The position numbers were made by a program, and so were the translations under genes. A stretch of DNA of 54,632 nucleotides. Origin: a virus. Its lineage: Duplodnaviria > Caudoviricetes. Where the stretch lies: positions 1-54,632 of the IMG/VR virus record IMGVR_UViG_3300004282_000003; one strand, 5' to 3'. The notes under the pieces are model-generated. The model was not told the origin of the DNA. It worked only from the letters and a program-made list of their open reading frames with translations, and did no database searches. Below are positions 1 through 54,632 of the stretch, in pieces. The first letter of the stretch is position 1. The number at the start of each line of letters is the position of its first letter.

Positions 1-573
1 AAAGTTATTGATATATGTAAACATATTGATTTTATTCCTACCAAAATAAGAATAAATCCTACAAGATATGGTGTTAGAAAAAATCCCTATATGCTTTTTG
101 ATAGGTGTTTTAATGATGGTAATTATTTTACTGTTTATTTAGAAGATGATATTATTCTTTCTCCAGATACTTTTGATTTAGCTAATTATTACTGTGAAAA
201 TTTTAAAGAGGATCAATATCTTTTATTATCATTTTGTAATTATCTTGAGAATGGAAATGATTGTAATAAGATTATTGAATATAATGATTTTATAGCTATC
301 GGTTTTTGCTTTTTTTCTTATTCCTGGTATAATTGGATGAAACCATATTGGTTTGAGGATAGTATTACAGAAGGAATTGGTGGAGTTGGGTGGGATTGGT
401 CTTTAAGATCAGTAATGAAGAAATTTAAATTGAAAACTTTGACTCCAAGCATTGCCAGGAGTAATCATATGGGAGTAATTGGAACTCATTGTGGACCTAA
501 AACACACCAGAAATTATTTGGAAGTAAAATTCATTATACTGGTAGTGAATCTAATTTTTATTTAGAGGTTTAA
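1..573 (+). CDS. GT-A fold glycosyltransferase, 5' truncated by window
   Basis: Frame is open from base 1 (KVIDICKHIDFIPT...). VYLEDDI (ExD/DxD) motif, GWDW and RSNHMG resemble GT2/GT13-type enzymes. Confidence 0.7.
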   Translation, partial: KVIDICKHIDFIPTKIRINPTRYGVRKNPYMLFDRCFNDGNYFTVYLEDDIILSPDTFDLANYYCENFKEDQYLLLSFCNYLENGNDCNKIIEYNDFIAIGFCFFSYSWYNWMKPYWFEDSITEGIGGVGWDWSLRSVMKKFKLKTLTPSIARSNHMGVIGTHCGPKTHQKLFGSKIHYTGSESNFYLEV

Positions 574-574
574 T

Positions 575-1441
575 ATGGAAGGTATTATTAATGATCTTTC
601 AAAAAAGAAAGTAGTTGATTATTTAAAAAATATAATTTCTGGAAAGATTTTATTACTTTTCCCTCATGGTCTTGGAGATTTAATATTATTTATGCCAATT
701 GTAGAAGAATTAAAAAGAAGATTTCCAAGAGTAAATATTAAAATAGGGGGAGATGGGAAAAGAGGATTTGGAGATATAATAGGAGATAATTTTTTTTCTA
801 TTGATGGTTTTGGAGATTACAGAAAAATTTTAAGACAATTTAGTTATGTTTTTAATATTCAATATCCAGAACCAGATATGAAAAGAAGTGTTGTTACTAT
901 ACAAAAACCATATTTGTGTAATTCTAAAGAAATTGGTTTAGAAGATTTTGTATGGAAACCTTACAGATTAAAAGTTGAATTGAAGAATGAAAATTCTAAA
1001 ACTATAGGAGTTCATTTTTTCGGCAATACAAATTCAAGACATAAAAATCCTACAGAAACTTGTGCTTCAAGAATTTGTAAAGAAATAAAAGAAGTGGGTT
1101 ATATACCATTTGAAGTTCATATGATTCATCATTTTACAAAGGATCAGAATCTATTTATTGGAAATAATCTTTTTGGAAAGGAGAACTCTTTAAGATCTGA
1201 GAAGCCAAATGTTCAAACTATGATTAATAAAATAGTAGAATGTAAATATTTTGTAGGTGTTGATTCTGGCCCTTTGTATTTGGCAGGTTCTATTTTAGGA
1301 TTTGATAAAGTAATTGGTGTTCAAAAGTATTTAGAAATAGGAAGATATTTACCAATTGAAATTCCTAAAATAGATGTTAGGTATTATAAACCAAGATCAA
1401 TATTTAATGAACTTAAAAGATTGGAGAATGGAAATGATTAA
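575..1441 (+). CDS. GT9 (heptosyltransferase-like, GT-B) glycosyltransferase
   Basis: N-terminal HGLGDLI and C-terminal FVGVDSGPLYLA motifs are typical of GT9. Confidence 0.75.
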   Translation: MEGIINDLSKKKVVDYLKNIISGKILLLFPHGLGDLILFMPIVEELKRRFPRVNIKIGGDGKRGFGDIIGDNFFSIDGFGDYRKILRQFSYVFNIQYPEPDMKRSVVTIQKPYLCNSKEIGLEDFVWKPYRLKVELKNENSKTIGVHFFGNTNSRHKNPTETCASRICKEIKEVGYIPFEVHMIHHFTKDQNLFIGNNLFGKENSLRSEKPNVQTMINKIVECKYFVGVDSGPLYLAGSILGFDKVIGVQKYLEIGRYLPIEIPKIDVRYYKPRSIFNELKRLENGND

Positions 1442-1817
1442 AAGATTATTATTGACTACCATAATTTGTTTGTTTGTTTTTGGATGTGCTACTCTCAAAC
1501 CTACTATTCCTGCTGGTTGTGAGAATAGTCTTATTTATAAAAATGCACCCTGGTCTTTTGTAATGCTTACTGGAGCTATAGATGCTGCTTATATAATTTA
1601 TACACAAAATCCAGAGTTGTATAAAAAAATTCAACAAGCAGCTAGAGAAGCAGAAGATACTTTAAACTCTTCTGGAATTATGACTTATGAAAGATTATCA
1701 AAAGTTCCAAATTTAACTCTTTTAATAACAAGTCAATTGTCTCTTATTTTTAGACCACAAGATACAATTGATACTTGTGATAAAAGAATTATTCTTGATT
1801 ACTTGAAAATGATATAA
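1434..1817 (+). CDS. Putative lipoprotein
   Basis: From ATG 1434 (GGAG upstream): MIKRLLLTTIICLFVFGC, a basic n-region, hydrophobic h-region and lipobox Cys. Confidence 0.6.
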   Translation: MIKRLLLTTIICLFVFGCATLKPTIPAGCENSLIYKNAPWSFVMLTGAIDAAYIIYTQNPELYKKIQQAAREAEDTLNSSGIMTYERLSKVPNLTLLITSQLSLIFRPQDTIDTCDKRIILDYLKMI

Positions 1818-1828
1818 GGAAAAATAAA

Positions 1829-2371
1829 ATGAAATTTTCCCTTTGTGCTGGTGATATTTTCTTGTCTAAAAATCCAATGATATTTGGAAAAGCTATTTGT
1901 TTTATGGAAAGGCTTTGGTCAAAAGATCAACATGCTTTTTATGGTCATGCAGGAATTATTACCAGCACAAGAGGGAGAATTTTAGAAAGTTCTTGGAAAG
2001 TTCATATTGGGAATTTGAAACATTATGAAGGTGATAAAATAATTATTGCTAGATATAAATTTTTGAAAACAGATAAGTTTAAATTTGCTTTAGAAAAGAT
2101 AGCTAGAAATCATTTAGGTCAAATTTATCCTGTCCACCGTCTTTTCTTACATGCTTTTAATGTGGCCCATTTTTTCCATTGGAAAAGATGTACTTGTGCA
2201 GAGCTAACAGTTAAGTTTCTTCATCTTCTTTGTAGAGATGAAAACTTATATGAATTTGAACATTGGTATGGTTGGACTCCTGATGATCTGCATGATGTAT
2301 TTAGACGATGGACAGGACATTTTGATATTATCTTTGAAGGTGAATGGAATAGTTCCTATTTAAAATTTTAA
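1829..2371 (+). CDS. Permuted papain-like (YiiX/YebB-type NlpC/P60) amidase
   Basis: GDIFL at the start, then YGHAGI (His) before TCAEL (Cys), and WTPDDL near the C-terminus, giving the permuted catalytic order. Confidence 0.7.
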   Translation: MKFSLCAGDIFLSKNPMIFGKAICFMERLWSKDQHAFYGHAGIITSTRGRILESSWKVHIGNLKHYEGDKIIIARYKFLKTDKFKFALEKIARNHLGQIYPVHRLFLHAFNVAHFFHWKRCTCAELTVKFLHLLCRDENLYEFEHWYGWTPDDLHDVFRRWTGHFDIIFEGEWNSSYLKF

Positions 2372-2773
2372 CTTACAGGAACCAAGGACAAGTTCTGATT
2401 CTTTAGGTAGTTCAACTTGAGTTTTTATTTTTTCTGCAATTTCTTCAAAGGTTTTATTTGATTTTAATTCTCCAACTTCCTCTGACCATCTTTCTTCCAA
2501 GAAATCTATTATTCTTTTTTGACTATTTATAGTATTCTTTAGATCTTGTATAGTATTAGACATTTTTTGTATTGTATCTTGTAGAGCAGCTTTAACTTCC
2601 TTATTATGCTTTATATTTTTCATAAGATGGTGAGAAAATAATCTAAGTTCTAAATTATAAATTTCTAAATGTTTTATTCTTAATTCATTTTTTAATGTAT
2701 CTATTTCTTTGGATATTTGTATATCATTTAAATTATACATTTCATTAAACCAAATTTCTAACTTCTTTTCCAT
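2360..2773 (-). CDS. Hypothetical coiled-coil protein
   Basis: 137-aa ORF; last gene of the minus-strand block, convergent with the amidase (12-nt overlap). Confidence 0.6.
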   Translation of the reverse strand: MEKKLEIWFNEMYNLNDIQISKEIDTLKNELRIKHLEIYNLELRLFSHHLMKNIKHNKEVKAALQDTIQKMSNTIQDLKNTINSQKRIIDFLEERWSEEVGELKSNKTFEEIAEKIKTQVELPKESELVLGSCKLKF

Positions 2774-2936
2774 AATTTTTCTCCTTAGTAATTTTTCTAG
2801 GAAATGTGTAAGTACAAGCCAAGCATTTATACCAAGTTGTAATGAATCTTACCTCTAAAAATACAGATTTAAAATCTCTTAAAACATTGGTTTTTCCTTT
2901 ACACTTTGGACACCTAATTAAATTTAGTTTATTCAT
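2745..2936 (-). CDS. Small zinc-ribbon protein
   Basis: CPKC...CLAC; start/stop overlap with the upstream gene. Confidence 0.55.
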   Translation of the reverse strand: MNKLNLIRCPKCKGKTNVLRDFKSVFLEVRFITTWYKCLACTYTFPRKITKEKNYGKEVRNLV

Positions 2937-3187
2937 TTTTTTTCTCTTTTCATTTTAAATAATAAGGTAATTTTTTTTATTTGAGCATCTGAAAATTTTA
3001 TTTCCTCTCTTTCATTAAAATAGAACTTACATTTTTTACATGAAAAACCTTCCCATCTAAAATATGCTGCATGGTCTAAACAATTACCATAAAATATACA
3101 ATTTACTTTTCTATGTTTGTCTGCCATTTCATATGTTTCTAATTCAAAATCTAACTTTTTTGGTTTTGGATAAATCAATTTATTCAT
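2933..3187 (-). CDS. Small Cys-rich protein
   Basis: CIFYGNC...SCKKC; ATGA coupling to the primase gene. Confidence 0.55.
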   Translation of the reverse strand: MNKLIYPKPKKLDFELETYEMADKHRKVNCIFYGNCLDHAAYFRWEGFSCKKCKFYFNEREEIKFSDAQIKKITLLFKMKREKK

Positions 3188-4173
3188 AGATTATTTTCTT
3201 TAAATATTTTAAGAAATTCTTTTTCTGTTAAATCTCCAGGGTCTTTATCTTTAGGTAAAACTAAAAAATCAGAATCACAAAACAGTTTCATTTTTGTTTT
3301 ATAATAATCATGCCAACTATCCCCATCTAGCATGAAAATAACTTTTTCTGGTTTATATTTTTCCAATAATTTTATTTGTTCATCTGTCATTATTTTTGAA
3401 AATGTACAGGTTACATTATACCTTCTACTATAATATTTTTCAAGAAATTTATAAGTGTTTATATAATCAAATATACCTTCTACTATTAGTATTGGTTTAT
3501 TTTTTTCTATTCTATCTACTTTGTATAGATAATGATTTACCTCTCCCCTTTTTATATATTGACTTTGAGTGAAAGATCTAATTATATATCCAACTATTCT
3601 TCTTCTGTGAATAATTGGAATTAGAAGTTTTCCTTTGTAGGTTCCTTCTATTATTATTTTGAAATCATATTCTGTAAAGTCTTTTAATCTAAGATTTTTT
3701 TCTTTAGCAAAAGATGATATGAATGGAATATTTTTAAAAAAGCTTCTACCTATTGGAAGATAGACTATTTTTGGTAACTCTTTCTTTGTTTGTTTTCCTG
3801 GTTCCTCTATAGTTTTGGAAAGAATATTTTTTACTTTTTCTAAATTGTCAATGTATTCATCTGAATTAATATTTGTTTCTTCTAATATAAATTGTACTGC
3901 TTTTTTATGAGAAATATTTTTAATATCAGATACAAAAGAAATAAGGTTTCCAGAGTATTTACATTTCCAACAACTAAAAGTTTTGTTGTTTGTATTTATT
4001 GCAAAATGATTATCTGTATCACCACAATTCTCATTAAGACAAGGAGAGATGCCTATCCAACCAGTTCCAATGTTATCTCCTGACATTTTATAGTCAATAT
4101 TATTTTCATCTAAGAATCTGTATAAATCAAATTCTTGAATTGCTTGATTTACTAATGCATAATTAGTAGTCAA
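3184..4173 (-). CDS. DNA primase (Zn-binding + TOPRIM)
   Basis: N-terminal C..C...CWKC zinc finger; TOPRIM motifs VEGIFD, LDGD, KDPGD. Confidence 0.9.
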   Translation of the reverse strand: MTTNYALVNQAIQEFDLYRFLDENNIDYKMSGDNIGTGWIGISPCLNENCGDTDNHFAINTNNKTFSCWKCKYSGNLISFVSDIKNISHKKAVQFILEETNINSDEYIDNLEKVKNILSKTIEEPGKQTKKELPKIVYLPIGRSFFKNIPFISSFAKEKNLRLKDFTEYDFKIIIEGTYKGKLLIPIIHRRRIVGYIIRSFTQSQYIKRGEVNHYLYKVDRIEKNKPILIVEGIFDYINTYKFLEKYYSRRYNVTCTFSKIMTDEQIKLLEKYKPEKVIFMLDGDSWHDYYKTKMKLFCDSDFLVLPKDKDPGDLTEKEFLKIFKENNL

Positions 4174-5564
4174 TTTAATTCACTCCCCTCATATATTTCC
4201 TTTAACCATTTTTTTCTACTATAAATATTTTTTCTTCTTTCACTATATTTAATAAAATATTTGTCATGTTTTCCTATTTGTTCATAAATATCTAGTAATA
4301 ATAATTCATCTTTTATTTCTGTTTTTCTTCTACCCCTACCAATTTTTTGTTTTGTATTTGTAATAGATTTTCTAGCAGAACCTAAAACAACACAATCTAC
4401 ATTAGGAATGTTTGTTCCTGTAGAAAAAACAGGGGTAGCAATACAGAATTTTAATTTTCTGTTGTTTAATCTTTCTTTTATATCTTCTAGATCCTCTCTT
4501 TTTAATTTAGACCATGCAATTTCTGGTTTTGTATCTAGAAACTTTCTTGATAATCTTTTTAACATTTTAGCTTGTTCATATTCATCTACTAAAAGTAAAC
4601 AAGATTGTGTATTTTTTTTGTTAAAGGCCCATCTAACCATCTTTAAAAGAAATATACATCTTTCTTCATTTAGTAAAACATTTTCTCTGTATAGATCATA
4701 GTCTATATTTTCCGGTTCACAATAGAATTTAAACATATAAGCATTAACTGGTGCTACTCTCTTCTTTGCTTGTTTATCTGTAACAGTTATTATTTTTTCT
4801 CCCAATTGGCTTGTTAAATGAAACCATTTACTCTTTCTAGCTGAAGAAATAGGAGTAGCAGTTAATCCATATCTATACCATGTGGAATGAAAGTTTTTTA
4901 ATATTTCTTCTATAGCGTCTATTGCTAAATGACATTCATCTACAATAATTAAATCACAATATTTTCCTAGTTCTACTAAGTTTGGTATTTTCCTCATACT
5001 TTGATAAAGCATTACAGTAATTCTTTTTAATTCTTTTTTTCCATCCCCAAACAAACCTATTTTCATACCTAATAATTTTTGGAGTTCTCTTATTGTATTT
5101 CTAGCAATATCACCAGTTGGAACTACAATTATAGTTCTTGGTATATTGAATTTTTTTATTATTCCAGCAATTACTATTGTTTTCCCTGCTGCTGTAGGAG
5201 CTTCTATTACACCTGTTCTTTTTTCTTCTATGAGTTTTAATATTTTCTTTTGGTAATCTTCAAGTTCAATTTCTTTTAGGAAAACATCTTTTGTAAATTC
5301 TAAATAACTTTTTGTACTTTCTTTCATTGCTTTTACTTTTACTATATTCCTTTCTGCTTCTAATTTTCTTTTTATAAAAGGAACTAAACCAGTACCAAAA
5401 GAATTTGATCTTCTATCAAATGCAGATTTTTTAATAGAAACAAGTTTACCATCATATTGAGGAAGAACTGTTGTCTCAGTATAAGATAATAAATCATATA
5501 ATGTTTCTTTATCAATTACTGTAGTAACTTTAGATATAGAAGCATTTTCTTCTATAATTAACAT
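4170..5564 (-). CDS. SF2 helicase (UvsW/ResIII-like)
   Basis: Walker A APTAAGKT, DECH, GLTATP, and motif VI QKIGRGRR. Confidence 0.9.
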   Translation of the reverse strand: MLIIEENASISKVTTVIDKETLYDLLSYTETTVLPQYDGKLVSIKKSAFDRRSNSFGTGLVPFIKRKLEAERNIVKVKAMKESTKSYLEFTKDVFLKEIELEDYQKKILKLIEEKRTGVIEAPTAAGKTIVIAGIIKKFNIPRTIIVVPTGDIARNTIRELQKLLGMKIGLFGDGKKELKRITVMLYQSMRKIPNLVELGKYCDLIIVDECHLAIDAIEEILKNFHSTWYRYGLTATPISSARKSKWFHLTSQLGEKIITVTDKQAKKRVAPVNAYMFKFYCEPENIDYDLYRENVLLNEERCIFLLKMVRWAFNKKNTQSCLLLVDEYEQAKMLKRLSRKFLDTKPEIAWSKLKREDLEDIKERLNNRKLKFCIATPVFSTGTNIPNVDCVVLGSARKSITNTKQKIGRGRRKTEIKDELLLLDIYEQIGKHDKYFIKYSERRKNIYSRKKWLKEIYEGSELN

Positions 5565-5576
5565 TTTAGTTTCCTT

Positions 5577-6959
5577 TTAATAATCAACATCTTCATTTTC
5601 TGAATCCTCTTTGAATAGGAGATTTTCTGTAGCTTCTCCTAATGCTATTTGACCTCTTGCTAGATCTCTTACAAGAGAAATATCTTGGTGTCTAGGTCCA
5701 TGTCTATTCTCAGCAATATAAATTCTAGATACATTATATTTTTCTTCTGTTGGTGTTTGACAAATTGCTAATACAACATCACTATCAAATATAGGTTCAA
5801 TAGCATCTGCTATTTCATTTGATCTAAATATTTTTGCTGTCATTGCTTTTCTATTACCTTGTTGTGCTGTGAAGATTATTTGGTGTCTTTTCTTTGATAA
5901 TTCTTTTAATCCAAGTGTATTTTCAGCAATACGTTCTTTTTTATTTTGTCCTTTCTCAGTAGCCTTCATTATTCCTAAGTAATCAACTACTGTTACATCA
6001 AATATGTGTCCATGTGTTTGTTGTATCTTGTCTTGTATTAAATCTACCCCCATCCAATTAACTCTACCAGAAGAACAATCTGCAATGTATAAATCTCCCC
6101 CTAATCTTTGAATTGTATTTCTGGATTTTATTACTTTGTTTATATCATAAATTGAATCAACTTTCTTTTTAATCTTAACCCATTTCTCATTTTTAAATGT
6201 CATTGTTTCTATTGTTTCATGTTCTGTATTGCTAAAGAAACCAATACACTGATCGAATTTATCAACTATTTCTTGTTTACTCATTTCTCCTGTAACAAAT
6301 AAAACTTTTAATCCTTGAAGCATAGCAGCTACAGATAGTTCAACAAGCATTGTTGTTTTGCCAAATTTTGCTGCACCTAAGATAGTTATCAACCAAGCTG
6401 GATTAAAACCACCAATTAGTTTATCCAAACCTGGAATTAAAGAACGCATTTTATAACTTTTGCCTTGTATCCTTTTTTCTATATATTCTGTATCATCAAA
6501 GAAATTGAAATACTCTTGTTTAATATCTTCTGTTGATTTTATTGCATCTATTATTACTTTTTCTGCTTGGTCATATTGTTTTATTTTTATTAGTTGTGCA
6601 AAGTTTACTGCTGCTTCTTCTAATTTGAAATGTTTTACTGCATTTTTAATTTCTCCCAATATAAATTCTGGATTAGAATGATCTATATCTCTTAATACTT
6701 TTATTACGTCCATTGATTTGTTGTAAAGTTCTTTAGATATTTGCTTCTTTTGGTATTCTATAATATCATAGAAATGATCTTCTGGTGCTTTGTTATATTC
6801 ATCGTAGTAATCATATATTAATCTTATAAGAAACTTTTTTTCTTTTGTTTTAAATAAGTCTGGTTCAATTACTGGCCTAATTCTTTTTAAAAATTCTGTA
6901 TCCAAAATTGATTGAAGGAGAATGTGATTGAGAAAATTTATATTAAAATCTAGTTCCAC
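5577..6959 (-). CDS. DnaB-like replicative helicase
   Basis: GLDKLIGG, Walker A GAAKFGKT, VVDYL, TAQQGNR and ENRHG. Confidence 0.9.
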   Translation of the reverse strand: MELDFNINFLNHILLQSILDTEFLKRIRPVIEPDLFKTKEKKFLIRLIYDYYDEYNKAPEDHFYDIIEYQKKQISKELYNKSMDVIKVLRDIDHSNPEFILGEIKNAVKHFKLEEAAVNFAQLIKIKQYDQAEKVIIDAIKSTEDIKQEYFNFFDDTEYIEKRIQGKSYKMRSLIPGLDKLIGGFNPAWLITILGAAKFGKTTMLVELSVAAMLQGLKVLFVTGEMSKQEIVDKFDQCIGFFSNTEHETIETMTFKNEKWVKIKKKVDSIYDINKVIKSRNTIQRLGGDLYIADCSSGRVNWMGVDLIQDKIQQTHGHIFDVTVVDYLGIMKATEKGQNKKERIAENTLGLKELSKKRHQIIFTAQQGNRKAMTAKIFRSNEIADAIEPIFDSDVVLAICQTPTEEKYNVSRIYIAENRHGPRHQDISLVRDLARGQIALGEATENLLFKEDSENEDVDY

Positions 6960-7175
6960 AGATTTCTCCTTATCGTTTTACTTTTTTATATTTATAAATA
7001 TAAGAAAAAATAATTCTGGTTTTGTTTTACTTTGATAAATACAATATAATTTTTCTGGAATTTTACTTATAATATGATTTATAGTAGATATTAAATCTTC
7101 AAAATGTGTTGCTTCTATTTCTATTACAGTTGTTCCAACTGTTAATTGTATATCATCAATTGTCATTATTGCTCC

Positions 7176-8105
7176 TTATTTATATCTTATATTTCTAAAT
7201 GGTTTATCTTTATACCCATCAAATAATTTATTTATAAATGTTAATTTTTTAAGAAATGATCTAAAACCCCTATCTTGACAATACTCTACAAAATAATCTA
7301 TATCTATGCTAGTTTGTTTTTTTAACATTCTTCTATTTCTTTTTAACTTTCCCAATGTAGGATTTTGATTTTGTAAAGTGTAGAAAGGAAGTCTTGTTAA
7401 TCTCAAGAAGAACTCTATTTTTTCTTCATTGTCTTCAATTAAATTCTCTTTTCTTTCTGGTATTTGTTCTCCTTTTATATATTTAATTGCTGTTTTTTGC
7501 CCAATTCCTTCTATACCTATTATATTATCAGACTTGCAACCACCTATAGATTTTACATTAGCCCAATCTGAAGGAGCTATTCCATAATTATTAATAAACC
7601 AATCTTCAGTTAATAGTTTTTTAGTTTTTGGATTGTATATAAGAACTCTATCTTCAAAAAGTAATTGATAAATGTCTTCATCTCCTGTAACTATGATAAT
7701 TTTTAACTTTGGATTTTTTAGATGCTTTATTGTATATAAAGCAAAAAGATCATCTGCTTCCATTCCATTTTGTAAATAAGAAGCAAAACCTAATTTATTA
7801 TATTCCTTTCTGATATTTTCAGATTCTTCTTTTATTATTCTAATTTGTTGTACCACATTTTTATTTGTTTGTCCATACCTTTTTTGTTTATACTCAGGAT
7901 AAATTTCTCTTCTATATGATCTATCTGAATCCCACATTAAAATAATATTATCTGCTTTAAATTTTTTCTTTAAAGATATTAATGTACTAAAAAAACCATA
8001 ATGAACTCCTGTTCTTACTTCATTATGGGTTAAATTAAATTGTGTAGTTAAAGTTCTATAACACAAATATTTACTATCTATTAGTAATTCTATTTTTTGT
8101 TTCAT
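7176..8105 (-). CDS. 5'-3' exonuclease / RNase H (FEN-like)
   Basis: LLIDS, YPEYKQKR, MEADD, TGDED, and GCKSDNIIGIEGIG (H3TH). Start taken at ATG 8105 (GGAG RBS) rather than 8180. Confidence 0.9.
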   Translation of the reverse strand: MKQKIELLIDSKYLCYRTLTTQFNLTHNEVRTGVHYGFFSTLISLKKKFKADNIILMWDSDRSYRREIYPEYKQKRYGQTNKNVVQQIRIIKEESENIRKEYNKLGFASYLQNGMEADDLFALYTIKHLKNPKLKIIIVTGDEDIYQLLFEDRVLIYNPKTKKLLTEDWFINNYGIAPSDWANVKSIGGCKSDNIIGIEGIGQKTAIKYIKGEQIPERKENLIEDNEEKIEFFLRLTRLPFYTLQNQNPTLGKLKRNRRMLKKQTSIDIDYFVEYCQDRGFRSFLKKLTFINKLFDGYKDKPFRNIRYK

Positions 8106-8118
8106 GTTATTCTCCAGT

Positions 8119-8502
8119 TTAAAAAATTGCAAGTTCTTTATCTTTATAATATCTTTTACATCTATTAACAAATCTTTCATATGCCTTTTTTATTCTTATA
8201 TCTTTTGGTGGAGCTACTGGTTCAATACTTTGTATTTTTCTATAAGCCTCAATCCAACCAAAGTGGGGTCTAAAAAAATCCTTTGGATTACAGGAAGACC
8301 AACTTATTGCAACTATATTTTCATCTACTGGAATTGCAACAAACATTCCTTTTCTAATAATCCTTTTACATCCTTTGGCATTAAATGGACAAGGATATTT
8401 AGTTATTTTATAATATTGAACCAAATGTTTTTTATCTCTATTGAAATAATTTTCAATTTCCCTTATTGAATAATCAGAAAAATTCATTTTTATATCCTCC
8501 AA
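8119..8502 (-). CDS. Hypothetical protein
   Basis: Packed ORF in the minus-strand operon. Confidence 0.55.
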   Translation of the reverse strand: MEDIKMNFSDYSIREIENYFNRDKKHLVQYYKITKYPCPFNAKGCKRIIRKGMFVAIPVDENIVAISWSSCNPKDFFRPHFGWIEAYRKIQSIEPVAPPKDIRIKKAYERFVNRCKRYYKDKELAIF

Positions 8503-8670
8503 GATTTAATTTCTTCGTCTTGTTTTTTTCCATAGCAATAGTGATCTTTGTCACCACGAATTAAATGAACTAGATTATAAATTAATGCATTACTATTTCC
8601 TTCATCACTAGGAACTACTTGTTCAGTTACATTTTCTTTTACCCATTGTTCAAACCGTGTTTTTTCTATA

Positions 8671-8970
8671 TCACTTAATTTCATCATCAATTATAATCCC
8701 CTCTTTTTTACCAGTTTCCAAATTTAGTCTTAAAAACATTCTTCTATGAATTTCTCTTGTAAGTAATTGGTAGATATTCCAATCCATTTTATTATCCTTG
8801 GCTAGTTTCCTTCTATCTTTTCTTGAAAGTCTTTTTCCTAAATGTAGTTCTTTAATAATATCCATTGGAACATGCTGTGTTGCTAGTTCTCTTCTTTTTG
8901 TTGCTGGTATTTCATGTTCTCCAATTTTAATTATTATTTCTTTTTCTTTTTGTTCTTGAATTGGTTGCAT
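8671..8970 (-). CDS. Hypothetical protein
   Basis: AAGGA RBS; overlaps its neighbours. Confidence 0.55.
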   Translation of the reverse strand: MQPIQEQKEKEIIIKIGEHEIPATKRRELATQHVPMDIIKELHLGKRLSRKDRRKLAKDNKMDWNIYQLLTREIHRRMFLRLNLETGKKEGIIIDDEIK

Positions 8971-9346
8971 ATTTTTTCCTTTTTATCAAAAATTTTTCTG
9001 TCCCAATTACGAGGATCTTGCCAACTTGTTGTTAGTATTTGGTCGAATCTTAATCCAGTTAATCTTTCTTCATTACAATCCATATATTTTCTACAAGGAA
9101 TAAGAATAATTTCTCCTTCCCACATTTCAAATTCTTTTTCTGGGTTATATGACTCTTTTTCATATTCCCCTTTTTTATATTCAGAAAGTAAATTTCCTAT
9201 AACAATAGAAAGAACTGCTGTACGTTCAAATTGTCCAACATTACTAACTGCAATAACCATTGATTTGGATATTACTTTAATAGCTCCTTCTCCATAAGCA
9301 AATTCTGATATAATATCTTTTTCTGATTCTTGCATACTTTTTCCTT

Positions 9347-11776
9347 TCAACCACATGAAGTGTAAAAGCACTCTGGATTAGTACATTGACCAGAACGACA
9401 ACCAGAATCATGTGAAAGTGTGAATTTTTTACAAACTGGACACTCAGAATAGTAACAAACATTTGTTACTAATTCATGTGGTACTTTTTCTTTTAAAGTT
9501 TCATCACTTGCTTTTTTAATGTCAGTATAATAACTATCCATTATAATACCAATTGCATCAATAATACTTTCTGCTGCAAAAGGTGTTTCTTGATCTTCAA
9601 ATAATCTAAACCAAAATTTATCTTCTCTTGTTCCTCTTAATAGAGAACTGATTTCATTGAAAGGAACTCCACTTTGTAAATTTTTAGATATTACTCTACC
9701 TAATGTATCCAATAAAAGGTTTTCTAGTTTACCTGATTTTCCTAGTCTTAGAAATGCCTCTAATGGTTTATTATTACTATCTTTATTTAAAGTTAAATAT
9801 AATCTTCCATGTGGAGTTTCTATTTCAAATGTTTTCCCATCTCTTGTAACAGGTCTTTTATTATGTGATTTTGTTTGTTCTTTATGCTTCCCCCACAATT
9901 CTTCAAACTCTTTTTCATTTAATGTTAGTGTACCAATTCCACTATCTTTTTCAATTGTTGGTATTTTTATTTTCTTTTCTCCAAAATTTATAGGTTGCCA
10001 ATCTAAACATTGATCTCTATAAATTGTAATTCCCTTTAATCCCAATCTCCAAGCAAGTACAAATATTTTTTCAATATCATGTTTTGTTGCATGATTAGGA
10101 AGATTACAAGTAGAAGAAATACCCAAGCTAATGTATCTTTGCCCTGCTGCTTGCATATTAAGTTTATCTAATGGATTAATATCATGTGCTGTAACAAATA
10201 TTTCTTGAACATTTTTTGGTATATCTCCAATTCCTTTTATAGATCCATTATTTTTTATAATTCTTTTATATAAACTTTTTCTAGATTTTATTTTTGTATT
10301 TTCATCTAAGTGGTTTATGATAGAATTCTCTACATAGTTTTCAAATTCTGGATTTACAAATGTCATAATTTCATGTGATTCAGCTAATTCTTTTTGCCAA
10401 ACAATAGCAGACAATGGTTCAAATGAATAAGAACAATCTGCTGATAATGCTGTTGTTCCTGTTGGTTGGCAAGTTGTCCATGTACAATTTCTAATACCAT
10501 ACTCATCAAATTTTCTTATAGTTTTTTTGGTACATCCATAATATAGAAGAAGATTTTTAAAATGTTTCCAATCATCTTCTGGAATTTTTATACCTCCTTT
10601 TTCTTTTGCTAATTTAATGGATGTTTTTATTGCTGTTTTAGTTAAACATTTACATATTTTTTTAAAGAGTTCTATAGCTTCATCACTATTATATGGAATT
10701 TCTAATTTTATAAATATATCTGCCAATCCCATTATTCCCAAACCAATAGGTCTAGTTGCTTTCATTTCTTCTTCAAATTTAGGATGTAAATAACTTGTTT
10801 TATCAATTACATTATCTAAAAATCTAACTCCTAGTTTTGTTAATCTTTCTAATTCTTCCCAATTAAAACCAATACTATTAGGATCTGTTTGGATTAAACA
10901 ATTATTAAGATTGATTGCTCCTAATACACAAGCACTCCAATCTGGTAAAGGAACTTCTTGACAAGCATTTGCACAATTAATTTTTCCTCTACTTGGAAAT
11001 GGATTGAATTTATTTGCAGTATCTATAAAGAGTAACCCTGGATCTCCTGTTTCCCATGCATTTTCTATTATTTTTTCCCACAAATCCTTTGATTGAATAT
11101 ACTGTTTAAAATCTGGATTATTATATTTTGAAATTGGATTTGGAGAAATACATTCAATATCTTTTTTAGGATCATCATTACAAATCATTGCCATAAAATT
11201 ATCTGGTGCTAACATTGAAATATTAAATGATCTTAAAGATTTCTTATCTCTTTTTGAATCTAATATTTCTAATGTATCTGGATGGTCATGTCTAAATACA
11301 GCAAGATTAGCTGCTCTTCTATTTTTTCCACCAGCCATTACTGTTTGAGATACAATTTCTAATACTTGTAAATATGCTAGAGGACCAGAAGCTTGACCAC
11401 TTGAAGAGATTGGACTTCCTTTTTCTCTTAAATTAGTAATGTTAATTCCAGCACCAGCACCACTAGCATAGATTCTAGAAAGAGTTCCCCACATATCAAT
11501 AATTGAATCCATTGAATCTTCTAGTTTGTATATAAAACAAGCCATTAATTGTTGATCTAATGGATTTGTACTTGTTGTTCCAGCATTTATTAATGTGGGT
11601 GTATTTGGTCTAAAAGATTTTGTTCTTAATATTTCAAAAAATTCAATTTCTTCTGTATCATTATTAGAAATAAATTCAGCAACTCTACGATGAACATCAT
11701 TTGGACGTTTTTCATCTAACTTTTTGTTAAAGTATAACTTTTGGTATATCTTTAAGGCATTTTCAGAATATTCCAT
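9347..11776 (-). CDS. nrdJ: Class II (adenosylcobalamin-dependent) ribonucleotide reductase with C-terminal TSCPD/Zn region
   Basis: PNTPTLINAG, ACF, RRAAN, GDPG, NACQE (thiyl Cys), RPIGLG, QPTGT, KGITIYR and C-terminal Cys clusters. No NrdB nearby. Confidence 0.85.
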   Translation of the reverse strand: MEYSENALKIYQKLYFNKKLDEKRPNDVHRRVAEFISNNDTEEIEFFEILRTKSFRPNTPTLINAGTTSTNPLDQQLMACFIYKLEDSMDSIIDMWGTLSRIYASGAGAGINITNLREKGSPISSSGQASGPLAYLQVLEIVSQTVMAGGKNRRAANLAVFRHDHPDTLEILDSKRDKKSLRSFNISMLAPDNFMAMICNDDPKKDIECISPNPISKYNNPDFKQYIQSKDLWEKIIENAWETGDPGLLFIDTANKFNPFPSRGKINCANACQEVPLPDWSACVLGAINLNNCLIQTDPNSIGFNWEELERLTKLGVRFLDNVIDKTSYLHPKFEEEMKATRPIGLGIMGLADIFIKLEIPYNSDEAIELFKKICKCLTKTAIKTSIKLAKEKGGIKIPEDDWKHFKNLLLYYGCTKKTIRKFDEYGIRNCTWTTCQPTGTTALSADCSYSFEPLSAIVWQKELAESHEIMTFVNPEFENYVENSIINHLDENTKIKSRKSLYKRIIKNNGSIKGIGDIPKNVQEIFVTAHDINPLDKLNMQAAGQRYISLGISSTCNLPNHATKHDIEKIFVLAWRLGLKGITIYRDQCLDWQPINFGEKKIKIPTIEKDSGIGTLTLNEKEFEELWGKHKEQTKSHNKRPVTRDGKTFEIETPHGRLYLTLNKDSNNKPLEAFLRLGKSGKLENLLLDTLGRVISKNLQSGVPFNEISSLLRGTREDKFWFRLFEDQETPFAAESIIDAIGIIMDSYYTDIKKASDETLKEKVPHELVTNVCYYSECPVCKKFTLSHDSGCRSGQCTNPECFYTSCG

Positions 11777-11784
11777 TTTTTCTC

Positions 11785-11988
11785 CTACTGATTTCTAGCT
11801 AATGAAGCATTTGCCCACATTACAACTTCTTCTAGTTTTGTAAATGCTAAAGATTTTTCTCTACTGTCAGGACAAATATTATTAATTAAAATTCCAAATT
11901 ATTTTGCTTTTTCTCTTATATCTATAAACTTCATAACATTTTCATCTTTTGGTGGATGATAAGTAAATATTTTTTCAATATTAGTCAT
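11785..11988 (-). pseudogene. Acb2/Tad1-like (cyclic-nucleotide sponge family) small protein with an in-frame TAA at codon 30
   Basis: Absent from the ORF track. Manual translation: MTNIEKIFTYHPPKDENVMKFIDIREKAK*FGILINNICPDSREKSLAFTKLEEVVMWANASLARNQ, with RBS AAGGAG and TAA at 11899-11901. Confidence 0.7.
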
Positions 11989-12174
11989 TATCTTCTCCTT
12001 GAGCTTCTATAACTATCATTCCTTTTTCAATATAAACAATATAACCTTCTACTTTTTCTATTTCTTCTATAGAAATAGAAGTTTTACCATTATAGTTTTT
12101 TAATACAAGAGCCGATAATATTTGTCCATGAATATCCATTTGTTTTCCATCAATTTTTATATTTATTTTTTTCA

Positions 12175-12429
12175 TTATCCTGTTCTCCTAAGAAATTCAA
12201 AAGTTTTTCTTTTTCTATCTCTATCTAGAGTACCTTCTATTGAAGCTGTTTTTCTATCTCTCATTAAATTATTTTGTCTTAGATATTTATTAACTGTATT
12301 TCTTCCAACTGATATTAATTGTGCTACCATGTCAACACTTAACCTTTGTCCTACATAAAGTTCATTTATTTTTTCTATTTGTTCTATTGTTAAAGTTGTT
12401 TTTTTTCCTTGCATAAATTTTCCTCTCAA
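12175..12429 (-). CDS. Small HTH protein
   Basis: LSVDMVAQLISVGRNTVNKYL fits a helix-turn-helix pattern. Confidence 0.6.
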   Translation of the reverse strand: MRGKFMQGKKTTLTIEQIEKINELYVGQRLSVDMVAQLISVGRNTVNKYLRQNNLMRDRKTASIEGTLDRDRKRKTFEFLRRTG

Positions 12430-12666
12430 TCTTTTGGTTTAATTTCTATTTTTCCTTTTAGAATATGTTCATAAGATTTACTATTAACACCTTTTTTACC
12501 TACATTAAATAAATATTTTCCTAGTTTACTTAATGCATGATCTTCATCTTTTGCTTTCATATCCCCCAAAATATAAATTTGAAATTCTTTCATTTTTCCT
12601 CCTATTAATTGTTGGTTTGGTGATAGTATTTCAATTTCTGCTTTGAACATTTTTTTAACCCTTTAT

Positions 12667-12987
12667 TTAGAATTGTATCCATTCATTAATTGTTTCATCT
12701 TCATGTGTTACTTCTTTAGGGTATAATTCACTACCACATTTTGGACAATTTCCAAAAAAGTATCTACAAGTTTCTACTTTTCTTTTTAATATTTTATCAT
12801 ATTTTATTCCAGTATCTACTAATCCTGCTTCTGATTCATAATCGTGAAGAGGTAGAGTGAGTTTATTTTTCCAATTACATTCTTTATTAGTACAACATAA
12901 TTGTGTAAATGGATCATATTCTTCTATATCATATGTTTTTAGTTCATATCTTTTTGATTTATATCTTTTTAGTTTATATCTTTTCAT
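12667..12987 (-). CDS. Hypothetical zinc-ribbon protein
   Basis: CTNKEC...CPKCG; basic repetitive N-terminus. Confidence 0.5.
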   Translation of the reverse strand: MKRYKLKRYKSKRYELKTYDIEEYDPFTQLCCTNKECNWKNKLTLPLHDYESEAGLVDTGIKYDKILKRKVETCRYFFGNCPKCGSELYPKEVTHEDETINEWIQF

Positions 12988-13897
12988 TTGTTTTCCCCAA
13001 TCTTTGTTTTAATACTTCCAATTGAAAATCGTAACAATGCAAACTTTTAGAGGTAAAAGATAGTGGTCCAGGGTTTATGCCTAGTTCACCTGCTACATAC
13101 TCATTTAGCAATGTAAATCCCCCCATGTTAGTAGGCCATCCACCCCATAAATCCCAACTTCTATAAATTACTTTTGTTAATAAATAATCTTCTTCTGATT
13201 TATTAAAACCATGAGTAATACATTCACATTCAAAGCGTGTGTGATGTATATTATCTTTTATTATTCTTTCATATTGAAAAGGTTCATATTCAAATCCACA
13301 ATTTTTACATTTATAGTTTATGTTTTTAATAATTCCAAAGTCTAATCCTCTTAAACATGGAGAAGTTTTTCTTTCTTGTTCAGTTTTGTAGGGAATATCA
13401 TAAGCAAAATTAGATTCAGGATAACCAACTGTTAAATAACAATGTTCATTTCCAAAACCTTTTTCTTTGAAATGATTTATAATCCATTGAAGTTGGTTAG
13501 GTACATTTATTGGAAAATAGGCAACATCTAAACCATCATAAAATCTTATTCCTCCTGGTGGATAATAATTTCCACCAACTATAAATGTTGCATATTTATA
13601 ATCTTCATTATCTTTTATTTTTCCATTCATTAAGTAATCAGCAAAATACATTTCAATATCATGGTCTGTAGTTGGTGCTGGTAGATTACTTCCTTCAGGC
13701 ATAATAGGTGCTAAGGGTTTTTCGTGGGGTAAATGAATAAATCCTGAAACATCATCAAATGATAATCTTGTAGCTTCTTTATAAGAACCTTCTGTAATAA
13801 ATTTCTTTCTTCCATTATCATGTAAAGCTTGAAGTAGTTGGAACCAAGTGTCACCTAGAGTTGTTCCCTCAATAAAAACTGGTTTACAAATTGACAT
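12974..13897 (-). CDS. thyA: Thymidylate synthase homolog (archaeal-like ThyA fold) with Cys-rich insertion
   Basis: Catalytic SPCL, YRSWDLWGGWPTN (dUMP-type Asn) and SLHCYD. Confidence 0.75.
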   Translation of the reverse strand: MSICKPVFIEGTTLGDTWFQLLQALHDNGRKKFITEGSYKEATRLSFDDVSGFIHLPHEKPLAPIMPEGSNLPAPTTDHDIEMYFADYLMNGKIKDNEDYKYATFIVGGNYYPPGGIRFYDGLDVAYFPINVPNQLQWIINHFKEKGFGNEHCYLTVGYPESNFAYDIPYKTEQERKTSPCLRGLDFGIIKNINYKCKNCGFEYEPFQYERIIKDNIHHTRFECECITHGFNKSEEDYLLTKVIYRSWDLWGGWPTNMGGFTLLNEYVAGELGINPGPLSFTSKSLHCYDFQLEVLKQRLGKTNEKI

Positions 13898-13909
13898 AAT
13901 TAATCTCCC

Positions 13910-14176
13910 TTAGAATTTTGGATTTGATAATTTGGGGTCTTGTCTAGGTCCACCTGGATCTTTTTCTAAAGAAATAATAATTTTTCCTTTTTTAATTATA
14001 ATTAATTGTGTTATATCCACCCATTGAAGTTCTTGAATTATACCATCTTTAGCTGGTCCTGCAATTCCAATTCTAGAACATCCATTCATCCAATCTGTTC
14101 TTGCAACTGCAATTCCGGTAAGTCCACTAATAAGATCATTTATTTCATCACCAAATTCAATTTGTTTTTCTTTCAT
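13910..14176 (-). CDS. Hypothetical phage protein
   Basis: GDEINDLISGLTGIAVARTDWMNGC...PGGP looks like a common small phage family; good RBS. Confidence 0.55.
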   Translation of the reverse strand: MKEKQIEFGDEINDLISGLTGIAVARTDWMNGCSRIGIAGPAKDGIIQELQWVDITQLIIIKKGKIIISLEKDPGGPRQDPKLSNPKF

Positions 14177-14651
14177 TAAATTCCCCCCTTTCTTTTTTCA
14201 ATACTTCTGGTGGTTTTGAAATTAAATTCTTTTCAACTAAAAAATCAATAAGCATTTTATAAATTTGTGATTCTGTTGACAATTCCATTATTGAATTTAA
14301 ACCTATTTTACTTATTGAATCTGCTTCTTCTTTTGTCTGTTTACAATCAAAATATCCACATCCAAATGGTGAAAGTGAATGAATTAAACATTTTTCATCT
14401 TCTGTAAAGAAAATACAATAACCTTTTTCATTTCTTCTTGGAACTAATGTAGGGATTCTAAAAATTTCTTCTCCTTTCTGAACTATAGCTCCTGCTGAAG
14501 CTAGTAAAAAGGTTTCTGCAAAATATAATATATTTTCATAACCTAACAAGCTACAAATTGTAGTTATATCTGTTGGTACTAGATAACCTGGAAGGGTTTT
14601 GCAATTCCATTTGCATCTGTTACAATCACAAGAATTTCTTTTAAAATCCAT
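14157..14651 (-). CDS. YkgJ-like cysteine-cluster protein
   Basis: CNRCKWNC ... CIFF ... CLIH ... PFGC pattern. Confidence 0.7.
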   Translation of the reverse strand: MDFKRNSCDCNRCKWNCKTLPGYLVPTDITTICSLLGYENILYFAETFLLASAGAIVQKGEEIFRIPTLVPRRNEKGYCIFFTEDEKCLIHSLSPFGCGYFDCKQTKEEADSISKIGLNSIMELSTESQIYKMLIDFLVEKNLISKPPEVLKKERGEFNERKTN

Positions 14652-14656
14652 ATTTA

Positions 14657-15004
14657 TTACCAGCTCCCTGTTGTTGTAGAAGTTGTAGAAGTATAGACTG
14701 TATTACCATAATTACTGGTATAAGTTCTTATTATAATAGATGGACGTTGAATTATTTTTGATTGTATTCTTATTTTCATAACTTCATCTACAATATGATT
14801 TATTATTTTCATTTTCTCTAAATTATTTGGATTGAAATCAGGATGATATTTCTTTGCTAATAGTTTTCTTTGTTTTTTTACTAATTTTTTAAAACTTTCT
14901 AATTTCTTTTTAGCATCTTCTATTGAAAGTTGTTCTTTAAAGAATTGGGTTTCCTCTTTTGGTATTTCTAGATGTAAATGAATATTTTCAAGTGTTACTG
15001 GCAT
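14657..15004 (-). CDS. Partial J-domain (DnaJ-like) protein
   Basis: KKQRKLLAKKYHPD followed by the helix-III-like EKMKIINHIVD. Confidence 0.6.
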   Translation of the reverse strand: MPVTLENIHLHLEIPKEETQFFKEQLSIEDAKKKLESFKKLVKKQRKLLAKKYHPDFNPNNLEKMKIINHIVDEVMKIRIQSKIIQRPSIIIRTYTSNYGNTVYTSTTSTTTGSW

Positions 15005-15512
15005 TTAAGTCTCCACATTTAGGACAAACATTTTTATTTGATATAAATCTTCCACACTTTTTACACTTCCAATCTTTTACATCTTGTTTATAATTTTTCT
15101 TTTCTTGTTCTGTCATATTTTTCCAACCACCATAATTAACAAAAGATTCTGGTCTGTGATGCTTAAAAATATGTTCTGCTACTAAAAATTGATTTTCAGA
15201 TTTATATCCTGTATAGGCTACAAAATATTCTTGTTCAATTGAATCAAATGGAGCATAATGAATTTTACCATTTTGAGAGAATACAAGTTTTGCTACTTTG
15301 TGTGATTTTATGTTAGTAAAATAATTTTGTTCATCATCATATTTTGCTTCTACTATTGTACCAGTTCTTAAATTAGTATAACCAATATAATACATATAAT
15401 ATGGTTTTTCAGAATGATCTTCTTCCAATAAAATTCTTTTATCATTAAATTTTTCAATATAAACTATTTTAGTAACTTTTACCACATCACCAATCCTGAA
15501 TTTCTTGTGCAT
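14988..15512 (-). CDS. Hypothetical protein with C-terminal zinc ribbon
   Basis: FRIGDVVKV N-terminus; CKKC...CPKC. Confidence 0.55.
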   Translation of the reverse strand: MHKKFRIGDVVKVTKIVYIEKFNDKRILLEEDHSEKPYYMYYIGYTNLRTGTIVEAKYDDEQNYFTNIKSHKVAKLVFSQNGKIHYAPFDSIEQEYFVAYTGYKSENQFLVAEHIFKHHRPESFVNYGGWKNMTEQEKKNYKQDVKDWKCKKCGRFISNKNVCPKCGDLNASNT

Positions 15513-15532
15513 ATCTTTTACTCCATTTTCCT

Positions 15533-16111
15533 TTAGTTGTCAATAGAAATTATATTGTCTGCTGATTCTATAACTTCTTCTTTGTGAGTAATAATTATTT
15601 GTTGCATTTTAAAACGATCAGTTATTTCTTTTAAAATAATACCCACTTTGGGTAAAAAATATTTAGATAAGTTTTTAAATGGTTCATCTGAAAATATAAT
15701 TGGTTCTGTTCCTTCCAAAGACCATGATGCCATTCTTAAAGCATAAGAAAAAATATCTACTTCTCCAACTGCTGTTACATCTCTTCTTATTTCCATTAAT
15801 ATGCCTTTCTTTTCAAGATAGAGAAAGGCTTCCTGTTGGTCATTCCTTGTTTTTATAACTATTTTAGCTTTGAATTTTTTACCAAAAAGACTTTGTAATA
15901 ATAATGTAACAGAATTTTCTAAATAATCTTTAGTTTTTTGAATTGTATTTTGAGCTACAAACATTACAGTTTGCTTTGCTTTTTCATGGTTTTCTATTTC
16001 ACTTTTTATTCTTCTTATTCTCACAAAAGAATCTTTATATTTTCTTTTTGCTCTAGAAAGTTCTGCATCTTTTCTTTCTATTTTTGTTATTAAAGAATTT
16101 AAATCTATCAT
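15533..16111 (-). CDS. SbcC/Rad50 C-terminal half
   Basis: Coiled coil, degenerate signature TAVGE, Walker B IFSDEPF, H-loop IITH; no Walker A. Confidence 0.85.
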   Translation of the reverse strand: MIDLNSLITKIERKDAELSRAKRKYKDSFVRIRRIKSEIENHEKAKQTVMFVAQNTIQKTKDYLENSVTLLLQSLFGKKFKAKIVIKTRNDQQEAFLYLEKKGILMEIRRDVTAVGEVDIFSYALRMASWSLEGTEPIIFSDEPFKNLSKYFLPKVGIILKEITDRFKMQQIIITHKEEVIESADNIISIDN

Positions 16112-16389
16112 AACAATTCCTGTTCTTTTATTTCTTCCATTATACTCTCAAATTCAGTTTCAATTTCTTCCTCTTCTGATTTCAATTCTTTTGTTTCTGC
16201 TTTGATATAAATTTCTCCTTCTTCTGTTGATTTACAACCATATTCATCTTTAAGCTTTTTTAAGTAAAAGTTTCTTTCTGCTAATTTTTCTTGTAAATTC
16301 TCCTTCTTTCGGTTTAAGGATTTTAAAGTTTGTTGGAGATCTTCTTGCATAATTTTCAATTTCATATTCATAATCCTTTCCAAAAACAT
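16108..16389 (-). CDS. Coiled-coil protein, probable middle fragment of split SbcC
   Basis: Heptad-rich; coupled to the SbcC C-half and overlapping the SbcD 3' end. Confidence 0.55.
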   Translation of the reverse strand: MFLERIMNMKLKIMQEDLQQTLKSLNRKKENLQEKLAERNFYLKKLKDEYGCKSTEEGEIYIKAETKELKSEEEEIETEFESIMEEIKEQELL

Positions 16390-17329
16390 CTATTAATGTT
16401 GTTCTAATTACTTGTTCTACTTTTCTTTCTATTCCAGGTTGCATTATTATTTCAAGTAGATCAACAATGAATTTTGTTTTATAATCTATATTCATTGATT
16501 TTAAACTAAAAATAAAATCCTCCAATCCAGAAACTAATGTAGATTTATCTCTAGTTTCTTCTAAATGATCTTCTGAAATAACTTCTTCAGATGGTTTGGC
16601 ACACTTCAATGGAATAAGATCATAATCATATTTTCCAAGATTCTTTTTCAATATAACAACACTTGGAAAAGTATTTATTTCATCTTCATTTGCCCTTCTT
16701 CTTGTAAGAGTTCCAGGGTTTATAAAAAGAGTATTTCCTTGTTCAAAAATCCCTCTTTTATGCCAATGACCACTTATAACTACTTCCATACCACTAAATT
16801 TTGGATTATCAGAATAAACATAATGTTCTTCATTATGTTCTTTAACAAATGGTGGAGGTTTCCTTTTACTCTTAGATTCTATTACTGCTTTATGCATAAT
16901 AACTATTTTTTTGTTAGTTATTAATCCTATGCTATCTCTAGATCTAATTTGTTCTATTCCTATCCCCCAATCTAAATATTGAATTATTTTTGTTGAAAGT
17001 ACATGCTGAACAAATGGATGAACATCAATCAAGAATCCTGTTGGTGTATTTCTACTTGATTCTAAATTATGAAAAAATAAATCATGGTTTCCATAAATAG
17101 TATAAAAAGGTCTTGTAATTACAGATGTTAAAATTCCAAGTATTCCTAATCCTATTTGTGGTGTATCTACTAAATCTCCAACATTAATAATAGGACATTT
17201 GTATCTTTCTGATAAATTCATTACTTCTTTTAATTTTCTAAATTGTGTATCTACTAAATCATCCTTTCTACATGGTGGATTTCTACCTGAAATATGTACA
17301 TCACCCAAAATTAAATATTCATTAACCAT
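16250..17329 (-). CDS. SbcD/Mre11-like metallophosphoesterase nuclease
   Basis: GDVH, GDLVD, GNHD, MH, GHWH and NPGT motifs. Confidence 0.9.
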   Translation of the reverse strand: MVNEYLILGDVHISGRNPPCRKDDLVDTQFRKLKEVMNLSERYKCPIINVGDLVDTPQIGLGILGILTSVITRPFYTIYGNHDLFFHNLESSRNTPTGFLIDVHPFVQHVLSTKIIQYLDWGIGIEQIRSRDSIGLITNKKIVIMHKAVIESKSKRKPPPFVKEHNEEHYVYSDNPKFSGMEVVISGHWHKRGIFEQGNTLFINPGTLTRRRANEDEINTFPSVVILKKNLGKYDYDLIPLKCAKPSEEVISEDHLEETRDKSTLVSGLEDFIFSLKSMNIDYKTKFIVDLLEIIMQPGIERKVEQVIRTTLIDVFGKDYEYEIENYARRSPTNFKILKPKEGEFTRKISRKKLLLKKA

Positions 17330-17330
17330 T

Positions 17331-18377
17331 TTAGTTCCTTATTTTTTGATTGCATGTTGGACAAATTTTTAATATCTTCAATAGTTTGTTATGTTCTTTC
17401 TCCAAAGAAGATATTTCTTCTTGCAACTTTTCTATGGTTTCCTCATTCTCATTTATAGATTTTAATGTTTCTCGAAGTGCTTGTAGATGATCTAATCGTG
17501 TTATTACTTCAGAATTTACAATCAATAACTCTTCTAGTTTGTGTATGGATGGATTATATTTTTCCAAATCCAAATTATTTAATTCCCATAATTTAACAAT
17601 TGTCCCTCTCAAATTTTTTAGAAATTTTGATTTTTCAATTCCTTTATTTATTTTTTCTAATAGTGATATTGCTAACTTTTCAATCTCTTGTATTTTTTCT
17701 AAAGTAATTTTTATATCAGAAATAGATATAATTTTATCAATTATTCTTTTAAGTTCTTCAACCATTTTAATTCTTTTATCATACTTATTTTTTCTTTTAT
17801 TTAATTTTCCCAATTTTTCCTTTATTTCTGGAACTCCTTTTAATTTATCCATTTCTTGTTTAGCTTCTTGTTTCATCAAAATTTGTACTTTTTTATCAGA
17901 ATTTAATTTTCCAGTTTTCTTTTTTAAATCATCAATAATTTTTTCATAGTGTTCTGTTCCAGACAAATCATTTATATATTTTGCAACATTCCCTGGTGAA
18001 TCAAAAATTAGAAAATGTTTGTTTAATTGTCTTTGCCAATTAATAGGTTTCAAATTAAATAAATTTTTAATTGGTGGTGGTACTTTTGTTCCAAATGCAT
18101 TAAATGATTCTTTATATCCATTCATAAAAAGAATGTATTCTTTTGGTTTTCTTATAATCTTAAATTTATCAGTAGTAACAGTGATTCTATAATTTGGACT
18201 ATTGAAAATTTTTGTAGCATTTAATGGATGATTGTTAATTACTAAAGCTAATGCTCTAAAAATGGTACTTTTACCTGCTCCTGTTTCTCCTGTTATTATA
18301 TTTAAACCATCTGTTAGATTTACTGTTAGTTCTTTATGATTCCCAAAATTTTGTAATTTAATCTGTTTAATTATCAT
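17331..18377 (-). CDS. SbcC/Rad50 N-terminal half
   Basis: LQNFGNH, Walker A GETGAGKST, Q-loop, coiled coil ending at the zinc-hook CPTC. Confidence 0.85.
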   Translation of the reverse strand: MIIKQIKLQNFGNHKELTVNLTDGLNIITGETGAGKSTIFRALALVINNHPLNATKIFNSPNYRITVTTDKFKIIRKPKEYILFMNGYKESFNAFGTKVPPPIKNLFNLKPINWQRQLNKHFLIFDSPGNVAKYINDLSGTEHYEKIIDDLKKKTGKLNSDKKVQILMKQEAKQEMDKLKGVPEIKEKLGKLNKRKNKYDKRIKMVEELKRIIDKIISISDIKITLEKIQEIEKLAISLLEKINKGIEKSKFLKNLRGTIVKLWELNNLDLEKYNPSIHKLEELLIVNSEVITRLDHLQALRETLKSINENEETIEKLQEEISSLEKEHNKLLKILKICPTCNQKIRN

Positions 18378-18927
18378 ACGATTTCCTTATAAATAATGGA
18401 CAATTTTCATCTTTATTTAATATTTCCATTTTAAGTAATTTATTTTTTCTTAATTTTCCTGATTTTAATGTAGGACTAGCTTTTACTTCACAATTTTTTC
18501 TTTTACTGAATTTACAAAAACTACAATCTATTTTCATAATTTAATTATTTCCAATATCTAAAAACTTACAAAGTATTTCATTTTCTGCTTCTTGTAATAA
18601 AACTAAGGAATCTCCTTTTATTGTATCTTCTCTTATTGATTCTAAAACATCAACTATAGTTAAATATATTTCTGTTTCAATATTTATTTTTAACCATTCT
18701 ACATCTTTTTCTATTTGTAAATATAGTAATCCATCTTCCTCTACAATTTTATTTACAGACCATCCATTTGTAGAAAAGTTTTTATGTATTGTGTGTACAA
18801 ATTCTAAATTATTATGATAGAAAGACATTTTATCTTTTATCCTTAGTTCTATACATAAGAAAAACTACAAATAGTGTTCCTACTATAGCTGGAAGTATTA
18901 CTTGAAGAAAAAAGTTTAACATATAAA

Positions 18928-19515
18928 TTACTCCTTACTAATAAATTGTACTGGTAATTTCCATATTGGTAATTTCTTCAAGAAAGGCTTTACTTCCCTT
19001 TCCCATGATAACCCACCACAACCACATCCAGGTCTAGGAATTATAACTCTTTTCCATTTAAGAGCTTCCATTTGAGTTTGAAGACTGAAACAAGATTCTC
19101 TTATTAATTCTAAATCAGATTTATTGTATGGTGAATTTTTTGTTGGAAATGAAACTAAATAAGTCCCTGCATCTTTGTGTACAATACTTGCTCCATCACC
19201 AAATCTTAAAGAGATTGCAATTGCTTCTGGTAATTCTGGATATAGTTCTTTTGCTTCTTTTGCAATTCCTTTTCCCATTATATTTTTACCATTAACTACT
19301 TTTCTATTTGTACAAATACAAATTGCATTTGCTTTTCCAATATAATTCCAAATATCTCCTGTTATTTCTTTTGGTAAATCTCTTTTTAGTTCAATTTTTT
19401 TTGGTTTCTCTTTTTGAAAATATTTTTTAAACCGGATTAAATATTTCTTTGACTGTGGTTCCATTCTCAATAATTTGATTCTTGTAGTTTTCTTTTTCAG
19501 TTTTAAGCGTTTCAT
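18928..19515 (-). CDS. Macrodomain (Poa1p/TARG1/DarG-like) protein
   Basis: CTN...MGKGIAKE, SFPTK and PRPGCGCGGLSW; basic N-terminal extension. Confidence 0.8.
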   Translation of the reverse strand: MKRLKLKKKTTRIKLLRMEPQSKKYLIRFKKYFQKEKPKKIELKRDLPKEITGDIWNYIGKANAICICTNRKVVNGKNIMGKGIAKEAKELYPELPEAIAISLRFGDGASIVHKDAGTYLVSFPTKNSPYNKSDLELIRESCFSLQTQMEALKWKRVIIPRPGCGCGGLSWEREVKPFLKKLPIWKLPVQFISKE

Positions 19516-19951
19516 TATATTCATCCCATATTTGTTTGAATATTGATTCAAATGGTTCTTTTACTTTTTTCAATTCTCTCCATTCATTATTTAAATTAAG
19601 TATATAAAATTCTGTCATTGTTCTTGGATTTTTTGTTTCCATATAACAATCTGGATAAATTGTAATCTTAAATTTATTTCCATATAATTCTATTTCTTTT
19701 GGACCGTATATAAATGCATGATGTATTGGAAGAAAAGTTACTACTGAATTATTTTTCTTTCTTACTATTAATTTTATTGGTTCATCATTTTTGATTATAT
19801 AAGCTAATGTTCTTGAAATTGTTAATTTCTTTACAAATACTAATTCTCGTTTTTTCACTATTTCAACTATTTCCCTCATTGTTAGATTCACATGGTCGTA
19901 TCTTTGTACAAGACGTTCCTTTGAGTGCTGGTTTAGAGCTTTCTTCACCAC
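19427..19951 (-). CDS. Hypothetical protein
   Basis: HSKERLVQRY...VVTFLP; packed in the operon. Confidence 0.55.
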   Translation of the reverse strand: MVKKALNQHSKERLVQRYDHVNLTMREIVEIVKKRELVFVKKLTISRTLAYIIKNDEPIKLIVRKKNNSVVTFLPIHHAFIYGPKEIELYGNKFKITIYPDCYMETKNPRTMTEFYILNLNNEWRELKKVKEPFESIFKQIWDEYNETLKTEKENYKNQIIENGTTVKEIFNPV

Positions 19952-20591
19952 GTTTCCAACTCCCTTCTAAACATTTTTCAATGTATGAATTAAATCCTAA
20001 AGTAATATAATTCATAAAATCTTTTAAATTAATTATTATTAATCGTTTATCTTTTAATAATTTTATTTTTATAAATATACCTACAAAATTTTTCAAGTAG
20101 TAATATTTATAATATCCAGTTAAACTTTCAAAAAGTGTTTCTGTAAAACAAACACAAGCAGATCTATTATTTCTTCTAAAAAATAAAATGGGTATTCTAT
20201 TAGTTTTTCTTGCTTCTTTTTTTGTTTGTTTCCAGAAATCTAAGATCATGGGTGTACCTTGTCTTGAATCTAAAATATCTAAAACATCCCATCTTGTTGA
20301 ACTCTTTTGTTTACTTTTCTTATTTTTCCATGATTTTGAATAGCCTGACTTACACTCCATGTTCCAGAGATCAATTAATGGTTTTCCTCTAGGATCAGAA
20401 AAACTTAAATCAGAATGTTGAAATGAAGTTTGTTTTCCTTTTTTTGCTCTTACAGTGGCCCTACCACCACTTGCTGAAGTAGGACAAAAAATAGATTCTA
20501 TTTCATTTTTAATCCAAATTATATCTAATAGTTTACAAACTTCCCATTCTAGTTTTTTCCCTTTTCTTTTCCCGTGTCCTGGTTTAGCCAT
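19863..20591 (-). CDS. PD-(D/E)xK nuclease, Holliday-junction-resolvase-like
   Basis: KRKGKKLEWEV, SASGG, SDL, MECK, FWKQ and PILFFRRN. Confidence 0.75.
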   Translation of the reverse strand: MAKPGHGKRKGKKLEWEVCKLLDIIWIKNEIESIFCPTSASGGRATVRAKKGKQTSFQHSDLSFSDPRGKPLIDLWNMECKSGYSKSWKNKKSKQKSSTRWDVLDILDSRQGTPMILDFWKQTKKEARKTNRIPILFFRRNNRSACVCFTETLFESLTGYYKYYYLKNFVGIFIKIKLLKDKRLIIINLKDFMNYITLGFNSYIEKCLEGSWKRGEESSKPALKGTSCTKIRPCESNNEGNS

Positions 20592-20593
20592 TT

Positions 20594-20890
20594 TTAGTGT
20601 CTCGCTTCTTCTATTTTTGGTTTTAGTTCTTCTCCAGATTTTTCTTTTTGAATTTCTTCTAAATTTTCAACTGCTTTTTCTGCTTTTGTTTTAATTTCAA
20701 CTAACATTTGTATTGTAAAACTTTTTAAATTTCCTAGTTGTGCATATAGATTTAAAACTAAAAATGCTAATACAAGAAGACACATTGCCACTTCCCATTC
20801 TCCCCTTGTAGCTAATCTAGCAAGAAGAAAACAATAACCTATTAAAATAAATATTATTGTTGTTCCAATAAAAAAGTTTCTATTTGTCAT
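20594..20890 (-). CDS. Membrane protein (2 TM)
   Basis: Two hydrophobic segments followed by a charged tail. Confidence 0.55.
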   Translation of the reverse strand: MTNRNFFIGTTIIFILIGYCFLLARLATRGEWEVAMCLLVLAFLVLNLYAQLGNLKSFTIQMLVEIKTKAEKAVENLEEIQKEKSGEELKPKIEEARH

Positions 20891-20891
20891 T

Positions 20892-21983
20892 TTATCCCCA
20901 TTTCGGCTTGCGCTTTAGTTCTGAATCTTCTTCAATATCATCCCAAGTTTTCTGAGCCATTTTAGATGCTCTTTCAAATTCTTTTGGATTTTTTTCAAAG
21001 TATTGAATTAGATTTTCTTTGTAATAACTTTTATCTTTAAATGTTATATAACCATTTTTAGATCTTTCTAATATTTTATTACTACAAAGAAAATCAATAA
21101 CTGAACCATAATTATCAAGACCATATTTAAAAATCACATCAAATTTTGCTTTCCTAAATGGTTTTCCTACTTTGTTTTTAGATACAAATGCTTCTACTGA
21201 TATTCCTTGTATAATTCCTTTTCTTTCTATTCTATCTTCTTCATTTAACCAAAATACTTGAGAACCATAATAGTCTAAAGCTCTACCACCAGATCTTTTA
21301 GATTTTCTTCCATATCTTGCCATTAAATCATCTCTTAATTGGGAAATAATAAATAAGATACAATTAGTTTCTTTTAAATCTTGTGATACATTTCTAAACA
21401 TTTCACTCATATATTTTGCTTTTGTTGCTCCGTAACTACCCCTTATTTTTTCTTCCTCTTCTCCCTCTTTTGATTTCTTTTTCAAAATCTTCTTAAATCT
21501 CTTTTGTTCAGCCTCATCACTCAAAGAATCAAGAGAATCTAAAACGTAAAATATAATATCATAATTTTTTGATTCATCAATATGAGAATATAATTTTTGG
21601 TGAAATTCTTCTACAGTTCTAGATGATTCCCAAATAATATCATCTAAAGGCATACCAAATTGTTCTCCTAAATCATAATCAAAAGCTGCTTCTGGTTCAT
21701 CATAAATGATTTTTACTTTTTTACCTTTTTTCAAATGTTCATTATACCAAATTCCATTTATTGCTTCACAAGCTAAAAGGGTTTTACCACTTGAATAATC
21801 ACCAACACAATTAACTACTCTTCCAATTCCATAACCTTTATCTTTATTTCCAGTTAAAGCAAGATTTAACATAACATCACCAGAAGATATAAATTTCTTT
21901 GGTGGGTGTTTTTCTGGTTTTAGAATGTTTCTTGTAGAAAGTTGTTTTCTTAATGATGTTTTATTTTTCAATTTTGGTTTCAT
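20892..21983 (-). CDS. recA: RecA/UvsX recombinase
   Basis: Walker A GDYSSGKT, VLDSL, IISQLR, SGGRALDYY and KNKVGKPF. Confidence 0.92.
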   Translation of the reverse strand: MKPKLKNKTSLRKQLSTRNILKPEKHPPKKFISSGDVMLNLALTGNKDKGYGIGRVVNCVGDYSSGKTLLACEAINGIWYNEHLKKGKKVKIIYDEPEAAFDYDLGEQFGMPLDDIIWESSRTVEEFHQKLYSHIDESKNYDIIFYVLDSLDSLSDEAEQKRFKKILKKKSKEGEEEEKIRGSYGATKAKYMSEMFRNVSQDLKETNCILFIISQLRDDLMARYGRKSKRSGGRALDYYGSQVFWLNEEDRIERKGIIQGISVEAFVSKNKVGKPFRKAKFDVIFKYGLDNYGSVIDFLCSNKILERSKNGYITFKDKSYYKENLIQYFEKNPKEFERASKMAQKTWDDIEEDSELKRKPKWG

Positions 21984-22390
21984 ATTATTCCTCTAATATT
22001 ATATTTGTTATATCTACTGAGGTAGCACTTTCTCTTAATTTTTCTAATCCTTCTCCAAAAGAAGATAAATCTTCTAAGTCAACCATATAATATACACACT
22101 CTATAGTAATAACTAACCTCTTATTTTTATTTTTTCTAGCTTCTTTTAATTGTTCTTGTTTTTGTTCTTCTGTTCTAACATCAGCCATTGTCATTTTAAT
22201 TTTCCTTATATTCAGAATGTTTGTAATAATGAAAAATTGAGAAAATAATAAGGTATCTGATTTTTTTATTACTCTTTCTTATGTGTCTTGGAATTTTCAT
22301 AAAAAATATAAAATCTAGTATAAGTAATAATATATAAAATATAGTTGCAATCCAAAAAAATACATTTTCATAGAACATATTTTCCCTTCC

Positions 22391-22414
22391 AGGGGTGAGA
22401 TTTCTCCCACCCCT
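22391..22414 (-). terminator. GC-rich hairpin after the SSB gene
   Basis: Minus strand AGGGGTGGGA-GAAA-TCTCACCCCT. Confidence 0.55.
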
Positions 22415-22425
22415 TGTAGTAGATC

Positions 22426-23550
22426 TTAATCTAATTCTTCAGACAATTCTTCATAATAAGTAACAATTGCTTCTACCATTTCATCTTTGTCCATGTCTTC
22501 ATCTATTTGATCTTCAATTCCTTTTCTTTCACACCAAGCTAGAATTTTCTTTTCACTCAATTCAGATAATTCTTCTTCTAGTTCTTCTAAATCAGGAATA
22601 TCCTTTTGCCTTTGTTTTCTTTTAGAAACTGCTTTTCTTGAAGCTTCTAATTTAGAAGCACTCTTACCAGAAGGTTTCATTCTACCTTTAGGTTCTTCAT
22701 TTTCATCTTCATCTTCATCTGATTCTTCATGTTCAAGACCCTCTTCAGATTTCATTGATTCTTCTACTTCTTCATAAGTTGGAAAATGTAAAAGAACTTC
22801 AATAATATGTTTTCCTTGTTCTTCAGCATATTCTAAAATTTCAGTTAATTTCTCTTGAATTTCTTCAGGGATTTCATCATCCCGTTCAAGTAATTCAAAA
22901 GAAGTAAATTTGGGAAACTTCCCATCTTTTGATTCTGTAATTGCTTTCTTAAAATAAACAGTTCTACCTCCTGTAGTTCCAAAAGCAACAATATCAAGAA
23001 TTGTTTGTTTCTTTTTATCTTTTACAAGATTTTGTATCTCAAGATGAATTGCCTTTTTGCTGGCATTAAAAACACTAATTTTATACTCAGGATTTTTATC
23101 TTCTTTAAATTCTGCTGTTCTATCCCAAATCAAATAAATTGCTCTATCTGAAGGGTACAGCGATTTAATATATTTGGTAGTTGTTTGTTCAATTCTATAA
23201 AGTTTCTTTTGTTTACCACATCTATAACATGGTTTTGGAACATCTCTTCTTTGTGTACAAACAAAATTGTCAAGATTTAATCCAACATTATTATGGATTG
23301 AACATTCATAACAATAAGGTTTATTTTTCTTGAAAGACAAAGGTAAGATCTCAATAAAATTATCTCCAAGATTACCTTTAAATTCTTCAATCTCTAATTC
23401 TTCCAGTATATCTTTATTAAATGGAGACTTGCCAGAACTTAGTTTTGAACGCTTTTCCCTATTTTCATAAATACTTTGTAAAACTCCTTTATCTCTTTTT
23501 TCAAATCTACTTTGTTTTTCTTTCTTTACTTTCTTTTTTAATTTTCTCAT
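22426..23550 (-). CDS. Single-stranded DNA-binding protein (gp32-like)
   Basis: EILP, H...C...CYRC metal motif, acidic C-terminal region; lies between recA and a uvsY-like gene. Confidence 0.7.
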   Translation of the reverse strand: MRKLKKKVKKEKQSRFEKRDKGVLQSIYENREKRSKLSSGKSPFNKDILEELEIEEFKGNLGDNFIEILPLSFKKNKPYCYECSIHNNVGLNLDNFVCTQRRDVPKPCYRCGKQKKLYRIEQTTTKYIKSLYPSDRAIYLIWDRTAEFKEDKNPEYKISVFNASKKAIHLEIQNLVKDKKKQTILDIVAFGTTGGRTVYFKKAITESKDGKFPKFTSFELLERDDEIPEEIQEKLTEILEYAEEQGKHIIEVLLHFPTYEEVEESMKSEEGLEHEESDEDEDENEEPKGRMKPSGKSASKLEASRKAVSKRKQRQKDIPDLEELEEELSELSEKKILAWCERKGIEDQIDEDMDKDEMVEAIVTYYEELSEELD

Positions 23551-23552
23551 AC

Positions 23553-24077
23553 CTAATCCTTTCTGTTTTTCTTTGATTTTTGTACTTCCACATCACCAAA
23601 ATAATTTGCTAAATACAGTTCAATTGCACTCTTAATATTATATGTTCTATCTCTTGTTGCATCTTTAATAAGGTTCCATGTATCATGTTCTTCTTGAGCA
23701 TTTAGAAACTTCTTGAATTGTTTTTGCCAAGTTTTATTAGATGGTATTGCCATTTTCAAAATTGTATCTGTAACTTTTCCTTTCTCTAAACCATAATGAG
23801 TTGGATTATCCTTAATATCTTTTGCAATATCAAATTCTAGAATCTTTAAATTTGTTTTCTCCTGTTCCATTATTTTCTTTTTACGAGAATAGATTTTGGC
23901 ATGTTTTCTTAAAAGATTTGGTTGTTTTTGAACTTCAGTATGTAGGTTGTATAAATCAATTTCTAATTCTTTTATTACTTCATCATCATCTCCTTCTTCT
24001 ATGGTTGTTTTATCAAATACCATTTCTTCCATTTGTTCATAAGTAGTTTTCTTTTTTCCTAATGTTAATTTTCTCAT
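23553..24077 (-). CDS. UvsY-like recombination mediator
   Basis: Helical protein (LEIDLYNLHTEVQKQP...LYLANYF) next to SSB and recA. Confidence 0.55.
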   Translation of the reverse strand: MRKLTLGKKKTTYEQMEEMVFDKTTIEEGDDDEVIKELEIDLYNLHTEVQKQPNLLRKHAKIYSRKKKIMEQEKTNLKILEFDIAKDIKDNPTHYGLEKGKVTDTILKMAIPSNKTWQKQFKKFLNAQEEHDTWNLIKDATRDRTYNIKSAIELYLANYFGDVEVQKSKKNRKD

Positions 24078-24094
24078 ATTTCCCTTTCCAAAAT

Positions 24095-24136
24095 AATTAC
24101 CCTATGGTTAATATTTCTACCAACCATAGGGTAATT
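24095..24136. terminator. 15-bp perfect inverted repeat
   Basis: aattaccctatggtt ... aaccatagggtaatt, just downstream of the 24140-25018 gene. Confidence 0.55.
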
Positions 24137-24139
24137 TAT

Positions 24140-25018
24140 TTACTTCCTGAATGTGATCTTTCTTTTAAAAGATTCAATAGAACCTTCCAGAATTTCTTTT
24201 ACTTCATCCATTTTGGTTTCAACTTCCTTTCTAAGATCATCACTTTTCTTTAGATCTTTTGCATCAATGTCAACCATAACTTCCCGTGCATTTTCTACCA
24301 ATGTTTGTAAAACACCATCTTGAAAGATATTTTTGTTTTTCAATTCAGAAAAGAAAATATCAATCTTTTCCAATGTACTTTGTTTAAGCCTTCTTTTTTC
24401 TCCTGTATTTTGTCCTCTTAAAGTATTAACAATTGTTGTGATAGTTTTAAGAAAAGATTCTCTTAAAAATAAAACACTTTCTTTTCTAATATCTTCCATT
24501 GTATCTTTGTATTTTTGAACCTCTTGACGGTACAATTCAGGATTAATTGACTTTAATTCTCCAGGTACACCCATTGAAATTATCCTATAGGATAATCCAA
24601 ATTTACTACCAATATTATCTGGATAATCTGCATCATCAAACAATCCTTTTGGTTCCAGTTCCTTTCTAGCCTTTGCTTTATATTTGTCAAAATCATTTTC
24701 TAATTCTTCAATCAATCCTTGCAAATCTTCAATAATAATATCAATCTTTTCTGATACTGTTTCAAGATAATTTGCAGGAATAAAGAAAACACCACCACCA
24801 ATATTTGCCAAAGCATAAGTCTTGACTGTATTTCTTGCTTTGGTTAAACAATACTGAATCCCTTCCAGAGCAGTCTTAGAAATCAAAGACTTATTTGCTC
24901 TTACCCAATCATATAAATCTGTATCTTCTTGTAATTTTTCAATAGGAATTTTCTTTTGATTTCCCCAGGAATGTACTGTTAATACAAACAATAAACCTCT
25001 AGCTTCTTCTGTTTTCAT
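24140..25018 (-). CDS. DUF3150-like helical protein
   Basis: N-terminal HSWG, GGVFFIP, ADYP; adjacent to the AAA/DUF1257/DUF2997 genes. Confidence 0.55.
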   Translation of the reverse strand: MKTEEARGLLFVLTVHSWGNQKKIPIEKLQEDTDLYDWVRANKSLISKTALEGIQYCLTKARNTVKTYALANIGGGVFFIPANYLETVSEKIDIIIEDLQGLIEELENDFDKYKAKARKELEPKGLFDDADYPDNIGSKFGLSYRIISMGVPGELKSINPELYRQEVQKYKDTMEDIRKESVLFLRESFLKTITTIVNTLRGQNTGEKRRLKQSTLEKIDIFFSELKNKNIFQDGVLQTLVENAREVMVDIDAKDLKKSDDLRKEVETKMDEVKEILEGSIESFKRKITFRK

Positions 25019-25086
25019 TTCATTTTCCCCTCACATTTTCTATTTTATTTGTACTCTGAATTTGTAATTTTGTCAAGTGATTTCTT

Positions 25087-25104
25087 AGGGGGATTTCTCC
25101 CCCT
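25087..25104 (-). terminator. GAAA-tetraloop hairpin
   Basis: Minus strand AGGGGGA-GAAA-TCCCCCT. Confidence 0.55.
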
Positions 25105-25114
25105 GTAATTACTC

Positions 25115-25324
25115 TCAGCCACATAAAGGTAAGTGCTTAACACAATTAACTTTTACACCTTCAGTTTCTTTTTGATAATACGCTGGTGTTAGTTGTTTAA
25201 AAGTTTCTGTTCCTAACAATTCCTTTAGAAATTCAGATTCTTTTATACAACTTTTTCCTGTAAATCCTTGAGTTTCAATTTTTACTTCACCATCATTATA
25301 AATATCAACTACAATTTTCCTCAT
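25115..25324 (-). CDS. DUF2997 family protein
   Basis: IYNDGEVKIETQGFTGKSC...LLG...TPAYY. Confidence 0.8.
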   Translation of the reverse strand: MRKIVVDIYNDGEVKIETQGFTGKSCIKESEFLKELLGTETFKQLTPAYYQKETEGVKVNCVKHLPLCG

Positions 25325-25336
25325 TTTTAATCCTTT

Positions 25337-25744
25337 CTACGGAATATATATTTCAATTCTAGTCTTTGTTCTATTTCCATCTACAAGGTTCTTTTGTTCT
25401 TTTACTGTATAATTTTTCATTAAAGCTGCTTTTCTTGTAACTTGTTCAGTATATTTTTGTTTCAATAAACCACCACTATTACCAATTTTTTCTCCAAGAC
25501 CACCAGAGTAAAAAGGATCAAATTGTAAATTATAACCTATTCCTTTTACTTCTTGATCTTTAATAACTCCAACTTGATATTTACAATCTGGAAAACTAAC
25601 ATTATGGTCACATGGAGTAAATGCATTTCCATAATATGTAAATGTTTTTGTATCTCTATTTAGTTTCCCTCCTAATTCATTTGCTGCTTTTCCCAAACAA
25701 AGTAAATCTTTTATAACTAAATCAATTTTGCTAAGGTGTGACAT
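25337..25744 (-). CDS. DUF1257 family protein
   Basis: MSHLSKI...YQVGV...FD...LKQKY pattern. Confidence 0.8.
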   Translation of the reverse strand: MSHLSKIDLVIKDLLCLGKAANELGGKLNRDTKTFTYYGNAFTPCDHNVSFPDCKYQVGVIKDQEVKGIGYNLQFDPFYSGGLGEKIGNSGGLLKQKYTEQVTRKAALMKNYTVKEQKNLVDGNRTKTRIEIYIP

Positions 25745-25762
25745 AATTTTTCTCCAATGCTA

Positions 25763-26053
25763 TTAAGATTGTTTTTGTGGATAGTAAATAAATTCTCCAT
25801 CATCAATAGTAAGAAAACCTCCACCACGACAAGGAATTGTCCAATATGTATCTGATATTCCACATCTTACAATTACTAATTTTCCAGTTTCTTTATTTTT
25901 TGCTTTACATCTTCTAGTTAATCCCCCTTTTGGGTATGTCATAGATTCTGGTTCTATCCAAGTTCCATTTTCTCCAAACCACGGTTTTTCAATTTTACCA
26001 AAACAATTAGAATCTCTTGGAAGTTTTGACATTTTAATAATCCTCTTCTTCAT
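25763..26053 (-). CDS. Hypothetical phage protein
   Basis: RRCKA...CGISDTYWTIP; inserted within the AAA module. Confidence 0.55.
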   Translation of the reverse strand: MKKRIIKMSKLPRDSNCFGKIEKPWFGENGTWIEPESMTYPKGGLTRRCKAKNKETGKLVIVRCGISDTYWTIPCRGGGFLTIDDGEFIYYPQKQS

Positions 26054-27530
26054 CTTTTATTGTTCTGGTAATTTTGGCCTTGAAGTCTTCATCCAATACA
26101 GGTTTAGTTGATACCTTTCTTAAATCCAATTTCCTTTTCTTGAAATTAATTTTGTCTGATACTCCATTTGCCCTCCTAATTGTTTGTCCATATTCAGAAA
26201 TCATTTTAACTTCATTTGCTTTTGTTTTCTTAATAATTGGAATACTTTCAATACAATGATCTAAATCTTCAAAATGTGAATCTTTTGCTAATTGTTCAAT
26301 TTCTGAACCTGTCCACCCTTCCAATCTTTCAATTGTTCTTTCATCATTTGGAATATTACTTTTCCACTTTCTATTCATAATATCAATGATCTCTTTTCTT
26401 TCTAATTCATTAGGAAAGTTTACAAAGAAAAGAGCATCCCATCTACCCGCTCTTAAAAACTCAGGTGGCAATCCTTCAATTCTATTTACAGTTGCTACCA
26501 ACACTGCTTCTGATTTTCTTTCTTGACTCCAACTCAAGAAATGTCCTAATTGACCTTGTGAAACTCCTGAACTATCAGTTAATTGTCCAGAAGCACCAGC
26601 AAAACCTTTTTCAATTTCATCAATTAGGATAATTGCTTTTCCTAATGCATCTGCCATTTTTGTAAATGTTCTTGTTTTCTTTTCTGTTTCTCCAACAATC
26701 CCCCCCTTCATTGCTCCAATATCTGCAACTGCTAAAGGCCAATTGAAAATACTAGCTAATACTTTTGCAAATAAAGTTTTACCAGTTCCAGGGATACCAA
26801 TTAGCAATATTGATCTTAACTTTGGTAGATTTTCATTTCCTTTTTCCCAAGCTTTCAATCTATTAAAAACATATTTCTTAGCATTTTCTAAACCACCTAA
26901 ATTCTCCAATGGTTCCGGTTCAATAATATCCATAAAACCAGTTTTTCTAACCATTGATCTTTTCATTTGAATAAGGGATTCTCTATTCAAACTTTGATTC
27001 TCTATCAATTGCAATGAAACAGCATTTTCCCCTTCTTCCAGAGACAAACCTAAACATGCATCTGGAATTGAATCATCAAATTCTACATCGACTTGTTCTG
27101 TAAGCTCTCTTACTACAGTTTCAAATTCATCACGGCTAGGAAGAGGAAATTCCAATACAGTAATCATCTTTTCTAGCTGTGGTGGAAGTTGTGAGTTTGT
27201 TCCAACAATACATAAGGTAGTTTGATTGTTTTTTAATACTTGAGTATAATTCAAAAGATTTTGAATAATCTCAAAATTCTGAAGAAAAGGATCATAATTT
27301 TCTAGTACAACTAAAGTTTGTTTATAGTTAGTTGCACAATGTTTAAGTATTGAAATAGGATCTGAATATTGTTCTCCATTTTCAATGCTTAAACCATCTA
27401 CCATGTTCCAAGTTAATTTAACAACTGGTTCCTCTACAATAAGATTTTTAACAGCACGTTTAATTTCAAATGTTTCTACATACAAAAAAGGAAAACCACT
27501 TAAAACGTAATTAGTTAGATCAAGTTGCAT
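26034..27530 (-). CDS. Ycf46-like AAA+ ATPase
   Basis: Degenerate N-terminal AAA; GGLENAK, Walker A GIPGTGKT, Walker B LIDEIEK, SRH LPPEFLRAGRWD. Confidence 0.88.
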   Translation of the reverse strand: MQLDLTNYVLSGFPFLYVETFEIKRAVKNLIVEEPVVKLTWNMVDGLSIENGEQYSDPISILKHCATNYKQTLVVLENYDPFLQNFEIIQNLLNYTQVLKNNQTTLCIVGTNSQLPPQLEKMITVLEFPLPSRDEFETVVRELTEQVDVEFDDSIPDACLGLSLEEGENAVSLQLIENQSLNRESLIQMKRSMVRKTGFMDIIEPEPLENLGGLENAKKYVFNRLKAWEKGNENLPKLRSILLIGIPGTGKTLFAKVLASIFNWPLAVADIGAMKGGIVGETEKKTRTFTKMADALGKAIILIDEIEKGFAGASGQLTDSSGVSQGQLGHFLSWSQERKSEAVLVATVNRIEGLPPEFLRAGRWDALFFVNFPNELERKEIIDIMNRKWKSNIPNDERTIERLEGWTGSEIEQLAKDSHFEDLDHCIESIPIIKKTKANEVKMISEYGQTIRRANGVSDKINFKKRKLDLRKVSTKPVLDEDFKAKITRTIKDEEEDY

Positions 27531-28749
27531 TATTCTTATTCCTTTCCATTCAAAATCATTTGATTTTCATCTTCAATGTTTCTAAGAACCAAATCAATTG
27601 CATTTTCCAATGACACTGAACTTTTTGCATTTATTGCTAGATCATTTGTTGTTTCAATTTCCCAATATTGATTGTAGAAATTATAATCAATCTTTAACTT
27701 TAAATCTTTAATAATTTGAAAATAATCTTTTTCCATTTTATTCTCCTTTTACTATTTTAACTTTTTGTGGATAGTAAAAATAACCTTTTGCTCTTTCATT
27801 AAGTTCTCTACAATACTTGTTTGCTTGTTTTCTAGTACCATCAAAAACACAATGTATTTCCCTTCTTGTATTACCTGGAACAACATAATAAATAGTTTTC
27901 ATCATAATTACAATCATTTCCCTAATCTCCTTCCTTTTAGAGTTCTTTTAAATTCCCTTCTTCTTTCTTCTTTTAGTTCTTCCCTAACAATATCCATTGG
28001 TAAATCTGTAATTCCAGTTTCATCTAGTATAATATTTCTTTGTATTTTGTCAAGTGAATTTTTTAATTCTTTAAACTCTTCTGAATCAATAATTGTTAAT
28101 TGTGTTAAATCTTCTGTATCATATTCAGAACCAATTTCCATTCCATATTTAACAAAATCATATTGTCCTAGTGGTACTCTTATTTCTCGAAAATACCTGA
28201 ATGATCTTTTCATTTTTATTTCCTTATATAATTAGCTACTGCTAAAGCTAAATTTTTATGTTCTTCTAATATACAATTTACAGTTGGAGTTTCTAAATGC
28301 TTTTTTACTGAATATTTACTTCCATAATAAAGTTTCCCATTTTCTTTCCACCAAGCTACAGCACATTTTAAAACTTCAGCAATTTCAAGATTTCTATCTC
28401 TTTCCATATTTTTTCCTTTCTAAGAAAGACTTAAAGTTCTCTCACCCTTTTCTTCAATTTTATCAATTTCTTCTATCCAATATCTAGGTTTGGTTTGTCT
28501 TCCTGTTAATATTTTTAAATTTTTCATCTCCAATCTATCTATTTCTTTTACGTCAGTAAAATAATAATGTGTAACAACTAAATCTCCACAATCTCTTTTT
28601 ATTTCTTTCAATCTTCCAATTAATCTACTAATTTTCATTCTTTATTCTCCAATTTTTTTACTCTAATTTCTAGTTTAACTACCCAAAAAATCATACAGAC
28701 CATCCAAACAAATTCTAAAATTGGTTTTATTTTGGGATTCCAAATCCAA

Positions 28750-29013
28750 TCAATCATAGTCATGTTTCTTTCCTTTACATTTGGGTTCAATTCTACCCTT
28801 TACTCTAAATTGATTATCTAAAATTCTATAATCACCATCACTCCATCTTTCAATTTTACCAACTCTTTCATATCTATTGTTATAAATTACTCCTTCTTTT
28901 ATAAATCCTTTTTTATTATATTTGGTATCGTAAATGTCATCTTCTGATATACTTATATCACACTTTATAAATAAAGCAAGCAAAAAGATTATAAATAGCA
29001 ATATTTTTTTCAT
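28750..29013 (-). CDS. Secreted small beta-repeat protein
   Basis: Signal peptide MKKILLFIIFLLALF; three IYD/N...G.I repeats. Confidence 0.55.
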   Translation of the reverse strand: MKKILLFIIFLLALFIKCDISISEDDIYDTKYNKKGFIKEGVIYNNRYERVGKIERWSDGDYRILDNQFRVKGRIEPKCKGKKHDYD

Positions 29014-29594
29014 ATTGAGAAATCCCTATAAATAGTAGTTGTTTTTCCTTCACATACTTCCAAACATCTTTTTTTATAGCCATTACCAATATTAATTCCA
29101 TTGTAAAGCAAATAAGCCTGTGACCAATTTTTACTGGTATATTTTGTTTTGTAGCTTCCTTTTCCTTTTCCAATTTGAATTTTATAACATAAAAATTTAG
29201 GAAGAGATTTTATAAACATTGGTATTTTATTTTTCATTTTCTTTTTCCTCTTTCATATATTGGTTGATTTCTTGTGCTTCGATAAACAACTCTTGAAAAC
29301 ATAAACTACAATCAGAATGTTCTTCTATTCCAACATTTTTTCTATAATTTTCATTATGACAATTACAATTACATTTTATTCTGTGTTTTTCCATTCTTCT
29401 CCAACCTCTTCATAGGTTTTATTATATAATTCTTCTAATTGTTCACATCTATAAATAGTACATGCTGTAATATAGCTTATTTCATACCACTTATGGTTTC
29501 CACTTAAAACATCTAACAAAGCAAATTGTAATTCTTTTATTTTTTTATCTTTAATATCAAAAACTTTTTCAACCTGATCTGCAATTTCTCCCAT

Positions 29595-30821
29595 TTAATT
29601 CTCCTTGCACATTGATAAGGTTTTCATGTTCATCCAATTCTTTCCAACACTCCATTCAGTTGCTAATTCAACTTTCTTTGGAATTGGTAAATTATGATTA
29701 ATCATTTCATAATCAACTAATTCCATTAATTCCAATGCTTCTTTTTTGTAAAACATAAAGAATATAGAATCATGTATTTGGGTACACATATAACTTTTCA
29801 AATTGCTTTGTAGTAGTTTCTCTTCAATTCTAATAATAGCATCTAGGAGAATATGGAAACTACAAGATTGAATTGGAAAGTTAAATATTTCATTTTGTGT
29901 TAATGGATAATTCCTTCTAAATCCTAATGGAGTTTCTATATAACCATTTCCATAATAGAATTGTAATTGATCTTCTTGCCATTCTTTTAAACCTTTATAT
30001 CTATTGAAAAATTCTTTTTGTGCTTCTGCAAAATGCTTTTCTGAATATTCAATATAAAATTGATTCCAAGGATCTTTATTGTAAGGAGATCCTTTCCTAT
30101 ATTTTTCTCTTACAAAGTTTTTATAAACATCAAACTTTCTAAATTCTCTTGCTATAGATATATTGCTAGCACCATAAATATTTGCAAATGTCCAATTGTT
30201 TTTTACAATATATCTTTCATCATCATGTAACTTTTTTACTTCTGGTAATTCATAATTCCATCCAAATATAACATTAGTCCAATGACTATGCATATCTAAA
30301 TCTTCATTTAAATCTTTTAATAATTGTTTATCACCACTTAAATTACCTGCTGTTTTAACTTCAGCACCTTCATAATCAACTTCTGCTAATAACCAATCTG
30401 GTCCTAAAGGAATAATTGGTTTTCTTAAAATCTTCCAACTCATTCCTTTTTTTATATCTCCATGTTTAGGTTGATTTTGAATATTTGGACTTGAACCAGA
30501 ACTTCTTACAGTTTCAGTAGTATTTAACCATAAATCAGGGTGTATAAAACTTGTTCTAAAACCTTTATATCTTATTCCTTCTTGAACCCATCTTCTCAAT
30601 TCAGCAAGATAGTTATTTTTAGCCTTTTCTAGTTTCCTATATTCCAATAACAAACTACAAAATTTAATCTTCTCTTTTTCAGCATAATGTAGAATGACAG
30701 ATTCATCTACACTTGCTTTCTTTTCACCGGATTTACCCCCTGCTGTTTCTTTTATTGGTTGAAGATTTAAATGATTGAATAGAAAATCTGAAACTTGCTG
30801 TGGACTACTTAGATTAAACAT
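29595..30821 (-). CDS. polA: Family A DNA polymerase, polymerase (thumb-palm-fingers) subunit
   Basis: FNLSSPQQV, PNIQNQP, motif A EVDYEGAEV, motif B RYIVKNNWTFANIYG, NFPIQS and motif C QIHDSI. Confidence 0.9.
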   Translation of the reverse strand: MFNLSSPQQVSDFLFNHLNLQPIKETAGGKSGEKKASVDESVILHYAEKEKIKFCSLLLEYRKLEKAKNNYLAELRRWVQEGIRYKGFRTSFIHPDLWLNTTETVRSSGSSPNIQNQPKHGDIKKGMSWKILRKPIIPLGPDWLLAEVDYEGAEVKTAGNLSGDKQLLKDLNEDLDMHSHWTNVIFGWNYELPEVKKLHDDERYIVKNNWTFANIYGASNISIAREFRKFDVYKNFVREKYRKGSPYNKDPWNQFYIEYSEKHFAEAQKEFFNRYKGLKEWQEDQLQFYYGNGYIETPLGFRRNYPLTQNEIFNFPIQSCSFHILLDAIIRIEEKLLQSNLKSYMCTQIHDSIFFMFYKKEALELMELVDYEMINHNLPIPKKVELATEWSVGKNWMNMKTLSMCKEN

Positions 30822-32439
30822 CTTTTTTCCTCATAGTCAATTTTCTTTTAATTGTTGTAATTATATTTATTGGTTCCTCTTCATCATCTGTATCATTTTT
30901 CTTTGGCTTTGTAAATACTTTATTCTTATTTTTTTCTAAATAACTTATAATATCTGGAAGATTTTCAATTTGGTCATATGTTTTTCTTAATTCACTATCA
31001 AGTAATTCTTCTAAAGTATCCAATTCAAATTCATCAACTGGCAATCCATTCCATGACATATTTGCAAATACTTCATGGCCTTTTAAGATAAAGTCATAAC
31101 ACCATCTAAACTTTTCAGTTTTATCTAACCAATTATCTAACAATTCATAATTGGCAAATGATGTTATTGAATCTAATCCAGAATATTGAATAAGATCATC
31201 TGGTGGACATAAATGAATTGTATTCTTTTTATCATTCTTATTTTTTATTTCTAAATACTTTTTTACTTTCTTATTATATTTTGGTAATCCAAATCTAACA
31301 AGGTTTTGAAAATCAAGAGAAGTGCAACCACCCCGTTCATCAATAACATGAGTAGCCAGCATTGTATCAAATGTATTTCTAATTATATTTCCTCTTGGAT
31401 TTAAATGATCTTTAAACGCAAAATCTCTTGGATTACTATCTTTAAATACCCAACGTCTAGTTACCAATTCTTCATATTTTACATTTTGAATTATAGTTAA
31501 AAGATCTTCTCTATTCAATAAATCAAAAACTTTATTTTTAAGTTTTGGAATTGGATCTTCATATCTTGGAATATAAATAACCCAAGCTTTTTTTCCAATT
31601 GCAAATGACATACACCAAACTTCAAAATTATCATCATAAGGTTTTAAATTGGTAGTTTCATAATCAAAAGAAAACTTTCCTGATTCTTCTATTTGCTTTT
31701 GCATTTTATCAAAATCATCTATATCTCTAATTTGTTTTATAGTTATTCCTGAAAGAACCTTTCTTTTCTTTAGAAAATTATTTACATATTTTCTTTTATG
31801 CAATAATCTTTTATATGAATCAAATATTCTTTTTAAATCTTTTTCTAATACAATTGCATTGCCAGGATTTCTTAAAATATTTGCCGGATGATTAGTACAA
31901 AATACTAAACAATTAAATTCATAGTTAGGAATAATTCTGTTTCTCAGTTTTGTTATGCCTTGTTTTTCTCCAAATAGATTCAACACTGAATTAGATGCTA
32001 CTTCACCCAAACAGATAATTACATTTGGTTTTAATTGTAATAGTTTTTCTTTTAATTTTGTTCGGCAACATCTAACATAGGTTTCTGACATTTTATTATT
32101 TGGAGGTCTACAAGCAACAGCATTAATAATACTACAATGTTTAATATAATTTCTTTTTATTGTTGATCTTAATAATTGTCCTGATCTACCAACAAAATTT
32201 ATTCCTCTTTGTTGCTCTTCTTCCCCTGGTGCTTCACCAACAAAAACTAAACCATTTGGTTGTGGATTTCCTATTTCAGTTATTCCTATTGGTTTATTTG
32301 TAGAAGATTTTAAACCACATTTATTACAATCATAAATTACTTTCTTTTTAGTTTCCCCCTCTGGAATATCAAAATAAAAATTTCCTTTTGATTCTATTTC
32401 TTTTGGTATTCCTATAATCCTTTTTAATGTAGTTTTCAT
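30814..32439 (-). CDS. Family-4 UDG domain fused to PolA 3'-5' exonuclease (N-terminal subunit of split polymerase)
   Basis: UDG motifs CNKC, VGEAPG, FVGRSG, CRPPNN, HPA; exonuclease motifs FDYETT, QNVKYE, DTML, YSGLD. Confidence 0.88.
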   Translation of the reverse strand: MKTTLKRIIGIPKEIESKGNFYFDIPEGETKKKVIYDCNKCGLKSSTNKPIGITEIGNPQPNGLVFVGEAPGEEEQQRGINFVGRSGQLLRSTIKRNYIKHCSIINAVACRPPNNKMSETYVRCCRTKLKEKLLQLKPNVIICLGEVASNSVLNLFGEKQGITKLRNRIIPNYEFNCLVFCTNHPANILRNPGNAIVLEKDLKRIFDSYKRLLHKRKYVNNFLKKRKVLSGITIKQIRDIDDFDKMQKQIEESGKFSFDYETTNLKPYDDNFEVWCMSFAIGKKAWVIYIPRYEDPIPKLKNKVFDLLNREDLLTIIQNVKYEELVTRRWVFKDSNPRDFAFKDHLNPRGNIIRNTFDTMLATHVIDERGGCTSLDFQNLVRFGLPKYNKKVKKYLEIKNKNDKKNTIHLCPPDDLIQYSGLDSITSFANYELLDNWLDKTEKFRWCYDFILKGHEVFANMSWNGLPVDEFELDTLEELLDSELRKTYDQIENLPDIISYLEKNKNKVFTKPKKNDTDDEEEPINIITTIKRKLTMRKKDV

Positions 32440-32452
32440 ATTTTTCCTATAA

Positions 32453-32480
32453 ACAAAAAAAGGGGGATTTCTCCCCCTTT
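32453..32480 (-). terminator. Intrinsic terminator
   Basis: Minus strand AGGGGGA-GAAA-TCCCCCT followed by a T-run. Confidence 0.8.
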
Positions 32481-32504
32481 CTTTAGATTGTTGGAAGTTG
32501 ATTG

Positions 32505-33881
32505 TTACTCCATATCTTCTTTGATAATTTCAATCAACTGCTTTGTACGTTTACGGGCATAGATCTTATCCTTACCCTTTTCAATGAAAACAGGGACCAT
32601 CTTCTTAATAATAAAGTCATCATCCCTGCCCTTCTCAAGCATACGTTCTACCATTTGATAAGGAGTTTCTTCTTCCTCATCTTCTTCATCAACTTCAACT
32701 ATCTTCTTTGCGGGGCGACCACGTTTCTTTGTTTCTGAATCCTTTTTACTTTTTACCGTGTCTTCATCAGGTGTCAATTCCTCAATAAGTCTTTCACCCA
32801 ACTTCTTAACACTCTTCTTTTCCATTACACCAACTTTAATTTCAAGTTCCTTTGCAATTCCCAAAAGACCATCAAGATCTTTTGTTTTAACCATACTTAA
32901 AACCAAAGACTGATTAATTTCTACTGGTTCCTCTACTTCAGGAAATCCATCTTCTTCTACTTTTTCAACCATAAGAGCAATGGTAGCCTTTTTAGTAACG
33001 CCAGGTTTAATTTTCAAACCAAGCTTCTTAGCTGCTGATTTCAATTTACCAATAGGCATTGCTTCCCACTCTTCTGTTAATTCATCAATATCAACTTCAG
33101 ATTCCTTTTTGGCTTTCTTTTTCTTTTTAAAATCCAAAGGCTTTTCATCTTCATCTTCTTCTACAACCTTCTTTTTCTTTTTAAAATCCAAAGCCTTTTT
33201 AGGTGTGGGTGTTTCCTCTTCATCATCTTCTAGTTCTGCATCATGCCCCAATGCTTCAAGCATATTCTTCTTCAGTGTTCCAAACTTAATCTTTCCCCTA
33301 ATTGAAACACTTTCAAAGAGATCTTCATTTTCTTTATAGATTGTTTTCAAATCATCAACATCTTCTGCATCTGCAATTGCACTTGCAACTTCAAAAGTTT
33401 CCTCTGTTTCTTTTTCATCTCCACCAGTTTTTTCTTCAATAAATTCAATCATTGCTTCTTGCAATTCATCGAAGTTTTTCATCTTAGAAAACTTCTCAGG
33501 AAAAACTTCATATTGATCCATTACTTTCCTGAGTTCTTTAATTGTTTCACACTCTTCAACTTGATCTTGAATTTCTTCCCAATTAGTTTCCGGTTTCTTA
33601 GACTTCTTTTCTTTCTTTACTGGCTTTTCATCTTCATCTTCATCTACAACCTTCTTCTTAGATTTCTTTTCTTTCTTTGTTGGCTTTTCATCTTCCTCAT
33701 CTTCTTCAAACAAAGCCTCATCCAATCCTTCATACCATTCTACAAATTCATCACTGTAATTCGCTTCAGGATCAATTTCAGCAATGATAGATTTACACAT
33801 TTCCTCTTCATCCAAACCCTTGAGTTCAGAAACATCCAGACCAACTTCTTTTGCAAACTTCTTCAATTCTTTCATTTCCAT
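32505..33881 (-). CDS. Large charged low-complexity protein with helical repeats and an AT-hook
   Basis: Likely start ATG 33881 (GGAG RBS; composition changes there). Alternating E/D and K tracts, repeated LKxxAKxLGL-type helices, KKRGRP. Confidence 0.75.
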   Translation of the reverse strand: MEMKELKKFAKEVGLDVSELKGLDEEEMCKSIIAEIDPEANYSDEFVEWYEGLDEALFEEDEEDEKPTKKEKKSKKKVVDEDEDEKPVKKEKKSKKPETNWEEIQDQVEECETIKELRKVMDQYEVFPEKFSKMKNFDELQEAMIEFIEEKTGGDEKETEETFEVASAIADAEDVDDLKTIYKENEDLFESVSIRGKIKFGTLKKNMLEALGHDAELEDDEEETPTPKKALDFKKKKKVVEEDEDEKPLDFKKKKKAKKESEVDIDELTEEWEAMPIGKLKSAAKKLGLKIKPGVTKKATIALMVEKVEEDGFPEVEEPVEINQSLVLSMVKTKDLDGLLGIAKELEIKVGVMEKKSVKKLGERLIEELTPDEDTVKSKKDSETKKRGRPAKKIVEVDEEDEEEETPYQMVERMLEKGRDDDFIIKKMVPVFIEKGKDKIYARKRTKQLIEIIKEDME

Positions 33882-34255
33882 AAAAATAGTCTCCAGTGAT
33901 AGTTTTGTAATGTTTGTTAGTTTAATTGCAATTTCAAGTTCATTAGCTGTAGCTCTTCTACGATTTTCTTTAATACATTTTACATAATACAAGTAAATAA
34001 ATGCCCTACTTAAAAGTAATTTTTCCCCCCTTCCATATTTTATTAACGCTCTTTGAATTACTGGATAATCAGAGACACCCAATATCTTTAGGCGACCACT
34101 GTTTATCATTCTAAAAATTTCTATTCTTCTTTTTAAGTCGTACAGGTAAGCTTTCCAAACAGGTAAATAAACAAATCTAACCATAATTCCCTTTTTTCAT
34201 AAATCCCCTCTAACAGTTTTTATTTTTGTTTCCCTCCAATTGAATTGTTGATTAT

Positions 34256-34284
34256 GTTATAAACTAGCCAATACAAAAAGTCAA
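34256..34284 (-). promoter_or_regulatory. sigma70-type promoter
   Basis: TTGACT-17 nt-TATAAC. Confidence 0.55.
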
Positions 34285-34295
34285 GCAAAAAATTC

Positions 34296-34327
34296 AATGT
34301 TTCTCAATTCGCTTGTAGATGATCTAA
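34296..34327 (-). repeat. Intergenic ~32-nt repeat, copy 1
   Basis: + strand aatgtttctcaattcgcttgtagatgatctaa. Confidence 0.85.
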
Positions 34328-34333
34328 TAGATT

Positions 34334-34981
34334 TTAATTTTTATATTCTTCAATGTTATAACTATTTTCAATACTCAGAAATTCCTCTTCAGTTATAAGA
34401 GGATAAAGTTCTTTTAATTTATTATATTTATTTCTTAATTGGTCAAAGAAATCTGCTTTTATTACTATTTCTTTAAAATCTTCTTTCATTAGTTTTGTTG
34501 TTACAGTATCTAAAGCCTTTTCAAATTTTGTTTTCCTTGTTTCTGGTTCGTAATTATTAATTAAATGATAAAGAATAAATTCATCTTTTACTGATCTATT
34601 ATATTCATTTTTAACATCAGCTCTTAGAGAAATTATACCAAGTTCTCTAAGAAGTTTTATTATTCTATGTTTATCTTTTATCCCTTCATCTTTCCAATAA
34701 TCTTTTATTATATTTTTAGAATTAATATAATAATTATAGGGTAATAATGCTGCCATTTCATAAAGATTTTCAATTTTATCTTGTTGTGCTTTTTTCATAT
34801 TGGTAAAAATATCTTTATTTATTTGTGCAAGTTTTTCAAAGTAATAAGCAAATTTATTCATACGTCTTACCCTTCCATTTTTCATTTTATAATTCTCAAA
34901 TTTTAGTTTTCTACTTTTTGAAATACATTTACAATACTTCTTTTGATCTTCTTTTCTAACTTCAGAAACATCATCTTCCAT
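34334..34981 (-). CDS. Hypothetical protein
   Basis: AAAGGAAAG RBS; flanked by repeat copies 1 and 2. Confidence 0.6.
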   Translation of the reverse strand: MEDDVSEVRKEDQKKYCKCISKSRKLKFENYKMKNGRVRRMNKFAYYFEKLAQINKDIFTNMKKAQQDKIENLYEMAALLPYNYYINSKNIIKDYWKDEGIKDKHRIIKLLRELGIISLRADVKNEYNRSVKDEFILYHLINNYEPETRKTKFEKALDTVTTKLMKEDFKEIVIKADFFDQLRNKYNKLKELYPLITEEEFLSIENSYNIEEYKN

Positions 34982-35006
34982 TTTCAACTTTCCTTTCTTA
35001 CAAGCT

Positions 35007-35038
35007 AATGTTTCTCAATTCGCTTGTAGATGATCTTA
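35007..35038 (-). repeat. Intergenic ~32-nt repeat, copy 2
   Basis: aatgtttctcaattcgcttgtagatgatctta; overlaps the stop codon of 35036-35299. Confidence 0.85.
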
Positions 35039-36899
35039 TCGGTCATGGTATTCTTCTAATTCACTTTGTTTAATGAATACAGGAAACAATGAATCAATCT
35101 TTATTCTCACTCTACGGTGTAAATGCAATATGCTATAAGCAATTTTTCCTTTCCTTTTTGTTTTCCATTTAAGTTTATTATAATTCCAATCTACTCCATT
35201 TGCAAGCAAAATCTCACCCTTTTGTAATTCAGGATGTTTATTACTATGAACACCCTTTAACATTAATCTTTTAGGTTTTTTAATTTTCTTTTGTTTCATT
35301 TTCTATCCTTTGAAATTATCTTTTTGTTGTCTATATTCTACCCAACATCCAGACAAATATTTCTTATTATCATCTTCATATTTTCTATTCTTTTGAAAAT
35401 ACCAACCAACAGGATTAGGAGAACCATCTGGAGAATCTACATAAATTTTGCTAGTACATTTTCCATATTCACTAACTAAAAACTTAAACAATTTTCCTTT
35501 CTCATTTATATTGTAATCAGTTTTATACCAATCAATTTCATTTACTCTATAATGTTCTGTTTCATTTACCCATGTTTCTTTAATCCAAATGTTATTATTC
35601 ATTTTACTTTATCCTCTATATTAAAAGTTTTTAATTCATTTAAAATTTTATTTGCTTCACGAATTAAATAATTTTCTAATGGTTCATATTCTTCTGTTTC
35701 CTCATTTTGTTTTCGTTCATCATCATCAGAGTTCCATATTTGAAAACCAAGAAAGTTTATTATTACACAATAACCATCAGTTTTCATTTCAAATAAAGAA
35801 CCTAGAAGAAAACTATCTTCTGTAATTTGTTCTTCAAATATTTCATTAACCTTTTGAAGAGAATCTAATACCTCATTTAAAAATCCTTTATATATCATTA
35901 TATGAAATCCTTTCTATTAATCTAAATGATTTTGTAAGAATAACAATTGGATAAAATTCACTTGAAAATATATTAGTTTCTTTATGTTCTACAATTCCTT
36001 CAGCATATTGAATTTTATAAAGAGAAAACCTTGAATATGGAAAATCATAAATCATAGCTTTATAAAATTCTCTAGCTTCATTTATATCTTTTATAATACA
36101 AAATCCTACTTCTTGATTCCAAACATCTTTTTTCCAATTAATCCAACCACAAATTCCATTTTCTTTTTTATCTTTTGAAATTGGAATTTTATAAACATGA
36201 AATGGTGGATATAAGTTATTTTCTTCAGTACAAATATTTTCAAACAACTTGTAAGCAATTCCATAAACTTTTGTTCTTATAGATTCTGGATGAATTGTAT
36301 TGCACATTATTTTATCCTTTCTATTCAACTGCTACAATAAAAGATTCTCTAATATCCCATTTAAGTTCTTGTTGATTAAATTTTTTACCAAGTGATTCTT
36401 CATTTAAAAGCATATAACTAAATGGTTCTTCTTTTGGATAAGCACCTAAAACAGATAAACATGACAAAGTTATTTGAACAACAATATAAGTTTTATCTTC
36501 TATAATTCTTTTTGTATAATTTTCCATTATCTTTACTAACTGACCAATTTGAAATTTTGGTTTTGGAAATGTTTCTGAGAATTTCATAATTTCAATTTCC
36601 TTTCATTTCATAAGTTCTAACAAGTTATAATCCCCTTCATAATACCTTGCCATTTTCTTTAGTTTCTGATGATAATAGTTTGCAAGCAATTCCCAACCTT
36701 GACTGACCAAAGCGTAAGGACGGCCAAATATAGGTGCTTTTTCATCATATAACCAGACAAACAAATCCGGCCTATATTGTTCTGTTATATCTTTAATATC
36801 ATTTAACCATTCTTGAGGAACAGCATAATCAAAAACTTTTCCTGTTAAAAACAAATCTTGTTTACACAAATCTTCTTTTGTCATTTTCAATTTCCTTTC

Positions 36900-37643
36900 T
36901 TATTTTACAAATTGCTTAACATAATTTATAAACATATCTCCACTCATTTCATTTACATGACAAATAATATTTTGTTTTTTATCTTGATTTTTATAAGACC
37001 AATCACAACCGCAAATCACATTTCCCTTACAATTTAAATAAATTGGAATATCTCTTATTTCTAAATCTTCTTGTGAATCATCAATAATATCTTCAAGTGT
37101 ATAACTAGAATTTATCAATTCATGTTTATTATCTCTACCACCAATTCCATTTTCTTTTGCCCTGCCTTCATTTATTGTATTATCTATTGTATTATCTCCA
37201 TATCTTTTACGTTCATATTTTGCACTTGTAAACTTAAACACTTCTAATTTCTTTATATTTTCTTTTGTTATTTCATCATGGTAATAGTCATTACTATAAC
37301 TCAATGCAGAAATTTCGTTCTCATCACAATAGCAATATAATCTCATTACTGCAAGCAAAAAATCATTAGTTACAACTTTTGCATTTGTAGCTATGTAAAA
37401 ATTACCAATACCAACTTTATATTTCTTAGCCATATCAACTATTGTATTAATTTTATGTGGTGCAATGCTAGGCTCACCACCTGAAATTGTTAAACTAGAA
37501 ATATAACCAACTTTTGAAAAGAAAGTTTCAATATCATAATCATATATTTCTTTATTTTGTGCTTTTCCTCTTAAACAATGTCCACACTCCATGTTACATT
37601 TTCTTGTTATCTCAATTATGACATTGTTAATATCAAGTTTCAT
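36900..37643 (-). CDS. Radical SAM protein
   Basis: CNMECGHC (CxxxCxxC), SGGEP and ATN. Confidence 0.85.
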   Translation of the reverse strand: MKLDINNVIIEITRKCNMECGHCLRGKAQNKEIYDYDIETFFSKVGYISSLTISGGEPSIAPHKINTIVDMAKKYKVGIGNFYIATNAKVVTNDFLLAVMRLYCYCDENEISALSYSNDYYHDEITKENIKKLEVFKFTSAKYERKRYGDNTIDNTINEGRAKENGIGGRDNKHELINSSYTLEDIIDDSQEDLEIRDIPIYLNCKGNVICGCDWSYKNQDKKQNIICHVNEMSGDMFINYVKQFVK

Positions 37644-38169
37644 GTTTTAATTTCCTTTCATTTATCAACAAAAAACATTGTTTTTTCTTCGTTGTTTGGT
37701 TCAACAATAATCATAGGAAGCATTTCTTCAATATCAGTATAATACAAAAAGCCAGTTGATAAACTTATACTAACAATATATTTTTCAAATTCATATTTAA
37801 TTTCTGGAAATAGTATTTTTCTTTTATTTTCTTCTAAATGAATTGCCATATATATTTCTTTTGAATTGTAGTGTCTCCAACACGCCCCTGGTTGTGGAAT
37901 TTTAATAGTATTAATAAATTGAACTCTCATTTTCAATTTCCTTTCTATTTGGTTACAATTTCAAATAATTCTTTTTGTAATATATTAATTTCTAATCTGT
38001 CATAATATGAATAATTATATTCACTACCAATAAAATGATTGAATTGACTTAGATATTGATTTCCCATATTTTCATAACACTTTTTTATACGTTCTGAATT
38101 GAATTTTCTTTTTAATGATTCAAATTTTTTTCTTATACTAGAAATACTTTTCATTTTCAATTTCCTTTC

Positions 38170-38217
38170 ACTACAAGGCAATTGCAATGTTTCTCAATTG
38201 CCTTGTAGTTGATCTAA
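38170..38217 (-). repeat. Intergenic repeat copy 3, embedded in a 15-bp hairpin
   Basis: actacaaggcaattg / caattgccttgtagt stem; repeat core starts at 38186. Confidence 0.85.
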
Positions 38218-38663
38218 TAGGTTTTTTAAGAATATTTTAAACCACTTTCATGCAAAATTTCTAAAATTGGAATTTCCGTTTGATATTTTTCTACAAAATC
38301 TTCCATACTCAAATTCATATCAAAATCTTCATTTAACCTTTTTGCAAATTTTATTACATTCTTTAAACTACCTTGTAAATCACCACCAAAATTATAACCT
38401 GATTTATGAGTTACACACCATTTATTTGTAAAATAACTATAAATTTGTGTTGGTTTTCCATTAGGCCAACTATGTTCCATCCACAATTGTTTATGAACAA
38501 ACAAATTTCCAACTTGAATTGCTTTTACAGTTGTATAAAATATTTCACTATTCCAAAAGTAAGAAACATTTGCAAAACCAAACTTGTATCTACCATCATT
38601 AAAATAATTTTCTACAGGTTTTCCAATTTTCTTTTCCATTTTCAATTTCCTTTCTGAGATTTT

Positions 38664-38695
38664 AATGTTTCTCAAACAGCTTGTAATAGATCAAA
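38664..38695 (-). repeat. Intergenic repeat copy 4 (divergent)
   Basis: aatgtttctcaaacagcttgtaatagatcaaa; overlaps the TGA of 38691-39164. Confidence 0.75.
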
Positions 38696-39427
38696 TAGGA
38701 AAATCACAATAACCAATTGACCAAACTCTTAATTCACCATCAGAAACTTTAGTTGTTTTAAATTCAGCTTCTAACAAATCAGGTAAAACTTCATTTTTTA
38801 GAAAATATTCAATTTCTTGATAAACAAAATCTTCATCTGGTTTGTAATAATTTTTCCATTGTCTTTCAGCACCTACAATTTTTGAAATTTCAAAATTCAA
38901 TGGGATAATAACAGTATCAAAAATACTTGTTGGTATACCAAAAATTCCTAACAAATCCTTTTTGATAATATCCCATTTTATATGATATTGTTCATATCCA
39001 TTGTGATAGCCGTTCTGATCCATACTATAGCGACTATAAATCATTTTTAATTGTTTATTCTTATTTACATAGTCAATTGAAACTTTATTATAAAATTTTT
39101 CTGTTAATGTTTCAAAAAAGGCAATGGTATCCACTGCCTTTACTTCATATTCAGTGTTTTTCATTTTATTTCTCCATTTGTATAAAACTTGTAGAATGAA
39201 AAATAACTACTTCATAATCATCATGTTCAAAAATACCATTTTCAATATATTTTTCTATTTCAAAAAATTCAACTCTGTCTGGATAATTGTCTGATACAAT
39301 TTTTATAAATAATTCCTCTGCTTGTTTGTTTCCCTCAAGACTTTCCTCAAAAGAAACAAGATTCATAATACAACCGCCAGTTAATTCAATTACATTTACA
39401 GTTTGAATCATTTTCTTTTCCTTTTTT

Positions 39428-39459
39428 AATGTTTCTCAATTTGCTTGTAGTTGATCTAA
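39428..39459 (-). repeat. Intergenic repeat copy 5
   Basis: aatgtttctcaatttgcttgtagttgatctaa; overlaps the TAG at 39456. Confidence 0.85.
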
Positions 39460-40343
39460 ATACAATGCGATGCAACAGCTTCACCACCAATTTCAATTTC
39501 ATTAGGTAGAGGTTTTAAAAGAACTTGTACTTCTTTTTTACAAACAAAACAACTTGAAATGAAATTTCCTTTTTCTAATTTTGTAAATCTTTCCATTTCG
39601 TGACCTCTAAATCCACATGCTTCTAGTGTCTCTTTTTTCAATCTTCGTTCTTTTGTCATTTTCATTTTCCTTTCATTTTGCTTGTAATAAATCAAATAAT
39701 ATAAATGTTTTTTTCTTATAATCCTTTTGATTATAAGAATGATTATATCATTTGACCTATTTTTTAAAACAAGATTATTAATTGACTGGATATTTTTCAA
39801 TCCAGTCAAGTCTATAATCTTATTTTAATTCAATGTCAAACAAAATATTTGTTTAAAATGAAAGTGAAGAACAATCCTGCTAGTATATAAGACATTTTTA
39901 TCCTTTTCAGTTAATATCCTAATCCTTTTCCTAATAGCATAATCATTAAAAACAAAATGACTATACCAACAAATCCAAGAATATCCTGAGTAATTGTTTG
40001 TGGTTTATAGTACGTTTTTCCTTTGTACTTGTTTTTGTATCTCATTTTGGATTTCCTTTCTTCTAGAAACTAATTTATTTCTGATATAAAAACATGGATA
40101 ACGACTACTTTTATTAAAACTTTGTAAAACATCAAAAGAACAAACATCAAAATCAAATGTTTCTGATACAAAATCCTCTCTTTTCTTCAATATTTTTGGT
40201 TTTTCCTTTCTTATTTCTTTTGGTGAAATGAAAACTGCTTCACCTTTCTCATATAAATGTTTTGCTTTTACTTTATTTATTCTAATATATAAAAAGTTTC
40301 CTTTTACTTGAGTTCTTTTCAGCATTTTGGATTTCCTTTCATT

Positions 40344-40517
40344 TCATATTGTTGTATAAATATGAATTATTTCATTATATGCTTTATCTAATGAAAAATC
40401 CTGTGATTCAGAAAGATTTTCTCCACTTTTAATCCTTTCTTTTATTTTTTGAACCATTTCATTAATACCATCAAGAGTTTCAATTAGATTTTCTCTATAA
40501 ACCACCATTTCTGACAT
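40344..40517 (-). CDS. Small helical protein (57 aa, below the ORF-track cutoff)
   Basis: MSEMVVYRENLIETLDGINEMVQKIKERIKSGENLSESQDFSLDKAYNEIIHIYTTI; AAAGGA RBS; similar to 41584-41754. Confidence 0.65.
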   Translation of the reverse strand: MSEMVVYRENLIETLDGINEMVQKIKERIKSGENLSESQDFSLDKAYNEIIHIYTTI

Positions 40518-41531
40518 TTTGTTTTTCCTTTCTCAGAATATGTTTCTAATCAAAAAATAAAAACCTTGTTCAGTCACTTCAGATTCAATATATCTATGAT
40601 CTTTTGTAATTGTTTCTTTTTTATTCATTGAAATATCATCAATTTTTTTTGTAAAGATATAAAGTGAAGTTTCATCACCAGTTAAAACAAGTTTCAAACC
40701 TTCATTAGAAAATGTCATTTGTACTTTCATTTGTTTTCCTTTCTTTTGTTAGTTTTTCACATTGTAAACATCATCTTCAGTTAAAATCTGCATCAATACT
40801 CGTTTTGTTTTCATAAAAGGATAGAAATAAACTCTACCCATTTTGTATAAGTCTTTTTTCTCCAAAACTTCAAACATGGTAGCATCTTTTTCATTACTAC
40901 ACAAACAAAATTTATCACAAAATTGTTTTCTTTTTTCTGAGTTTAAATAAATGAAGTTGATTGATAATTCATCAAACTTCACTTGTTCCAAGATGTTATA
41001 CTTCCCATTTTTCAATTTTCTAATCTGTGAAATGTAAAATGGCATTTTCATTTTCCTTTCATTTTGTAGGTTTTACAATTTTAAGACACAAAAAAAGGCC
41101 ATAAATAGTCTATAAATAGACTATAAATGACCTTATTTTATATCTTAACAATATGAAGTTAGCAGTCGGTCAAAACCACTAACAAAAAGTCAAGATATAA
41201 CTGTACTACAAAACCAATTTATATTCCTTTTGACATTTTGAGCCTTTTTTGTCTTTTCTATTCTCTTTTGAATATGTTTGAAAATAGAAATCAATTTTCT
41301 TCCGGCTTTTCCAGTATGACATTCAAATTTTATATCAATATCATTTCTGGAAAATGAAAAATAACTTGAATAATCACGAATTGAAAAAGTCACATTGTAA
41401 CTTAAAGTATGATTTTTCAATTCTGCCAAAATAACTCTTGCTGCTGTTTTTTCAAATTGTGTCATTTTCTTGTTCCTTTCATGTTAGTTGTTTTTATTTT
41501 GTTACTCACTTCTACGTTACAAATCATTTTC

Positions 41532-41579
41532 CATTATTTCAATCTGCTAATTTATCCAAAACTAACAGATTGAATAATG
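41532..41579 (-). ncRNA. Conserved leader hairpin with UGGAU loop, copy A
   Basis: 20-nt core taatttatccaaaactaaca inside a long stem. Confidence 0.6.
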
Positions 41580-41583
41580 AAAA

Positions 41584-41754
41584 TTAATCAATTGAGATAA
41601 GACAAATTTCTCTATGGGTAGAATCAAGAATCATTTGATCCACTTGAGAAATTTTTCCTCCATTTATAACTTTTTCTTTGAGTTTGTTTGCAATAAAACT
41701 GATGTTTTCCAAAACTGCAATGATATTTTCTTCTTTTTCAAACAAATCTTCCAT
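41584..41754 (-). CDS. Small helical protein (56 aa)
   Basis: Start MEDLFEK after an AAAGGA RBS; apparent paralog of 40344-40517. Confidence 0.6.
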   Translation of the reverse strand: MEDLFEKEENIIAVLENISFIANKLKEKVINGGKISQVDQMILDSTHREICLISID

Positions 41755-42617
41755 TGTTTTTTTCCTTTCTTCTCTGAGAGAATTGTAAAATTTCAAGTCT
41801 ACACTGAGCCGCATACATAACAAGTCGTTTGTGTTCCTCTTTTGTTTTTGGTTTTAGATTACTAGGTAAGGTTTGTACATCTTTTAAAGCGAGTTTTGTC
41901 AAATCTTGAGCAGTCATTTCATTTTCCTTTCTTATAACGATCTGCTATTTGTTCAATTCTTTTCATAATGTCAAACAAATCTTCTGCATTTGTATTAAAA
42001 CCAAAATAATCTGTTACATCTTCATAAAAACCTTGTCCTTTGTAAACTCTGATATTTGTTCTTGATAATTGTTGTAATGCTCCACAAAAATCATCCATAG
42101 AAATTGAAATTTCAAATCCTCTAAAGATGATTTTTGTACAAAATTGTTCTTGAGTTAATGGTTTTGGTGAGTAAATCATGGTTTTAATCCTTTTCTAGTT
42201 AGTTGTTAGTTGAAACAAATGTAAACTTCTTTTCTCAGTGAAAATTTCTTCTTATTTCTTCTAATTTTAGCAAATCCATGAATTAAACCATCTTTTTCTA
42301 ATTGATTTGTAGCTTTCATCTTTTTTGTAACAGGAATAAACTTGAATTGTTCATCCTCAAAACAAGATTCAGATTCAGGTAAAAGAAAAATTGAATCTAA
42401 ATCTTTTTCAGTTGGTTCTTTTAATTCAATTGAAATTTTGTAACCATTTTCTTGATATTTTCTTAAATAAACCCTGCTATCCAATATTTCTTGACTAATT
42501 TGTTTCTTTTTCTTCTTCTTAAAATTGATTTTCTTAAAACTTGGAATTTCTGATCTTTTCAATGTAAATTTCATTTGTTTTTCCTTTCTTGTTAGTTGTT
42601 AGTTTAAAACCATTATC

Positions 42618-42652
42618 AAAGGATGTTAATTTATCCAAAACTAACATCCTTT
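42618..42652 (-). ncRNA. Conserved leader hairpin with UGGAU loop, copy B
   Basis: aaaggatgt-taatttatccaaaactaaca-tccttt. Confidence 0.6.
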
Positions 42653-42697
42653 TTTATTTAGTTGTTTCTGTTTTGTTCACTTTCTGTTAGCCAATAT

Positions 42698-42734
42698 TAC
42701 AAACTGCTAATTTATCCAAAACTAACAGTTTGTA
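42698..42734 (-). ncRNA. Conserved leader hairpin with UGGAU loop, copy C
   Basis: tacaaactgc-taatttatccaaaactaaca-gtttgta. Confidence 0.6.
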
Positions 42735-42766
42735 TAATGACTCACGGGCAGTGAGTTAGTTACAAT

Positions 42767-42919
42767 TTACAGATTTTCAATTGGAAAATCAACTTCAATT
42801 CCATTTGTAAGAGTAACCTTAACTCCCACAAACATTTTCCAATTCAAATCTTCTTGAGGAAACATTTCATTTACCATTTGTTCAATTTCATGTTCTTTCA
42901 TTTCAATTGTAAATTCCAT
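42767..42919 (-). CDS. Small acidic protein (50 aa), first ORF after the strong promoter
   Basis: MEFTIEMKEHEIEQMVNEMFPQEDLNWKMFVGVKVTLTNGIEVDFPIENL; not in the ORF track. Confidence 0.55.
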   Translation of the reverse strand: MEFTIEMKEHEIEQMVNEMFPQEDLNWKMFVGVKVTLTNGIEVDFPIENL

Positions 42920-42971
42920 TTTCTTGTTCACTTTCTGTTAGTTGTTAGTTTCAATCCTTACTTTCATTATC

Positions 42972-43000
42972 AGTATATAATAGTTTTTAATCTATGTCAA
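42972..43000 (-). promoter_or_regulatory. Strong sigma70 early promoter
   Basis: TTGACA (42995-43000)-17 nt-TATACT (42972-42977), with an AT-rich UP region. Confidence 0.8.
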
Positions 43001-43030
43001 TCAAATATTCTTTTTTCAATACAAAAAAGT

Positions 43031-43116
43031 AATGTTTCTCATTTACCTTGTAATTGATCTAATAGGTTTTCATTTACAAATATCAATGTTTTTCAATTGC
43101 CTTGTAGTTGATCTAA
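43031..43116 (-). repeat. Intergenic repeat copies 6 and 7 (54-nt spacing)
   Basis: aatgtttctcatttaccttgtaattgatctaa (43031) and aatgtttttcaattgccttgtagttgatctaa (43085). Confidence 0.85.
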
Positions 43117-43230
43117 TTACAAATTAAAAAATCCTTTGATTATTTTTCTTCCATGATATATATGTACCTGGATGACTTATAAATATTGATGCAGATATTC
43201 CTATATATTGATAAATAGAAATGAATTACA

Positions 43231-43253
43231 AATTGAAATGAAATGAAAACAAA
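43231..43253. repeat. Left 23-bp inverted repeat
   Basis: aattgaaatgaaatgaaaacaaa, the exact reverse complement of 44956-44978. Confidence 0.75.
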
Positions 43254-43455
43254 AAAAGGTTAAAATGAGGTTTTATTAGGTATATTGTGCGGTCCAATTA
43301 GGTATATTATACCTGATTTTGCAATAAAATCAATCAAATAAAACAATCTGTTAAAACCTAATTGAAAAGGTTTTGACTGATTGAAAAGGGTAGAAAGTGA
43401 ATTGAAAAACAATAATTCACTTTTTTTGATTTTGATTATAGAAAAACATCATTTT

Positions 43456-43483
43456 TTGCTTGACAGTTTTTCCGCTATATAAT
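43456..43483 (+). promoter_or_regulatory. Probable sigma70 promoter of the + strand island
   Basis: TTGCTT-16 nt-TATAAT, with an overlapping TTGACA at 43460. Confidence 0.5.
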
Positions 43484-43574
43484 AATGGTTGAATCGTAAC
43501 ACGAAACATTGATTCTGCTTGATTGGCAAGCAGAACGAAAAAACGCAACAAACAAAATGGAAGGAAAAGAAAAA

Positions 43575-44345
43575 ATGAACTTCAAAAAATCAACAAAAGA
43601 AGCAATGGTTCCAATGGAAAAAAATCTCAGTACATTGGAGAATTTACTTGTCAATCGTTTCGACTTGCAACTTGCAAAAACTAATACCCTTGCCGAACAA
43701 TATATTATTTTGAGTCAGCGAATAGCAGTCATCGAAACGACTGCAAAGGAAACAAATGACTTGATTAAAACATTGTTTGGTAAGGTGTCATCACTGGAAA
43801 AGAGTTTAGGTGATACAAGAAAAAACGAAGTTGCAAAGGAACTTGCTGGCAATGTTATTCCGCACACTGCTACCAGCAAAAAGATTAAAGGTTTAACAAT
43901 AAATGAAGATAGATTTTTGGAACTCAGAGAAGAAATGACCCAAGAGGATTATCCAGACTTTGAAAGGTTTTATTCTATAGTTAAAACATGGTGCAAAAAG
44001 GATGCGTGGAAAACATTCGGTAAGAAAAGTATGCAAGCGCAAGCAAAGGAACTTTGGGATAATGAAGTTTCGAAGCTTGACCCAATGAGTCAGGAACTAG
44101 ACGAAACACCATATAAGTTTCCTGAAAAATCAGTTGAAACGAAAGCACAAAGCCAAACTGAAATATGGTCGAGTACAATGGGTATCGACAAAACACTGCT
44201 TGACAAAGCCGTTAGTGGAGTCAGGCAATGCACAGAGGACGAACTAGAAATCAAGTCCGTATTGGAGTTTCTGAAAGTGGACTTGCATAGTCCTTCAATT
44301 AAAGCTTTCAGCAAGTGGATTTTGAGTTTGTGCAAGACCGGCTAA
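43575..44345 (+). CDS. Hypothetical protein, N-terminal coiled coil
   Basis: ATG 43575 after GGAAGGA; visibly more GC-rich than the rest of the window. Confidence 0.65.
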   Translation: MNFKKSTKEAMVPMEKNLSTLENLLVNRFDLQLAKTNTLAEQYIILSQRIAVIETTAKETNDLIKTLFGKVSSLEKSLGDTRKNEVAKELAGNVIPHTATSKKIKGLTINEDRFLELREEMTQEDYPDFERFYSIVKTWCKKDAWKTFGKKSMQAQAKELWDNEVSKLDPMSQELDETPYKFPEKSVETKAQSQTEIWSSTMGIDKTLLDKAVSGVRQCTEDELEIKSVLEFLKVDLHSPSIKAFSKWILSLCKTG

Positions 44346-44372
44346 TAATCACTAGACCGGCTAATAATCACT
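44335..44372 (+). repeat. 19-nt tandem duplication spanning the stop codon
   Basis: agaccggctaataatcact x2. Confidence 0.85.
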
Positions 44373-44389
44373 CCAAACCACCATTAAAA

Positions 44390-44429
44390 TTACGGGTAGC
44401 AGTCATTAGATTGCTACCCGTAACCTTTT
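44390..44429 (+). terminator. Hairpin / terminator
   Basis: ttacgggtagcagtc-atta-gattgctacccgtaa followed by cctttt. Confidence 0.65.
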
Positions 44430-44448
44430 CTGAAAGGATATTAAGCTA

Positions 44449-44877
44449 ATGAGAATAGACTTCAAAAAACGCCCAAAATCGACTAGCAAGCAGTCACCTC
44501 CTGGCAAGCAGTCACCTCCTGGCAAGCAGTCACCTAATCTTCCCATGTTAGCAAGTGACTATTCGCCATATTCAGGCATGATTTTGACAAAGGTGGGATT
44601 AATTAAAGAAATCAAGTCGAGAATGTACAAGTTTTTGTTTAATTGGATATGCAGTCAAGTCGCAATGAGTACGAACCACAAAGATCTTTTTTCCGTGATA
44701 GAAGCAAAAACAATTGCAAGTGAATTAAACAAAGTTTTTAATAAAGTTATGACACTTGCAAGCGATAAAGAAAATAGAACAACAAAAAAAGAACTTCAAT
44801 TGTTAGTTATAAATTCATGTAAGGATATTGCCTCTTGCATGATAAATGAATTAAGTTTGTTAGATATTGACTTATAA
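44449..44877 (+). CDS. Hypothetical protein with KQSPPG repeats
   Basis: AAAGGA RBS; 18-nt unit gcaagcagtcacctcctg, about 2.8 copies at 44486-44535. Confidence 0.6.
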   Translation: MRIDFKKRPKSTSKQSPPGKQSPPGKQSPNLPMLASDYSPYSGMILTKVGLIKEIKSRMYKFLFNWICSQVAMSTNHKDLFSVIEAKTIASELNKVFNKVMTLASDKENRTTKKELQLLVINSCKDIASCMINELSLLDIDL

Positions 44878-44888
44878 TAACAATCAAC

Positions 44889-44944
44889 TGAAAACAAGTG
44901 ACTTATGTTTATTAGAAGCTTTATTTATAAGTCACTTGTTTTCA
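44889..44944. terminator. 18-bp perfect inverted repeat
   Basis: tgaaaacaagtgacttat ... ataagtcacttgttttca, between convergent transcription units. Confidence 0.6.
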
Positions 44945-44955
44945 TTTCAATTGTA

Positions 44956-44978
44956 TTTGTTTTCATTTCATTTCAATT
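44956..44978. repeat. Right 23-bp inverted repeat
   Basis: tttgttttcatttcatttcaatt. Confidence 0.75.
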
Positions 44979-45030
44979 GTACTTCAATCGAGCCGACCTT
45001 ATAAATATTTTTTTTTGTTATATGTGCATG

Positions 45031-45141
45031 TACCCCCGCTCCAAATTTTTCACTAAAAATTATATTTGAAAACCTTTTTCTATTAACTACTAACATCTAC
45101 CCCCACTCCAAAAATTTTACCAAAATTTATATTTCAAAAAC
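45031..45141. repeat. Two imperfect ~44-nt direct repeats
   Basis: tacccccgctccaaattttt...tatatttgaaaac (45031) and tacccccactccaaaaatttt...tatatttcaaaaac (45098). Confidence 0.7.
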
Positions 45142-45673
45142 TAATTTCTATATTTCTTATTCTATCTATAATATATGATACCAACTAATAATCTACACTA
45201 CTTTTATATAAAACTTTTCTCTCATTTGTTTAGTTATCATTTCAAGATTACTTATATAGGTATTGTATGTTAGTTTTCTTTCTATTGCATCTGCACTCAT
45301 ACCAATTACTAATTTACAAAACTTACAATACTCTAAATGTTTTTCTTCATTATTTGTTATTGAATTTAAAATATCATTATTCATAATTTATTTTCTTTCT
45401 AAAATTTTATAAATTAAAAAAAGTTTAGTTTTCATGTTTCATTCCTCTAGGTCAAAAAGTAACCTCTACTAGAAAAGTTTAATCAAGAATTATAATTTGT
45501 ATTAGAAAAGTAATTTGTTAAAAAATATTTTATAAAAAAGTTTAAGCTTTTGGTATGGTTTTTGACCAGTAAACTGAAACTACTTTTGAGAAAACTTTTT
45601 ACTAATTACAATTTTTATTAAAAAAGTAATTTTATAGAAAACCTTACTTTTTGACATAGAAAGTAAGAAATTT

Positions 45674-46204
45674 TTAAACTTTTCTTAAAGTAAGTTTTCT
45701 TTTTAAGATTATTACTTGTTGTTTTTCTACTTCACAAGTTTTAACTTTTTGAATAATACCCAAAGGCTGTTTTACACCAGCAATAACTGGTTCTAAAAGT
45801 TCTAATGGATTCCATCCTTTTTCAATTAGTAAAGAATTTAACTCTGCTGATACTTGGTGTGGTTCAGAATTTAAAAACATTCTTTGATGATGAACAAAAA
45901 TTTTGATACTAGCTGTTATTCTTCCTGAAGAAATTCTTCTTCTAGTTCCATCATTAAATACAAAATCATTATGTTCATAATGAAATTCAAAATTTAATAG
46001 TTCTCCATTTATTTCTCTACTCATACCATTTTCATCATCTATAATAAAACTTAAATTATTATGAGAAAAAAATTCACTAAAAGAACTTTCATCATTAACA
46101 GTACATTCAAAATTTAATTCTAAATGAGAAAAATTTTGATTAAAATGTAATTCAGTTATTCTACCTAATGGAGAGAATGAATTGTCTGGATCTTTAAGTA
46201 TCAT
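45674..46204 (-). CDS. Hypothetical protein with C-terminal KRKLTLRK
   Basis: 176-aa ORF, coupled to the upstream gene. Confidence 0.6.
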   Translation of the reverse strand: MILKDPDNSFSPLGRITELHFNQNFSHLELNFECTVNDESSFSEFFSHNNLSFIIDDENGMSREINGELLNFEFHYEHNDFVFNDGTRRRISSGRITASIKIFVHHQRMFLNSEPHQVSAELNSLLIEKGWNPLELLEPVIAGVKQPLGIIQKVKTCEVEKQQVIILKRKLTLRKV

Positions 46205-46625
46205 TTTTACACCTTAATGTTAGTTTTCTTTTTAATGGATAAGTAGATTCTACTAAAACTTTATTTGGAGAATCTGTTAAAAACATATTTTTGATTTCAA
46301 AAGTAAATGATAAAAAAGAATATATAACTTCTATTATTTTTCCATAAAGTACCCACTCTTCTCCTTCCTTTGTTGTAAGTCTAAAAGTAACAAAATGATT
46401 AACTCTATTTGAAATAAAAGAAGAATCATAATCATAAATCTCATATTGAGGAATAAATTCAATTCTCATTAAATCTTTTGTTAAAAACTTACATTTAACA
46501 TTTCCTAATCTTTGCTGAGAATCATATTTTACAATTGGATCATTTGTTAATAAATGTTTTGAATAAAGATATTCTAATTCTCCTTCTTTTATTTTCTTAC
46601 TTATCAAAGTCATCATATGATTCAT
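46194..46625 (-). CDS. Hypothetical protein with C-terminal KRKLTLR
   Basis: 143-aa ORF. Confidence 0.6.
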   Translation of the reverse strand: MNHMMTLISKKIKEGELEYLYSKHLLTNDPIVKYDSQQRLGNVKCKFLTKDLMRIEFIPQYEIYDYDSSFISNRVNHFVTFRLTTKEGEEWVLYGKIIEVIYSFLSFTFEIKNMFLTDSPNKVLVESTYPLKRKLTLRCKNDT

Positions 46626-47097
46626 TATGATTTACTCGCTTCAATAATTGATTTAATATTCCAAGGTTTATTATACTCTTCTTCCCATTTCTTTTTGTCT
46701 TCTTCATTATACTCTTTTAATTTATAAAACTTATCATTAATTACTGTTTCATTTATTTGTAAGATTTTTGCTGGAAAAATATAAGATGAACACATACAGG
46801 AAGGACATTGACTTTCTTCTTCAAATACTTCATCACATTCAACACATAGTTTTGCTCTAGAGAATTTCATTTAATCTCCTTCTTCTAATGCTCTAATTTC
46901 TTCATTATCTGGTAAAACCTTTCCACCTACTACTTTAGGAACTAATTCCCAATGTTTTAGATTTGCTATTTCTATTAAAGCTTCTTCTCTTGATTTATTC
47001 CAAGCCATTTCTGCTATTCTTCTTAATGCAAAAGCACTCATTTCTACAAAGTTTCTTCTTGCTTCAAAACTTATTGTTCCCCACCATTCATTAAATG

Positions 47098-47295
47098 TCA
47101 TTTTATTTTATCCCAAAATAAATAAATAATTTGAATTAATAAAACTATACTTCCACCAATTAATTGAAAAACAACTGCTTTTTTATAAGAATATTTTTTA
47201 TTAACAGTAAGAGAAATAAAATAAATACTTGTAAGTGTTATTGCTACATAAAATATACTAATCAATTTTCTTTTTCCTTCCTCTCTTTCCTCCAT
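47098..47295 (-). CDS. Small 2-TM membrane protein (possible holin)
   Basis: Two hydrophobic helices; two genes downstream of the lysozyme. Confidence 0.4.
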   Translation of the reverse strand: MEEREEGKRKLISIFYVAITLTSIYFISLTVNKKYSYKKAVVFQLIGGSIVLLIQIIYLFWDKIK

Positions 47296-47500
47296 GTTCT
47301 CCCATACCAGTAATTGTATCTACAATATTAAAAGGAGCATTTGAATTAGTTGCTTTTAAACCAGCAATACAATCTATTCTATTTTTGTAGCCATCACCAG
47401 CACTACTAGCAATTATATTTCCATTACTAGAAATTAATCTCCATCTCCATTCATTTTTTGCATCTTTATAAACTTCAAATCTTGCATCTCTCATTTTCAT
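47258..47500 (-). CDS. YegP/DUF1508 family protein
   Basis: FEVYKDAKNEWRWRLISSNGNIIASS.GDGY. Confidence 0.85.
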   Translation of the reverse strand: MKMRDARFEVYKDAKNEWRWRLISSNGNIIASSAGDGYKNRIDCIAGLKATNSNAPFNIVDTITGMGEHGGKRGRKKKID

Positions 47501-47943
47501 ATTAACTCCTTTGCTTCTTCAAATAAACAATCTTTTTCCATCATCAATGATAAATGTTTTGCTCTATTTTTTACTTGAGTTGCCCATTTACTTTTTAACA
47601 TTTCTTTTGCTGCTAATTTATAATTTCCTTCTTCAATTAATTTTAATGTTTTCTTAAATTTCAATAATCCTGATATTCCTAAATTAAAAGCCATATCAAC
47701 TAAAACATCTTGTCTATTTATTGTAATATTTTTAAACCAACATAATTTTTTTCTTAAATCTGCTTCAGTATAAGAAATATCATTTTCCAATAAATAATAA
47801 ACTTCTTCAGTTGATAAACCTTTATCTTCAAGATTTCTTCCAACTCCTATTGTTGGTTTTCCTGCTGGACAAATATATAATTTATTTTTAAAACCTTCAT
47901 GTTCTATTAACATCTGATTTATTTGTAAATTAAAATCTATCAT
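47497..47943 (-). CDS. GH24 lysozyme (endolysin)
   Basis: HEG...Y.CPAGKPTIGVGRN, DMAFNLG, SKWATQV..RA. Confidence 0.9.
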   Translation of the reverse strand: MIDFNLQINQMLIEHEGFKNKLYICPAGKPTIGVGRNLEDKGLSTEEVYYLLENDISYTEADLRKKLCWFKNITINRQDVLVDMAFNLGISGLLKFKKTLKLIEEGNYKLAAKEMLKSKWATQVKNRAKHLSLMMEKDCLFEEAKELI

Positions 47944-47962
47944 TTCTTATCCTTAAAAAGTA

Positions 47963-47982
47963 ATGGGGGATTTCTCCCCCAT
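47963..47982 (-). terminator. GAAA-tetraloop hairpin
   Basis: Minus strand ATGGGGGA-GAAA-TCCCCCAT, then TACTTTTT. Confidence 0.7.
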
Positions 47983-48022
47983 ACAATCATCATTTAGGTT
48001 TTTTTAAATAATCAATCTCCTT

Positions 48023-48304
48023 TTATGGATTAGCTGCTACCTTATCAGCTAATTTCTGACGTTCAGTAGCAAATTCAGTAGCAAATGTTTGAGCTTGTTC
48101 CAACGTAACAGCATCTTGTACACCAGCTACCAATTTATCAATTAATACTAATACAGAAGCAACTACACCTTTAGTTGCTTCTACTTCAGCCGAAATTACA
48201 TCAAAACCTAAACTCATTTTATACTCCATTAATATTAGGTGAATTAGTAAATTGTCCACTTTTTTGTGTAATTCATCATCACGGAATAACCAAGATAAAA
48301 TCAA
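48023..48304 (-). CDS. Small Ala-rich helical phage protein
   Basis: TTG start after AAGGGGG; a second in-frame start (MSLGFD) has its own GGAG. Confidence 0.6.
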   Translation of the reverse strand: MILSWLFRDDELHKKVDNLLIHLILMEYKMSLGFDVISAEVEATKGVVASVLVLIDKLVAGVQDAVTLEQAQTFATEFATERQKLADKVAANP

Positions 48305-48361
48305 TAGAATAACCCCCTTTCCTTATTTATTATAGTTTCTTTCTCCTTTCTATATTTATTT

Positions 48362-48752
48362 AGTTCTTTGCGACTCATTACATTTCTGTACCTTTTCTGT
48401 TCCCTTCTATACCTTTTCACTTCCTATTCATACCATTCATTACCTTTTCATTTCCCTTTTGCTCTATACACTACCTTTACCCATCCCCACAGTTTAGCTT
48501 ACTACCGTTTCCCTTTGAAACGATTCAACTCGTAACCATTTCTTTTCTAGTCGAAACCCTTCTGCTCTCCACTTTAACTATTCGTTACTTTTCTTTTCTG
48601 ATCCTTACAATTACATATTCTTTCCCTTCTGCTCTCCACTTTAACTAAACGATACCTTTCTTCTCCAATCCTCACAATTACATATTCTTTCCCTTCCAGA
48701 CCTTTCGTTTCTCCGCTTTCTCGTTTCGTTACTATTCTATACCTTTTCTTTT
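48362..48752 (-). ncRNA. 5-nt-periodic (GWN-NN)n non-coding array, putative guide RNA locus
   Basis: No ORF of 60 aa or more in the gap. The minus strand parses as GAA/GTA/GTT/GAG/GAT triplets alternating with variable dinucleotides, with occasional 1-nt slips. Confidence 0.7.
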
Positions 48753-48765
48753 TATAACTTCCCTT

Positions 48766-49389
48766 TTATTTTTTCCCTCCTTTTTTCTTTTTACTAATTT
48801 TACCATTAGAAATTGTTTCCCATGTAAAACTTCCATTACCACCACCACGCCAACAACCAATTCCTTGATCTCCACCATAATCAAGAATTGATTCTATTTT
48901 ATCCCAAGTTAATTCACTATGTTTATATAAACGTAAAATAAATTCAATTGAGGTTCCTTCATTAACATAATCAGAACAAGCTAAAGATATTCTTTGTCCT
49001 CTAGCTGTTTGTCCTATCATTGGACGTTCTATTTGTCCATCTGGTTTTTCTTTAATCCAAATAAATCTTGGATAGACAAATAAAAAATCTACAACTTTGG
49101 ATCTTAATGCTTTAACTTTTAACATATTTTTACATACATTTGCTGCGTGTTTTAAAAATCCCTTAATTTGATAATTAACAAAATAAATACCTTCTTCATC
49201 TGTATGAAAAATAGTTTTACTTTTGCGTTTTTCTGTAGTTTCTTCTGGAAGCATTTCTAACTCTTCTTCCAAGTTTTCTGATTCTTGTCCTATGAATTGT
49301 GTATATAATTCTTTATTCTCTGGTGACATTGCTAGACATGGAGTTGTAAAAGTTATTTTAAATTTTCTTTCCTCAAATTCCAATCCCAT
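48766..49389 (-). CDS. Stand-alone Cas7/RAMP-like RRM protein
   Basis: First strand ITFTTPCLA, QIKGFLK (cf. RAMP SxKGxxR helix), thumb-like ERP..QTARGQRISLACSD, and C-terminal G-rich loop LDYG...GIGCWRGGGNGSF. Start ATG 49389 after GAGGG. Confidence 0.78.
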   Translation of the reverse strand: MGLEFEERKFKITFTTPCLAMSPENKELYTQFIGQESENLEEELEMLPEETTEKRKSKTIFHTDEEGIYFVNYQIKGFLKHAANVCKNMLKVKALRSKVVDFLFVYPRFIWIKEKPDGQIERPMIGQTARGQRISLACSDYVNEGTSIEFILRLYKHSELTWDKIESILDYGGDQGIGCWRGGGNGSFTWETISNGKISKKKKGGKK

Positions 49390-49408
49390 AATTTTTTCCC
49401 TCACTTGT

Positions 49409-49437
49409 ACTATAACTTTATTTTTACAGAAAGTCAA
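49409..49437 (-). promoter_or_regulatory. sigma70 promoter for the RAMP gene and array
   Basis: TTGACT (49432-49437)-17 nt-TATAGT (49409-49414). Confidence 0.7.
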
Positions 49438-49633
49438 CTAGCTATTTTTTTAAAATCAATTGGTTTTTGTCTTACTGATTTTAATATTTCTTCTATTGGT
49501 AAATCACATTCTGGAGAAATTTTATAAACTATGGTTTCATAAACTAACATACACTTTTTACATTTATAAATATGACTATTTTTAGTTGTAGTTGGTATAT
49601 AATTCATAAAACCATAACATTTAAGACATTGAT

Positions 49634-50107
49634 TCATTTCTTTTTCAATCTCCTTTTCTTACTTTTACTTTTGTCATAAGATGATCTTATATAATCATAT
49701 GTAGAAAATAAAATACAATGTTTATTGTACAAACTTTCTTCTTTAAACAATGTAGAATATAAAATAAGAATCAAATGACTTTTTATTAAAATAATTCTGT
49801 GTATTTTTGGATCTCTTTCTTCTATAAGATTAGAATAATTTTCTTTTCTAGATTCAGATAAATAAAACCAATTTGATACACTTTCTGGTCCTGGGATATT
49901 TGATTCAGAACCACTACCATAACAAACACATTCTTGTAGAAAACTTATTGCATCTTTTGTATTATCTATTCTTCTTAAAGAAAATTTATTACTTCTTTTT
50001 TTGCTTACTCTTTTTAGTTTTCTTCTTTTGGTTTTCTCTACGATCTCTTTCTTCAGGATTATTCTTATCGGTTTTGATTTTCTTTTTATCTTTATTCTTT
50101 TTGTCAT
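49634..50107 (-). CDS. Hypothetical highly basic protein
   Basis: K/R-rich termini. Confidence 0.55.
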   Translation of the reverse strand: MTKRIKIKRKSKPIRIILKKEIVEKTKRRKLKRVSKKRSNKFSLRRIDNTKDAISFLQECVCYGSGSESNIPGPESVSNWFYLSESRKENYSNLIEERDPKIHRIILIKSHLILILYSTLFKEESLYNKHCILFSTYDYIRSSYDKSKSKKRRLKKK

Positions 50108-50110
50108 TCA

Positions 50111-50365
50111 TTATTTACTCCTTAAATTTGCTTTTTTTAAATTTGCTTTTTTTAAATTTGCTTTTTTTGATATACCAAGGGATTCCATAATTCGTTTTTC
50201 AAGTTCAGATTTCATTGGGACAATTCCATTTAATGTTCTACTCAAAATAGTTTCAGATGGCGATCCTCCAAGAGCTTTTCGTAACTTCCACAATGGAATT
50301 TTTTGTTCTTTAATTATTTTATATAAAGGATGTTCAATTATTTCAATATCTGATATTAATTTCAT
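50111..50365 (-). CDS. XRE-like HTH protein with KKANL x3 tail
   Basis: LWKLRKALGGSPSETILSRTLNG; 15-nt unit aaatttgcttttttt x3 at 50124-50168. Confidence 0.6.
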   Translation of the reverse strand: MKLISDIEIIEHPLYKIIKEQKIPLWKLRKALGGSPSETILSRTLNGIVPMKSELEKRIMESLGISKKANLKKANLKKANLRSK

Positions 50366-50894
50366 TACTTACTCCTTTCTTATATTTCTTAAATTAGGAT
50401 CAGCATTAGGTAGTGGTTCTCTTATATTGAATTGATGTTTAGCCAAAGCTTTTGATGTTATTAAAAACATTTCTTTTCCTTCTTTAGTTGTAATATCTGG
50501 AGAAAGAAGATAAAAAAACTCTTTTAGATCAAAATAATCTTTCTCTTCTGAAAATTCAATTGGTTTTTCATAACCACTACTAAAAATAATTTTTATTGAT
50601 TTATATAGATCAATGAATTGTATTAATTCTACTGATCTTAAATCAATAACTGTTTCTTTTATTCTTATTAACATATTTATTCTTCTCCTTCTATGAGTTC
50701 TATTCTTCCTCTATGAAGGGCAGTAAAAAATTCTATTGTTGGATGTTTTTCTCTAGTAAGTTCTAATGCTTTTTCAAGAGTAGAAGCAACAACGTGACAA
50801 TGAATATTATCTTTCCAGGTTTTTTTTGGATCTTCAGATCTTTTGCTTCCCTGTATTTCCCAATATATTTTATTTTTCATTTTTGTCCTTTTAT

Positions 50895-50910
50895 GGGGGG
50901 TTTCCCCCCC
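50895..50910 (-). terminator. GAAA-tetraloop hairpin
   Basis: Minus strand GGGGGG-GAAA-CCCCCC. Confidence 0.55.
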
Positions 50911-51288
50911 TATTTCTTAATTGATTATTCTGTTTCCTCAGTATCTTCATCAACAGCTTCTTCGTCTGCAACTATGACTTCTGGTTCAAGAGGAATGTAT
51001 TTTCCAAATTCTTTTTTCCATCTTGATACACTCAAAGGAACTCCTGTTTTCTCATTGCAAATATAACAAGTTTTCCATTGTCCATTAGAAATTGTAAAAG
51101 TTATTTCTTCCTCTTCACCATCTTCAGAGTAAGTAGAAAAATATAAACAACCACTATCAATGCTTATAGTATCTGCAAAGACATAAATTTCTTCTTGTTC
51201 ACTTATGGCTTTATATACTTTAATACAATAACAATTTACACCCCAATCTTCTGCTTCTTTAAATTGTGATTTATCCATTATTTCTCCT

Positions 51289-51822
51289 TTAAAGTGGTTG
51301 AATTACAAAACCTGTTTTTTCTTTTCTAATTTTACTGTGAGTTAAAAATAATTTGTTAAAGTTCTGTTTCTTTTTTAAATTTATTTTCTTTATTATATAC
51401 CCTCCTAGTTTTTTAGTTTGTTTAATTTTTAAAATATCCCCTTCTATTATTAAATTTAAACCTAGTACATGAAGAATTTCTCTGTTTATTTCTTGTATCA
51501 CCCCCATTTCTATTAAAGCTAATAGATCTATTTCTGTACAGGTTTCCTCCATAGATAACGATAGTATTCCTTGTTTTGCAAAATTAATTATTTGTTCTTT
51601 TAGTATTATTCTTATATCATTGTCAAAAGATTTTCTTGGAAACTTTTTTACTATTCTTCCCCTCTTACATTTAATACATTTTTTTATTTCTTTTATCTTT
51701 TCTTCTTGTTCTTCATCAAAATTTTTCTCAGGTGGATTTTTTGCTAATTCTTGTCTTTTTATACAACTTTTAGTTGTTATAATTGAATTATTCTTTTTGC
51801 ATTTCATTCCCCCCTCCACCAA
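51289..51822 (-). CDS. Hypothetical Cys-containing protein
   Basis: C...CIKRQ...CIKC N-terminal domain. Confidence 0.5.
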   Translation of the reverse strand: MVEGGMKCKKNNSIITTKSCIKRQELAKNPPEKNFDEEQEEKIKEIKKCIKCKRGRIVKKFPRKSFDNDIRIILKEQIINFAKQGILSLSMEETCTEIDLLALIEMGVIQEINREILHVLGLNLIIEGDILKIKQTKKLGGYIIKKINLKKKQNFNKLFLTHSKIRKEKTGFVIQPL

Positions 51823-52302
51823 TAACTTCTCTATTTAATTTCTTTCTTTTGGTTGGGAGAAATGTTGATATTCTATCAAATTCACTATTTAATACTATTG
51901 GTTCTACAAAACATCTTATTTTTTGATATATTTCTTTGGTTATTTTGTTTTCAAAAAAGATTTTCTTATCAAAATAGGAAGCAATAGTAATTTTCATTAT
52001 TGATTGTATTGATAAGTTACTATTTGTTCCATTTAGAATTAATATAGCATGAGAACTTAATATTAATTCTATTTCTTTGTTAAATACCGCTTTTTCTAGG
52101 AGAACAACATAATTGTTGTTTGGATCTCTAGATCTTATTTGTTTAATTGCATTAATGTCAATATCTTTACCATCAAAATGAATAATTAATGGTATATTTG
52201 TTAATATATGTTTTAATTCTAGTAATTTTTCAATGTCTTTTGTTGTTGGAGAAAAAGATTCTTCGATTACAAATATTCTCATTTCCCCCCCTGTTATAAA
52301 AA

Positions 52303-52338
52303 GAGGGTATAGAACTTTTTACAGTAAACTATACCCTC
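52303..52338. terminator. 10-bp hairpin
   Basis: gagggtatag ... ctataccctc, downstream of the histone-like gene. Confidence 0.5.
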
Positions 52339-52368
52339 CTTCTGTGAAAATAAAAAATGTTGCTTGTT

Positions 52369-52758
52369 TTATTCTACTTCTGATTCTACTTTTCCCTTAG
52401 ATTCTTGTAAAATAACTCTAAACTCTTTGCAAAGTTTAGTAATATTCATACAATGTTGCCTTGCAACTTTAATGGAAGACTTGTTAGCATAATCAACAAA
52501 TTTATTTACAGCTAATCGGAGTTCTTTCATTTCAGATTCAAGATCAGAGTAATAATCTGTAATAGAATCTTGAACCTTTTCAGGAACAGAATATGTTACT
52601 CCTACAGGTCTTCCTCTTTTCTTTTCAACTTTCTTTTTACTTTTCTTTTCTGGTTCTTTTTCCTTTGTAGATTTTACTACTTTTTTCTTAGGCAATTCTT
52701 CTTCCTTAACAATTTTCTTAAAAACTTTCTTTTTACTTCCTGCAACTGGCCTAGGCAT
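52369..52758 (-). CDS. Histone H1-like (Hc1-type) protein with an AT-hook
   Basis: Lys-rich N-terminus, KKRGRP, and helical NKSSIKVARQHCMNITKLCKEFR resembling the Hc1 core. Confidence 0.65.
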   Translation of the reverse strand: MPRPVAGSKKKVFKKIVKEEELPKKKVVKSTKEKEPEKKSKKKVEKKRGRPVGVTYSVPEKVQDSITDYYSDLESEMKELRLAVNKFVDYANKSSIKVARQHCMNITKLCKEFRVILQESKGKVESEVE

Positions 52759-53230
52759 AATCTTTTTCCTTTTTTAGTTTTTAAATTAATGTTATTAACA
52801 AAATTACCAGCAAAATTACTCTTCTTCCTTTGTTTTATTTTCTTTCTGTAAATTTAATACACCAATTGGAATATTACTTTCTTTTTTAAAAATTAATACT
52901 TTGTTTGTTGTTTCCTTTCCTAAAAATTTTTTTAATTTAAAAAAATGTAGTTCTCCTTTTAGTTTTGTGAAGTAGTTATAATAAATAATGTCTGCAAAAT
53001 GATCTCCAAAAACAACTTTACTTCCATTTACTACTGGTTGTGTTTCTATGTCAAGAGAAAAAGTTAAATTCTCTTTATCAAAGGAAAATTTTTTATATTT
53101 TATATTTAACTTTGGTAATTTTTTTAAACCAAAGTGAGCAAAGTTTTTATTATCAGTGAAAGCATATCCAGAGAAGAAAAGCCTATCACTATCAAAAATA
53201 GATTCTTCTTTCTTTTTTAGCTTTACTTTT

Positions 53231-53716
53231 TTAGTAGTCTTCATCTCTGTATTCAACTCCAGCATATTCTCGTCCTATTTCATCTTTAACATCTTGAAAA
53301 TATTGTTGTAGAGAATATTTATTTTTTTTATCAGAACAATATTTTTCAATTTTATAACAAATAAGTTTTCTCCAAAAAGCTTTTGGATTCCAAGTTGGAC
53401 AAATTTCTTGTGGTCTAACTGCTTTGGAAAAATAACCACAACAACCATTTAAAACAGCTATTTTCTTAAAAAATCTATTAAAAGGACTTAAACCAATATA
53501 ATGTTCACAAGATTCACAACAAGAAATCTTGAAAACAAAATCTAAACCAAAGTGTATTTTTAAGTGATTTGTGTATAAAAGTTCTATAAATTCATTGGAA
53601 CCATCAACACTATTAAAATTTTCTTGTATTGTTTCTGCAATTCCTCCTAAAACATCATAAAGTTCTGCTCTTTCACGAAACCTATCTTTAACTTTTTTAT
53701 TTAAAGGCCAAGACAT
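53231..53716 (-). CDS. Hypothetical Cys-cluster protein
   Basis: CCESCEH...GCC...CPTW. Confidence 0.5.
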   Translation of the reverse strand: MSWPLNKKVKDRFRERAELYDVLGGIAETIQENFNSVDGSNEFIELLYTNHLKIHFGLDFVFKISCCESCEHYIGLSPFNRFFKKIAVLNGCCGYFSKAVRPQEICPTWNPKAFWRKLICYKIEKYCSDKKNKYSLQQYFQDVKDEIGREYAGVEYRDEDY

Positions 53717-53783
53717 AATTTAAAATCACCCCCTTCCGTTTTTCTTATTGTTAATTTTCTTTTAACAGAAGCTAAAAGAGAAG

Positions 53784-54632
53784 TCAAGCATTATTTTTAT
53801 CTTTTTTATCCTCTCCAAAGGATTCATACCCTGGAGTGTTTCTAATGTAGCGAAAGAATTGACCTTTTACATCTCCACTTATTAAATAATTTATATTTGG
53901 AACCCAATCAGACTTATTACCTGTTATTTTGTAAGCATACTCAAAGTATTGGCTAATATAAGTATTTATGGTGAAATCACAAAGATTCAAAGTCAAATGA
54001 TCTTTAACCATGTTATCAGAAAAAATTGAAAGTCTAGTTAAATTAGAATAAATTTCATCGTTAGCAAGTTTTTTAGATCCTTTGAAAAAATATTTTATTA
54101 GATACTTTTTTACTCTTTCAAGTGTTTTCTCATATTTGGAACCAATACCATAAATTTTATTAAATGCTTTTTCTTTTGGAAGCAAACAACTTTCAAACCA
54201 ATCTTGATAAAAACTAGGAACAACTAAAAAGTTATCAAGAAATTTTATATTTGATTTTCTATATTTTAATTGAGGATGTTGTTTAGTTATATTTACAAAA
54301 TTATCTATTGCTAGTTTAAAATTATCAGTAGTTATTTTATGAGTAAACATTCTATAAGTAATAGCAAGTCTAATAAGTTTAAATGTGTTGCTTTCTACAC
54401 TATCCAAAGAAATTCTATGTTTTGCAAATCTATCTGTATCTGATAAATTCCAAGTTTTTATTATTTCCAATACATCTTCATTTTTTGCTGGCAATATATT
54501 TTTTTCTACAAGAGTTTCAAAACTTTTAAGCAACCATCTATGAGAATCAATATGGGTGAGAAAACTTTTTGGATCAATGTCATAATCGGAGAAAGTGACA
54601 AAATTCCTTTTTAGTACAAATCTTTTAGGTTT
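53784..54632 (-). CDS. Hypothetical protein, 5' truncated by window
   Basis: Frame stays open from 54533 to the window end (KPKRFVLKRNF...). Confidence 0.6.
   Translation of the reverse strand, partial: KPKRFVLKRNFVTFSDYDIDPKSFLTHIDSHRWLLKSFETLVEKNILPAKNEDVLEIIKTWNLSDTDRFAKHRISLDSVESNTFKLIRLAITYRMFTHKITTDNFKLAIDNFVNITKQHPQLKYRKSNIKFLDNFLVVPSFYQDWFESCLLPKEKAFNKIYGIGSKYEKTLERVKKYLIKYFFKGSKKLANDEIYSNLTRLSIFSDNMVKDHLTLNLCDFTINTYISQYFEYAYKITGNKSDWVPNINYLISGDVKGQFFRYIRNTPGYESFGEDKKDKNNA

Follow-up and report, generated by a model that had tools for sequence, protein, structure and literature searches.

VIPR (Viral Interference Programmable Repeat) is a kind of RNA-guided DNA-silencing system that was described in bioRxiv preprints in 2026 (10.64898/2026.04.26.720920 and 10.64898/2026.04.26.720927). 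The first of these defines the Vipr family by PSI-BLAST from X1U2U4, names seven VIPR types and six vap genes and mentions stand-alone vipr genes; as seven types are named but only six vap genes, one type may lack a vap, which is our deduction and not that of the paper. The same preprint describes repeats other than GGY, namely NNNGG, YNNNG and NNNNG, together with ‘staggered’ arrays (in the legend to its fig. S18), and altered cores (GAC/NN, CAC/NN, WGT/NN and TGH/NN) are described in 10.64898/2026.10.21.760802. In the type II system of SUSP1, which comprises Vipr, vap1 and four vrRNAs (PDB entry 36pp), the residues of Vipr that read the repeat include H17, D177 and R138, with H17 and D177 reading the first G of GGY (10.64898/2026.04.26.720927). 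As the discovery of VIPR is only months old, any divergent locus that is well documented is of use in charting the range over which the pentamer code can drift.

The locus reported here lies in a stretch of 54,632 nucleotides, the whole of which was analysed and is called the window below; it comes from an uncultured freshwater phage (an IMG/VR virus record with a CheckV completeness estimate of 53%). We consider it very probable that the locus is a VIPR system of this phage, made up of a stand-alone vipr gene and a vrRNA guide array on the same strand. It belongs to the known VIPR kind, within a divergent and very large clade, and is not a new system. An earlier note, made from the letters of the window, had read the locus as an RNA-guided system built on a RAMP protein, and this interpretation is supported by the analysis below; the idea of an undescribed system has to be given up, as the VIPR kind is already in print.

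The locus shares with the SUSP1 type II system a minimal RAMP of roughly 200 residues with a helix-1, a thumb and a G-loop of the form G-x-G-x-W-R, tandem pentamer repeats that flank the gene on the same strand, and an early/replication setting in a lytic-type phage, without cas genes or a CRISPR array. It differs in its units, which are G-H-N-N-N and not GGY-NN; in its modules, which have 5–7 units and follow one another head to tail with 1-nt slips, whereas those of SUSP1 have 9–16 units and then a pseudoknot tail of roughly 40 nt; in the absence of a recognisable vap gene; and in the residues contacting the first G, since H17 and D177 of SUSP1 are not conserved in the window protein, although W178 and R179 are. 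With the non-canonical and ‘staggered’ VIPR arrays, as the preprint describes them in its text and legends, the locus has in common a period of 5, a reduced or altered fixed part and a position beside Vipr-like folds, and the staggering fits the 1-nt slips; the core of the window equals none of the four named in the text of 10.64898/2026.10.21.760802. Compared with the Cas7 backbones of CRISPR effectors (Csm3/Cmr4 of type III and Cas7 of types VII, IV and I), it has neither repeats and spacers nor other cas genes, a step of 5 nt and not 6, a guide that is a tandem short repeat and not a spacer, and a viral context. The marks of a VIPR locus that were found are homology to Vipr, intergenic pentamers on the same strand with a fixed and a hypervariable part, and a minimal, non-CRISPR viral locus.

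Setting of the locus

The window has a G+C content of 27%, the phage being AT-rich, and carries a phage replication and nucleotide-metabolism module with a primase, helicases, a ribonucleotide reductase, UvsX/UvsY-like proteins and a DNA polymerase; the UvsX-like protein is just 37.5% identical to its best match from a cultured phage. PADLOC found no cas genes among 100 ORFs of the window, returning only weak helicase-domain matches from a phage DNA helicase, Tandem Repeats Finder found no CRISPR-like array in the window and Rfam gave 0 matches to it, all in agreement with the earlier observation that the window holds neither a cas gene nor a CRISPR array. The hallmarks of class 1 CRISPR–Cas (a repeat–spacer array, Cas5, Cas6, a large subunit and Cas1/2) are likewise missing from the window. 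Across 86 loci there is no cas-like gene that is conserved among the neighbours, and hammerhead-interspersed arrays are absent from the window and from the loci of 20 relatives. As the conservation of neighbouring genes stops at the closest phage (neighbours of 86 loci), the locus appears to be a stand-alone form with no recognisable vap. The features of the locus are collected in Table 1.

Table 1. Features of the locus, in positions of the window (residue numbers for the protein model).
Feature	Position	Strand	Remarks
Sigma-70-like promoter TTGACT-17-TATAGT	49409..49437	(-)	Upstream of the vipr gene; consensus match 10/12
Candidate vipr gene, 207-aa minimal Cas7-like RAMP	48766..49389	(-)	ORF starts MGLEFEERKF
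Elements of the predicted Vipr model	beta1 5-14; helix-1 72-86; thumb hairpin 118-142; G-loop about 176-187		Helix-1 with KGFLK
Putative vrRNA array	48362..48758	(-)	397 nt; 77 pentamers, 13 modules of 3-8 units
Tandem duplication within the array	48563..48696	(-)	67 nt = two modules, 36 + 31 nt
Array 3' flank, possible terminal element	48314..48361	(-)	48 nt, conserved with the closest relative, L088
Small ORF	48023-48304		Next ORF past the array; not conserved
Intrinsic-terminator-like hairpin	47963..47982	(-)	First strong one downstream; 8-bp stem, 5 GC pairs, then a T-run

The promoter that the earlier note had placed upstream of the gene is present as a motif, but promoter-like sites number 8 in a scan of the region, where shuffles give 8.4 ± 3.0; with a site count that is not above that of the shuffles, the motif is a consensus match that is consistent with a promoter and no proof of one. 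A GAGGG ribosome-binding site precedes the 207-residue ORF on the minus strand. Terminator-like sites number 5 against 0.3 expected in shuffles. On the other side of the locus, the first strong hairpin of this type follows the small ORF past the array, so that vipr, the array and this ORF may form one transcript; a homologue of the ORF was found in none of the 86 other loci compared. In a look-up of the sequencing runs that hold the locus, it was absent from runs recorded as RNA.

The protein and its relation to SUSP1 Vipr

The 207-residue protein contains the segments ITFTTPCLA, IKGFLK and GIGCWRGGGNGSF and has no significant match in Pfam or PHROG, while the Pfam RAMP family PF03787 is touched by 4 of 59 family members with a best E value of 0.0046. 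An AlphaFold2 model built on the 59-sequence alignment (pLDDT 90.1, pTM 0.83) shows a beta-alpha-beta core, a long hairpin at residues 118–142 and a C-terminal loop-strand. Foldseek returned 142 matches to this model in the PDB (entries up to 2026-04-08) with E ≤ 0.001, and among the matches listed (43, within ranks 1–50) all are entries of CRISPR effector complexes; the best of these is the type VII entry 9j9e_D1 (E = 3.3e-7, TM 0.55–0.57), with Csm, Cmr and Cas7-11 entries next. PDB 36pp/36PK are absent from the matches listed. The 59-sequence family profile also reaches CRISPR proteins among PDB sequences, with E values of 2.5e-5 for a type VII Cas7 and 0.002–0.005 for Csm4. As modelled, the vipr product has a Cas7-type RAMP fold, and the RAMP assignment of the earlier note, made from its KGFLK helix, thumb and G-rich loop, is borne out with all three elements in place. 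Residues K76-G77-F78-L79-K80, G172, G176, G178, G186 and F188 are invariant in an alignment of 11 sequences. The profile of 11 homologues collected 2387 cluster representatives at E ≤ 0.001, with 738 of them at E ≤ 1e-30; at least 520 relatives on viral contigs were confirmed, and a search of the ESM Atlas gave viral clusters only.

With the nearest solved folds among the matches listed belonging to Cas7 subunits from effectors of types III and VII, the protein could be thought of as a phage mimic of Cas7 that acts on the CRISPR system of the host (as an anti-CRISPR or a crRNA hijacker), the tract beside it then being an unrelated purine-rich leader. We regard this as extremely unlikely: no CRISPR repeat-like element is present in the window, the family aligns with Vipr over its full length, and the tract is far from random (z = 7.1) and a feature conserved across the whole family.

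The comparison with Vipr itself used the SUSP1 genome, KT454805.2, in which the reference is an ORF of 195 residues at 28474–29061(−). We take this ORF to be the right one because it is flanked by YNNGG tracts and because the profile of the SUSP1-type family matches the PDB chain 36pp_D, ‘SUSP1 Vipr protein’, with an E value of 9.9e-82. Alignment of the window family to the SUSP1-Vipr family by hhalign gave Prob 96.0 and E = 4.5e-9 over 181 columns, end to end, and the analogy to VIPR loci drawn in the earlier note is confirmed by this alignment and by the systems now in print; with the 11-sequence alignment in place of the window family the values are Prob 92.6 and E = 4.5e-7. In reciprocal HMM searches each family recovered the other in full (160/160 and 120/120 sequences), with best E values of 1e-7 and 1.5e-7 against 0.085 and 4.5 for reversed-sequence controls. 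Other comparisons are fainter: direct BLASTP against SUSP1 Vipr gave E = 7e-4 with 30% identity over 53 residues, significant around the G-loop only, and the solved SUSP1 Vipr chain is scored by the family profile at only E = 0.56. The 11-sequence profile found no match in a search of the SUSP1 genome, and a targeted hmmsearch with all filters off gave the SUSP1 Vipr ORF a score of E = 6.7e-7 for one sequence. On this basis the window protein is a distant homologue of the characterized SUSP1 Vipr, for which the sequences by themselves give modest support.

The alignments bring the G-loop of SUSP1, GVGDWRPRFGRF, into correspondence with the third of the segments named above, with W178 and R179 of SUSP1 retained in the window protein. 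D177 is replaced by Cys in the window protein and by Gln in most relatives, and H17 falls in an alignment gap. R138 has no stable counterpart, being aligned to D140 in the 181-column hhalign alignment and to C138 with the 11-sequence alignment.

The pentamer array

Past the stop codon of the gene, some 400 nt contain no credible ORF. The non-coding tract at 48362–48752(−) has 391 nt (A172 G121 T74 C24) and is 75% purine, much as the earlier note had described it (about 390 nt, purine-rich). On the transcribed strand the autocorrelation of G amounts to 0.355 (lag 5; z = 7.1) and 0.261 (lag 10; z = 5.3), and neither value was reached in any of 2000 dinucleotide-preserving shuffles (0/2000), so that the period of 5 proposed from the letters withstands the comparison with shuffled sequence. 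When 2170 tiles of 391 nt from both strands of the whole window were ranked, the eight best all overlapped the tract. Another period-5 signal, at 36678–36721(−), was considered as a solo vrRNA and rejected: it is weaker, falls within a coding ORF and is not rich in purines.

A parse by dynamic programming with phase tracking divides the array into 77 pentamers, close to the roughly 75 units with occasional 1-nt slips of the earlier note, with G as the first base in 69 of the 77 units and A in the other eight. Six modules have 6 units, three have 7 and one each has 3, 4, 5 and 8, and the 12 single-base slips between the 13 modules are 7 g, 3 a and 2 t. The autocorrelation of base identity, which is independent of the parse, has peaks of 0.51 at lag 31 and 0.45 at lag 36, where shuffles have a mean of 0.327 (s.d. 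0.023); these lags equal 6 × 5 + 1 and 7 × 5 + 1. In a first parse, which gave 78 five-base units, position 2 was A39/T27/G8/C4 and position 3 was A in 50 of the 78, so that the triplet described as conserved in the earlier note is weaker than given there; the units are A-rich and of low complexity. Tandem Repeats Finder reports 48557–48696 as a repeat of period 67 with 2.1 copies and 89% matches. The two copies of the duplication differ at eight positions (48673, 48667, 48666, 48663, 48656, 48652, 48649 and 48648), all of them within one 36-nt module. The predicted fold of the array plus flank is not significant (z = −1.32, with 9 of 100 shuffles folding at least as well), and neither an invariant 3' tail nor a pseudoknot was detected in the array plus flank.

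Such arrays accompany every homologous locus that was inspected. In 83 of 83 loci, namely the best 80 of the 520 confirmed viral relatives and three GenBank phage records, a same-strand period-5 G tract lies no more than 1200 nt from the gene, which answers in the affirmative whether periodic arrays accompany homologues of the protein. The detection threshold was 11, where the window's own score is at most 8.0 on the plus strand and has a 99th percentile of 6.5 on the minus strand. In most cases the tract begins directly behind the stop codon, and in some loci it is upstream of the gene. In a record that is 53% complete by the estimate of CheckV, the tract might instead act as DNA, as protein-binding iterons, a signal for replication or packaging, or curved DNA, with the RAMP-like gene as an incidental neighbour. 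Such a role is highly improbable in our judgement, as the periodicity of G is confined to one strand, which is always that of the gene, the homologues of the protein are RNA-binding RAMPs, and the related pentamer tracts of SUSP1 are reported to be transcribed and to co-purify with the Vipr protein (10.64898/2026.04.26.720920).

Many of the loci come from one data set and they were therefore counted as 71 distinct arrays, that of the window included. In these, 630 of 892 internal modules have 5–7 units, and neighbouring modules are separated by a single base in 909 of 973 cases, the base being G in 783 of the 909. The information of internal units across the family is 1.57, 0.39, 0.11, 0.04 and 0.01 bits at positions 1–5, so that only the G is strongly constrained, and the earlier register of a GWN triplet holding a free dinucleotide is not borne out, positions 3–5 carrying just the last three of these values. 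Position 2 avoids G, and its choice among A, C and T tracks the genomic G+C content (Spearman 0.58 for C). The unit of the clade is G-H-N-N-N, with GWN/NN as its AT-rich form. The first units of modules (G-x-A) and the last are more conserved than the internal ones; the last unit is G-C-A-A-N in most relatives and G-A-A-A-N in the window, followed by one base. In 54 clusters of near-identical modules the variable columns at positions 1–5 number 11, 39, 34, 46 and 55 of 332 each (chi-square P = 6e-6 over the five positions and 0.13 among positions 2–5).

The units of the window array do not follow the canonical GGY/NN (YNNGG) form. A canonical GGY at the start of every module was also considered and dropped: several modules of the window fit it (g+GTA...), and family-wide the starts are mostly GAA or GCA. 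The failure of GGY excludes a type-II-like system but not membership of VIPR, as 10.64898/2026.04.26.720920 admits ‘a related consensus’ (NNNGG, YNNNG and NNNNG).

The array turns over far faster than the vipr gene. The closest relative, represented by two metagenome contigs, has a protein that is 88% identical, and the two genes match at 517 of 570 nt (91% identity); the arrays match at 218 of 400 positions, where shuffles give 212 ± 4. Outside this pattern are one module that the two arrays share and, spanned by a local alignment of 87 columns, the last module with its 3' flank. The gene downstream of the array in this relative differs from that of the window.

Putative guides, targets and the reading rule

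By analogy with the work on SUSP1 and P. fulva, the array would be transcribed together with vipr and cut into short RNAs of the size of a module, and one Vipr protomer would bind each pentamer, so that a helical filament would form along the RNA. The conserved G would be flipped into the protein, between the retained Trp and Arg of the G-loop, and the variable bases would pair non-contiguously with the dsDNA of a competitor, be it a phage, a satellite or a prophage; this pairing would repress transcription of the competitor. The guides of the clade would be modules of 5–7 units (26–36 nt) that are set off by one additional base, usually G.

We searched for targets under several reading rules. 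Eleven modules of at least 5 units gave no self-target in the window (array masked) under 11 reading rules, with mean z values of −0.45 to 0.45 relative to letter-shuffled controls, in a phage record that is 53% complete; the idea that the guides address the phage's own promoters therefore finds no support in the 54.6 kb of the window. With 384 distinct modules and 1.15 Mb of fetched loci, none of 13 rules gave a convincing enrichment. One outlier (position 5 and the next G, skip 1; 109 versus 79.8 ± 7.0) was rejected, its sites being GC-rich, codon-periodic and repeated in homologous loci. Exact scans of IMG/VR for three modules, using positions 4–5 with a skip of 1, gave 15 matches at 16 specified bases and, in two scans at 14 specified bases, at least 119 matches each, which is consistent with chance, and among the matches listed no contig was shared between these scans. 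Contiguous-triplet scans of IMG/VR with two 18-mers gave 1 and 0 matches, again consistent with chance; the single match, on a contig of 12.6 kb, does not extend into the next triplet and no other module converges there. Contiguous and gapped patterns, both of which the earlier note had put forward, thus gave no target under any rule tried.

This outcome, together with units that are A-rich and of low complexity, would also suit a decoy or sponge RNA by which the Vipr of rival phages is sequestered, or a scaffold for assembly, the variable bases then having no target; satellite-encoded ‘solo vrRNAs’ that redirect the VIPR of a phage have indeed been described (10.64898/2026.10.15.759431). We think it very unlikely that the array is of this sort. 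In each of the 83 loci it adjoins a vipr gene of its own, its content changes completely between phages whose vipr genes are 91% identical, which would suit guides subject to diversifying pressure better than a generic sponge, and the failed searches, which used exact patterns with 10–16 specified bases per module, had little power.

If the array is one of guides, as we prefer, the clade may depart from the published GGY/NN rule with its one skip, having one anchored G per pentamer and three free positions. Its guides may be modules of one filament turn, with 5–7 units, bracketed by the conserved first and last units and the additional G. Each protomer might read three consecutive target bases, in which case a bulged guide would address a contiguous target of 15–21 nt; such reading would leave the pitch at three target bases per protomer, as published, and do away with the skip. 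New guides might be gained by tandem duplication of modules and subsequent point divergence, a Cas1-free route to new specificities, which we propose because all eight differences of the 67-nt duplication fall in one module. That the clade has its own code, contiguous-triplet reading and guides gained by duplication all together seems to us rather doubtful.

The locus and the 71 distinct arrays amount to a testable variant, with a single anchored G, three free positions and short punctuated modules, that has no evident accessory protein or tail and in which the residues reading the first G are replaced and the Trp-Arg pair is kept. If its reading rule differs from that of type II, it would widen the design space for a very small programmable DNA binder; if the rule is the same, it simply adds to the known VIPR systems that of a freshwater phage with AT-rich DNA.

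DNA contigs of four sequencing runs cover the locus, and three of the runs carry the stretch without any difference. In the other, a sediment run, variant contigs have joints inside the array (weak single-contig observations at 80% likeness). On one contig of this run, 48358–49446 is replaced by 18 other letters, a span that is exactly the promoter, the gene and the array; it is a weak, single-contig hint that this cassette is gained or lost as a unit.

Possible absence of the vipr cassette from a sediment-metagenome contig, and a hairpin in the array

The sediment-metagenome run X6 contains contigs that resemble the window, and in a single one of these position 48357 of the window is linked to position 49447 by a stretch of 18 letters of unrelated sequence (80% likeness). 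The span missing from this one contig, 48358-49446 in the window at that same likeness, is exactly the promoter, vipr and the array. Joints within the array were found in other X6 contigs, again in single contigs at 80% likeness. Being of this kind, the X6 contigs are weak evidence for an absence of the cassette and for joints in the array. Within the window, one module of the array contains a perfect hairpin (see table), which the array of the closest relative lacks.

Vipr homologues in other viral contigs

Two family members, P0043 and P0079 (458 and 432 amino acids, respectively), match the profile in two stretches; longer or fused forms of the vipr family proteins may therefore exist. On one 150-kb viral contig there are two vipr copies (loci L014 and L019), oppositely oriented and separated by ∼27 kb. 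In the viral contig of locus L026, positions 744-793 match the pistol ribozyme model (Rfam RF02679; 45.6 bits versus a gathering score of 34.5) and lie ∼2.2 kb upstream of a vipr homologue.

Other genes and repeats in the window

The window encodes a radical-SAM protein in which the prokaryotic viperin (pVip) models (E = 2.3e-10) and phrog_1802 match the N-terminal ∼90 residues, an unusual cargo for a phage. The protein matching DarG is possibly a counter-defence enzyme against DarT-type toxins. The two DNA polymerase ORFs cover consecutive parts of phrog_17, positions 481-885 and 897-1236, and could result from gene splitting, from a frameshift or from an error in the assembly. Short tandem repeats without mismatches lie within two further ORFs.

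Features of the window discussed in this part
Feature	Position	Strand	Details
207-aa protein	18928-19551	-	PADLOC DarG model, E = 1.6e-16; PHROG 'phosphatase' phrog_335
DNA polymerase ORFs	29595-30821 and 30814-32439	-	adjacent, slight overlap; PHROG profile phrog_17
Radical-SAM protein	36900-37643	-	PADLOC pVip models; phrog_1802
Tandem repeat, 18-nt unit × 2.8	44486-44535		within ORF 44449-44877(+)
Hairpin CGUUUC-AAAGG-GAAACG	48500-48521	-	6 bp, extendable to 8 pairs
Tandem repeat, 15-nt unit × 3.1	50122-50168		within ORF 50111-50365; encodes KKANL repeats
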